A stretch of 38,308 nucleotides of DNA from Actinomycetes bacterium (GTDB lineage Bacteria > Actinomycetota > Actinomycetes > S36-B12 > GCA-2699445): NCBI GenBank assembly GCA_022600255.1, contig JAHZKU010000228.1, positions 1 through 38,308 of the forward strand, read 5' to 3'. The notes under the pieces are model-generated. The model was not told the DNA's origin. It saw only the letters and a program-made list of their open reading frames with translations, and ran no database searches. Below are positions 1 to 38,308 of the stretch, piece by piece (positions within the stretch are counted from its first letter, which is position 1; every line of letters starts with the position of its first letter). The translations under genes and the position numbers were made by a program.

Positions 1-874
1 CAGCTTGCACGGCCCCATCGTCCAATATGACCGCACCCGCAACATTCGCGGAGTGACGCAACCACAGAAGTCTGCTTGGCACCCGTTTGCCGGTTACATG
101 GAAATATGTCCCGATTGCCTCACCTGTCAGCGCCGCGGCGGCACTAGAACTCTGGGCAAGCAGCACAGGAACACCCGCACCCGTTGCGATCCGCGCGGCC
201 GCCACTTTGGTCTTCATGCCCCCGCTGCCGACCCCCACAGCCCCAATGCCACCGGCCTCGACACCAGCCAGATCAGCGTCAGAAAAGACGTCGGAAATCT
301 GCCTGGCCTCGCGGCGGTTTGGGGGTTGATCGAACAGGCCAGAGACATCGCTGAGCAGCACAAGGGCGTCGGCGTGCACGAGATGCGAGACCAGTGCGGC
401 CAATCGGTCGTTGTCCCCAAACCGAATCTCGTGGGTGGCCACGGTGTCGTTCTCGTTCACGATCGGAACCACACCAAGTTCCAACAGTCGGTACAGGGTT
501 CGTTGGGCATTGCGATAGTGCGAACGGCGAATCATGTCCTCAGCGGTGAGCAGGACTTGCCCAACCGCCAAGCCGCGCGCTGCGAAGGCGGCGTCGTAGG
601 CCGCCAATAGTGCCCCCTGACCAACACTGGCCGCCGCTTGCTGGGTGGCCAAGTCGGCTGGCCGCTTCTTCAGCCCCAACACCGGAAGTGCTGCGGCAAT
701 GGCACCACTGGTGACAACAACAACTTGCCGGTTGTCCTCGATCACATCCGCGAGGGCCGTTACCAGCCTGCGAACCGTGGCCACATCTAACGCACCATTT
801 CGGTCAGTCAGCGACGACGATCCGATCTTGACCACAACGCGCTTTGCCTGCCCGAAAGGGCTGCGATCCTGCAC
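1..874 (-). CDS. proB: Glutamate 5-kinase, C-terminal part cut off by the left window edge
   Basis: Absent from the ORF track because it runs off the edge. Hand translation of the minus strand from GTG (874-872) gives VQDRSPFGQAKRVVVKIGSSSLTD..VVVVTSGAIAAA..IVNENDTVATHEIRFGDNDRLAALV..GGMKTKVAAARIATGAGVPVLL, typical amino-acid-kinase/ProB motifs. It starts 3 nt after the obg stop, matching the conserved obg-proB order. Confidence 0.9.
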   Translation of the reverse strand, partial: MQDRSPFGQAKRVVVKIGSSSLTDRNGALDVATVRRLVTALADVIEDNRQVVVVTSGAIAAALPVLGLKKRPADLATQQAAASVGQGALLAAYDAAFAARGLAVGQVLLTAEDMIRRSHYRNAQRTLYRLLELGVVPIVNENDTVATHEIRFGDNDRLAALVSHLVHADALVLLSDVSGLFDQPPNRREARQISDVFSDADLAGVEAGGIGAVGVGSGGMKTKVAAARIATGAGVPVLLAQSSSAAAALTGEAIGTYFHVTGKRVPSRLLWLRHSANVAGAVILDDGAVQA

Positions 875-877
875 GCT

Positions 878-2227
878 TTACCCCATCCGCCGGTCAGTGC
901 CGCGCGGGCTGGCTTCCTTGTCTTCGCCTGCCGGAATCGTGGGTTCCCAATCAAAAGCAACGGCATTGTCCTTGGGACCGATGATCACCGTGCAACCGGC
1001 CGTTGCCCCCAACTTCAACAGTTCTTCCTCAACGCCCAACCGAGCCAACCGGTCCGCTAGGTATCCGACGGCCTCATCGTTGCCGAAGTCGGTCTGGGCG
1101 ACCCAGCGCTCTGGCCGCGACCCGGTAACGACGTAACCATCTGGGCCCAGTTTGACCGTGAACTCCGACTGATCCACCGGCTTGGGTCGCAACACCACCC
1201 GAGGAGCGCCGGATATGGCCCGGGGAGCGGCTGCGATCACTTGCGCCAACGCAAATTTGAGGGGACGCAACCCTTCGTGGGTGGCGGCACTGATCTCAAA
1301 GACCGGCCAACCGCGGGCTTCAATCTCTGGTCGCACCATCTCGGCAATATCCGCAGCCTCGGGCACGTCCACCTTGTTCAGCGCCACGATTCTTGGGCGG
1401 TCTGCGAACCCGCCATATTCGGCAAGTTCGGTCTCCATGGCCGCCAGATCTGCGATCGGGTCTCGACCGGGTTCTTCGTTGGCACAGTCCACAACATGCA
1501 CAATCACCGAGCAACGCTCGATGTGACGCAGGAACTCAAGTCCGAGACCCTTGCCCTGGCTGGCCCCCGGGATCAGCCCGGGTACGTCGGCAATCGTGAA
1601 CTTGGTGTCGTCGGCATCCACCACGCCCAGATGGGGGACGAGGGTCGTGAACGGGTAGTCGGCAATCTTGGGTTTGGCTGCGGACAACGCGGCGATCAGG
1701 CTGGACTTGCCCGCACTGGGGAACCCCACCAACGCAGCATCGGCGACCGTTTTGAGTTCGAGGTCGAGTTCCAGGAACTCGCCTTCTTCCCCTAACAGCG
1801 CGAAACCGGGCGCCTTGCGCCGCTTTGAGGCTAGGGCGGCGTTTCCTAACCCGCCACGGCCACCGGCAGCCAGCACAAACGTCGTACCGGCACCGGTCAG
1901 GTCGGCGAGTTCCTCGCCGTGCCTATCAACAACAACAGTGCCATCGGGCACGCTCAGAACGAGATCCTCGCCATCCGCACCGGCCCGGTTCCCACCTTTG
2001 CCGGGTTCGCCCTTCGGGGCGTTCAGATGGGGTCGTCGCTGCAGGTCAAGCAGGGTTGACGTGCTGGGATCCACCACCAGGATGATGGAACCGCCCTGAC
2101 CGCCGTTTCCGCCGTCTGGGCCGCCCAGTGGTTTGAACTTTTCGCGGTGCACAGAGGTGCACCCGTTGCCGCCATTACCAGCCTGCGCGTAGAGGTGTAC
2201 CCGATCGATAAAAGTAGGGGTCGCCAT
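878..2227 (-). CDS. obg: GTPase Obg/CgtA
   Basis: 449-aa ORF. N-terminal Gly-rich Obg fold ([30 protein letters not shown]), G1 motif [10 protein letters not shown], and a C-terminal TGS-like extension. Lies downstream of rpmA. Confidence 0.97.
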
Positions 2228-2265
2228 GGGGACCTCAGGTGGTTCCTAGACCGGCCAGCGGCTCG

Positions 2266-2520
2266 TTACGCCTCAACCAGAACGTTAATGACGCGCCGGC
2301 CCCGGCGGGTGCCGAAGTCAACCACACCAGCCTGCAGTGCGAAAAGCGTGTCGTCGCCACCGCGGCCGACATTGTCGCCGGGGTGGAAGTGGGTGCCGTT
2401 CTGCCGCAGGATGATCTCGCCAGCATTCACCTGTTGTCCACCGAATCGCTTCACACCGAGGCGTTTTGCGTTCGAATCCCGACCGTTGCGCGTGGACGCC
2501 GCGCCCTTCTTGTGTGCCAT
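2266..2520 (-). CDS. rpmA: 50S ribosomal protein L27
   Basis: 84 aa, [29 protein letters not shown]... is the canonical L27 N-terminus. Confidence 0.98.
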
Positions 2521-2523
2521 GGT

Positions 2524-2838
2524 TCAGTTTCCTGTCTCGATCGCGGTAACGCGCAGTCGGGTCAAGTCCTGTCGGTGACCCTGGCGGCGCTTGTAGCCGG
2601 TCTTGTTCTTGTAGTGCTGGATGTGAATCTTTGGACCCCGGAAGTGCTCCACAACCTCAGCGTCAATGCTGACTTTGGCGAGCTCCTCAGGGCTACTGGT
2701 CACGGCGCCGTCGGCCACCACGAGGACAGCGGGCAGGGACACGCTGCTGCCTAGATCATCTTTGAGGCGATTGATCTCAATCTGATCGCCCACGGCGACT
2801 TTCTCTTGTCGGCCGCCGGCCTTAACGATCGCGTACAC
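2524..2838 (-). CDS. rplU: 50S ribosomal protein L21
   Basis: 104 aa, MYAIVKAGGRQEKVAVGD... GTG start at 2838-2836 preceded by GAGGGAG. 3 nt upstream of rpmA. Confidence 0.97.
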   Translation of the reverse strand: MYAIVKAGGRQEKVAVGDQIEINRLKDDLGSSVSLPAVLVVADGAVTSSPEELAKVSIDAEVVEHFRGPKIHIQHYKNKTGYKRRQGHRQDLTRLRVTAIETGN

Positions 2839-2999
2839 GCCCAGCTCCCTCTTCAGCCACTTTTCGTGGCGGTCTTGTCCAACTCTTCAGCTACTTGCGT
2901 GGCTGACCTATCTGCCAGGGACGCGTGAACGCGAACGCTGGCCACAACTAAACACTGCGGCTTATGGCCTGCAACCAAGCCTGGTCTGCCGACGGACCC

Positions 3000-3111
3000 A
3001 CAGTTGCTGATCCGAAGGGCACCTACTCGGGTGATCCATCAGAGCGACTGTCGCCCAACCTACTTGAGCGAACTTCCGTGCTGCCAGACCGACAGTTTTG
3101 CTGATCCGAAG
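3000..3111 (-). repeat. Direct repeat ACAGTT(TT)GCTGATCCGAAG, two copies (3000-3017 and 3092-3111), inside the 408-nt rne-rplU spacer
   Basis: Read directly. TTGCTGATCCGAAG is identical at 3004-3017 and 3098-3111, and both copies are preceded by ACAGTT. Function unknown. The strand shown is that of the flanking genes. Confidence 0.6.
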
Positions 3112-3246
3112 AATCACTCAGGCGCTCCCGGAACCATCCGACACTACTGGAACGAATGGCCTGGAAATCACCAGGAACCTGGCGTGAACCCTTCAGTGCA
3201 AACACACCGAACTCTAATCTACGGAGTCCGTTCCCCAGCGTCAAAC

Positions 3247-5526
3247 TCAGCCCTGGTTGGTCTCACCCGCATCAGCACCCGATTCCCCGGCGTGCTCCTG
3301 CACAGTGGCCTCGTCGCTTGTGCTTGCCCCGCTGCTCTGGCTACCCAGATTGTCCTGACGACCAGCGCTGTCCGCGTCCTGGTCAGCCTTGCCGGACTCT
3401 GGTTGGTCTGGTGACGGCTTGGCCGGTTGGTCCTGACCGCCCTCGGTGTCCTGGTCGCCACCGTCTGAGTCAGTGGCCGCGCGCGCGGCCACTTCTGCCG
3501 GATCGTGCGCCCCTGGTGGACGAGCGGCCCGTCGGCGTTCTGTTGGCTTGTGCTCCACAGGCATGGAGTGAACTTTCTCACCACGACCGTTGCAGCAGTC
3601 GCACGGCTCGCTGAAGGTCTCCATCAGGCCTTGTCCGATCCGCTTGCGCGTCATTTGCACTAGCCCCAGGGAACTAATCTCGGCAACCTGATGCCGGGTG
3701 CGGTCGCGGCCAAGACACTCCACGAGACGGCGGACCACCAAGTCCCGGTTGTTTTCCAGAACCATGTCAATGAAGTCGACCACAATGATGCCGCCAACAT
3801 CTCTGAGCCGCAGTTGGCGAACCACCTCTTCGGCTGCTTCGAGATTGTTCTTGGTAACAGTCTCTTCCAAGTTGCCGCCCTGCCCGACGAAGCGGCCAGT
3901 GTTAACGTCCACGACCGTCATGGCCTCGGTACGGTCAATGACTAGCGATCCCCCGGACGGCAGGTAGACCTTGCGATCCAAGGCTTTGGCCAATTGTTCG
4001 TCGATGCGATGCGCCGCGAAGATGTCGTCCGAATCGGTCCAGTGCTGCACACGTTCGGACAATGACGGAGCATTGTCAGCCACATAGGCGTTGAGCGTCT
4101 CCCAGATCTCATCACCGCTGACGATCAAGGACTTGAAGTCAGAGTTGAAGATGTCTCGGACAACCCGAAGCGCCAGGTCAGGTTCGCTGTGGAGCGGCGC
4201 GGGGGCCTTGGCCGACTTTGCTTTCTCGTTCAGCTGGTTCCAGTTCTTGTGGAGCACCTCCACATCACGAGCTAGGTCTTCCTCAGAAGCACCCTCAGCC
4301 GCGGTTCGCACAATGACACCAAAACCATCGGGCACGACCTCTTTGAGGACCGCCCGCAACCGGGAGCGCTCCTTAACAGGAAGTTTTCGACTGATGCCGG
4401 TCACCGATCCATCGGGCACCAGCACCACAAAGCGGCCAGGCAACGAGATCTGGCTCGTGAGACGTGCGCCTTTATGACCAACCGGGTCTTTGGTGACCTG
4501 AACCAAGACTTCGTCCCCAGAGGAGAGTGCTTGTTCAATGCGCTTCGGTTGACCCTCGAGGCCAGCGGCATCCCAGTTCACTTCACCGGCGTACAGGACG
4601 GCGTTGCGACCGCGACCGATATCGACAAACGCGGCTTCCATCGAAGGTAGGACGTTCTGCACACGCCCCAAGTAGACATTGCCGACCTGTGAGCTGGCCG
4701 TGGCCTTGTTGACGTAGTGCTCCACGAGAACGTCGTCCTCGAGCACCGCGATTTGGGTCAGTTTGCCTTGCTGGCGCACCACCATGGTGCGTTCCACCGA
4801 CTCGCGCCGGGCGAGAAATTCCGCCTCGGATAGCACGGGAGCACGACGGCGCCCGGACTCTCGGCCTTCGCGGCGGCGCTGCCGCTTCGCTTCCATCCGG
4901 GTGGAACCTTTAACGGCGGTGACTTCGTCTGAGCCCGAGCCGCCGCCCCGTTTGCGGGCCTGACCACCCTCATCATCACGGCGGCGGCGTCGGCGGCGCC
5001 GTTTGCCGCCATCGCCATCGCCATCACCGTCACTGCCGGTATCGGCTTCGTCGGGCCCGGCCGCAGCGTCCTCATCCTTGTTTTGCTGCTTGTTGCCCTT
5101 CTTGCCTTTGTTTCCGCCGCCCTTGCCGCCGGACTTTCCGCCCGACTTGCCACCGGGACTCTTGGACTTGTCTTTGTTCCCGTCCTGCTTTTGACTGCGG
5201 CGGGGTGGCCGCTCGTCGCCGGTGTCTGCGGCGCCATCGGCCCCTGCATCGTGATCGGATTCTGAGTGAGATTCTGGCACCTGCGGCGGAGGCTGAAACA
5301 GCAGCGCACCCGTGCCGGGGGCACCAGGTTTTTCGGCCTTCGCAGTCTCTGGCGGCTTCGCCGAATTGGCTTCTGGCTCCTTGGCCGCCGAGCCGGCAGC
5401 AGAAAAGGAGACAGCAGGGCCAGCCGCTCGTTTCGCGGTGCGCCGCGGTCGTTTGGGACGACTTGGCTGGGTGGCAGTCTGCTGATCGGTTGGAGTCTCC
5501 GGGCCTGATTCTTCTTCGTCGAGCAT
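3247..5526 (-). CDS. rne: Ribonuclease E/G family endoribonuclease with Arg/Lys-rich N-terminal and acidic C-terminal disordered regions
   Basis: 759 aa. S1 domain plus catalytic core (VGNVYLGRVQNVLPSMEAAFVDIGRGRNAVLY..GGIIVVDFIDM..CxxCxGRG zinc link), flanked by low-complexity segments (GGKSGGKSGGKGGGNKGKKGNK, RRRRRRRR). ATG at 5526 with an AAGGGA SD. Confidence 0.95.
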   Translation of the reverse strand: MLDEEESGPETPTDQQTATQPSRPKRPRRTAKRAAGPAVSFSAAGSAAKEPEANSAKPPETAKAEKPGAPGTGALLFQPPPQVPESHSESDHDAGADGAADTGDERPPRRSQKQDGNKDKSKSPGGKSGGKSGGKGGGNKGKKGNKQQNKDEDAAAGPDEADTGSDGDGDGDGGKRRRRRRRRDDEGGQARKRGGGSGSDEVTAVKGSTRMEAKRQRRREGRESGRRRAPVLSEAEFLARRESVERTMVVRQQGKLTQIAVLEDDVLVEHYVNKATASSQVGNVYLGRVQNVLPSMEAAFVDIGRGRNAVLYAGEVNWDAAGLEGQPKRIEQALSSGDEVLVQVTKDPVGHKGARLTSQISLPGRFVVLVPDGSVTGISRKLPVKERSRLRAVLKEVVPDGFGVIVRTAAEGASEEDLARDVEVLHKNWNQLNEKAKSAKAPAPLHSEPDLALRVVRDIFNSDFKSLIVSGDEIWETLNAYVADNAPSLSERVQHWTDSDDIFAAHRIDEQLAKALDRKVYLPSGGSLVIDRTEAMTVVDVNTGRFVGQGGNLEETVTKNNLEAAEEVVRQLRLRDVGGIIVVDFIDMVLENNRDLVVRRLVECLGRDRTRHQVAEISSLGLVQMTRKRIGQGLMETFSEPCDCCNGRGEKVHSMPVEHKPTERRRAARPPGAHDPAEVAARAATDSDGGDQDTEGGQDQPAKPSPDQPESGKADQDADSAGRQDNLGSQSSGASTSDEATVQEHAGESGADAGETNQG

Positions 5527-5571
5527 ATGCTCGATCCCTTCACGGCTTCCGGCGCAATACCTAGACGAAGC

Positions 5572-6360
5572 CTACGTTGGCGGATCAGCCGCGGCCGATC
5601 CGAAAGCTTGTTCGTCGACGTCCTTGTCTCTCGCCAATGGATCGCCGGGAAAGCCCGACGACTCCCGCAGGGGACCCTGCGCCAGCCGCGTAATCAATGC
5701 GGTCGTGGGCGGATCCAGATCCGTGCGTTCTACGAGAACGGACAGGATGTCGTCCGGTCGCACGGCAGGAATTTGGTGCTGCACAACCACTCGCAGTATC
5801 GCACAAGTTTGCCCTGGTGCTGTGCTCCCCGACGAAACGGTGTGTGAGACCCAAGCCGACGACAGGTCTACGTCCTTGCGACCGGACTTGGTGATACGGG
5901 TGAACACAACGGGTCGCGCGGCCAGCAGCACCGCCAAGGCCGAGTCGAGTTCCGCGGGTTCGCTGCCAAACAACTCCAGCTGCCAGTGACTCACATGCAG
6001 TTGGTCGGCCAGCTTTCCGCCGCCCGCGGGAATAGCCTCCACGATGTCGAACCCGTCCGGCAGGGCTCTGCTGACGACCTCAGTGAGAAGCTGCGGATCC
6101 ACAGCAGTCCGCAGCCCAAGCTCAATGTATTCCGCATGACTGGCAGCTCCGGTTGGAGCCGCGTTGGCGTAGGAGATTCTGGGGCGCGGGGAGAATCCGC
6201 CGCTATAGGCGATTGGGACGTCGGCACGGCGAATGGCCCGCTCCAGCGATCGCTGAAAATCGCGGTGACTGGCGAAACGCATCCGACCTGTCTTGGTATA
6301 CCGGCACCGCAGCCGCTGGACCACCGGCTGGGCCTCGTTGGGAGGAACCCGCTTAGCCAT
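5572..6360 (-). CDS. Radical-SAM-associated protein (DUF2344 / TIGR03936-like), function unknown
   Basis: 262 aa. RLRCRYTKTGRMRFASHRDFQRSLERAIRRADVPIAYSGGFSPRPRISYANA matches my memory of the DUF2344 family that accompanies the upstream radical SAM protein. 8-nt overlap (ATGGCTAA) with that gene. Confidence 0.85.
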   Translation of the reverse strand: MAKRVPPNEAQPVVQRLRCRYTKTGRMRFASHRDFQRSLERAIRRADVPIAYSGGFSPRPRISYANAAPTGAASHAEYIELGLRTAVDPQLLTEVVSRALPDGFDIVEAIPAGGGKLADQLHVSHWQLELFGSEPAELDSALAVLLAARPVVFTRITKSGRKDVDLSSAWVSHTVSSGSTAPGQTCAILRVVVQHQIPAVRPDDILSVLVERTDLDPPTTALITRLAQGPLRESSGFPGDPLARDKDVDEQAFGSAAADPPT

Positions 6361-8320
6361 TGGTGCCCGCCCGCGCGACTGGGTCTAGGCTGCGTGCCGC
6401 GATCGACTCGTCCCACTCCTCGGCGCTTTGGTCGTGGGGGCCCACCTGGATCAACGTGTCCATCTGGTCACAGACGCCGCAGGCCGAGCATGGGGTCCAG
6501 CGGCAATCGCCCACTTCGTCCTCAGACAGAGCGTCTTGCCAGTCCTGCCAGAGCCAGTCTGCATCCAGACCAGAATCCAGATGGCCCCAGGGCAGGACTT
6601 CGGGGAGCGTGCGTTCCCGCTCGGTGAACCATTCCAAGGACACTGGCGTGTCAGCAAACACCTTGTCGGCGGCCTGCGCCCAACGGTCGTAGCTGAAGTG
6701 CTCACTCCAGCCATCGAAGCGACCACCTTGGGCCCAGACTTCTTCGATCACCTCAGCAACCCGACGATCGCCGCGCGCCAGCAATCCCTCGATGATGCCG
6801 GGCTTACCATCGTGGTATCGAAATCCAATGGCCTTCGCGTAGCTCCGGTCCGATCGGATCTCCTCGCGCAGAATCCGGAGCCGATGGTCAGTTTCCTCAG
6901 CGGACAACTGACCCGCCCACTGGAACGGGGTGTGCGGCTTGGGGACAAACCCGCCAATACTGACAGTGCACCGGATGTCGCGGCGTCCGGAAATCTCGCG
7001 GCCACGATCGATGACCGCTTTCGCCAGCCGGGCGATCTGAAGCACATCTTCGTCCGTCTCAGTTGGCAGCCCGCACATGAAGTAGAGCTTGACGTGGCGC
7101 CACCCACTCTCGTAGGCCGCCGAAACAGTGCGGATCAGGTCCTCTTCAGAAACCGTCTTGTTAATCACCTTCCGCAGCCGCTCGCTGCCGCCTTCGGGGG
7201 CGAAGGTCAGACCACTACGCCGACCATTTCGGGACAGTTCCTTAGCGAGTTCGACGTTGAAGGCGTCCACTCGGGTGCTGGGCAGACTCAACGAGGTCTG
7301 TGTGCCCTCATAGCGATCCGCGAGCCCGCTGGCCAGTTTGCCGATCTCGGAATGGTCGGCGCTGGACAAGCTCAACATGCCCACTTCGGCAAATCCGGTC
7401 TTATCCAAGCCGCTATCCACCATCTTGGCCACGGTGGCGGCGGATCTTTCCCTTACCGGCCGGGTGATCATCCCAGCCTGGCAAAACCGACAACCGCGGG
7501 TACAGCCTCGGAAGATCTCCACACTCATCCGCTCATGCACGGTTTCGGTGACCGGGACCACAGGCGCTTTCGGGTACGGCCACTCGTCCAAATCCAGCAA
7601 GGTGTGCTTGGCTACCTGCCATGGCACCCCACTCGCGTTCGGGACTACCCGCTCAATGTGGCCATCATCGCCATAACTGACCTCATACATCCCGGGTACA
7701 TAGACCACGCCAGACGCGCTCAGCTGCGCCAAGAGCCCGGTGCGACCACCCGGCCGCCCAGCATCTTGCCAGGCCAGGATCAGCTTGGACACCGCCAACA
7801 CGGCCTCTTCGCCGTCTCCGATGACAGCCGCGTCGATGAAAGGGGCGATCGGCTCGGGATTGAAAGCGGCATGGCCGCCCACGATGACCAAGGGGTGTTC
7901 GTCACGACGATCGGCCGCCCGCAGCGGAAGCCCCGCCAGATCAATCGTATTGAGCATGTTTGTGTAGCCCAGCTCCGTGGACAGGCTCACCCCAATGACG
8001 TCGAAGTCCGCCAGTGACCGGTGGCCATCCACGGTGAAGGCCGGCACCTGCGCCTCACGCATCAGCGCATCTAGGTCCGGCCAAACGGCGTAGGCGCGCT
8101 CAGCCAGGATTTCTGGCTGCTCATTCAGGACTTCATACAGGATCTGCACGCCCTGATTGGGTGATCCCACCTCGTAGGCGTCTGGGTAGAGCAACGCCCA
8201 ACGGAGCCTGGCAGATTCCCAGGGTGTGGTAATGGCGTTGACCTCACCGCCCACATATTGAATTGGCTTGTTGACGTTGCCAAGCAGTGGTTCCAACTGC
8301 GGAAACAGTGACGGACTCAC
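6353..8320 (-). CDS. B12-binding-domain radical SAM protein (TIGR03960-like), function unknown
   Basis: CxxxCxxC cluster motif RGCTRGCRFCQAG and an N-terminal B12-like domain (VIGVSLSTELGYTN). The track ORF extends to 8425. I prefer GTG at 8320 (SD GAGG 7 nt upstream; product starts VSPSLFPQLEPLLGNVNKPIQYVGGE) because the longer form would overlap the divergent gene. Confidence 0.9.
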   Translation of the reverse strand: MSPSLFPQLEPLLGNVNKPIQYVGGEVNAITTPWESARLRWALLYPDAYEVGSPNQGVQILYEVLNEQPEILAERAYAVWPDLDALMREAQVPAFTVDGHRSLADFDVIGVSLSTELGYTNMLNTIDLAGLPLRAADRRDEHPLVIVGGHAAFNPEPIAPFIDAAVIGDGEEAVLAVSKLILAWQDAGRPGGRTGLLAQLSASGVVYVPGMYEVSYGDDGHIERVVPNASGVPWQVAKHTLLDLDEWPYPKAPVVPVTETVHERMSVEIFRGCTRGCRFCQAGMITRPVRERSAATVAKMVDSGLDKTGFAEVGMLSLSSADHSEIGKLASGLADRYEGTQTSLSLPSTRVDAFNVELAKELSRNGRRSGLTFAPEGGSERLRKVINKTVSEEDLIRTVSAAYESGWRHVKLYFMCGLPTETDEDVLQIARLAKAVIDRGREISGRRDIRCTVSIGGFVPKPHTPFQWAGQLSAEETDHRLRILREEIRSDRSYAKAIGFRYHDGKPGIIEGLLARGDRRVAEVIEEVWAQGGRFDGWSEHFSYDRWAQAADKVFADTPVSLEWFTERERTLPEVLPWGHLDSGLDADWLWQDWQDALSEDEVGDCRWTPCSACGVCDQMDTLIQVGPHDQSAEEWDESIAARSLDPVARAGTNG

Positions 8321-8464
8321 AATCGACCTCAAGTCAGCGATAGGTGAAACAGTTTGCGTAAGTCTTAGGGTAAGCGGCGACGCGACGTATCGGACAATCC
8401 GGCAAACACACCGGCCATGACACACATCACGCGTATCTGCGGGAAATCGGGAAACAATAGGACG

Positions 8465-8992
8465 GTGAAGAGAATGGCGATCGCCGCAGCGGCCCTACCT
8501 GCGGCCCTCTTGTTGGGCAGCTGTGCTCTGCCGAACAGCTCGGCAGTCCCGGCCGAGTACGAAGGCGCTGTTCGCAAGGCGGCCAAGAGTTGCAAGGCAC
8601 TGAAACCCCACGTGGTGGCGGCCCAGATTGAGGCCGAGTCCGGCTGGGACCCCAACGCGATCTCCCGCCGCAACGCCCAAGGGATCGCCCAGTTCATCCC
8701 GAGCACCTGGGAGGCTTGGGGTCAGGACACAGACAAGAATGGGCTGGCATCGCCGTTCGACCCCAAGGATGCGATTGCCGCGCAAGGTCGGCTGATGTGC
8801 CACCTGATCGATCGCGCAGAATCTTCCAGTCTCACCCAGAACCCGGTGCGGCTTGCGCTTGCTGGCTACAACGCCGGGTGGGGTGCAGTGGAGGAACACC
8901 GTGGGATTCCGCCGTATCCCGAGACACAGGACTACGTCACCAAGATCTCCGACCGCGCCCCGGCCTATCGCAAAACCCTGCGCAACTCCTGA
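8465..8992 (+). CDS. Lytic transglycosylase (SLT domain) lipoprotein
   Basis: Signal peptide with lipobox (VKRMAIAAAALPAALLLGS-C). SLT motifs AAQIEAESGWDPNAIS, AQGIAQFIPSTW, LAGYNAGWGAV. Start is ambiguous (ATG 8417, GTG 8465, ATG 8474). Confidence 0.8.
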   Translation: MKRMAIAAAALPAALLLGSCALPNSSAVPAEYEGAVRKAAKSCKALKPHVVAAQIEAESGWDPNAISRRNAQGIAQFIPSTWEAWGQDTDKNGLASPFDPKDAIAAQGRLMCHLIDRAESSSLTQNPVRLALAGYNAGWGAVEEHRGIPPYPETQDYVTKISDRAPAYRKTLRNS

Positions 8993-9013
8993 CTGTGGGA
9001 TGTGCCTGTCAGC

Positions 9014-10171
9014 TCAGACGCGTGACACTCGGCCTAAGTGCACCAGTTGCAGCAACCCGATGCCCAGCCACGCCGCAATCATGGAAGTTCCGCCATACGA
9101 AACGAACGGCAGGGTCACGCCCGTGATGGGGGTGACCCCCAAAGCCATCCCGATGTTCTCGAACGACTGAAACGCAAACCAAGCCACCACACCCACAGCG
9201 AGGACCCGACCAAAGGGATCCCGAGCACGAAAGCCGATCCGAATTCCCCGCCAACAGACCAGGCCAAGCAATCCGAGCAACCCAATCACGCCAATCAGGC
9301 CCAACTCCTCGGCCAAGACCGTGAAGATGAAGTCGCTCTCGTGCACTGGGACAAAGTTTCCCTGCGTCTGTGAGCCGGCGAATAGTCCGGCTCCGAAGAG
9401 GCCGCCGGCCCCGATCGCGATCCGGGCCTGAATCGTGTTGTGTCCCGCCCCAAACGCGTCAGCTTCAGGGTCCACGAACGCTGTCAGCCGCGCCATCTGG
9501 TAGTCGGGCAGGGCGTCAAACATGAACGCAGCCGCTGCCACCAGAGTCAGGCCCCCCGCGACAGGTAGCAGGATCCGCCCCGGCGCCCCCGACACCAGCA
9601 GCATCGCAGCAACAATGCCGACCATCACCAGCGCACTACCCGTGTCCCGCTGGGCCAGCACAATCAACAGGAGCGGAGCCACCAGCAGCAGACACTTGCT
9701 GGTATCGCTGGCGGTCGCGTCCTCCCCACGCGAGCGGGCCCCAGTCAGGATTGTCGCTGTCACCACGATCAGCGCCACCTTGGCCAGCTCTGATGGCTGG
9801 ATGGTGAAGCCGCCGGGTAAGGCCAGCCAGGCGCGGGCACCGGCGACCTCCACGCCCAACGGAGTAAATACGGCCAACATCCCAATTACGGCGCCGCCGT
9901 ATAGCGGCACGGCCCACGCCCGCAGGGCGCGCGGCTCTACGCGGGTCACGGCAAAAGCCAACCCCAGCGCCATGATCAGGCTGAGTACCTGTCGCCGCCC
10001 GGATTGGCCACCATCGTCGACCAAGGTTGCTGACCAGACCAGCACCACGCCAAGCAACGACAGCGCTAGGGCCCCACCGATCAGGACCCAATCCAACCTA
10101 GCTAACGAAGCCGAGAAGCCCAGCCTGGGCCGACGCGCGGTACTAGGTCGTGGTGCGATCGTCTGCGTCAT
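9014..10171 (-). CDS. rodA: SEDS-family peptidoglycan glycosyltransferase RodA
   Basis: 385-aa polytopic membrane protein with FtsW/RodA motifs (IQPSELAKV, GHNTIQARIAIGAGGLFG, ESDFIF, TGVTLPFVSYGG). ATGA overlap with the pbp2 stop at 10168-10171. Confidence 0.9.
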   Translation of the reverse strand: MTQTIAPRPSTARRPRLGFSASLARLDWVLIGGALALSLLGVVLVWSATLVDDGGQSGRRQVLSLIMALGLAFAVTRVEPRALRAWAVPLYGGAVIGMLAVFTPLGVEVAGARAWLALPGGFTIQPSELAKVALIVVTATILTGARSRGEDATASDTSKCLLLVAPLLLIVLAQRDTGSALVMVGIVAAMLLVSGAPGRILLPVAGGLTLVAAAAFMFDALPDYQMARLTAFVDPEADAFGAGHNTIQARIAIGAGGLFGAGLFAGSQTQGNFVPVHESDFIFTVLAEELGLIGVIGLLGLLGLVCWRGIRIGFRARDPFGRVLAVGVVAWFAFQSFENIGMALGVTPITGVTLPFVSYGGTSMIAAWLGIGLLQLVHLGRVSRV

Positions 10172-12216
10172 GACGGGGCACCCACGCTAGGAACCTCACT
10201 CGCGCTAGGAACTCCACCCACGCTAGGAATTGTGTAGTTCGGCGCATCACTGGGCACCCCGGGATTACCGTTGAGTCCGAATATTCCGTCGTAGATCGAA
10301 CGCACGATGGGCGCCGCCGTCGAGCCGCCATCGCCCCCTTGCGGAACACTGGCGACAACAACGTATTGCGGATCGTTGGCCGGTGCTGCTGCGGCAAACC
10401 AGGCCGTGGCTTCTTTGCCATCCACCTGGGCCGTACCGGTCTTTCCCGCGACCGGGATCTTATCCAAGGGGAAGTCCGCGAAAGCGGCCTTGGCTGTGCC
10501 GGATTTGGTCACCCGGCTCAACGCCTTCCGCAAGAAACCAGTGACTTCCGGAGGCACAACCCGAGCTTGGCCAACCGTTGGGTCAATCGTGCTGACGTCG
10601 CCATCTGCGGAAAGGATCGCTCGGCCCACGGTTGGGGTCCGGAGTCGACCATCACCCAGCAGCGCCGCATACGCTGAGGCCATCGCGACAACGGACGTGG
10701 CCGTGCCGCCTTGGCCGATGGCAGCGTTGATCGCGTCACCTTGCTGCCAGCGATCCCCGCGAGTGCAGTTCTCCCGGTCCAACTTGCGAAAGTAGCGCGC
10801 CCGGGCCGGATCCTGCTGCGCCAACTCCGGGTATCCCGATTCGGCCGCAGCGCACCACATCTCTTGGCGCGCTTGCCAGGTGGCCTGCTTGGCGGCTGGG
10901 CTGGCGATGGAGCCACTCGCTTCGTCAGGCAGATCGATGCCGGTGGGGGCTGCGAGGCCGAGGTCGGTGCCTGCGAGCGCAATGGGGTCTAGTTCTGTTG
11001 CCGAACTGCGCTCTCCCCCACCTTGACTCCAGAACTTGTCAGCCACCCGATAGAAGACGGTGTTGCACGAGATCTCCAGTGCCTTTGCCAGTGACACTGA
11101 CCCAGCGCCGATGGAGTCGTGGTTGGTGAAAACACCCGAGCCGGCGCGATACCGAGCAGGGCACTGGTAGGACGCCGACAAGTCCATCCCTTCGCGCTGC
11201 ATCGCCAAGACCGCAATGGACTTCCAGATGGAACCGGGCGCAGCGAGGCTTTGCAGGGCGTGGTTCAGCAGGGCGCCCGTCGCCACCAAGGCGTCGTACT
11301 CATCGTTACTCACCCCGTCGACCCAGAGGTCAGGATCGTAATCGGGGTGTGAGGCCAATGCCAGAACACGCCCGGTCTTGGCGTCCAGCACGATGGCGGA
11401 CCCGGTCTGCGAACTCAGGCGGGTCGCCAGGCTGTCTTCCACCGCACGCTGAATCGGGACAGCCAAGGAGGTCACCAACGTGTCACCGGTTTGCGCTGGC
11501 TCCACGACGTCCCAACCGCTGGCGGCACCTGTGCTGCTGGCGTCGAGCCGTTGGCCCCCTGGTGTCCCGCGCAGCACCGAGTCGTATTGCTTCTCGAGCC
11601 CGGTACGTCCAACAAAGGTGTCGCGCGGCAGCGCCGGATTCTGAGCCAGCTCCTCAGCCGATACCTGACCTAGGTAACCGAGGACGTGACTGGCCCGCAC
11701 CGGCATCGCCGGGTATGTCCGCCGCACCACCGACACCAGCGATACCCCTGGGAATCGTTCGGGCTGTTCGGCCACCGATTGCAATGCTTTTGGCTGGGCC
11801 GTTGCTGGCAGGACAACCGGGTCGCCCGGGTTACCAAGATGACAGATGGGTGGCTTGGCCGCTCCCGGGGACCCGCAGGCAAGCAGGCGCTGCTCGAGTT
11901 TGTTTGTCGGCTCACCCATTAGATCGGCCACCCGCGCCAACGTTCGCTCACGGCGTGGGCCATCAGGTAGCTCCACTGGTGTGACTTGCAGCGTGACGCC
12001 GCCCTGATTCCCAGCCAATGGCACCCCAGTTTGGTCCAGAATCAAGCCACGGGCGGCCGGGATCGCCTGTAGTTGGGTGTCGTTCTGTGCCGCCGCGCTG
12101 GCGAGTTGGGCGCCGTCCCGGACGGACAACACCGCCGCTCGGCCCAGCAGCACCAGCAGCAACGCCGTCACGAGGATCGCGAAGAGCGTCAGCCGACGAT
12201 TCGACCGGTCGCTCAT
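10168..12216 (-). CDS. mrdA: Penicillin-binding protein 2 (class B transpeptidase)
   Basis: 682 aa. N-terminal TM anchor (RRLTLFAILVTALLLVLLG), SxxK (GSIWK), SxN (SCN) and KTG (GKTGTAQ) motifs. Located within mreBCD-pbp2-rodA. Confidence 0.93.
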   Translation of the reverse strand: MSDRSNRRLTLFAILVTALLLVLLGRAAVLSVRDGAQLASAAAQNDTQLQAIPAARGLILDQTGVPLAGNQGGVTLQVTPVELPDGPRRERTLARVADLMGEPTNKLEQRLLACGSPGAAKPPICHLGNPGDPVVLPATAQPKALQSVAEQPERFPGVSLVSVVRRTYPAMPVRASHVLGYLGQVSAEELAQNPALPRDTFVGRTGLEKQYDSVLRGTPGGQRLDASSTGAASGWDVVEPAQTGDTLVTSLAVPIQRAVEDSLATRLSSQTGSAIVLDAKTGRVLALASHPDYDPDLWVDGVSNDEYDALVATGALLNHALQSLAAPGSIWKSIAVLAMQREGMDLSASYQCPARYRAGSGVFTNHDSIGAGSVSLAKALEISCNTVFYRVADKFWSQGGGERSSATELDPIALAGTDLGLAAPTGIDLPDEASGSIASPAAKQATWQARQEMWCAAAESGYPELAQQDPARARYFRKLDRENCTRGDRWQQGDAINAAIGQGGTATSVVAMASAYAALLGDGRLRTPTVGRAILSADGDVSTIDPTVGQARVVPPEVTGFLRKALSRVTKSGTAKAAFADFPLDKIPVAGKTGTAQVDGKEATAWFAAAAPANDPQYVVVASVPQGGDGGSTAAPIVRSIYDGIFGLNGNPGVPSDAPNYTIPSVGGVPSASEVPSVGAPS
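10185..10238 (-). repeat. Three tandem 18-nt units (CGCTAGGAA at 10185, 10203, 10221) encoding IPSVGG/VPSASE/VPSVGA at the PBP2 C-terminal tail
   Basis: Read directly from sequence. The period is exactly 18 nt. Confidence 0.8.
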
Positions 12217-12763
12217 GGCCGCTCATCGTAAGTTCGCCGGAACGCTTCAGCCTGCTGCGTGGCCGACGCAGACCCAAGATGCTCATGAGCTTTTGGACAA
12301 GGTAAGGCAAAAGAAGCAACCCGACCAGGCTGGTGAGTGCTGCGGTCAGCGTCACCGTGCCGATGGCTGATGGCCACATCACGACGCGATCAGACAACAG
12401 CGCCGCAAGGCAGACATGCACAAATCCAGCTGCCCATGTGAGGGCGAATACGATCGCGCCGAGTTGCACAGGAGCCAGACCACGTGGGTCGCGCACGACG
12501 CCGGCTCCGTATCCCACCAGGGTGAGTGTTAGTGCCGTCGCACCAAGGGTGGTGAGATCAGGCGGGAGGATATCCAGCAGCATCCCGGCTACGAAGCCGA
12601 GGACAGCTCCGATGGTTGGTGAAGTCGCCAACCCGACCGCAATCACAACCAAAGCCACCAGGTCCGGGGCAAAGCCCACACGGTTGAGCAGAACGGACTG
12701 CAAGAGCAGGGCCACCAGAAGTAGCACTGACGTGACGAGGACGACCTGGGAGCGTTTGGTCAT
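11963..12763 (-). CDS. mreD: Rod shape-determining protein MreD, with the ORF running 254 nt into pbp2
   Basis: The first ~165 aa are all hydrophobic helices, typical of MreD. ATGA overlap with the mreC stop (12760-12763). The first in-frame stop is only at 11963, well inside pbp2 (start 12216), so the functional 3' end is uncertain. Confidence 0.8.
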   Translation of the reverse strand: MTKRSQVVLVTSVLLLVALLLQSVLLNRVGFAPDLVALVVIAVGLATSPTIGAVLGFVAGMLLDILPPDLTTLGATALTLTLVGYGAGVVRDPRGLAPVQLGAIVFALTWAAGFVHVCLAALLSDRVVMWPSAIGTVTLTAALTSLVGLLLLPYLVQKLMSILGLRRPRSRLKRSGELTMSGHERPVESSADALRDPRDGVAAGAAGPSGGVVRPGRRPTRQRGGTERHPTTGDPGRPWLDSGPNWGAIGWESGRRHAASHTSGAT

Positions 12764-13749
12764 GGGTTCCCCACCCCCGTCACGACGCCGACAACGTCCA
12801 ACGAGCCGACCTCGGCGATGGGTTCGGCGCCGTAGCTCTGGTTTGGGGTGGTGGTGTCCGTCGGGACGCTAGTGATCCGAGCAATAGGAAGGCCGGCTGG
12901 GTATGGCAAGCCGCCCTGCGAGCCCACAGTGACCAGTTCGCTGCCGCTGGGCAACTTCGCAAACTGGTCCACAAATCGCACCTGCAAACTCCGGCCGGTG
13001 CCCGTAACCGCTCCGGTCGTTCGAGATTCGGTCTGGGCGGCAAACACCTGGCTCAGCGGGTCGGTGATTAGGCGCACGACGCTGGACTGCGGACTCACCT
13101 GGACAATGCGGCCAACCAGCGCGCCTTGCGCCAGAACCGCCATGTCGGTGTCGAGGCCGGCTTGCGACCCTTGGTCGATGGTGACCGAGTTACCGACGGC
13201 GTTAGGTCTGTTGACAGCAACCACGCGGGCCGGCTTGATCCTCAGCCCCAGTTCGGTCCCGTTTTCTCGCTCCGTTTGGGCCGCCGCGGCGGCACCCAGC
13301 GCATCCAAGGCCTGGGACTGGGCAACGCGCAGTTCGGCGTTCTTGGCTTCCAGTTCGTCGATGCGTGCTTCCAAAGCAGCCGCGTCTGGGCGCTGCAGCG
13401 GGGTGGTCAGCACCGGACCAATCGTGGTGTCGGCCCAGTCTTGCGCGGGTCCACCAACTGCCAGACCGACGGCGCGCAGTTGTTCGGTGGGCCCGGACCG
13501 CAGGTCAAGCAACATAAATCCCAACGCGGTCAGGATGAGAAGGCCCACCACCACCGGAGGCCGCAGCTTGCCGGGTCGGCTGGGAAGGCGCGATCTGAGG
13601 GTTCGGCGGGATTTGGCAGACTCTTCACCTTTGGCTGGACTTGGGGAATCCGGCGTACGGCTCCAGGAGCCCAGGAGTTGCACATCTCCATCGGGTTCGA
13701 CATCGGTCGTATCGATGCGTGGTGAGGAGTCTGGACTCGCAAGAGATGT
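12760..13749 (-). CDS. mreC: Rod shape-determining protein MreC
   Basis: Disordered N-terminus, TM (VVVGLLILTALGFMLLDL), coiled coil (LEARIDELEAKNAELRVAQSQ), then beta-rich MreC domains. I prefer the ATG at 13749 (MTSLASP...), 5 nt after the mreB stop. The track ORF start at 13812 would overlap mreB. Confidence 0.88.
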   Translation of the reverse strand, partial: TSLASPDSSPRIDTTDVEPDGDVQLLGSWSRTPDSPSPAKGEESAKSRRTLRSRLPSRPGKLRPPVVVGLLILTALGFMLLDLRSGPTEQLRAVGLAVGGPAQDWADTTIGPVLTTPLQRPDAAALEARIDELEAKNAELRVAQSQALDALGAAAAAQTERENGTELGLRIKPARVVAVNRPNAVGNSVTIDQGSQAGLDTDMAVLAQGALVGRIVQVSPQSSVVRLITDPLSQVFAAQTESRTTGAVTGTGRSLQVRFVDQFAKLPSGSELVTVGSQGGLPYPAGLPIARITSVPTDTTTPNQSYGAEPIAEVGSLDVVGVVTGVGNP

Positions 13750-13754
13750 CATGG

Positions 13755-14795
13755 CTACCCCCGCGACTGACTCACGAGCAGCGGCTCCAAGGCTGGAAAA
13801 TCTTCCACACAACGGCCTGCGCCCATCACCACACAGCGCAACGGTTCCGGCGCAACCGTGACTTGGATTTGGGTCTCGTGGGAGAGTCTCTGCGCCAAGC
13901 CGCGCAGCAGGGAGCCCCCGCCCGTGAGCACAATCCCTCGATCCATGACATCGCCAGCGAGCTCAGGCGGGGTGCGATCCAAGGCCAGCCGAACCGTCTC
14001 AACGATGCGTTGCACCTGATCGTCTAGGGCGTTCCGGATCTCCGCTGCGGTAACAACAACAGTCCGGGGCAGTCCGCTGAGGAGGTCGCGGCCTCGGATT
14101 TCTGCCTCCGGCTCCTCCGAACTGGGGTAGGCCGAGCCGATGGCGATCTTGATGCGTTCGCTCGTGCGTTCCCCGAGAAGCAGCGAGTACTCGGATTTGA
14201 TGTAGGCCGCCAGTGCTTCGTCACACTGCAGGCCGCCCACCCGCACGGACAGGCTTGTGGCAATGCCGCCCAAAGCCAGCACCGCGATCTCGGTGGTGCC
14301 ACCGCCGATGTCGACCACCATGTTTCCGGCCGACTCGTGGACCGGCAAACCTGCTCCGATCGCCGCAGCCATGGGCTCTTCGATCAAGTAGACCTTACGA
14401 GCGCCAGCACTATAACCCGCGTCCTCGACGGCGCGTCGCTCTACCCCGGTAACCCCAGAGGGAACACAGATCACCACTCGGGGACGCGCCAGCGAGCGTC
14501 TAGGTGTCGCGGCTGCGATGAACTGCCGCAGCATGTCTTCGGTGGCTTCGAAGTCTGCAATCGCCCCTTCCGAGAGTGGGCGTACGGTCGCCACGTCCTG
14601 TGGCGTGCGACCGAGCATGTCCTTGGCTTGTGCCCCCACCGACAGCAGCGACCCGGACTTCAGATCTACCGAAACGATGCTGGGTTCATCCAGAACCACA
14701 CCGCGGCCCTTCGCATAGACCAGCGTGTTGGCGGTGCCAAGATCAATCCCTAGATCTCGACCAAGCAGGACCCCATCCCATGCCATAACAACCAC
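13755..14795 (-). CDS. mreB: Actin-like rod shape-determining protein MreB
   Basis: 346 aa. GIDLGTANTLVY, DEPSIV, VICVPSGVTGVERRAV, VVDIGGGTTEIAV, GIVLTGGGSLLRGL. GTG start at 14795; alternative ATG at 14786. Confidence 0.97.
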   Translation of the reverse strand: MVVMAWDGVLLGRDLGIDLGTANTLVYAKGRGVVLDEPSIVSVDLKSGSLLSVGAQAKDMLGRTPQDVATVRPLSEGAIADFEATEDMLRQFIAAATPRRSLARPRVVICVPSGVTGVERRAVEDAGYSAGARKVYLIEEPMAAAIGAGLPVHESAGNMVVDIGGGTTEIAVLALGGIATSLSVRVGGLQCDEALAAYIKSEYSLLLGERTSERIKIAIGSAYPSSEEPEAEIRGRDLLSGLPRTVVVTAAEIRNALDDQVQRIVETVRLALDRTPPELAGDVMDRGIVLTGGGSLLRGLAQRLSHETQIQVTVAPEPLRCVVMGAGRCVEDFPALEPLLVSQSRG

Positions 14796-15097
14796 CCAAA
14801 GTCACCGCGAACCCAACCCAAGTTTGGTTTGTGCACCGAGCCGCCGTACGACCACCGCCGACACCAATCGACGCGATCTAGACTCGCAATTCAGCCCATA
14901 ACCCCGACGCCCTGTGCCAGCTGCGAAGTATCCCCACCCCACAGCAGCCGAGGTCTCAATCGAAGATTCCCAAAACTAGCTGAGACAGGACCCGAACCCC
15001 AAACCCTAACTCTACGAATCGTACGTCGGCGCTTGGTAATCCGGAAGGACGTACAAGGGTGAATCTACGTGTTGCTGCGTGCGGTTAGCCCAGCGGC

Positions 15098-15511
15098 TCA
15101 GGTACCCAGCCCGGGAAAGAAGATACCGATCTCGCGTTCCGCCGAGGCAGGCGAGTCCGACCCGTGGGCAACGTTGAACTGCATCTGCGAGGCGAGGTCC
15201 CCACGGATTGTTCCTGGTGCGGCGACCTCAGGGTTTGTAGCACCCATCAGGTTGCGCCAAACTGCGATAGCGCCGGGGCCCACCGCGACGCCGGCTAGGA
15301 GCGGGCCGGAGGTGATGAACTCAACCAGTGAGTCGAAGAACGGCTTGCCCTTGTGCTCGGCGTAGTGCTCCTCGGCCGTTTCCGTCGTGATCGTGCGCAA
15401 TTCGAGGGCCTCGAAGCGGTAGCCTTTGCGCTCCAGTCGCCCGATCACGTCGCCGATGAGACCGCGCTCGACGCCGTCTGGCTTCACAAGGATGAGGGTC
15501 TTTTCTGTCAC
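15098..15511 (-). CDS. ndk: Nucleoside diphosphate kinase
   Basis: [35 protein letters not shown] prefer GTG at 15511 (GGAG SD 5 nt upstream) over the track start at 15532. Confidence 0.96.
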
Positions 15512-15625
15512 GGATACTCCTGAGGTTCGCAAGATAACGACCTACCCCTGAAGCAGGCGCGGTCGACAGTAAGAATACCCGCTGCCGGAACGAGCAAGAA
15601 CCGCACGCCACCGACTGATGTCGGC

Positions 15626-15961
15626 TCAGCCGCGCAGGTCCACCATCTCAGCCTGACGAGCATCAGCCTGCGTACCTAGTCGCACCGCCAGCCACCACAG
15701 GCCGGTGAACATGGCTCCCAAGATCAGCATTGGGAAGACCACGAATGCTGAAAGCAGGGCCGCGAGCTGCACCAGCCAGCCGAACGTGATTCCGACCCGA
15801 CCCGGCAAGTTCATGATGCCGGCCAACACCAGCGCCGTAACGGCCAGCAGTCCGGTGAGTGCCGCCCCGGTTGTCACCCCGGCCACGTTGATGGCTACAG
15901 GAACAGCCAGCACAAAGATGATCCATTCAAATACCAGGACTGATGACCCCAGTGCCCTCAT
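15626..15961 (-). CDS. Small integral membrane protein (DUF4233-like) conserved between folC and ndk
   Basis: 111 aa with 3-4 hydrophobic helices. ATG with GGAAGGAG SD. As I recall, this position matches the actinobacterial folC-DUF4233-ndk arrangement. Confidence 0.7.
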   Translation of the reverse strand: MRALGSSVLVFEWIIFVLAVPVAINVAGVTTGAALTGLLAVTALVLAGIMNLPGRVGITFGWLVQLAALLSAFVVFPMLILGAMFTGLWWLAVRLGTQADARQAEMVDLRG

Positions 15962-15981
15962 ATGAACTCCTTCCAGCGCCG

Positions 15982-17397
15982 TCAGCTGAATCCTGGACCA
16001 GCATCTAGGTCAAGCCCGGCTTCGCGTTCCGGTTCAATGGTCGCAACCTTCGCGGTAGCGGTGACAGGCGGGGCAGCATACAAACTGCGCACCTCGGCCG
16101 CCGTGACCACTGATCCGGTGGCCAGCAGGCCCACCTTCCCCGGTGTCGCGCTGGAATCGGCTAACTCGGCGGCGACGGCCATGGCCTCGGTCAGGTTAGG
16201 CGCGGTGCGGATCTGCCGGGGCTCCCACAACCCCAGCGACGTCGCGATCGCGGCCAGCTCCGCCGCGGGCACGGCGCGGTCCGACGTGTTGGTCGTAAAC
16301 ACCACTTGGTCCAGGACGGGGCGCAGTCCTTTCATGATGCCTTCGATCTCTTTGTCGACCAGGATGGACACCACCCCCACCAACTCATCAAAACTGAAGG
16401 TCTCGGTGAGCGCTTGGGTCAACACGGCGGCCCCTGCGGGGTTATGGGCCGCATCCACCAGAACTGTGGGGTTATGGGACACAACTTCCAGGCGGCCCGG
16501 AGCTGTCATGGATCCCAGCACATCGATGACTTCGCGCGCCAACGGTTCCTCACCGGGCAGGAATGTCTCTGCAGCCGCGACCGCAACCAGCGCGTTCTCG
16601 GCTTGGTGACGGCCCCACACGGGCAGAAACACATCGGGATAGTTACCCCTGAGCCCGTGAATATCCAACTGCTGGCCGCCCACGGCCTGCGTCACGTTCT
16701 CAAGGGTGAAATCGACCCCTTCCATCTTGAAGGTCGCCCCTACCTCAACACAGCGGGCCAACAGCACGGCCGCGACCTCTTCTTCCTGGCCTGCGAAGAT
16801 CGCCCGAGCGCCGTCCTTGATGATGCCGGCCTTCTCACCGGCGATCCGTGCTGGGGAGTCTCCCAACCAGTTGGCGTGATCTACTGCGATTGGGGTGATC
16901 ACCGCAACGTCTCCGTCGGCCACATTGGTGGCGTCCCAGGTACCGCCAAGGCCAACCTCAATGACGGCCACATCCACCGGCGCATCCGCAAACGCGGCCA
17001 GTCCGATACACGTGAGCACCTCAAAGAAGGTGAGACGCGGCGACTCGTCAATCTCCATCTCTTGATCGACCATCGCCAGGTAAGGGGCGACATCTTCATA
17101 GGCCGCGATGAAGTCGGCGTCGCTAATCGGCTCGCCGTCGATGCTGATCCGCTCGGAGAAGGAATGGAGGTGCGGGCTGGTGAACAGCCCCACCCTGAGC
17201 CCAGCCGCTCGCACCAGCGCATCGATCATCCGAGCGGTCGATGTCTTGCCGTTGGTGCCCGTGATGTGGATCACCCGAAAGCTCTCTTGGGGTTCACCCA
17301 ACAGCCGCATCACTCGGCGGACCCGATCCAATGTCGGTACCATCTCGGATTCGGGCTGGCGCTTGTGCAGTTCAGCAACAATTTCGGTGAGGTTCAC
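15982..17397 (-). CDS. folC: Bifunctional folylpolyglutamate synthase / dihydrofolate synthase
   Basis: 471 aa. Mur-ligase P-loop HITGTNGKTST and the FolC-type central and C-terminal domains. Confidence 0.93.
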   Translation of the reverse strand: MNLTEIVAELHKRQPESEMVPTLDRVRRVMRLLGEPQESFRVIHITGTNGKTSTARMIDALVRAAGLRVGLFTSPHLHSFSERISIDGEPISDADFIAAYEDVAPYLAMVDQEMEIDESPRLTFFEVLTCIGLAAFADAPVDVAVIEVGLGGTWDATNVADGDVAVITPIAVDHANWLGDSPARIAGEKAGIIKDGARAIFAGQEEEVAAVLLARCVEVGATFKMEGVDFTLENVTQAVGGQQLDIHGLRGNYPDVFLPVWGRHQAENALVAVAAAETFLPGEEPLAREVIDVLGSMTAPGRLEVVSHNPTVLVDAAHNPAGAAVLTQALTETFSFDELVGVVSILVDKEIEGIMKGLRPVLDQVVFTTNTSDRAVPAAELAAIATSLGLWEPRQIRTAPNLTEAMAVAAELADSSATPGKVGLLATGSVVTAAEVRSLYAAPPVTATAKVATIEPEREAGLDLDAGPGFS

Positions 17398-17520
17398 AGG
17401 TGTAAGCCTAGGAGATCAGCGGGGCAAGGGCACCCACCCAGCGAACCCAGCTTCAGGTTCGACTTCGGCCAAACCGCTAGGCGCGGTCCACATCGCGCGT
17501 AACGGGCCAAGATACCGCCG

Positions 17521-17551
17521 TGACAGTAGGACTCCTGGATGAACCTAGACT
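17521..17551 (+). promoter_or_regulatory. Candidate valS promoter (-35-like TGACAG 17521-17526, -10 TAGACT 17546-17551), implying a leaderless or near-leaderless mRNA
   Basis: TAGACT fits the actinobacterial TANNNT -10 and ends 9 nt before the valS ATG (17561). No purine-rich SD lies between them (GGTTCAATC). Confidence 0.3.
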
Positions 17552-17560
17552 GGTTCAATC

Positions 17561-20125
17561 ATGATTGAATCCCATTTCCCCAAAATGCCAGAACGTCCCT
17601 CGTTAGAAGGGCTCGACGGAAAATGGGCGTCCGTGTGGCGCCAGAACCGCGCCTATGAATTCGATCGCACGAAGACCCGGGCGGAGGTTTTCAGCATCGA
17701 TACTCCCCCACCAACCGTCAGTGGGTCCTTACATGTGGGGCACGTGTTCAGCTACACCCATACCGATTGCCTGGCGCGGTACAAGCGGATGCAAGGCCTA
17801 GAGGTCTTCTACCCGATGGGGTGGGACGACAACGGCCTGCCAACCGAACGGCGAGTACAGAACTATTACGGCGTGCGGTGTGACCCATCGCTCCCCTACG
17901 ACGATGAGTTCACCCCTCCCACGAAACCGGATGCCAAACGGCAGGTTGCTATCTCGCGTCGGAACTTCGTGCAACTGTGCGAGCAGCTGACCAATGAGGA
18001 TGAGAAGGAATTCGAAGCGCTGTGGCGACACCTGGGCCTAAGCATCGACTGGTCGCACCAGTACCAAACGATCGACAACAACGCCCGCAAGACGTCACAA
18101 CTTGCTTTTCTACAGAATCTGGCCCGCGACGAGGCCTACCAGGCCGAAGCCCCGACCCTGTGGGACATCACGTTCCGGACCGCCGTGGCGCAAGCGGAAC
18201 TAGAAGACAGAGAACGACCCGGCGCCTACCATCGCATCTCGTTCCATCCTGAATCGGGCGAGCCGGTCTACATCGAAACGACGCGTCCAGAACTTCTGGC
18301 GGCCTGCGTTGCACTTGTTGCCCATCCTGACGACGAACGGTACCAGTCACTGTTTGGAAGCAGCGTGCGCACCCCAGTGTTCGACGTTTCCGTCCCCGTG
18401 GTTAGCCATGAACTCGCCGACCCGGAAAAGGGGTCAGGTATCGCTATGATCTGCACGTTTGGCGACACCACAGACGTCACCTGGTGGCGGGAACTGCAGC
18501 TGCCCACCCGCCCCATTTTGGGTTGGGATGGTCGCATCACCGGCGAAGCACCCTGGTTGGAGAGCCAGGAGGCAAAAGACGCCTACCAGACCCTGGTGGG
18601 AGCTACCGTCTTCACCGCCAAGGAGCGCATGGTGGCCCTACTGCAGGATTCCGGCGACCTGGTGGGGGAACCACGCGCGATCAGCCATCCGGTGAAGTTC
18701 TTTGAGAAGGGAGAACGACCGCTGGAGATTGTGACCACCCGACAGTGGTATCTGCGCAACGGGGGGCGAGATGCCGCTCTGCGCGACAAACTGCTGGAGC
18801 GCGGCGCCGAACTGGACTGGCACCCGCACCACATGAAAGTACGCTATGACAACTGGGTGGCGGGCTTGAACGGGGACTGGCTGGTGTCGCGGCAGCGATT
18901 CTTCGGCGTGCCGTTTCCGCTGTGGTACGAACTGGACCAGAACGGAGAACCCCGCTACGAAAACCCCATCGTGCCTGCCGACGAAAGCCTCCCGATTGAT
19001 CCGGCCACCGACGTACCGCCTGGATTCACCGAGGAGCAGCGAGGTGTCCCGAGTGGCTTCATGGGCGATCCAGATGTGATGGACACCTGGGCAACGTCGT
19101 CCCTCACACCCCAGATCGCCGGGGGCTGGGCCACCGATGCTGACCTCTGGGAACGAGTCTCCCCCATGGATCTGCGGCCCCAGGCGCACGAGATTATTCG
19201 GACTTGGTTATTCTCCACGGTCGTGCGGTCCCAACTGCAAGACAATCAACTCCCCTGGACCCATGCGGCGATCTCGGGCTGGATTCTGGACCCTGACCGC
19301 AAGAAGATGTCCAAGTCAAAGGGCAACGTGGTCACCCCCATGGCCCTGTTAGAGCAGCACGGTTCGGATGCGGTTCGGTATTGGGCCGCAAACGGCCGGC
19401 CAGGGACTGACACCGCATTCGAGGTTGGTCAGATGAAGATCGGTCGCCGGCTAGCAATCAAGATTCTCAACGCGTCCCGCTTCGTCTTGTTGCAGCAGGA
19501 TGGCCCCTCCGAAGCGGATCTGGCCGACGTGACCAACCCGCTGGACCAGTCGATGTTGGCCGCCTTGTCTGATGTCGTAACGGCCGCGACTGCCGCGTTT
19601 GAGGACTACAACTACACCAAGGCCTTGGAGGCCACCGAGACGTTCTTCTGGTCGTTCTGCGATGACTACTTGGAGTTGGTGAAGGATCGGGCCGCCGGGA
19701 ATCGCGACGCAGGCGGATCCACCTCCGCGCAGGCGGCCCTCCGGATCGCGCTATCGGCAATGCTAAGACTCTTCGCCCCGATTCTGCCGTTCGTCACCGA
19801 AGAGGTCTGGTCTTGGTGGCGGCCCGGATCGGTACACGCCCAACCTTGGCCGACCGTGGCGGACCTGCTGCCCCCCACGCAGCAGGACCCTGCGGTGTTT
19901 ACCCAAGCTGCCGTGGCCTTGTCCTTTCTCCGTAAGGCCAAGAGTGAGGCCAAAGCCAGTATGAGAACCGAGGTTGTTAGCGCGACCGCCGTTGGGTCGG
20001 CCGCGCAGCTCACCGCACTGAAACTGACCGAAGGTGATCTGAAGGCCGCAGGGCGAGTGAGCGTGTTGTCCTACGCGGACGGCGATGCCGTGGCGGTGCA
20101 AGACATCGTGTTGGAGACCACCTGA
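17561..20125 (+). CDS. valS: Valine--tRNA ligase
   Basis: 854 aa. HIGH-type motif (SGSLHVGHVFSY), KMSKS (KKMSKSKGN), and a class Ia editing-domain insert. Confidence 0.97.
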   Translation: MIESHFPKMPERPSLEGLDGKWASVWRQNRAYEFDRTKTRAEVFSIDTPPPTVSGSLHVGHVFSYTHTDCLARYKRMQGLEVFYPMGWDDNGLPTERRVQNYYGVRCDPSLPYDDEFTPPTKPDAKRQVAISRRNFVQLCEQLTNEDEKEFEALWRHLGLSIDWSHQYQTIDNNARKTSQLAFLQNLARDEAYQAEAPTLWDITFRTAVAQAELEDRERPGAYHRISFHPESGEPVYIETTRPELLAACVALVAHPDDERYQSLFGSSVRTPVFDVSVPVVSHELADPEKGSGIAMICTFGDTTDVTWWRELQLPTRPILGWDGRITGEAPWLESQEAKDAYQTLVGATVFTAKERMVALLQDSGDLVGEPRAISHPVKFFEKGERPLEIVTTRQWYLRNGGRDAALRDKLLERGAELDWHPHHMKVRYDNWVAGLNGDWLVSRQRFFGVPFPLWYELDQNGEPRYENPIVPADESLPIDPATDVPPGFTEEQRGVPSGFMGDPDVMDTWATSSLTPQIAGGWATDADLWERVSPMDLRPQAHEIIRTWLFSTVVRSQLQDNQLPWTHAAISGWILDPDRKKMSKSKGNVVTPMALLEQHGSDAVRYWAANGRPGTDTAFEVGQMKIGRRLAIKILNASRFVLLQQDGPSEADLADVTNPLDQSMLAALSDVVTAATAAFEDYNYTKALEATETFFWSFCDDYLELVKDRAAGNRDAGGSTSAQAALRIALSAMLRLFAPILPFVTEEVWSWWRPGSVHAQPWPTVADLLPPTQQDPAVFTQAAVALSFLRKAKSEAKASMRTEVVSATAVGSAAQLTALKLTEGDLKAAGRVSVLSYADGDAVAVQDIVLETT

Positions 20126-20225
20126 CCCGCCGAAACTGACCGCCTACTCACACCTAAGCACAGCTAGGCTCGAGCAACCATTGCGTTTGCAGTCGCTAGT
20201 AGCCAGACCGACCGGCTGGGGTGGC

Positions 20226-21839
20226 TCACTTCAGCCGGATCTTGACCGCGGTCTTGCTATCGCCCTGCTCGATCCAGGCACGGAGCCCCTTCTTGCTCTT
20301 GGGACTCCACTGGGAGTAGTCAACGACGAGGTCTGCTTCTTTTGGCAAAGCATTCTTGACGACTGCTTTCACACTGCGGCCCTTCTCTGGCTGCAACTCG
20401 GACTTGACGTGGACTTTCCCCGCACGACCTGAAGCGGTGGCGTACGTGACCTGCTCTTCGGCCTCGTCAATCTGCCCGAGGATCACACGCTCCCGCTGGC
20501 CCCGTGCTGCTCCCACTAGCTGCACATGGGTACCGTTCAGCTGTTCATCGGCGAATGTAATCTTGCCGATCCCAGGTTCCGGGCTGTCATAGACTACGAG
20601 ACCGGTACGTGGTTTGAGCCCAACTGCACCGACACCGTTCGCCGGTATCCTGACTTGGGTCACGCCCATCGTGAAGTCCCCCGACTGTGTCAACACGTCG
20701 GTCTGAAAGCCTTCAGGATTATGTTTGTTGTTGACACGCAGGACGAACGACTTCCCCTTCGGTATGGAGAAGCCCGGGAAGGTCCATTCCTCCCCGGCGC
20801 GCCATGGGTTGGTGGGCTTGCTGACCTTCACACCCTTCAGGCGCTTGCCGTTCGGTTTGCGGACCTTGACCTTCAGCGGGACATCGCTGACGACCGGATC
20901 GATCTGAACAGCTGTGCGGTTCGCCCCCGCACAGAACGGGCACTTCTGCTGCGCCGCCAGCTTCTTCACAGGTATCAGTCCGATCTGTTCGCTCCAGATC
21001 ATCTCCGGCTCGCCGGGCTTGGTCATCACCAAGTACTCCCACGTATTGGTGTTGGTATCGACATGAACAGCACGCGGCGTGCCCGGGTAGTTGTTGTCGT
21101 AGACAGCAATATCGAAGATGCCCTGGCCCCGGTCCAGTAGCGCGTACGGGGTGATCGCGTGCCCACCCTCGGCGCCGGTGATCACCAACACGAATGGGGC
21201 ACCACTTGATCCAAGCCCCGTTTGTAGCTGTTCGACGACCTTCCTCGGTGATGTCAGCGTGGAGGGGGTGGTGACCTGTTTTGCGAAGTTGACAGATATT
21301 GTCCGCGAGAGTTTGTTGGTGAGGCCGAGGTTGTATGTCTGGCCCACGCCTCGCTGAAAACTCTCAGCTTTGACGTAACCTTCCGCGATCATGGAGGCGG
21401 TGGTCGCCAACCCGAAACAGTGACCCCCGTCGGAGGCCTCGTTCATTGCATTCAGCCATTTCGCCGCCGTTATCGTCAGCCGACACTTCCCGGTCTTATT
21501 CCCCTCCCGACACACTTGCGGTCCGAGCATGTCACGCAGCGACTTGGCATTGGCATTCACTGGGTCCAGCGGGGCACCGAAGACGCTGTTGTTGGTATTG
21601 CTGGGAGATCCGCCGTAATTCGGGAAACCGAACCCACTGGCATAAGGTCGGAAGTCGGTTTCCACCACCACTTTGCCCTTCGGCTGCCATGCGGCAGGCG
21701 TGGGGGTATAGACCTCGTTCAACCATCTAGCGGCATCAGCACTCGTGGGCGGAGGTGGTTTCTGTTCCGCATTCGCGAGCGAAGGCACCGCAACCGTCAC
21801 CGCAAGCGCGCACCCAAAAGCCAAGAACGTCTTCTTCAT
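20226..21839 (-). CDS. Secreted Lys-rich protein of unknown function; possible papain-fold cysteine peptidase-like N-domain plus beta-rich C-terminal domains
   Basis: Sec signal MKKTFLAFGCALAVTVAVPSLANA/EQ. Ordered motifs GGHCFGLA (Cys141), EGGHAITPYA (His227), VYDNNYPG (Asp248). No family recognised with certainty. Confidence 0.75.
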   Translation of the reverse strand: MKKTFLAFGCALAVTVAVPSLANAEQKPPPPTSADAARWLNEVYTPTPAAWQPKGKVVVETDFRPYASGFGFPNYGGSPSNTNNSVFGAPLDPVNANAKSLRDMLGPQVCREGNKTGKCRLTITAAKWLNAMNEASDGGHCFGLATTASMIAEGYVKAESFQRGVGQTYNLGLTNKLSRTISVNFAKQVTTPSTLTSPRKVVEQLQTGLGSSGAPFVLVITGAEGGHAITPYALLDRGQGIFDIAVYDNNYPGTPRAVHVDTNTNTWEYLVMTKPGEPEMIWSEQIGLIPVKKLAAQQKCPFCAGANRTAVQIDPVVSDVPLKVKVRKPNGKRLKGVKVSKPTNPWRAGEEWTFPGFSIPKGKSFVLRVNNKHNPEGFQTDVLTQSGDFTMGVTQVRIPANGVGAVGLKPRTGLVVYDSPEPGIGKITFADEQLNGTHVQLVGAARGQRERVILGQIDEAEEQVTYATASGRAGKVHVKSELQPEKGRSVKAVVKNALPKEADLVVDYSQWSPKSKKGLRAWIEQGDSKTAVKIRLK

Positions 21840-21847
21840 GCGGCCAA

Positions 21848-21892
21848 CCTACCCAAGCGCGGCCTTGGGTGAGGCCCGCCTCACCCAAGGCC
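21848..21892. promoter_or_regulatory. Perfect 14-bp-stem palindrome (21861-21874 / 21879-21892, loop CCCG) plus a third copy of the arm (21848-21857), allowing a mutually exclusive alternative hairpin
   Basis: GGCCTTGGGTGAGG-CCCG-CCTCACCCAAGGCC read directly. CCTACCCAAG at 21848-21857 can pair with 21864-21874 (10 bp, one bulge). Lies 9-53 nt upstream of the 20226..21839 gene start. Confidence 0.6.
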
Positions 21893-22028
21893 CAGTAGCA
21901 AAATGGCCAAGACCCGCTCGGGCCCAGTCGCACAGCGGAGATCTCCCGCAACACTAAGTTATCTCGCATTTCGCAGACGACACGGGGTGCGGCTGGCAGG
22001 ATAGTTCCGGGACTACTCAGGGACACTC

Positions 22029-24452
22029 ATGGCATTTGGTCGAAAGAAGAATCCGCAGCCGGAGGCTGTGGATCCATCGACCCCTCCTCCGGCTCCCCCA
22101 CCCGAAACGCCCAGGGCTGGCGACCCCGCCGCACCAATTCAGACCACGGCCAGCGTTGCCGTGGCAATTCTGCCGGGGGTGCCGCTGCCGGTTTGGGCTG
22201 GACGGATGGCGCTTACCGATCAGCTATTGAACGTGCAGAGCTACGTGGCTACGGGAGAATCACTTCCAGGCTCGCCGCGGCCGGCCGGAACCCCGCCGCA
22301 ATGGCAGCCAGAGGGTGGGGTCTCCCCAGACAGCCCACGCACGCAACTATCACCGCAATGGGTAGCAGAGCCCGAAAACCTAGAACTACGCCAGACACCG
22401 ACTTGGCGGGATGAGTCCGCCGATCTCGCGCTACCCCAAGCACCTGGCTGGCAGGACGAGTCAGCCAACCTAGAACCTGGCCACACCCCTACTTGGCAGG
22501 ACGAGTCTGCTGTGGCACCACCACAATGGGTCACTGATGTCGACACGGGCGAGGATTCGGATGACGCTGCGAGCCAGGATGCTGCACCTTCACAAGACCC
22601 CAAGCAGCCAGCCTCGGGGTGGGCCGCGGAGTCAGGGCCAGGGCCGCTGTGGATAGCTGAGCCCGCCAGCCGTTCGTCACCGCCGGCAGCCGACGCTGCA
22701 CCGACTGCATCGGCAGCAGGGACTACCCCAGCCACCGAGTCGGCGACCTCCGAAAGTGTTGCTCCGCAATGGCAGCCAGTCGCGACAGCCAATCCAGAAG
22801 CGGCACCGGGCCCGGTCTTGGGACCGGAATCCGAGGCGCCCCAGTGGCAATCAGATATCGCAGCCGCTGCTGTCGCCAACGATCCGACCCCAGTTGCAGA
22901 CGCAACCGCTCCGGCCCCGCAGCCGGAACCGGAGCCCGGGAGTGGCGAAAGGGCGCACCCTGCCGAGTCGGCGCCCGCCCCTGACCGCAGCTATCCCGTC
23001 GGCTCATTGCCGCCGCCGGCCAGTGCTCAGCGACTCAACCAGCCGCCAGCACCCAGCGCCGCGAGTCGCACTGATCAGCCGATCGGTCACATTGTCTACG
23101 GACCAGGAACCAGCCCACAAACCGTAGCTAGTGCCCTACAGCAAGCCACCGACCGACCCTATGTGGGCAACGATGCATACGTGCCAGATCTGGCACCGGC
23201 CGACAACAGCCCCGCTGCGGTGCCGGCGTCGCAGGCGCCCAACGATACCGATGAGCCCGATGAACCCGAAGGGACAGGTGGGACCGGTAGTGACGGGCCC
23301 GGCCCGAGCACGGGTGGCGGAGGTTCGCCACGCCAGCCCAACTCTCCAGTCCCCGGGACACCGACCGGTTCGCCAGAGCCACGTCAATCGAGGGGCAATG
23401 CTTTCCCAAGCCCACCCTCACGCACCGCACCACCCCCTCCTCCGGCCACGCCATCCCGGCCAGCGCCACCCGCACCGCCCAGTTCTCAGAGCGATGCCAG
23501 TGCCCAAGGTGAGGCACGACCCCTAAGCCCAACAGCAGTAGCCGTTGTCGCGGCCCGCGACAAGGCGTCAACGGGTGTGAGTTCCAGTCAGCCCGTGATT
23601 GACTTGCGCGGGCCAAAGCCAACGGTCAAGCCCGGCACTGGCGGAACGGCCGTACCTCTCTCGGGTGGTGCCTCTGGGGCAGTTGATGAGTCGAATCTGG
23701 ATCTGACCGATCGGGAGGCGCCACCCAACAGTCAGTCCGCTGAGGTCTCACTGCGCTCCGCAGGCCTACCCGATTCGACAGAATCACGCGTTGACACCAC
23801 CACGAAGGACCGTAGGGGCGCAGCGCAGGCGCCACCAACCTCTGGCCGGCTCCCATTGACCACGCCCTTACCAGCGACGACAACCGACCCGGGACCCGTC
23901 GCCAGCAACTCCCCTAGGGCAGGGCGCGACCCGCACCTGGGTCGCTGGCTGATCGGGGCCAGCGCCTTGGGCGGCTTGGCCGCAGCTGGCACGGTGCTGT
24001 TTGTGAACCCAGGGGTCTTGGTCGAATCGCCGACCCCCGCACCTGCGTCGCAGATCGCCCTACCGGGCAAAGTGGCCGGAATGAAGGGCGTCGCGTTGCC
24101 CGGCAACGCCATCGTCCCGGTCCTCGCCGCTGGCGGCGCCGAACCCTTGGTGGCCGCCTACTCCGGCGATGGTCAGGGTGCGACAGTGTGGCTAACGCCG
24201 CAACCGGGAACGGCCCCAGCGGAGTTGTTTGCGGCCTACCGATCGGCCGGTGGCAAAAAGACGGCGCAGCCACAGTCGTTTAGTCCCGGCGCACGTGGCG
24301 GCGAGATGCAGTGCGCCGCAGTGAACGCCAAGAAGTCGGTGTGTTTCTGGGGAACAGGCGGCATCACCGGTGGGGCGGAAGTGACAGGGCTAAACCGTAC
24401 TAGAGCAGCTCAACTGGTCGCCGAGATGCGGACGGATCTGGAACCTCGGTAA
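22029..24452 (+). CDS. Pro/Ala-rich, largely disordered single-pass membrane protein with a small Cys-containing C-terminal extracytoplasmic domain
   Basis: 807 aa. AGGGA SD before the ATG. One clear TM helix (WLIGASALGGLAAAGTVLFV, about nt 23943-24005) preceded by basic residues. The C-terminal ~145 aa are non-repetitive, with GGEMQCAAVNAKKSVCFWG. Confidence 0.7.
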   Translation: MAFGRKKNPQPEAVDPSTPPPAPPPETPRAGDPAAPIQTTASVAVAILPGVPLPVWAGRMALTDQLLNVQSYVATGESLPGSPRPAGTPPQWQPEGGVSPDSPRTQLSPQWVAEPENLELRQTPTWRDESADLALPQAPGWQDESANLEPGHTPTWQDESAVAPPQWVTDVDTGEDSDDAASQDAAPSQDPKQPASGWAAESGPGPLWIAEPASRSSPPAADAAPTASAAGTTPATESATSESVAPQWQPVATANPEAAPGPVLGPESEAPQWQSDIAAAAVANDPTPVADATAPAPQPEPEPGSGERAHPAESAPAPDRSYPVGSLPPPASAQRLNQPPAPSAASRTDQPIGHIVYGPGTSPQTVASALQQATDRPYVGNDAYVPDLAPADNSPAAVPASQAPNDTDEPDEPEGTGGTGSDGPGPSTGGGGSPRQPNSPVPGTPTGSPEPRQSRGNAFPSPPSRTAPPPPPATPSRPAPPAPPSSQSDASAQGEARPLSPTAVAVVAARDKASTGVSSSQPVIDLRGPKPTVKPGTGGTAVPLSGGASGAVDESNLDLTDREAPPNSQSAEVSLRSAGLPDSTESRVDTTTKDRRGAAQAPPTSGRLPLTTPLPATTTDPGPVASNSPRAGRDPHLGRWLIGASALGGLAAAGTVLFVNPGVLVESPTPAPASQIALPGKVAGMKGVALPGNAIVPVLAAGGAEPLVAAYSGDGQGATVWLTPQPGTAPAELFAAYRSAGGKKTAQPQSFSPGARGGEMQCAAVNAKKSVCFWGTGGITGGAEVTGLNRTRAAQLVAEMRTDLEPR
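22377..22511 (+). repeat. Three tandem 45-nt (15-aa) repeats NLELRQTPTWRDESA / DLALPQAPGWQDESA / NLEPGHTPTWQDESA
   Basis: Coordinates derived by counting codons from 22029. The repeat is visible at both DNA and protein level. Confidence 0.85.
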
Positions 24453-25754
24453 CTAGGCGGTATCCCGCGTCGAGGATTCGTTCGAGCGGCGGCGGCGCGG
24501 TGTAATCTCGCGCGGGACGATCGTGGGATCTGCTGTTCCTAGCACTGTCTGTTCGGTGAGGATCACCTTGGCGATGTCTTTGCGGCTGAGGACGTCGTAC
24601 ATCACCTGGAGCAGAATGTGTTCCAGGATGGAACGAAGCCCGCGTGCTCCAGTGCCGCGTTCGATCGCCATATCTGCCACGGCATCCAGTGCTGCGGGAT
24701 CGAACTCCAGCTCAACCCCGTCTAGCTCAAACAGGCGCCGGAACTGGGTGGTCAAGGCGTTCTTGGGTTCGGTCAACACTGACACCAGCGCAGCTCGATC
24801 CAAGGACTTGACGGAGGTGACCACCGGCAGGCGCCCGATGAACTCCGGGATCAGTCCGAACCGCATGAGGTCATCAGGCATGACCTGACCAAAGATGTCG
24901 TCAGGGTTGGTATCCCCCAGTTCGTCCTCGGCGAGGTCCTGAGTAAAGCCAATGGGCTTGGCGCCAACACGCGCTTCGATCACACGATCTAGCCCCGCGA
25001 AGGCGCCGCCAACAATGAACAGGACGTTCGTGGTGTCAATCTGAATGAACTCTTGGTGGGGGTGCTTACGACCACCCTGCGGTGGAACGGAGGCGGTCGT
25101 ACCCTCCATGATCTTCAGCAGTGCCTGCTGCACGCCCTCACCGGAGACATCTCGGGTAATGCTGGGATTCTCACTCTTGCGGGCGATCTTGTCGATCTCA
25201 TCGATGTAGATGATGCCGGTTTCGGCCTTCTTGACGTCGTACTCGGCCGCTTGCAGCAACTTCAGTAAGATCTGCTCGACATCCTCGCCGACGTAACCCG
25301 CCTCTGTCAGCGCCGTTGCGTCTGCGATGGCGAATGGGACGTTCAGGCGCCGGGCCAGTGTCTGCGCTAAAAGGGTTTTTCCCGACCCGGTTGGGCCCAG
25401 GAGGAGGACGTTCGACTTGGCAAGTTCCACCTCAGCGTCGCGGGCCCGCTCAGCCGTACCGAACTGGAGGCGCTTGTAGTGGTTGTAGACCGCCACAGAC
25501 AACGTCTTCTTGGCAGGATCCTGGCCGATCACATACTCATCGAGGAACTCGAACAGATCGCGTGGCTTGGGAAGTTCATCCATGGGGGCACTAGTGCCCT
25601 CAGCGAGCTCCTCTTCGATGATTTCATTGCACAAGTCGATGCACTCGTCGCAAATGTAGACCCCTGGGCCTGCGATGAGTTTCTTGACCTGTTTTTGGCT
25701 CTTACCGCAGAAAGAGCACTTCAGAAGATCCCCGCCGTCGCCTACGCGAGCCAC
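24453..25754 (-). CDS. clpX: ATP-dependent Clp protease ATP-binding subunit ClpX
   Basis: 433 aa. N-terminal zinc-binding domain [21 protein letters not shown], Walker A GPTGSGKT, Walker [13 protein letters not shown] start with GGGAAGGGA SD. Confidence 0.98.
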
Positions 25755-25886
25755 AATGATTTCCCTTCCCGGAGCGTCCCCCGACGCGATTTCAACCCTA
25801 CGACACCAACACCCACGACGGTACTACCCACTCCCGACAGATGCCTGATCCCCTAGCCGTGTTGGCAATCTGGAAGTAACGGTTTG

Positions 25887-25925
25887 GCTAACGCCTACTA
25901 CCTCAGATGGCCGATAGGCGTTAGC
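25887..25925 (-). terminator. 11-bp perfect stem-loop (GCTAACGCCTA / TAGGCGTTAGC, 17-nt loop) 6 nt downstream of the clpP2 stop; candidate attenuator or terminator between clpP2 and clpX
   Basis: Read directly. No U-tract follows on the minus strand, so it would be a tract-less (I-shaped) terminator or an RNA stabiliser/processing site. Confidence 0.45.
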
Positions 25926-25931
25926 GCTGCG

Positions 25932-26591
25932 TCAGGACTTGGCAGGCTTGGCTGGCTTGGCCTTGCGGGATTCGATCACCGAATCCACGATGCCGTACTC
26001 CGCCGCTTGTGCTGCGGTCAGAATCTTGTCGCGCTCGATGTCCTTACGGATGTCCTCTACGGACTTGCCACTGTGCGCGGCGATGATGGACTCCATCTCC
26101 GAACGCATCCGCAGGATCTCGTTGGCCTGAATCTCCAAGTCTGAGCCCTGGCCCTGGCCTTCGCTATAGGGCTGGTGGATCAAGATGCGCGCATGCGGCA
26201 GAGCAAACCGTTTGCCCGGTGATCCCGCAGCCAGCAACACGGCCGCCGCTGAAGCGGCCTGCCCCAAACACACTGTCTGAATCTGCGGCTTCACGAACTG
26301 CATGGTGTCGTAGATTGCGGTCATCGCAGTGTAGGAGCCGCCTGGACTGTTGATGTAGATACTGATATCACGATCAGCATCCATCTGTTCCAGGCAAAGC
26401 AGCTGCGCCATGACGTCGTCCGCCGAGGAGTCATCGATTTGCACACCGAGGAAGATGATGCGCTCTTCGAAGAGCTTGGTGTAGGGGTTGTGATTGCGCT
26501 CAATGCCTCCGTTACCGCGCTCCCGGAACTCAGGAACGATGTAGCGAGATTCAGGCTGAATCTGGCCTAGTTGGGACGTGGGGATTCTCAT
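25932..26591 (-). CDS. clpP2: ATP-dependent Clp protease proteolytic subunit ClpP2
   Basis: 219 aa. Catalytic Ser (GQAASAAA), His (IHQP), Asp (ERDK). ATGA overlap with the clpP1 stop at 26588-26591. Confidence 0.96.
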
Positions 26592-27208
26592 GCTGTGCCT
26601 CCTTCGCCGGCGACGTCGCGAGCGCTGCGCACAACTTCGTCGACAAAACCGTAATCTTTTGCTTCATCTGCGGTGAACCAGCGGTCACGATCGGAGTCTT
26701 GCTCGATCGTTTCCAAGGACTGACCGGTATGGCCGGCGATCAGTTCAGCCATCTTCTTCTTCGTATACAACATCTGTTCGGCCTGGATTTTGATATCCGA
26801 CGCGGTGCCCCCGATGCCACCGGACGGCTGGTGCATCATGATCCGGGCGTGCGGCAGCGCGTACCGCTTGCCCTCGGCCCCCGCGCACAACAGGAACTGC
26901 CCCATGGATGCGGCTAGCCCCATACCGACCGTGGCCACATCATTCTTGACGAACTGCATCGTGTCGTAAATCGCCATACCCGCAGAGACCGAGCCGCCTG
27001 GGGAGTTGATGTACAAGAAGATGTCCCGGTCGGCATCCTCGGCGGCCAGCAGCAGGATCTGCGCAGCGATGGCGTTGGCCATCTGGTCTTCGACCACAGA
27101 CCCCAAAAAGATGATGCGTTCTCGCAGCAGTTTTTGGTAGATCGATTCGTCTAGCCCCGCTCCGGAGGGCGATTGACCCCGGGAGTTGGGCAACAGGATG
27201 TCCGACAC
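26588..27208 (-). CDS. clpP1: ATP-dependent Clp protease proteolytic subunit ClpP1
   Basis: 206 aa. [30 protein letters not shown] start with GGAGG SD. Confidence 0.96.
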
Positions 27209-27245
27209 TGGCAGCCTCCGTGATGATCGGTGATAACGCCGAATA

Positions 27246-27267
27246 GTTAAGTTGCCTTGACCTTAAC
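27246..27267 (-). promoter_or_regulatory. Inverted repeat GTTAAG-N10-CTTAAC in an AT-richer patch 38-59 nt upstream of the clpP1 start; candidate operator overlapping a promoter
   Basis: Read directly. On the minus strand the surrounding sequence is TTGGCGCGTTAAGGTCAAGGCAACTTAACTATTCGG, with -35/-10-like hexamers. Confidence 0.3.
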
Positions 27268-27422
27268 GCGCCAAGGCCATGGCCAGTCACCCCGACTGGC
27301 ATCTTTCGCGGTCGGCTCAAAACCCCGCCCCGGCGACACCTGTCGACTCAGCCGCTAGCCAAACCCTCGACCCTGACCGCTCGCACCCACCTGCCCCAGC
27401 AATCCGTCGACCGTCCTCGGCG

Positions 27423-27956
27423 TCAGGCACCAACCTTGATCCGCGGTACCGGATAGTCCACGGGATACGCGTGATGGCCATCCGCACCCCCACGGTCGGG
27501 TGCGGTCCATTTGGATTTCACGTCGCCACACACCTGGATCGTTGGAGTGGAGTAGATGCCGGCCTTCTTTGGGTAACGCACGCGCAGCTTGAAGTCTTGC
27601 ACCTCTTTGGCTCCCAGTGGCTGCCCAACGGCCCGCCAAACGATGACCGTACGCCCCTGCTTCGTGCGGCGCTTCTGCGACGACCAGCCCTGCACCGCTT
27701 TCGGCTTGGCTTTCCACTTCTTGCCGAACCGGGTCTTGACCTTGTTGGTGGCTAAGGTTCCGTTGCAGCCGTGCGGGATTCGCATCGTGACCACACCTCG
27801 CTTCCCCGCTTTGGCATCCTTGCCGTTCAACAGCACCGTGGCGTGGGCTGACGCGGCGGTTGTCATTCCAGCTATCAGGCCAGCAGCGACGACGCAGGGT
27901 GCGATGACGAACGCCATGATGCGGTGGGTGCGGGGAACTCGGGCAGAGGCAGGCAT
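27423..27956 (-). CDS. YcnI-like (DUF1775) secreted copper-binding protein, divergent
   Basis: Signal peptide ending ..TTAASA/HATV, so His would be the mature N-terminus as in YcnI. The pattern HATVLLNGKDAKAGKRGVVTMRIPHGCNGTLATNKVK..GW..IVWRAVGQPLGAKEVQDFKLRV..W resembles the YcnI beta-sandwich as I recall it. Confidence 0.7.
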   Translation of the reverse strand: MPASARVPRTHRIMAFVIAPCVVAAGLIAGMTTAASAHATVLLNGKDAKAGKRGVVTMRIPHGCNGTLATNKVKTRFGKKWKAKPKAVQGWSSQKRRTKQGRTVIVWRAVGQPLGAKEVQDFKLRVRYPKKAGIYSTPTIQVCGDVKSKWTAPDRGGADGHHAYPVDYPVPRIKVGA

Positions 27957-28020
27957 CTGGCAAAACTACGCGAAGTGAGATTGCTGTTGCGCGTTGGTGA
28001 GGCTGACTCGACCAGTTCAG

Positions 28021-28473
28021 CTAGCTGCAATCACCAGCCGTGATTGTGCCGGTGCTGTGCATGTACCGCTTAGCGGCCTCACCCTCGCCCGCTTGCAGGC
28101 ACCAGTCAGTCAGATCAATCACCTGGGCGCCGACAGCCGATTCGTTCAGAGCCCGGCCCCGGGTATGTAACGTCACGGTTGGCGCGAGTGCCAGTTTGGC
28201 ATCGCCAGAGTCGCCGGTGACCTCCACCGTACGATTCGCGGAATCGAACCACGCCACATCGGCCACCGCTTGTCCAGCCGTGAGATGTCGACCCATCACA
28301 CTCAGTTCCACCTCGGCCCCAACGGCTCGAGCATCACTGATCACGTCCGCCGACTCTTGGCCCATGGCGTAGGTGAGCACTCCGGTGGTGGGCAGGGCAA
28401 CCAAACCCGCTAGCAGCAGTGTCTTCAACGTCGGATTCCAACCAGATCGCGTGGCCGTAGCCGCAACGATCAC
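28021..28473 (-). CDS. Hypothetical membrane-anchored/secreted protein (150 aa)
   Basis: N-terminal hydrophobic anchor (LKTLLLAGLVALPTTGVL), two C-terminal Cys (DWC...GDCS). Short gaps to tig upstream and the YcnI-like gene downstream. No family recognised. Confidence 0.5.
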   Translation of the reverse strand: MIVAATATRSGWNPTLKTLLLAGLVALPTTGVLTYAMGQESADVISDARAVGAEVELSVMGRHLTAGQAVADVAWFDSANRTVEVTGDSGDAKLALAPTVTLHTRGRALNESAVGAQVIDLTDWCLQAGEGEAAKRYMHSTGTITAGDCS

Positions 28474-28515
28474 CTCATCCCCGACCTGTCGGCCGGGTGC
28501 AATGTGCTGGGAGGA

Positions 28516-30003
28516 CTACTTGTCCTCGTCGGTGGCTTCGATGATCGCGTCCACCTCGGCCTCGGCGGCTGCCTCATCGGCAACCTCCTGCGTGGCGGCC
28601 TTGGCATCGGCCACAATCTCTTCAGCAGCCTCCGCCTCATCGACGATCTCTTCGGCTTCCTCAACAACCTCAGCTTCTGCCTCGGCTTCTGCCGCCGCCA
28701 TGGCGGCCTGAACTTGAGCCATGGCGTTGGCCCGCTCGTTGAGGACCCGATCGATCTCCTTCAGGTCGACCTCTTCGCCGTTGGTGTCGACGATGTTGGC
28801 TTCCTCAAGCACGAGCGCCAGGGCCTTGCCGCGTCGCACTTCGGCAACGGCGGTTGGCACCTGGCCGGCTTCCACTAGCGCCTGGGCGAACTGATCGGGT
28901 GACATGCCGTACTGCTGGGCCTGCATCATGAGCCATTGGCTCAGTTCGGCTTCCTCTACCGAGACATCCTCGGCGTCGGCGATCTTGTCGAAGATGAACT
29001 GTGCTTTCAGGTTCTTGCGAGCGTTCTCCTCCACCTCGGCACGGTGGTCCGGATCGCCGTGGCCGTCTTCGAAGTGGCCCTGCAGCTCGCCCTGAATGAC
29101 TCCCTCGGGAATCGGAATATCGATGAGCTCCAGTAGTCGGTCGTGAGCCTTGTTGCGAGCCAGCTGTCCGCGTTCCATGAGGCGGCTGCGGCCGAGACGC
29201 TCACGAACATCCGCAACTAGTTCCTCGGCCGTATCGAACTCACTTGCCATCATCGCGAACTCGTCGTCCACTGTGGGCAACTCGCGTTCCCGCACCGCCT
29301 TCACCGTCACAGTGACATCGATGTCCTTGCCTTCCATGTCACCAAACTCCGGGGTGAACACGAAGGTGTTATCTTCTCCATCGCTTAGGCCTATCACGGC
29401 ATCGTCTAGGCCCGGCACTACGCCGTCTTTGCCGACTTCGTAGGACAGGGCCGTCTGCGATAGGTCATCCACATCCTCGCCATTGGCCTTGGCCGCAATG
29501 TCGATTAGGAGCACGTCGCCAGCCGCGGCCGGGCGCTCGGCCACGTTGTAGGTGCCGAACTGGGTTTGCAGGGAAACCAGTTGCTCCTGCACATCCTCAT
29601 CGGTGACGTCCAACGCATCAACTTCTAGGTCCAGACCCTTGTAGTCGGGCAGGTCGAAGTCGGGACGAATGTCTACTTCAGCGGTGAAGGCGATCTTCTC
29701 ACCGTCCTCGATCTCGGTCACCTCGACATCGGGTTGGCCCAACGGGTAGACACCCTGCTCCTGGATGATCTCGTCGTAAGCCGCGGGGACCCGGGAGTTC
29801 ACCACTTCTTCCAAGATCGGCCCACGGCCAATCCGCTGGTCAATGATTTGGCGCGGCACCTTGCCCTTGCGGAATCCCGGAATCGCGGCCTGCTGGCTGA
29901 TCTTGCGATATGCCGCCGCGATCTCGTCCTGCAGTTCGTCGAAGGGAATCTCCACTGCGAGCTTGATGCGGGTTTCAGACAGGTTTTCGACGTCGCTTTT
30001 CAC
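28516..30003 (-). CDS. tig: Trigger factor with an extended Ala/Glu-rich acidic C-terminal tail
   Basis: 495 aa. N-terminal ribosome-binding motif (AAIPGFRKGKVPRQI), FKBP-like middle and C-terminal arms, and the tail AAEAEAEAEVVEEAEEIVDEAEAAEE... GTG start with AGGAG SD. Confidence 0.95.
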   Translation of the reverse strand: MKSDVENLSETRIKLAVEIPFDELQDEIAAAYRKISQQAAIPGFRKGKVPRQIIDQRIGRGPILEEVVNSRVPAAYDEIIQEQGVYPLGQPDVEVTEIEDGEKIAFTAEVDIRPDFDLPDYKGLDLEVDALDVTDEDVQEQLVSLQTQFGTYNVAERPAAAGDVLLIDIAAKANGEDVDDLSQTALSYEVGKDGVVPGLDDAVIGLSDGEDNTFVFTPEFGDMEGKDIDVTVTVKAVRERELPTVDDEFAMMASEFDTAEELVADVRERLGRSRLMERGQLARNKAHDRLLELIDIPIPEGVIQGELQGHFEDGHGDPDHRAEVEENARKNLKAQFIFDKIADAEDVSVEEAELSQWLMMQAQQYGMSPDQFAQALVEAGQVPTAVAEVRRGKALALVLEEANIVDTNGEEVDLKEIDRVLNERANAMAQVQAAMAAAEAEAEAEVVEEAEEIVDEAEAAEEIVADAKAATQEVADEAAAEAEVDAIIEATDEDK

Positions 30004-30038
30004 GGATCAAGGCTCCTGGGTTCGGGGTGGATGGTTTG

Positions 30039-30114
30039 TGGTCGGGGCGGGGAGACTCGAACTCCCGATCTCCTGCTCCCAAAGCAGGCGCGCTAGCCAC
30101 TACGCTACGCCCCG
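30039..30114 (-). tRNA. tRNA-Pro (anticodon TGG), CCA encoded
   Basis: Hand-folded cloverleaf: CGGGGCG-TA-GCGT-AGTGGCTA-GCGC-G-CCTGC-TTTGGGA-GCAGG-AGATC-GGGAG-TTCGAGT-CTCCC-CGCCCCG-A-CCA. Confidence 0.93.
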
Positions 30115-30349
30115 TCAAACCTCCCCCATCGTACCGGTTGACCGCACGAAACTGTTAGCCGTGCCCCCAACCTGCCACTAGGGGCGGCAAAGTCTAGATT
30201 CGGCTCGACTCCAACCAGCGGATTCTGGTTCAGGCGGCAAGGCCGCACGCTGAGCCGCGGAGTGAGGACGAGAAGGGGGCATTAGGACGAGCGGGGATGT
30301 CACGATGACCCAAAACACTGGCTACACTGATGCGAAGCGCAAGCGTTGC

Positions 30350-30423
30350 GCGGGTGTAGCTCAATGGTAGAGCCTCAGCCTTCCAAGCTGATGGTGCCGG
30401 TTCGATCCCGGTCACCCGCTCCA
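30350..30423 (+). tRNA. tRNA-Gly (anticodon TCC), CCA encoded
   Basis: Hand-folded: GCGGGTG-TA-GCTC-AATGGTA-GAGC-C-TCAGC-CTTCCAA-GCTGA-TGGT-GCCGG-TTCGATC-CCGGT-CACCCGC-T-CCA. Confidence 0.93.
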
Positions 30424-30454
30424 AGACCCAGTAGAGCCAACTGCGCTCGATCTA

Positions 30455-30470
30455 GCAGGGCGTTCCCTGC
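30455..30470. terminator. Short GC hairpin GCAGGG-CGTT-CCCTGC between the tRNA-Gly 3' end and the convergent small ORF
   Basis: Read directly. 6-bp stem, 4-nt loop, no T-tract. It could serve either converging transcript. Confidence 0.3.
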
Positions 30471-30550
30471 CCGAGCATCGCTGAAGTACAACAAGAGGGC
30501 TCCCCGATCCGCCCCCCAGCACGCGCGGCCATGCTCGATCCGACAGTGCG

Positions 30551-30826
30551 TCAGCGCAAGACGCTGCTGTCGGTTTCGATCGTGTAGTGGCGATGCCCAA
30601 AAGCCTTCTTGAACTTGTCCTCGGTGAGCTGGCCAGCCGTTTGCGCTAGGGCGGGCCAATCAGCCGGATCATCCTCGGTCATGTTGCGACCATCCATGCG
30701 GTACTGCGCGTTGTCCACCAGGACAACAATCCCGATCTCCGAAAGGCCGCGCTCGTCCAGTTCTTTCCGAAAGAACTTTGCGACATCTTCTGCCAGCTCG
30801 TGGTCGGTCACTGTTTGCCTCCGCAT
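30551..30826 (-). CDS. Small acidic hypothetical protein (86-91 aa)
   Basis: ORF with an ATG at 30826. An internal GTG at 30811 has a much better SD (CGGAGG, 6-nt spacer). Product is ..VTDHELAEDVAKFFRKELDERGLSEIGIVVLVDNAQYRMDG... No family recognised. Confidence 0.45.
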   Translation of the reverse strand: MRRQTVTDHELAEDVAKFFRKELDERGLSEIGIVVLVDNAQYRMDGRNMTEDDPADWPALAQTAGQLTEDKFKKAFGHRHYTIETDSSVLR

Positions 30827-30891
30827 CGCTTTGCCTCAGGGATGCCACAGCAGATGCTGGGGATCGCCACTCACAGTAGCGAGCCGGGGCC

Positions 30892-30913
30892 CGGCTTTGC
30901 CCGGCCAAAGCCG
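30892..30913 (-). terminator. Hairpin CGGCTTTG-CCCGGC-CAAAGCCG, 86 nt downstream of the glpK stop
   Basis: Read directly. 8-bp stem, no U-tract. Confidence 0.3.
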
Positions 30914-30999
30914 CACCCGGTTCGGCGTCATCGGCACTTAACTGGGCTTGCACTCTTCGTCGGCCAGATGCCGCGAGAACGCCCCGGATGGAACAAAAC

Positions 31000-32514
31000 C
31001 TACTCGTTTACCGGCACCCAATCCAGGGTGCGCTCAACGGCCTGCTTCCAGCGCGCAAACAACCTATCGGCTTCGGCTGGATCCATCTGGGGCGTCCAGC
31101 GCTTGTCCTCGGCCCAGTTCGCGCGCATGTCGTCACCAGAGGCCCAGAAGCCGACAGCCAAGCCGGCCGCGTAGGCAGCACCGAGTGCAGTGGTTTCAAC
31201 CGTCTTAGGTCGGATCACCGGCACCCCGAGAATGTCGGATTGGAACTGCATTAACAGTTCATTCATCACCATTCCGCCATCGACCTTCAGTGTCGTCAGT
31301 TCCACGCCAGAGTCGGCCTGCATCGCCTCAATCACTTCGCGGGATTGGTAGGCGGCCGCTTCCAGCGCCGCCCGGGCGATATGACCCTTGTTGATAAATC
31401 GGGTTAGACCGACTAGCGCCCCGCGAGCGTCAGAACGCCAGTAAGGAGCAAACAGTCCCGAAAAGGCCGGAACAAAGTAGCAGTCGCCATTGTCATCCAC
31501 CGTTTCCGCCAGAGCTTCAATCTCGGGAGCCGCTTCGATAATGCCGATATTGTCTCGCAGCCACTGCACCAGACTTCCGGTCACCGCGATGGCACCCTCT
31601 AGCGCATAAACGGTGGGTTCGTCACCAATCTTGTAGCAGACCGTGGTGAGCAGACCGTTCTGACTCAAGACCGGCTCTTGCCCGGTGTTCAGCAGCAGGA
31701 AGTTGCCCGTGCCGTAAGTGTTCTTGGCTTCACCAGGAATCAGGCAGGCTTGCCCAAAGGTCGCGGCCTGCTGATCGCCCAGAATGCCAGCGATCGGCGT
31801 CCCGGCCAGCAACTTGGGATCTACCACCTCGCCGTAAACCTCAGAAGAACTGCGGATTTCCGGGAGCATCGACATCGGGATCCCCATGTCTGCGGCATTC
31901 TCCGGAATCCAACTGAGAGTGCGCAAATCCATTAGTAGGGTGCGCGAAGCGTTCGTGGGATCGGTGATGTGCAAGCCGCCGTTAACACCGCCGGTCATGT
32001 GCCAGATCAGGAACGTGTCGATCGTGCCCATCAGGAGGTTTCCCGCGTCCGCCTCCTCTCGAGCCCCGTCCACATTCTCCAGAATCCAGGCGACCTTGGG
32101 GCCCGCGAAGTAGGTGGCCAGCGGCAGGCCGGTCCGCTCGGTATATCGGGTGGCGCCACCGCCGAGTTTGCCGAGACGCTCAACGATGTCCTTGGTGCGG
32201 ACGTCTTGCCACACGATTGCGTTGTAGACCGATTTCCCGGTGTTCTTGTTCCAAACAATGGTGGTTTCCCGCTGTTGGGTGATCCCGATGGCCTGAACTT
32301 GCCGTCGGGCCGCGTCGGCTTCAACCAGGACCCCGCCCATCACCGAGGAGACGTTTTTCCAGATCTCTTCGGGATCATGTTCAACCCAGCCCGCCCGCGG
32401 GAAGATCTGTTTGTGTTCCATCTGATCAGTAGCGATGGGAGTCCCAGAGTGGTCGAATAGGATGGCGCGCGATGAGGTCGTGCCTTGATCGATGGCCATG
32501 ATGAAATCAGTCAT
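31000..32514 (-). CDS. glpK: Glycerol kinase
   Basis: MTDFIMAIDQGTTSSRAILFD.. and full-length FGGY-kinase similarity. ATG at 32514 with GGGAGAG SD. The upstream 44 codons in the track ORF are not GlpK-like. Confidence 0.96.
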   Translation of the reverse strand: MTDFIMAIDQGTTSSRAILFDHSGTPIATDQMEHKQIFPRAGWVEHDPEEIWKNVSSVMGGVLVEADAARRQVQAIGITQQRETTIVWNKNTGKSVYNAIVWQDVRTKDIVERLGKLGGGATRYTERTGLPLATYFAGPKVAWILENVDGAREEADAGNLLMGTIDTFLIWHMTGGVNGGLHITDPTNASRTLLMDLRTLSWIPENAADMGIPMSMLPEIRSSSEVYGEVVDPKLLAGTPIAGILGDQQAATFGQACLIPGEAKNTYGTGNFLLLNTGQEPVLSQNGLLTTVCYKIGDEPTVYALEGAIAVTGSLVQWLRDNIGIIEAAPEIEALAETVDDNGDCYFVPAFSGLFAPYWRSDARGALVGLTRFINKGHIARAALEAAAYQSREVIEAMQADSGVELTTLKVDGGMVMNELLMQFQSDILGVPVIRPKTVETTALGAAYAAGLAVGFWASGDDMRANWAEDKRWTPQMDPAEADRLFARWKQAVERTLDWVPVNE

Positions 32515-32660
32515 TACTCTCCCGAGCCGCCCCAGCGCGAGAAACACGGGCCGACAATTGCGTGTTAGTGGGGAGCGCCGTTGCCGACTGCACCCCAGTA
32601 CTGAACGCCAATAGTCTGCCGGGTGTGGCGCCGTTTCGCTCGGCAATCAGTGGTCTGCCG

Positions 32661-35567
32661 TCAACTCAACGGTGCTGTCACGGCGAGAACATCGCCGTGA
32701 CCAGACCCTCCACCCTCACTTGCGCGTTGTAGCTGACCAATCAGATCCAGAGTCGCGGCCTCCGGCTCGAGGGAAAACCGCTCAAGGTCCGCCAGCAAAG
32801 CGTGGGCCCGAGTCTGAGCGGCACTGTGATCAACGGCCGCCAGCGCCTTGAGTTGGTTGCGGTGCAGCGGCTCGCACCAGGGATCCACGCTCAACCCGAT
32901 ACCGGCGATTGCGGCGGCTTCAGTGAAATCGCATTGCTGCAGCAACCGAACGCTGAGCTCAAACGCGGCATCGGTGAGGTGGGGGGTCATCAGATGTTGT
33001 TGCCCGGCTGCCCACCCGAAGCGGCTAGAGGCCACCGCGAACGGGCGCCCTCGCACTAGTTGCATAGCGGCTCGTAGGTCTTGGTCCGTGGCTGCGTACG
33101 CGCCGCTAGGAAGCAACTCTTGAAAGGCATCCCAATCGGTGCGGATTGCGGAATTGATTCGACAGACGTCAGCGTGGTCGTACTCAAACCAGAAATCGCC
33201 ATTCGGCTGCGTTCCAAACCAACGGCGCGTACGACTCAACAACCCCGACCGCATGGCCCGCGACGTCCCGTCCGTGTTGCCTGGCCAGATGGCCGCCTCG
33301 AACTCCGCTGGTGTCGCCTGTGGATTGAGGGCCAGGAATGCGGCCAACTCTAGGCAGCGCTCACGTTTCTCCGGCTCAATCGGGCCGTCCACCCCACTAA
33401 CGGCCGGTTCGCCCAGAATGAGAATGTGCGGAACGGCTGTGCCGTCCCGCATGATGTCAGCTGGCCGCGGTGCGAGTTCGGGCTGAGTGCTCGGGCGCTC
33501 TTGTTCGGGTGTGTGGGCTGCGGCCGACAGGATGTCAGCCAAGGGAGGCTCGTCCGAGGCGAGGGTCGGTTGTGTCGCGGGTGAGTCGGCCGCTTGGGAC
33601 TCCTGAAATGCCCGCAAAATTTCACCGTAGTCGTCATCGGACACACGCTGCGGTTCCAGCCGGATCCCGAGCGGTTGCAGGGTAACGGAGTCAGGCTGCT
33701 GGGGGTCTTGCTCCAGATACCACTGCCCGATGCTGTCTTGAACGGTGATTGCTGAGACCCCCGTTCTGGGTGTTGTGGCGATCGCAGACCCAAGTTGATC
33801 GCGATCGGTTTCGCTCAGATGTTTGGGGGCCATGACCACTTCGGGGTTCCAGTACTCCCCGGTCGGCGAGGTTCTGACTTCAGCTAGTGACAACCCCTTG
33901 GCTCGCATCTGGCCAGAATCACGGCTCACGCGAGCTACTAGCTTTGCCAGGTAGGGCTGCGGTGCTTGTTGGAAGTTGACCCGACCGGTCCTGAGCGCTG
34001 GGTCCAAATCCGCCAACCAGTTCAGGGCCGTCACCTGCAGGTCGTCGGCCCACGCGCTGGTGACCAGATCCAGGGCCAGGGCATTCAGGACTTCCTGTAC
34101 GTAGCCAGGTTCCCCAAAGAGTCCAAGCGCAGCGACGTGATCTAGATCGACCAGGACGTGGCATTCTCGACCCGGAGACAGGTCATGTCCGAGGGTGACC
34201 AACGCCGGGTACGGAGAGGGCATTTCACGCCGCTGATCCGAGGCGGGTTCCTGTGGCTGTTCCAAGGACCACACTGTTCCGTCCGCGTTACCGCGCCACG
34301 GTGCGGGGAGTTGCTTTGGCTCTGCGAGATGAAGGTCGAATTGGTACTCGTAGAGCTTGGCGACTCTGATGCTGGGCAGCTTGCTGGACGCGTCGTGAAG
34401 GTCGAGGGCCAGTTGGCGTAGGGCGGAATCGACTCGTTGCACACTCATGGGATCTGCCAACGCCGTGATATCACGGACGATCTGCGGCTCCTCCGGTTCG
34501 CTGAGCGCAATCGGCGAGCCGGGGTGGCGCCGGCGCCGTTGTCTGAGTCGAATACTCGCCAGGCCGGTGGCCAAGCCGGCCGCGAGAATCGCTCCGATAC
34601 CAGCGGATGCGCGGACAGCCGGAGCATAGGACGTCTCCGACTCCGATCGCGCCAGTGGCGGCAGGGTTGCGGTGCCACCGACCTCTTCCCGAACCACTTC
34701 GCCAGAGGCTCCTCCCGCCGCTGGTCTTTTCTGGCGGGAGTTGTCGGCTCCCGATTTCGCGGCGGATGCGCGCTCAGTATTCTCGGCTGGTTGCCCAACG
34801 CTGGAACCGCCCGCAGTCTCGTCGGACGACTCCCTCGCCTCGGAACCACCAGCGGGTTCGTCGGTCGGCTTCTGTGCGCTGGGCGCGACTCGGTCACGGG
34901 TGGGGGGCGACTCTTGGTCGGTTGGGACTACGAGGGTCCAGCCAGGCTCGATATGGTCCGGATCGGTTAGGCGCCGACCATCTTCCTGCCGCACCGAGCG
35001 AGAAGCTTGATAGATCTCTGGATACCGATCACCGTCGTCCCACTCATCCTCAGCAATTCCCCACAACGTGTCTCCAGCGGCCACAACATACCTATCCGCT
35101 GCCGAATCCCCCGCCTTCCCCGGCGTTTCGTATCCCGATGGCGAAACCACTAGTGGTGCGAGGTGGCTAGCCGCCACCGGAGGCTCAGCCGTGGCCGTGG
35201 CGGCCGCTGATAGCGGCAATGCCAATAGGGCGATACCGGCCACCAGCCGGCGAGCCAGACCGCGCGGCCCGATCGCACTCAGGCCCTGCTGGACCGATCC
35301 GAGCGCGGCTGCTCTTGCCTCGGCCAGGAAACTCACGGCGAAGATGAGCCACCCCACCCAAGCCCCATAGGCCAAGGTGGTTAAGAGCAGCTGGCCGCTG
35401 TCCGGTTTGGTCAGGCCACCGACGATGGCCTCAAAAGGCGGTACCGACTCAGGAATCGGGGAACCTTGCAGCAGAACCAGGGCCGCCGGAATGCCGAACA
35501 GCAGCCCAACCGTCAGTAGCAGTGCCCCGAATCCGAATAGCACTTGACCCACACGGTTTTTCCTCAT
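32661..35567 (-). CDS. Polytopic membrane protein with an extracytoplasmic LysM domain and a C-terminal cytoplasmic wHTH + BTAD (SARP-like) module
   Basis: 968 aa from the ATG at 35567 (ATGA overlap with the upstream stop). TM helices at about residues 18-45, 73-92, 117-136 and 331-350 (track-ORF numbering), the last followed by RLRQRRRRH. LysM YVVAAGDTLWGIAEDEW..YPEIYQAS..IEPGWTLVVP (about nt 34923-35090). C-terminus (about nt 32664-33362) has LELAAFLALNPQATPAEFEAAIWPG..LLSRTRRWFG, then DWDAFQELL..LVRGRPFA..DPWCEPLHRNQLKALAA. Confidence 0.8.
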   Translation of the reverse strand: MRKNRVGQVLFGFGALLLTVGLLFGIPAALVLLQGSPIPESVPPFEAIVGGLTKPDSGQLLLTTLAYGAWVGWLIFAVSFLAEARAAALGSVQQGLSAIGPRGLARRLVAGIALLALPLSAAATATAEPPVAASHLAPLVVSPSGYETPGKAGDSAADRYVVAAGDTLWGIAEDEWDDGDRYPEIYQASRSVRQEDGRRLTDPDHIEPGWTLVVPTDQESPPTRDRVAPSAQKPTDEPAGGSEARESSDETAGGSSVGQPAENTERASAAKSGADNSRQKRPAAGGASGEVVREEVGGTATLPPLARSESETSYAPAVRASAGIGAILAAGLATGLASIRLRQRRRRHPGSPIALSEPEEPQIVRDITALADPMSVQRVDSALRQLALDLHDASSKLPSIRVAKLYEYQFDLHLAEPKQLPAPWRGNADGTVWSLEQPQEPASDQRREMPSPYPALVTLGHDLSPGRECHVLVDLDHVAALGLFGEPGYVQEVLNALALDLVTSAWADDLQVTALNWLADLDPALRTGRVNFQQAPQPYLAKLVARVSRDSGQMRAKGLSLAEVRTSPTGEYWNPEVVMAPKHLSETDRDQLGSAIATTPRTGVSAITVQDSIGQWYLEQDPQQPDSVTLQPLGIRLEPQRVSDDDYGEILRAFQESQAADSPATQPTLASDEPPLADILSAAAHTPEQERPSTQPELAPRPADIMRDGTAVPHILILGEPAVSGVDGPIEPEKRERCLELAAFLALNPQATPAEFEAAIWPGNTDGTSRAMRSGLLSRTRRWFGTQPNGDFWFEYDHADVCRINSAIRTDWDAFQELLPSGAYAATDQDLRAAMQLVRGRPFAVASSRFGWAAGQQHLMTPHLTDAAFELSVRLLQQCDFTEAAAIAGIGLSVDPWCEPLHRNQLKALAAVDHSAAQTRAHALLADLERFSLEPEAATLDLIGQLQRASEGGGSGHGDVLAVTAPLS

Positions 35568-36373
35568 TCTCGCCGGCCCTTGGTCACTGGTGCCTGGCAC
35601 AGGTTCCGCTCCGAAGTGGCCGCAACCGCCTCTGCGCAGTCACGGACACTCAACGCATATGGGGATCGGGCTAGCTCCGGTGGCGGTGCCGTACCCAGAC
35701 TGTAGATTTCGGCTCGTACCGGATCCAGTTGGATGCTCTGGTAGTCGCAGATCTGCAACAATTCAGCGATCTCGCGGATCGAATGGGGTTGATTCGGCCC
35801 GACAACACACAGGAATCCCGGTGGTGGCTGGATCCGATGCTGAGCGGCTGATTGCTGACGGGTTTGCGACAGAAGGTCCCAAGCAGACGTGGCGGCTGCG
35901 ACACCGGAGAGGGTGGAGCGACTCACCACCACCAGGACATCTGCGGCCTGGGTAAAAACTGCGACATCCTGGGGCCAGTTGACGCGCCCGACATCCACAA
36001 ACACGTCTGCAGACGCAGCGTCAGCGTAGGCCAAGCATGCGGCCAACAGCTCGGTTTGGAACTGCGGCAACTGCTCACGATTCACCCCAATGGCTTCGCC
36101 GGCAAGCACCGAAGCAACACTACTGCCGATCGGCGCCAACGCCCCGGGCAACTCGGCTGCGAGGTTGTCGCCCTTACGCCAAGTCTGCGCCAATGACGCG
36201 AGTCCGGCAGCCGGGTCCAACGTTCCTCGGAACAGCCCGGCCGCGATCGCGCTCGCGGTATTCGTGTCGGCCTCGACAATGATCGCCGGCTTGTGCCAAA
36301 CCGATGCCATCGCTAGCACCGACGTGGTTGTTCCCGGCGCACCGCTACCGGACCCGAAAACGATCAAACTCAT
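35564..36373 (-). CDS. ParA/MinD/TadZ-like P-loop NTPase-fold protein with a degenerate Walker A (no lysine)
   Basis: ATG at 36373 with GAGGGAG SD. MSLIVFGSGSGAPGTTTSVLAMA occupies the position of KGGxGK(T/S)T. IIVEAD and DVFVDVG occupy the A'/Walker B positions. Confidence 0.7.
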   Translation of the reverse strand: MSLIVFGSGSGAPGTTTSVLAMASVWHKPAIIVEADTNTASAIAAGLFRGTLDPAAGLASLAQTWRKGDNLAAELPGALAPIGSSVASVLAGEAIGVNREQLPQFQTELLAACLAYADAASADVFVDVGRVNWPQDVAVFTQAADVLVVVSRSTLSGVAAATSAWDLLSQTRQQSAAQHRIQPPPGFLCVVGPNQPHSIREIAELLQICDYQSIQLDPVRAEIYSLGTAPPPELARSPYALSVRDCAEAVAATSERNLCQAPVTKGRRE

Positions 36374-36430
36374 GCGGCTCCCTCGATTGACAGGCAATCC
36401 GAATGAGGAAACCGTAGAACGGCAGCCCAG

Positions 36431-36478
36431 TGCCAGCTAGGGGTGGAAGTACCCCAAAGCGCGTCGTTGGAGCTGGCA
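36431..36478 (-). promoter_or_regulatory. Nested inverted repeats TGCCAGCT...AGCTGGCA (outer, 8 bp) and GGGGT-GGAAGT-ACCCC (inner), in the only non-overlapping junction of the operon
   Basis: Read directly. Begins 10 nt downstream of the TadG-like stop codon (36489-36491). Confidence 0.4.
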
Positions 36479-36488
36479 GCGGCCAAAC

Positions 36489-36920
36489 TCACGGGGCACC
36501 GACCCGGTGCACTAGCGTGGCTTCGGCATACCCAGACACCTCCATGGAGTGGATACCCAAAAGCCCCAGAAACACCGGCTTGACGGTATCTCGCGTTGTG
36601 ACCCTAACGAGTTGACCGGACTGGCTAACACTGACATCGCCGTCGAACCCGGTTAGGCGAAGGTAGTCTCTTGCCTTGTTCCGGGCTAGTCCTGGGTCCA
36701 GCCGGACTCGTCCCTGCGCCATCGCCTCTGCCGCGATGATCTGCTGGCCTCCCGCTCGGGCGGCTTCTGCAGCAACCGCATCGGCCATCTGCGTGCCACG
36801 AATCTTCGCACCACCGTCAACTACCAGGCCGATAGCCCCTAGCAACACCACGCTGAGCACAATCATGAGCAGACTCAGCGACCCGGCTTCCTCGTCCTCA
36901 ATACAGGTGGGGGCGCTCAT
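36489..36920 (-). CDS. TadG-like / Tad N-terminal-domain pseudopilin-like protein
   Basis: 143 aa. EDEEAGSLSLLMIVLSVVLLGAIGLVVDGGAKIR matches the Flp-pilus-assembly TadG N-terminal pattern (acidic/Gly, hydrophobic helix, VDxG). ATGA overlap with the upstream gene. Confidence 0.65.
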   Translation of the reverse strand: MSAPTCIEDEEAGSLSLLMIVLSVVLLGAIGLVVDGGAKIRGTQMADAVAAEAARAGGQQIIAAEAMAQGRVRLDPGLARNKARDYLRLTGFDGDVSVSQSGQLVRVTTRDTVKPVFLGLLGIHSMEVSGYAEATLVHRVGAP

Positions 36921-37405
36921 GATTCCCGGCCCCGGTAGGTATCCAACGGTGACGTTGCTTCAGCCTCCAGCAATCGTGATCCCGGCAGTCCCGGAATGGC
37001 CAGGTCGGCCAACGGCACCCGACACTGCACAGCTGCACCCACTCTCGCGGGCCTGCCAACCGGCTTTGCGAACCCACTGGTGTCGAGGCGAACCCCGACA
37101 TCAGCACACTGCAGCCCCTGCTCGTGAATGATTCGAGTGGCCGTGGCTGTTGCCTGTGACTGGGCTGCACTTGCTGAGCGCGCCAGCGATGCTGTCCGGG
37201 CCGCTTCGAACGCAGCCGCCTCGACAGCCTGACCTGCGATGGCAATCCGACCACCCGCGATCGCGGTCGAGACAAGCAACAGGAATGCCGCAGCCACGAT
37301 AGTCAGTTCCAAGGTGCTGGAACCGGTATCGGGTGCGCGACCCAAGACTCGTCGTCCGGCTTGGCCTGTCCCAGGAATGCAATCGATAGAACCTGCTCTA
37401 GTCAT
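36917..37405 (-). CDS. TadE-like pseudopilin
   Basis: 162 aa. ..APDTGSSTLELTIVAAAFLLLVSTAIAGG matches the TadE motif (G-S-x-x-x-E + hydrophobic helix). ATGA overlap with the upstream gene. Confidence 0.7.
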   Translation of the reverse strand: MTRAGSIDCIPGTGQAGRRVLGRAPDTGSSTLELTIVAAAFLLLVSTAIAGGRIAIAGQAVEAAAFEAARTASLARSASAAQSQATATATRIIHEQGLQCADVGVRLDTSGFAKPVGRPARVGAAVQCRVPLADLAIPGLPGSRLLEAEATSPLDTYRGRES

Positions 37406-38308
37406 CGGCGCACCAACAACTGCAGTTCGCCGATCCGCACTTGAGTCGTCGACTCGAGTTCAAACCGGAACTGGCCAGACTGACCGTTGCCGATTCCGGT
37501 CTCCGCCCAATCCACGACCCAGTACGATCGCGCACTCACGGAGTAGGCCTGACCTAGTCTGCGGTCGGAGGCCTCGTAGTACACATGACCACAACTCGGC
37601 GAGGGCTGCGCCCCGTCACGCTTTCGATACCGCTGCCCCGGTCCGGTGCAGGTGACGCTCGTGCCGTCTCCCATGTCCCAGACCGTTTTGGCCACGTAGG
37701 CCCGGGCCGTGACCGACACTGGCCCAGCCGTCGCCGTCACCGTCTTCGGCTCCGATCGGCTGGCCCACTGGTTATCAGCCGGGGCATCCACCCATAGCCA
37801 GGTCGGCAAAGCAACAAGGCCGGTTGATCCCGCTGGGGGCGTGATGCCAATCCGAAAGGGCTGGAGTTGCATGGAATCGGTCGCAGATTCAGCCAGCTCG
37901 ATCGGAGGCGGTCCGGCAGCGGGTGGTTGCGCCGCCCAGAAGGGCGGCAGGTGACGTAGCGGCACCATCGGAGACAGGCAATCGAAGATCTGACCCGTCC
38001 GGTTGCCCTGCCAAACTGGATCCGACTTAGGTGGCTGCGGATCGCGTAGCGACACGTAGCATTGCCGCGAAGGACTCCACGAACTCCCGGGTCGGAAGCA
38101 CGGAACATCGGCGCCCTGGAATGCGCAACGCTGTTCACCACCAGGACGACCCCCAGCAGGCGCAGCGTCCTGACTCGGCGGCGCCCAGTCGGCGATCACG
38201 GTAACGCTTCCGTGGGCGGCATTTGAGGGGGCGTTCGGATTCTTGAGGTCGCCAAGGGCTGGCCATGCCACACCCGACACCACGAGCACAATGCCGATTG
38301 CCGAAACC
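37402..38308 (-). CDS. N-terminally anchored Pro-rich protein with a PKD-like C-terminal beta domain; 5' end beyond the window
   Basis: The frame stays open to the window edge (..VSAIGIVLVVSGVAWPALG is a hydrophobic anchor), and the track start at 38289 is only a GTG inside that helix. C-terminal LPTWLWVD..KTVWDMGDGTSVTCTGPG..CGHVYY..YSVSARSYWVVDW resembles the PKD WDFGDG...HxY pattern. Confidence 0.6.
   Translation of the reverse strand, partial: VSAIGIVLVVSGVAWPALGDLKNPNAPSNAAHGSVTVIADWAPPSQDAAPAGGRPGGEQRCAFQGADVPCFRPGSSWSPSRQCYVSLRDPQPPKSDPVWQGNRTGQIFDCLSPMVPLRHLPPFWAAQPPAAGPPPIELAESATDSMQLQPFRIGITPPAGSTGLVALPTWLWVDAPADNQWASRSEPKTVTATAGPVSVTARAYVAKTVWDMGDGTSVTCTGPGQRYRKRDGAQPSPSCGHVYYEASDRRLGQAYSVSARSYWVVDWAETGIGNGQSGQFRFELESTTQVRIGELQLLVRR

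Follow-up and report, generated by a model that had tools for sequence, protein, structure and literature searches.

The closest described relative of the locus reported here is the tad locus of the C. acnes plasmids pIMPLE-HL096PA1, p15.1.R1 and p09-9 (Kasimatis 2013, PMC3666418; Davidsson 2017, PMC5696575). One of its products, PAGK_2369, was noted in 2013 to carry LysM and BTAD domains (PMC3666418) and is labelled 'TadB'; the proteins that we assign below to the D and E families were studied in neither PMC3666418 nor PMC5696575. Pili-like appendages have been reported by EM for C. acnes plasmid carriers, and the proteins identified at the surface include TadE2 and a 30.7-kDa protein with a signal peptide, TadE2 being present in both sheared-surface and secreted fractions.

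Canonical TadZ carries the motif K/RGGxGxS/T, generally lacks a GK[ST] lysine and usually has an N-terminal receiver-like domain that serves localisation, while in Bdellovibrio a receiver-less TadZ is bound to a separate hub protein. Type IV filament machines also have peptidoglycan-binding organisers, namely FimV/HubP, TsaP (LysM), PodJ and GspA/ExeA. These membrane proteins bind peptidoglycan outside, and a TPR- or NTPase-like module inside positions ParA-like ATPases or the machines for pili or secretion.

Layout and distribution of the locus

The window is the whole of contig JAHZKU010000228.1 (38,308 nt), of which we studied positions 32661-38308. This part holds five closely packed ORFs, all on the minus strand, that are best read as the distal end of an actinobacterial-type gene cluster for a Tad (Flp, type IVc) pilus:

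ORF A, 37402..>38308, minus strand: exported or anchored protein, reading frame open up to the contig end
ORF B, 36917-37405, minus strand: TadE-like, 162 aa
ORF C, 36489-36920, minus strand: Tad/TadG-like, 143 aa
C-D spacer, 36374-36488: 115 nt
ORF D, 35564-36373, minus strand: receiver-less TadZ-like, 269 aa
ORF E, 32661-35567, minus strand: LysM/SARP membrane protein, 968 aa

The positions, the 115-nt gap and the three ATGA overlaps (A/B, 37405-37402; B/C, 36920-36917; D/E, 35567-35564) were read in the sequence as the preliminary description had given them, and the packing bears out its single, tightly coupled operon. One caveat concerns E, for which the NCBI gene call (963 aa) starts from a GTG five codons after the ATG; the D-E spacer would then be 11 nt and the overlap would be gone, but the ATG fits the homologue N-termini better. 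ORF D starts with an ATG behind the ribosome-binding site GAGGGAG, and its NCBI gene call has the same length (269 aa). Besides this site the C-D spacer contains a perfect 8-nt inverted repeat (36431-36438 / 36471-36478), and 36374..36488 yielded neither a sigma-70-like promoter nor a terminator. High-GC operons often have ATGA overlaps; the feature of A-E that goes beyond chance is the repeated co-occurrence of the five families.

This co-occurrence was surveyed in 59 related loci in which the sequence extends 9 kb or more upstream of E. TadA, TadB and TadC lay within 10 kb in 56 of the 59, confirming the proposed link of D and E to Tad genes, and we found the D family in 56, SAF in 54 and the A family in 43; most loci also have Flp-type pilins in the interval from TadC to TadE. 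The usual gene order is SAF(RcpC/CpaB-like) - D - tadA - tadB - tadC - flp - tadE - tad(G) - E - (x) - A, and the neighbourhoods of E homologues and of D homologues are the same cluster throughout. D and E both accompany tad genes elsewhere, but the two stood side by side in 0/59 loci, and adjacency with start/stop overlap was seen in this organism alone among the ~90 loci examined. The sole unusual feature here is gene order, with D between C and E, away from its place before tadA. An overlap of the D stop with the next start is shared by canonical loci (D-tadA, e.g. 5193-5196 in L004) and this one (D-E).

The five families are conserved parts of one cluster type that is common on Actinomycetota chromosomes and plasmids. 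At least 505 E relatives appeared in the species genome scan, and the E homologues (n=107) were all from Actinomycetota except for metagenome sequences. Of actinobacterial plasmids, 214 carry E and 231 carry A, the C. acnes Flp-pilus plasmids being among the E carriers. The strong association of the locus type with plasmids and conjugative elements had not been part of the preliminary description.

A tblastn-type locus survey found tadA, tadB, tadC, SAF and flp nowhere in the 38-kb window, as the contig stops short within A; tadA, tadB, tadC and flp would be expected past that point or in another part of the genome. With motor, platform, SAF and flp genes absent from the window, the stretch itself does not hold a complete machine.

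Compared with the window, the C. acnes tad locus likewise has TadE-type genes, a TadG-related gene, a 1037-aa LysM protein of the E family, a D-like 272-aa protein (26% identity, E 8e-13) and a 293-aa A homologue, and in addition SAF, CpaF/TadA, two T2SS-F genes and a small pilin. The C. acnes locus is complete and lies on plasmids, while the fragment lies on a chromosome and is truncated by the contig end; D stands before tadA there and before E here, A after E there and before B here, and sequence identity is only about 26-30%.

ORFs A to C: an exported or anchored protein and minor pilins

ORF A is an exported or anchored ~30-kDa protein of the cluster whose N-terminus is cut by the contig end. 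Its first visible residues, VSAIGIVLVVSGVAW, are hydrophobic, and a W-D-M-G-D-G / SPSCGHVY motif marks its conserved C-terminal domain. The earlier label of a PKD-like protein fell away, as A gave no Pfam (PKD included), NCBIfam or PDB sequence match. It is homologous to the protein of 280-293 aa that related loci encode two genes behind E (37% identity, E 2e-27, for L004; E 1e-10 for C. acnes PAGK_RS11985). The position and mass of APS60_12625 make it the probable C. acnes counterpart of A; this protein was detected by MS in sheared-surface and secreted fractions.

ORF B is a TadE-like minor (pseudo)pilin, matching Pfam TadE (PF07811) with 24.9 bits (cut-off 22.9) and carrying a prepilin-like N-terminus, …DTG/SSTLELTIVAAAFLLL; its tblastn matches lie beside Tad genes in nearly all related loci. 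ORF C is a Tad/TadG-like minor pilin with a match to Pfam Tad (PF13400) of 26.3 bits (cut-off 22.3) and a weak one to Tad_C, and its C. acnes counterpart is annotated as 'TadG-related'. Both pseudopilin assignments of the preliminary description therefore stand.

For E and D the Pfam calls were weaker than the preliminary description had supposed: TadE and Tad passed in B and C, but LysM of E stayed just below its cut-off (20.3 bits, below 20.9), BTAD of E scored 12.4 bits, Trans_reg_C was not matched by E, nor any ParA-type model by D. The LysM and BTAD/SARP assignments of E and the ParA-fold assignment of D are instead supported at the level of family and structure.

ORF D: a TadZ-type protein

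ORF D is the TadZ-type protein of the cluster, with a MinD/ParA fold and neither receiver domain nor P-loop lysine, in agreement with the ParA/TadZ-like, lysine-less protein first described. Its AF2 model (pLDDT 88) matched MinD, FlhG, FleN and Soj in Foldseek (TM about 0.65-0.75), and the family profile matched Soj (E 6e-6), aligning the P-loop GSGSGAPGTTT, in which lysine occupies neither Walker-A position, with KGGVGKT of Soj. The GK[ST] lysine occurs in no family member, and the signature position is K/R in 19/60 and Ser in the window.

D shares with TadZ/CpaE the ParA/MinD fold, a Walker-A-like motif without the GK[ST] lysine and, as a family, a gene position directly upstream of tadA, overlapping it, in related loci: the family stands immediately before tadA in 54/55 of them, and in L004 and L006 the protein encoded just ahead of tadA shares 28-30% identity with D itself (E ~1e-25). 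Unlike TadZ/CpaE, D has no N-terminal receiver-like domain and starts straight with beta-strand 1 of the ATPase fold, and the window protein lacks the K/R of the K/RGGxGxS/T motif. The absence of the receiver had gone unmentioned in the preliminary description. The family is recognised by no Pfam model, and the weak match of D to the ParA part of TIGR03815 (Ssd/CpaE_hom_Actino) covers only positions 117-273 of 340 with 20.9 bits against a cut-off of 154; 6/21 members gave a sub-threshold match. Since D is more diverged than B, C and E (0.31 vs 0.43-0.59 bits per residue), it could be a paralogue with a changed role.

ORF E: a predicted wall-binding membrane protein with a SARP module

ORF E is the signature membrane protein of the locus type, with four TM helices. 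Family profiles and the structure model (AF2, pLDDT 74.9 overall and >90 in the folded domains) uphold its description as a LysM, 4-TM, wHTH/BTAD protein and add a central domain:

Residues 1-121, 35205..35567, minus strand: positively charged MRKNR; predicted TM helices 5-34, 58-88 and 101-116
Residues 158-215, 34923..35096, minus strand: LysM domain, predicted outside the membrane, between TM3 and TM4
Residues 218-346, 34530..34916, minus strand: acidic Pro-rich disordered linker, TM4 (326-346), then RLRQRRRRH
Residues 370-660, 33588..34460, minus strand: predicted EccC-DUF/FtsK-like P-loop fold without Walker A/B
Residues 710-950, 32718..33440, minus strand: SARP module, OmpR-type winged helix and BTAD/TPR-like domain

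TM1-3 are helices in the model and hydrophobic runs in the sequence, the third at low pLDDT. By the positive-inside rule the N-terminus would lie inside, and the Arg cluster behind TM4 suggests that the C-terminal 620 aa are cytoplasmic. The linker at 218-322 has a pLDDT <50. The LysM region (pLDDT about 94-96) lies slightly below the Pfam cut-off but matches NCBIfam PRK11198 (E 9e-8); 15/24 family members reach Pfam E<=0.01 for LysM, and the family profile matches Kbp (2e-11) and TsaP of the Myxococcus T4aP machine (7e-9). With FimV/HubP, TsaP, PodJ and GspA/ExeA, homology is limited to LysM, and E alone has four TM helices, a predicted pseudo-FtsK domain and a full SARP module; the likeness is one of functional analogy only.

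Residues 370-660 are predicted to form a previously unannotated EccC-DUF/FtsK-like pseudo-ATPase domain, which the preliminary description did not contain. Foldseek matched it to the FtsK motor (2e-7), TcpA (4e-6), EccCb1-D2 (TMt 0.55, rmsd 4.7 over 267 columns) and EccC5 DUF (TMt 0.55), all with probability 1.0. There was no significant sequence-profile match (best, EccC5 DUF, E 0.84), and the assignment comes from the predicted structure alone. The P-loop position reads LGLFGEPGYVQEVL in the window, GK[ST] occurs in 0/24 members, and the Walker motifs are degenerate throughout the family. The domain resembles EccC DUF, FtsK, SpoIIIE and TcpA in its modelled fold and degenerate nucleotide site, and it sits right behind the last TM helix like the DUF domain in EccC; it differs from EccC/FtsK in the absence of Walker A/B, in being single rather than one of three or four in tandem, and in its pilus locus as against a T7SS or DNA-pump setting.

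The C-terminal ~250 aa matched the SARP module of AfsR (8k60_J, TMt 0.60; 8hvr_I) and EmbR (2ff4) in Foldseek. The recognition helix bears the signature …SRTRRWFG, with R773, S778, R781 and W783 of helix 769-784 invariant among 9 members. BTAD is matched in 7/24 family members, the family profile gave TPR matches, and Trans_reg_C was matched by none of the 24 members scanned. E is like AfsR in size (about 1000 aa) and in joining a SARP module to a P-loop domain and TPR-like repeats, and like AfsR and EmbR in its wHTH+BTAD fold and conserved recognition-helix signature. It is unlike AfsR in that the SARP module is C-terminal, not N-terminal, and in that the P-loop domain is FtsK-like and predicted inactive rather than NB-ARC.

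Discussion

We consider it probable that the fragment is the distal end of a Tad locus in which E serves as a wall-anchored organiser of the pilus machine. E might instead act mainly as a membrane-tethered SARP activator, either ToxR/TcpP-like or comparable to a large AfsR-type SARP bound to the membrane, which we hold to be possible but clearly less likely. LysM would then sense wall or muropeptide state, the pseudo-ATPase would be an oligomerisation switch, the wHTH+BTAD part would activate tad/flp promoters, and D would be a co-regulator or merely a neighbour. The superposition on AfsR SARP and EmbR and the invariant signature S-x-x-R-R-W-x-G speak for this, as do weak E profile matches to the ToxR and CarR winged helices, and a shorter annotated relative, P0045, has just one N-terminal hydrophobic segment, the central domain and the SARP module. 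Like ToxR/TcpP, which with CadC are membrane-tethered winged-helix activators, E is membrane-tethered with an external domain. Moreover, E is divergent from the tad operon in seven loci, an arrangement typical of regulators, and a direct repeat, TAGCCC-N6-TAGCCC, lies in the shared promoter region of 7/7 divergent loci (8 exact copies in 1.73 Mb vs 0.33 in shuffles). However, nothing ties the repeat specifically to E, co-directional loci have no common repeat motif, and in several of these the TadC-flp spacers are just 50-60 nt. The lack of a Trans_reg_C match in 24 members also counts against an activator, a body of four TM helices, LysM and a 290-aa pseudo-ATPase is elaborate for a pathway-specific one, and we know of no characterised SARP that is membrane-anchored or bears LysM. 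As all characterised SARP modules are, to our knowledge, DNA-binding activators and the signature is conserved in E, a regulatory role is favoured at least equally to scaffolding.

It is unlikely that the locus type serves conjugative elements, with a mating or DNA-transfer pilus rather than one for host adhesion and with E (FtsK/EccC-like, wHTH, wall-binding) as a relic or adaptor of DNA or protein translocation. The plasmid counts of E and A point that way; Tcp-type T4SS genes (TcpC, TcpE, VirB4-like) or large PG hydrolases adjoin the cluster in L093, L016, L024, L029, L045 and L095, C. acnes plasmids encode conjugation functions, and DNA uptake in M. luteus is mediated by Tad pili. The order of TM, linker, FtsK-like domain and winged helix in E also echoes FtsK and TraB. 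Yet with the Walker motifs lost in every member the FtsK-like domain cannot be a motor, the winged helix is of SARP/OmpR type and not FtsK-gamma type, and many chromosomal loci have no T4SS gene within 10 kb. The fragment itself lies beside the chromosomal housekeeping genes glpK, tRNAs, tig and clpP1P2X, and no mobile-element gene was in view in the window.

The preliminary description had proposed a separate new envelope module, D and E on pseudopilin genes with D as a second, ATPase-dead TadZ, which now appears improbable. The D-E overlap is peculiar to this organism among the ~90 loci, D is unusually diverged, many related loci begin with a further ParA-like gene whose Walker A is intact, and the stretch upstream of A lies past the contig end. 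Against this, A-E are the accessory genes normally found in a Tad locus type that is widespread among Actinomycetota, the D and E families each occur in almost all related loci, and D belongs to their single TadZ-like family; no surveyed locus had two D-family genes, and the missing P-loop lysine is family-wide and TadZ-typical, no special loss. Nor was the gene set wholly new, a LysM/BTAD ORF having been listed for the C. acnes tad locus in 2013 (PMC3666418). That the fragment is a motor-less satellite or decaying Tad remnant with no pilus of its own is equally improbable: motor, platform, SAF and Flp genes are all absent from the 38 kb, split loci exist (e.g. L030, with B-C-E-A ~8 kb from SAF-D) and the operon is interrupted in L094, but here five intact, translationally coupled ORFs keep the family-invariant residues, the same sequence is present in three further metagenome assemblies, and the missing genes would be expected just where the contig stops.

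D and E are conserved yet unstudied accessory proteins of the locus type, and literature searches found no functional study of either, as the preliminary description had held. For E the most likely role is that of a wall-anchored organiser, a membrane-tethered regulator or both, and D would act as its partner. As organiser, E would be fixed by its LysM domain binding peptidoglycan outside the membrane, and its cytoplasmic pseudo-ATPase/TPR-like part would, we infer, dock D and through it connect to the TadA-TadBC motor. E would thereby replace the anchoring and localisation given elsewhere by PodJ, RomR, FimV-type proteins or the TadZ receiver domain and, as its intact SARP winged helix suggests, may also feed back on transcription of the tad locus.

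Layout and genomic setting of ORFs A-E

Five closely packed ORFs, in the order A-B-C-D-E, occupy 32661-38308 on the minus strand.

ORFs of the minus-strand run
37402 to past the contig end, minus strand: ORF A, exported or anchored protein of ~30 kDa; frame open to base 38307, beginning in a hydrophobic stretch
36917-37405, minus strand: ORF B, TadE-like; ATGA overlap with A
36489-36920, minus strand: ORF C, Tad/TadG-like minor pilin; ATGA overlap with B
35564-36373, minus strand: ORF D, ParA/TadZ-like, 269 aa; 115-nt gap after C, GAGGGAG ahead of its ATG
32661-35567, minus strand: ORF E, LysM/BTAD membrane protein, 968 aa; ATGA overlap with D

The sequence itself shows the ATGA start/stop overlaps of A with B, B with C and D with E, which bears out the layout given in the preliminary description. 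The NCBI call for E (963 aa) is five codons shorter and would leave D and E 11 nt apart, without overlap; the N-termini of homologs favor the ATG start over this shorter one. No prominent sigma-70-like promoter or terminator was seen in 32300-38308. The C-D gap holds no direct repeat and contains a perfect 8-nt inverted repeat (36431-36438 / 36471-36478, TGCCAGCT / AGCTGGCA, 32 nt apart); no promoter- or terminator-like site was detected in this spacer.

Both minor pilins exceed their Pfam cut-offs, B for TadE (PF07811; 24.9 bits vs 22.9) and C for Tad (PF13400; 26.3 bits vs 22.3), which places them among the TadE/TadF/TadG-type minor pilins, a group with a prepilin-like N-terminus. Searching the 38-kb window by tblastn returned no TadA, TadB or TadC (the pilus motor and platform) and no RcpC/CpaB-like SAF gene, nor was a small Flp-type major pilin gene seen in it; the contig stops within A. 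The window covers this contig in full, and D otherwise occurs only on contigs of 2.6-3.8 kb that end in the same genes and are short pieces of the same organism.

The genes 3' of E are housekeeping genes, comprising an FGGY kinase (glpK-like), tRNA-Gly, tRNA-Pro, trigger factor, two clpP and clpX and, further on, a class-I tRNA synthetase gene and a Mur-ligase-family gene. Two large ORFs with no Pfam match at E ≤ 1e-5 lie between the class-I tRNA synthetase gene and clpX: 22029-24452 (plus strand, 807 aa), where the GC content of the window is highest (0.668), and 20226-21839 (minus strand, 537 aa).

A recurring Tad locus type in Actinomycetota

We next consider the relatives of these genes. 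E has 107 word-sharing homologs, every named one from Actinomycetota, and a scan of one genome per species, queried with a nine-sequence E alignment, found at least 505 relatives. Eighty loci were fetched and the families mapped in them by tblastn; the survey base is the 59 loci in which 9 kb or more is available upstream of E. Six E-homolog and two D-homolog contexts share one recurring cluster, with the order (ParA) - x - SAF - D-like - T2SSE (TadA) - T2SSF - T2SSF - small pilin - TadE - TadE - Tad - E-like - x - A-like. TadA, TadB and TadC lie together within 10 kb of E in 56/59 surveyed loci (upstream on the strand of E in 51, divergent in 5), and the survey also recovered D in 56/59, SAF in 54/59 and A in 43/59. 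A D-family gene directly precedes TadA in 54 of 55 surveyed loci and directly precedes E in 0 of 59; the stop of D overlaps the tadA start in canonical loci and the E start in the window. Between TadC and TadE, most related loci encode Flp-type pilins of 60-70 aa, which use a looser [DE]RG/S..E site and gave no match to the canonical Flp regex G/XXXXEY. A24-family genes (the TadV-type prepilin peptidase family) flank several loci.

Since all five families recur in the survey, A-E belong to the standard gene set of a single Tad locus type. The linkage of D and E to Tad genes, as initially proposed, is upheld; the idea that they form a new, separate module with a second TadZ is not supported, D belonging to the family that normally sits before TadA. 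The window is a rearranged, truncated new example of a known locus type, and departs from related loci only in its gene order and in being cut off ahead of any motor gene.

At the head of many loci lies a second ParA-like gene with an intact KGG..GKS/T Walker A motif and a sequence unrelated to D (L004 2098-3042; L006 1733-2689; L008 1927-2856; L091 2160-3086, the L handles denoting related loci). Such loci thus encode two ParA-fold proteins, a canonical one and one without the lysine. Tandem repeats, different in each locus, stand upstream of several of these genes (L008, L010, L034, L053) and may be partition sites; being locus-specific and equally possible as partition sites, they were not retained as SARP sites.

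ORF D is a receiver-less TadZ-like protein

The AF2 model of D (pLDDT 88) enters the ATPase fold at residue 3, and Foldseek returned MinD, FlhG, FleN and Soj (1e-9 to 1e-7) as well as ParA, all at TM ~0.65-0.75. A word-based homolog search from D alone gave only D, and the D alignment was built from genes neighboring E homologs. The resulting profile (21 members) matches Thermus Soj at 6e-6, with the D-family x-G-[AS]-P-G-[VTA]-[TS]-T falling on K-G-G-V-G-K-T-T of Soj. The GK[ST] lysine is missing from every D-family member; at the first, signature position of the motif, 19 of 60 distinct members have K/R and window D has Ser, and the aspartates of Walker A' and Walker B (D36, D123, D127) are invariant. 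Loss of the P-loop lysine is a trait of the whole family and no special loss in window D.

Canonical TadZ proteins combine a K/RGGxGxS/T motif with an N-terminal receiver-like domain that serves localization. CpaE relies on PodJ, and in a Bdellovibrio TadZA fusion the receiver-less TadZ part binds the hub protein RomR. No N-terminal receiver domain is present in the 269 residues of D. Against NCBIfam TIGR03815, the actinobacterial CpaE homolog Ssd, D scored 20.9 bits, below the cut-off of 154, and aligned to positions 117-273 only of the 340-position model, its C-terminal ParA part; 6 of the 21 family members touch this model, likewise below cut-off. No Pfam model covers D or its family, which exceeds 869 members, nearly all named "hypothetical". 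By its ParA/MinD fold, its lysine-less motif and the lack of a receiver domain, D is a receiver-less TadZ-like protein. The ParA/TadZ-like assignment is supported by the fold and the family profile, and finds no backing in Pfam or, above threshold, in TIGR03815. Two further marks of TadZ, a gene directly upstream of tadA and a curated family model above cut-off, are absent from window D, which precedes E.

The nearest relatives of D and E in a 5.8-billion-protein set are only ~35% identical. D is more divergent than window B, C and E (0.31 vs 0.43-0.59 bits per residue), which would fit altered constraint after relocation; D may also be a paralog rather than a relocated gene. D-family proteins of Kitasatospora and Streptacidiphilus (homologs P0180-P0227) are 400-480 aa long, against ~270 aa, and contain an extra region.

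ORF A

ORF A has no Pfam family at E ≤ 1. The PKD-like identity first given to it was abandoned, as no PKD model matches and only a WDMGDG motif is present. One A homolog carries the PGAP name 'PKD domain-containing protein', and most are named 'ATP/GTP-binding' or 'hypothetical'. The Streptomyces homologs (plasmid matches H27, H28 and H31-H53) are mostly PGAP 'ATP/GTP-binding protein'; no nucleotide-binding motif is visible in this exported family, and the label is probably an inherited misnomer.

ORF E combines a LysM domain, a pseudo-ATPase fold and a SARP-like module

We modeled E with AF2 on a 24-sequence alignment (pLDDT 74.9, folded domains >90).

Segments of the E model
residues 5-34, 58-88 and 101-116: helices
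residues 158-214: LysM fold
residues 218-322: disordered acidic, Pro-rich stretch
residues 326-346: helix, followed by RLRQRRRRH
residues ~370-660: compact domain, followed by a disordered linker
residues 710-950: winged helix and helical repeat domain

From the basic stretches MRKNR (N-terminus) and RRRRH (past TM4), the positive-inside rule lets us infer an external LysM and a cytoplasmic C-terminal part of 620 aa. Taken as a single protein, E scores 20.3 bits for Pfam LysM, borderline against the cut-off of 20.9, and 12.4 bits for BTAD, with no Trans_reg_C match; Pfam finds LysM at E ≤ 0.01 in 15 and BTAD in 7 of the 24 family members. The LysM/BTAD assignment of the preliminary description is accordingly weak at this level, but it is supported by the family profile and by Foldseek. 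The LysM region matches NCBIfam PRK11198 at 9e-8, and the E-family profile matches the LysM proteins Kbp, TsaP and LytE at 1e-11 to 1e-7, including TsaP of the Myxococcus T4aP machine at 7e-9; further matches of this profile are to TPR proteins and, at a weak level, to the winged helices of ToxR and CarR. The model has the beta-alpha-alpha-beta LysM fold (E158-161/H168-176/H179-189/E211-214, pLDDT ~95), and through this domain E is predicted to bind peptidoglycan.

Foldseek against the PDB placed the central domain, always with probability 1.0, beside the FtsK motor (2e-7), the coupling protein TcpA (4e-6), EssC and EccC D2/D3 (EccCb1-D2, 4e-5, TMt 0.55, rmsd 4.7 Å over 267 columns; EccC5 "DUF", 1e-3, TMt 0.55), so that the model points to a RecA-like P-loop fold of the FtsK-HerA type. 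In window E the sites corresponding to the P-loop and Walker B read LGLFGEPGYVQEVL / WNPEVVMAPKH, and GK[ST] or DE is absent at the Walker A/B sites of all 24 family members, making this a conserved pseudo-ATPase. None of the 24 matches Pfam FtsK_SpoIIIE, and among PDB sequences a profile of the domain alone picked out only EccC5 DUF, at an insignificant E of 0.84. Because sequence methods returned nothing significant, we keep the FtsK/EccC relationship at the level of the fold; with neither Walker motifs nor an FtsK_SpoIIIE match, E is counted as an FtsK-like pseudo-ATPase fold and not as a member of FtsK/SpoIIIE/EccC. This domain is recorded by no Pfam or NCBIfam model and in no paper that we found.

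The C-terminal part resembles the SARP module of AfsR (TMt 0.60) and EmbR (TMt 0.46), showing at the structural level an OmpR-type winged helix followed by a BTAD helical domain. In its recognition helix (769-784), R773, S778, R781 and W783 are invariant in nine members.

Mobile elements and a promoter repeat

E was found on 214 and A on 231 actinobacterial plasmids, among them plasmids of Streptomyces, Rhodococcus, Curtobacterium, Micrococcus, Microbacterium and Cutibacterium. Several related loci are bordered by Tcp-type T4SS genes or large PG hydrolases; on chromosomes and contigs, TcpC, TcpE, a VirB4-like AAA_10 protein and a multi-domain SLT/M23/NlpC-P60 wall hydrolase adjoin the Tad locus (L093 1-6361; L095 15658-20586; also L016, L024, L029, L045, L010, L048, L050 and L052), which suggests that the locus type often travels on T4SS-type conjugative elements. 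In three otherwise dissimilar loci, IS605-type OrfB/TnpB (Cas12f-like) genes follow E at a distance of a few kb (L004 16142-17608; L006 15277-16824; L008 16062-17399). No mobile-element genes of these kinds are visible in the window.

In seven loci E and the tad operon are divergently transcribed, and every one of the seven has an exact direct repeat, TAGCCC-N6-TAGCCC, ~175-290 nt upstream of E.

Positions of TAGCCC-N6-TAGCCC in the divergent loci
L009: 9809-9826
L015: 9710-9727
L031: 5183-5200
L035: 9780-9797
L039: 9726-9743
L044: 9729-9746
L069: 9732-9749

The repeat is found in none of the co-directional loci, often has a third copy, CAGCCC, upstream, and occurs as 8 exact copies in 1.73 Mb vs 0.33 in shuffles. 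We regard it as a candidate operator at which a winged-helix/SARP-type protein would bind. Near the edge of a Streptomyces locus, TAGCCC hexamers form a tandem array (L060 311-334) that has no positional relation to this promoter repeat. SARP-type repeats upstream of flp were also considered and rejected, the TadC-flp spacers being short and sharing no common repeat.

The locus type on Cutibacterium acnes plasmids

The published "tad locus" of a C. acnes plasmid, PAGK_2360-2370, lists RcpC(SAF), "TadZ/A" (no Pfam), TadA, TadB/C twice, an unknown ORF and TadE three times, and gives PAGK_2369 the Pfam domains "LysM, BTAD" under the label TadB (Kasimatis 2013, PMC3666418). RefSeq annotation agrees with this list, and the cluster is the same as that of the window's locus type: window D is 26% identical to the plasmid D-like protein (E 8e-13), and the C-terminal domain of A matches a plasmid protein at E 1e-10. 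C. acnes cell appendages have been seen by EM, and TadE2 and a 30.7-kDa signal-peptide protein, APS60_12625, were found in sheared-surface and secreted fractions (Davidsson 2017, PMC5696575); locus-tag order and size suggest that APS60_12625 is an A-family member. D- and E-family proteins were not studied in either C. acnes paper (PMC3666418, PMC5696575). Reviews of monoderm type IV pili count the cohesion and positioning of the minimal Tad machine, and the passage and grip of its fiber through a thick peptidoglycan wall, among open questions, and do not mention the D or E families. Our literature search found no functional study of a LysM/BTAD protein or of D-, E- or A-family proteins, in agreement with the earlier view that D and E had no functional description.

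A possible role for E

The family memberships, folds, catalytic-motif loss and gene linkage established here frame what E may do. In the mechanism that we propose, E would be a wall-anchored organizer and/or regulator of the Tad machine, with D as its cytoplasmic partner. Lacking the receiver domain that normally localizes TadZ, D would need a separate partner, as RomR is in Bdellovibrio. E suggests itself because no other conserved locus protein is predicted both to span the membrane and to be able to bind the wall, and a D-E partnership is suggested by the stop of D, which overlaps the start of tadA canonically and that of E here. Type IV machines elsewhere are organized by LysM/TPR membrane proteins (FimV, HubP, TsaP), and analogy with these adds an argument for an organizing role of E.

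The main rival reading casts E first and foremost as a SARP activator tethered to the membrane. It draws on the conserved recognition helix of the family, on the divergent orientation of E in seven loci and on a repeat confined to exactly those seven divergent promoter regions. The organizer and activator roles are not exclusive and can coexist. Beyond this, we entertain, tentatively and as an unlikely outcome, that E represents a new class of peptidoglycan-anchored pilus hub in single-membrane bacteria, with LysM outside and a dead EccC/FtsK-like ring and SARP module inside. Such a hub would recruit a receiver-less TadZ, in place of the Gram-negative pairing of landmark and receiver, and would report the state of assembly or of the wall to tad promoters. 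E would then be the first membrane-tethered SARP, and the D-E start/stop overlap in the window a genomic trace of physical partnership.

The unstudied E family is the part of this locus worth following up. D, E and A represent conserved families of a locus type whose plasmids include those of C. acnes tied to acne and prostate isolates, and E and A also occur on large Rhodococcus and Streptomyces plasmids; cultivable carriers of E thus exist, so that its role is directly testable. With a dead translocase-like domain and a transcription-activator module joined to a wall anchor in a single chain, E is an obvious candidate for the missing organizer or regulator of these pili.
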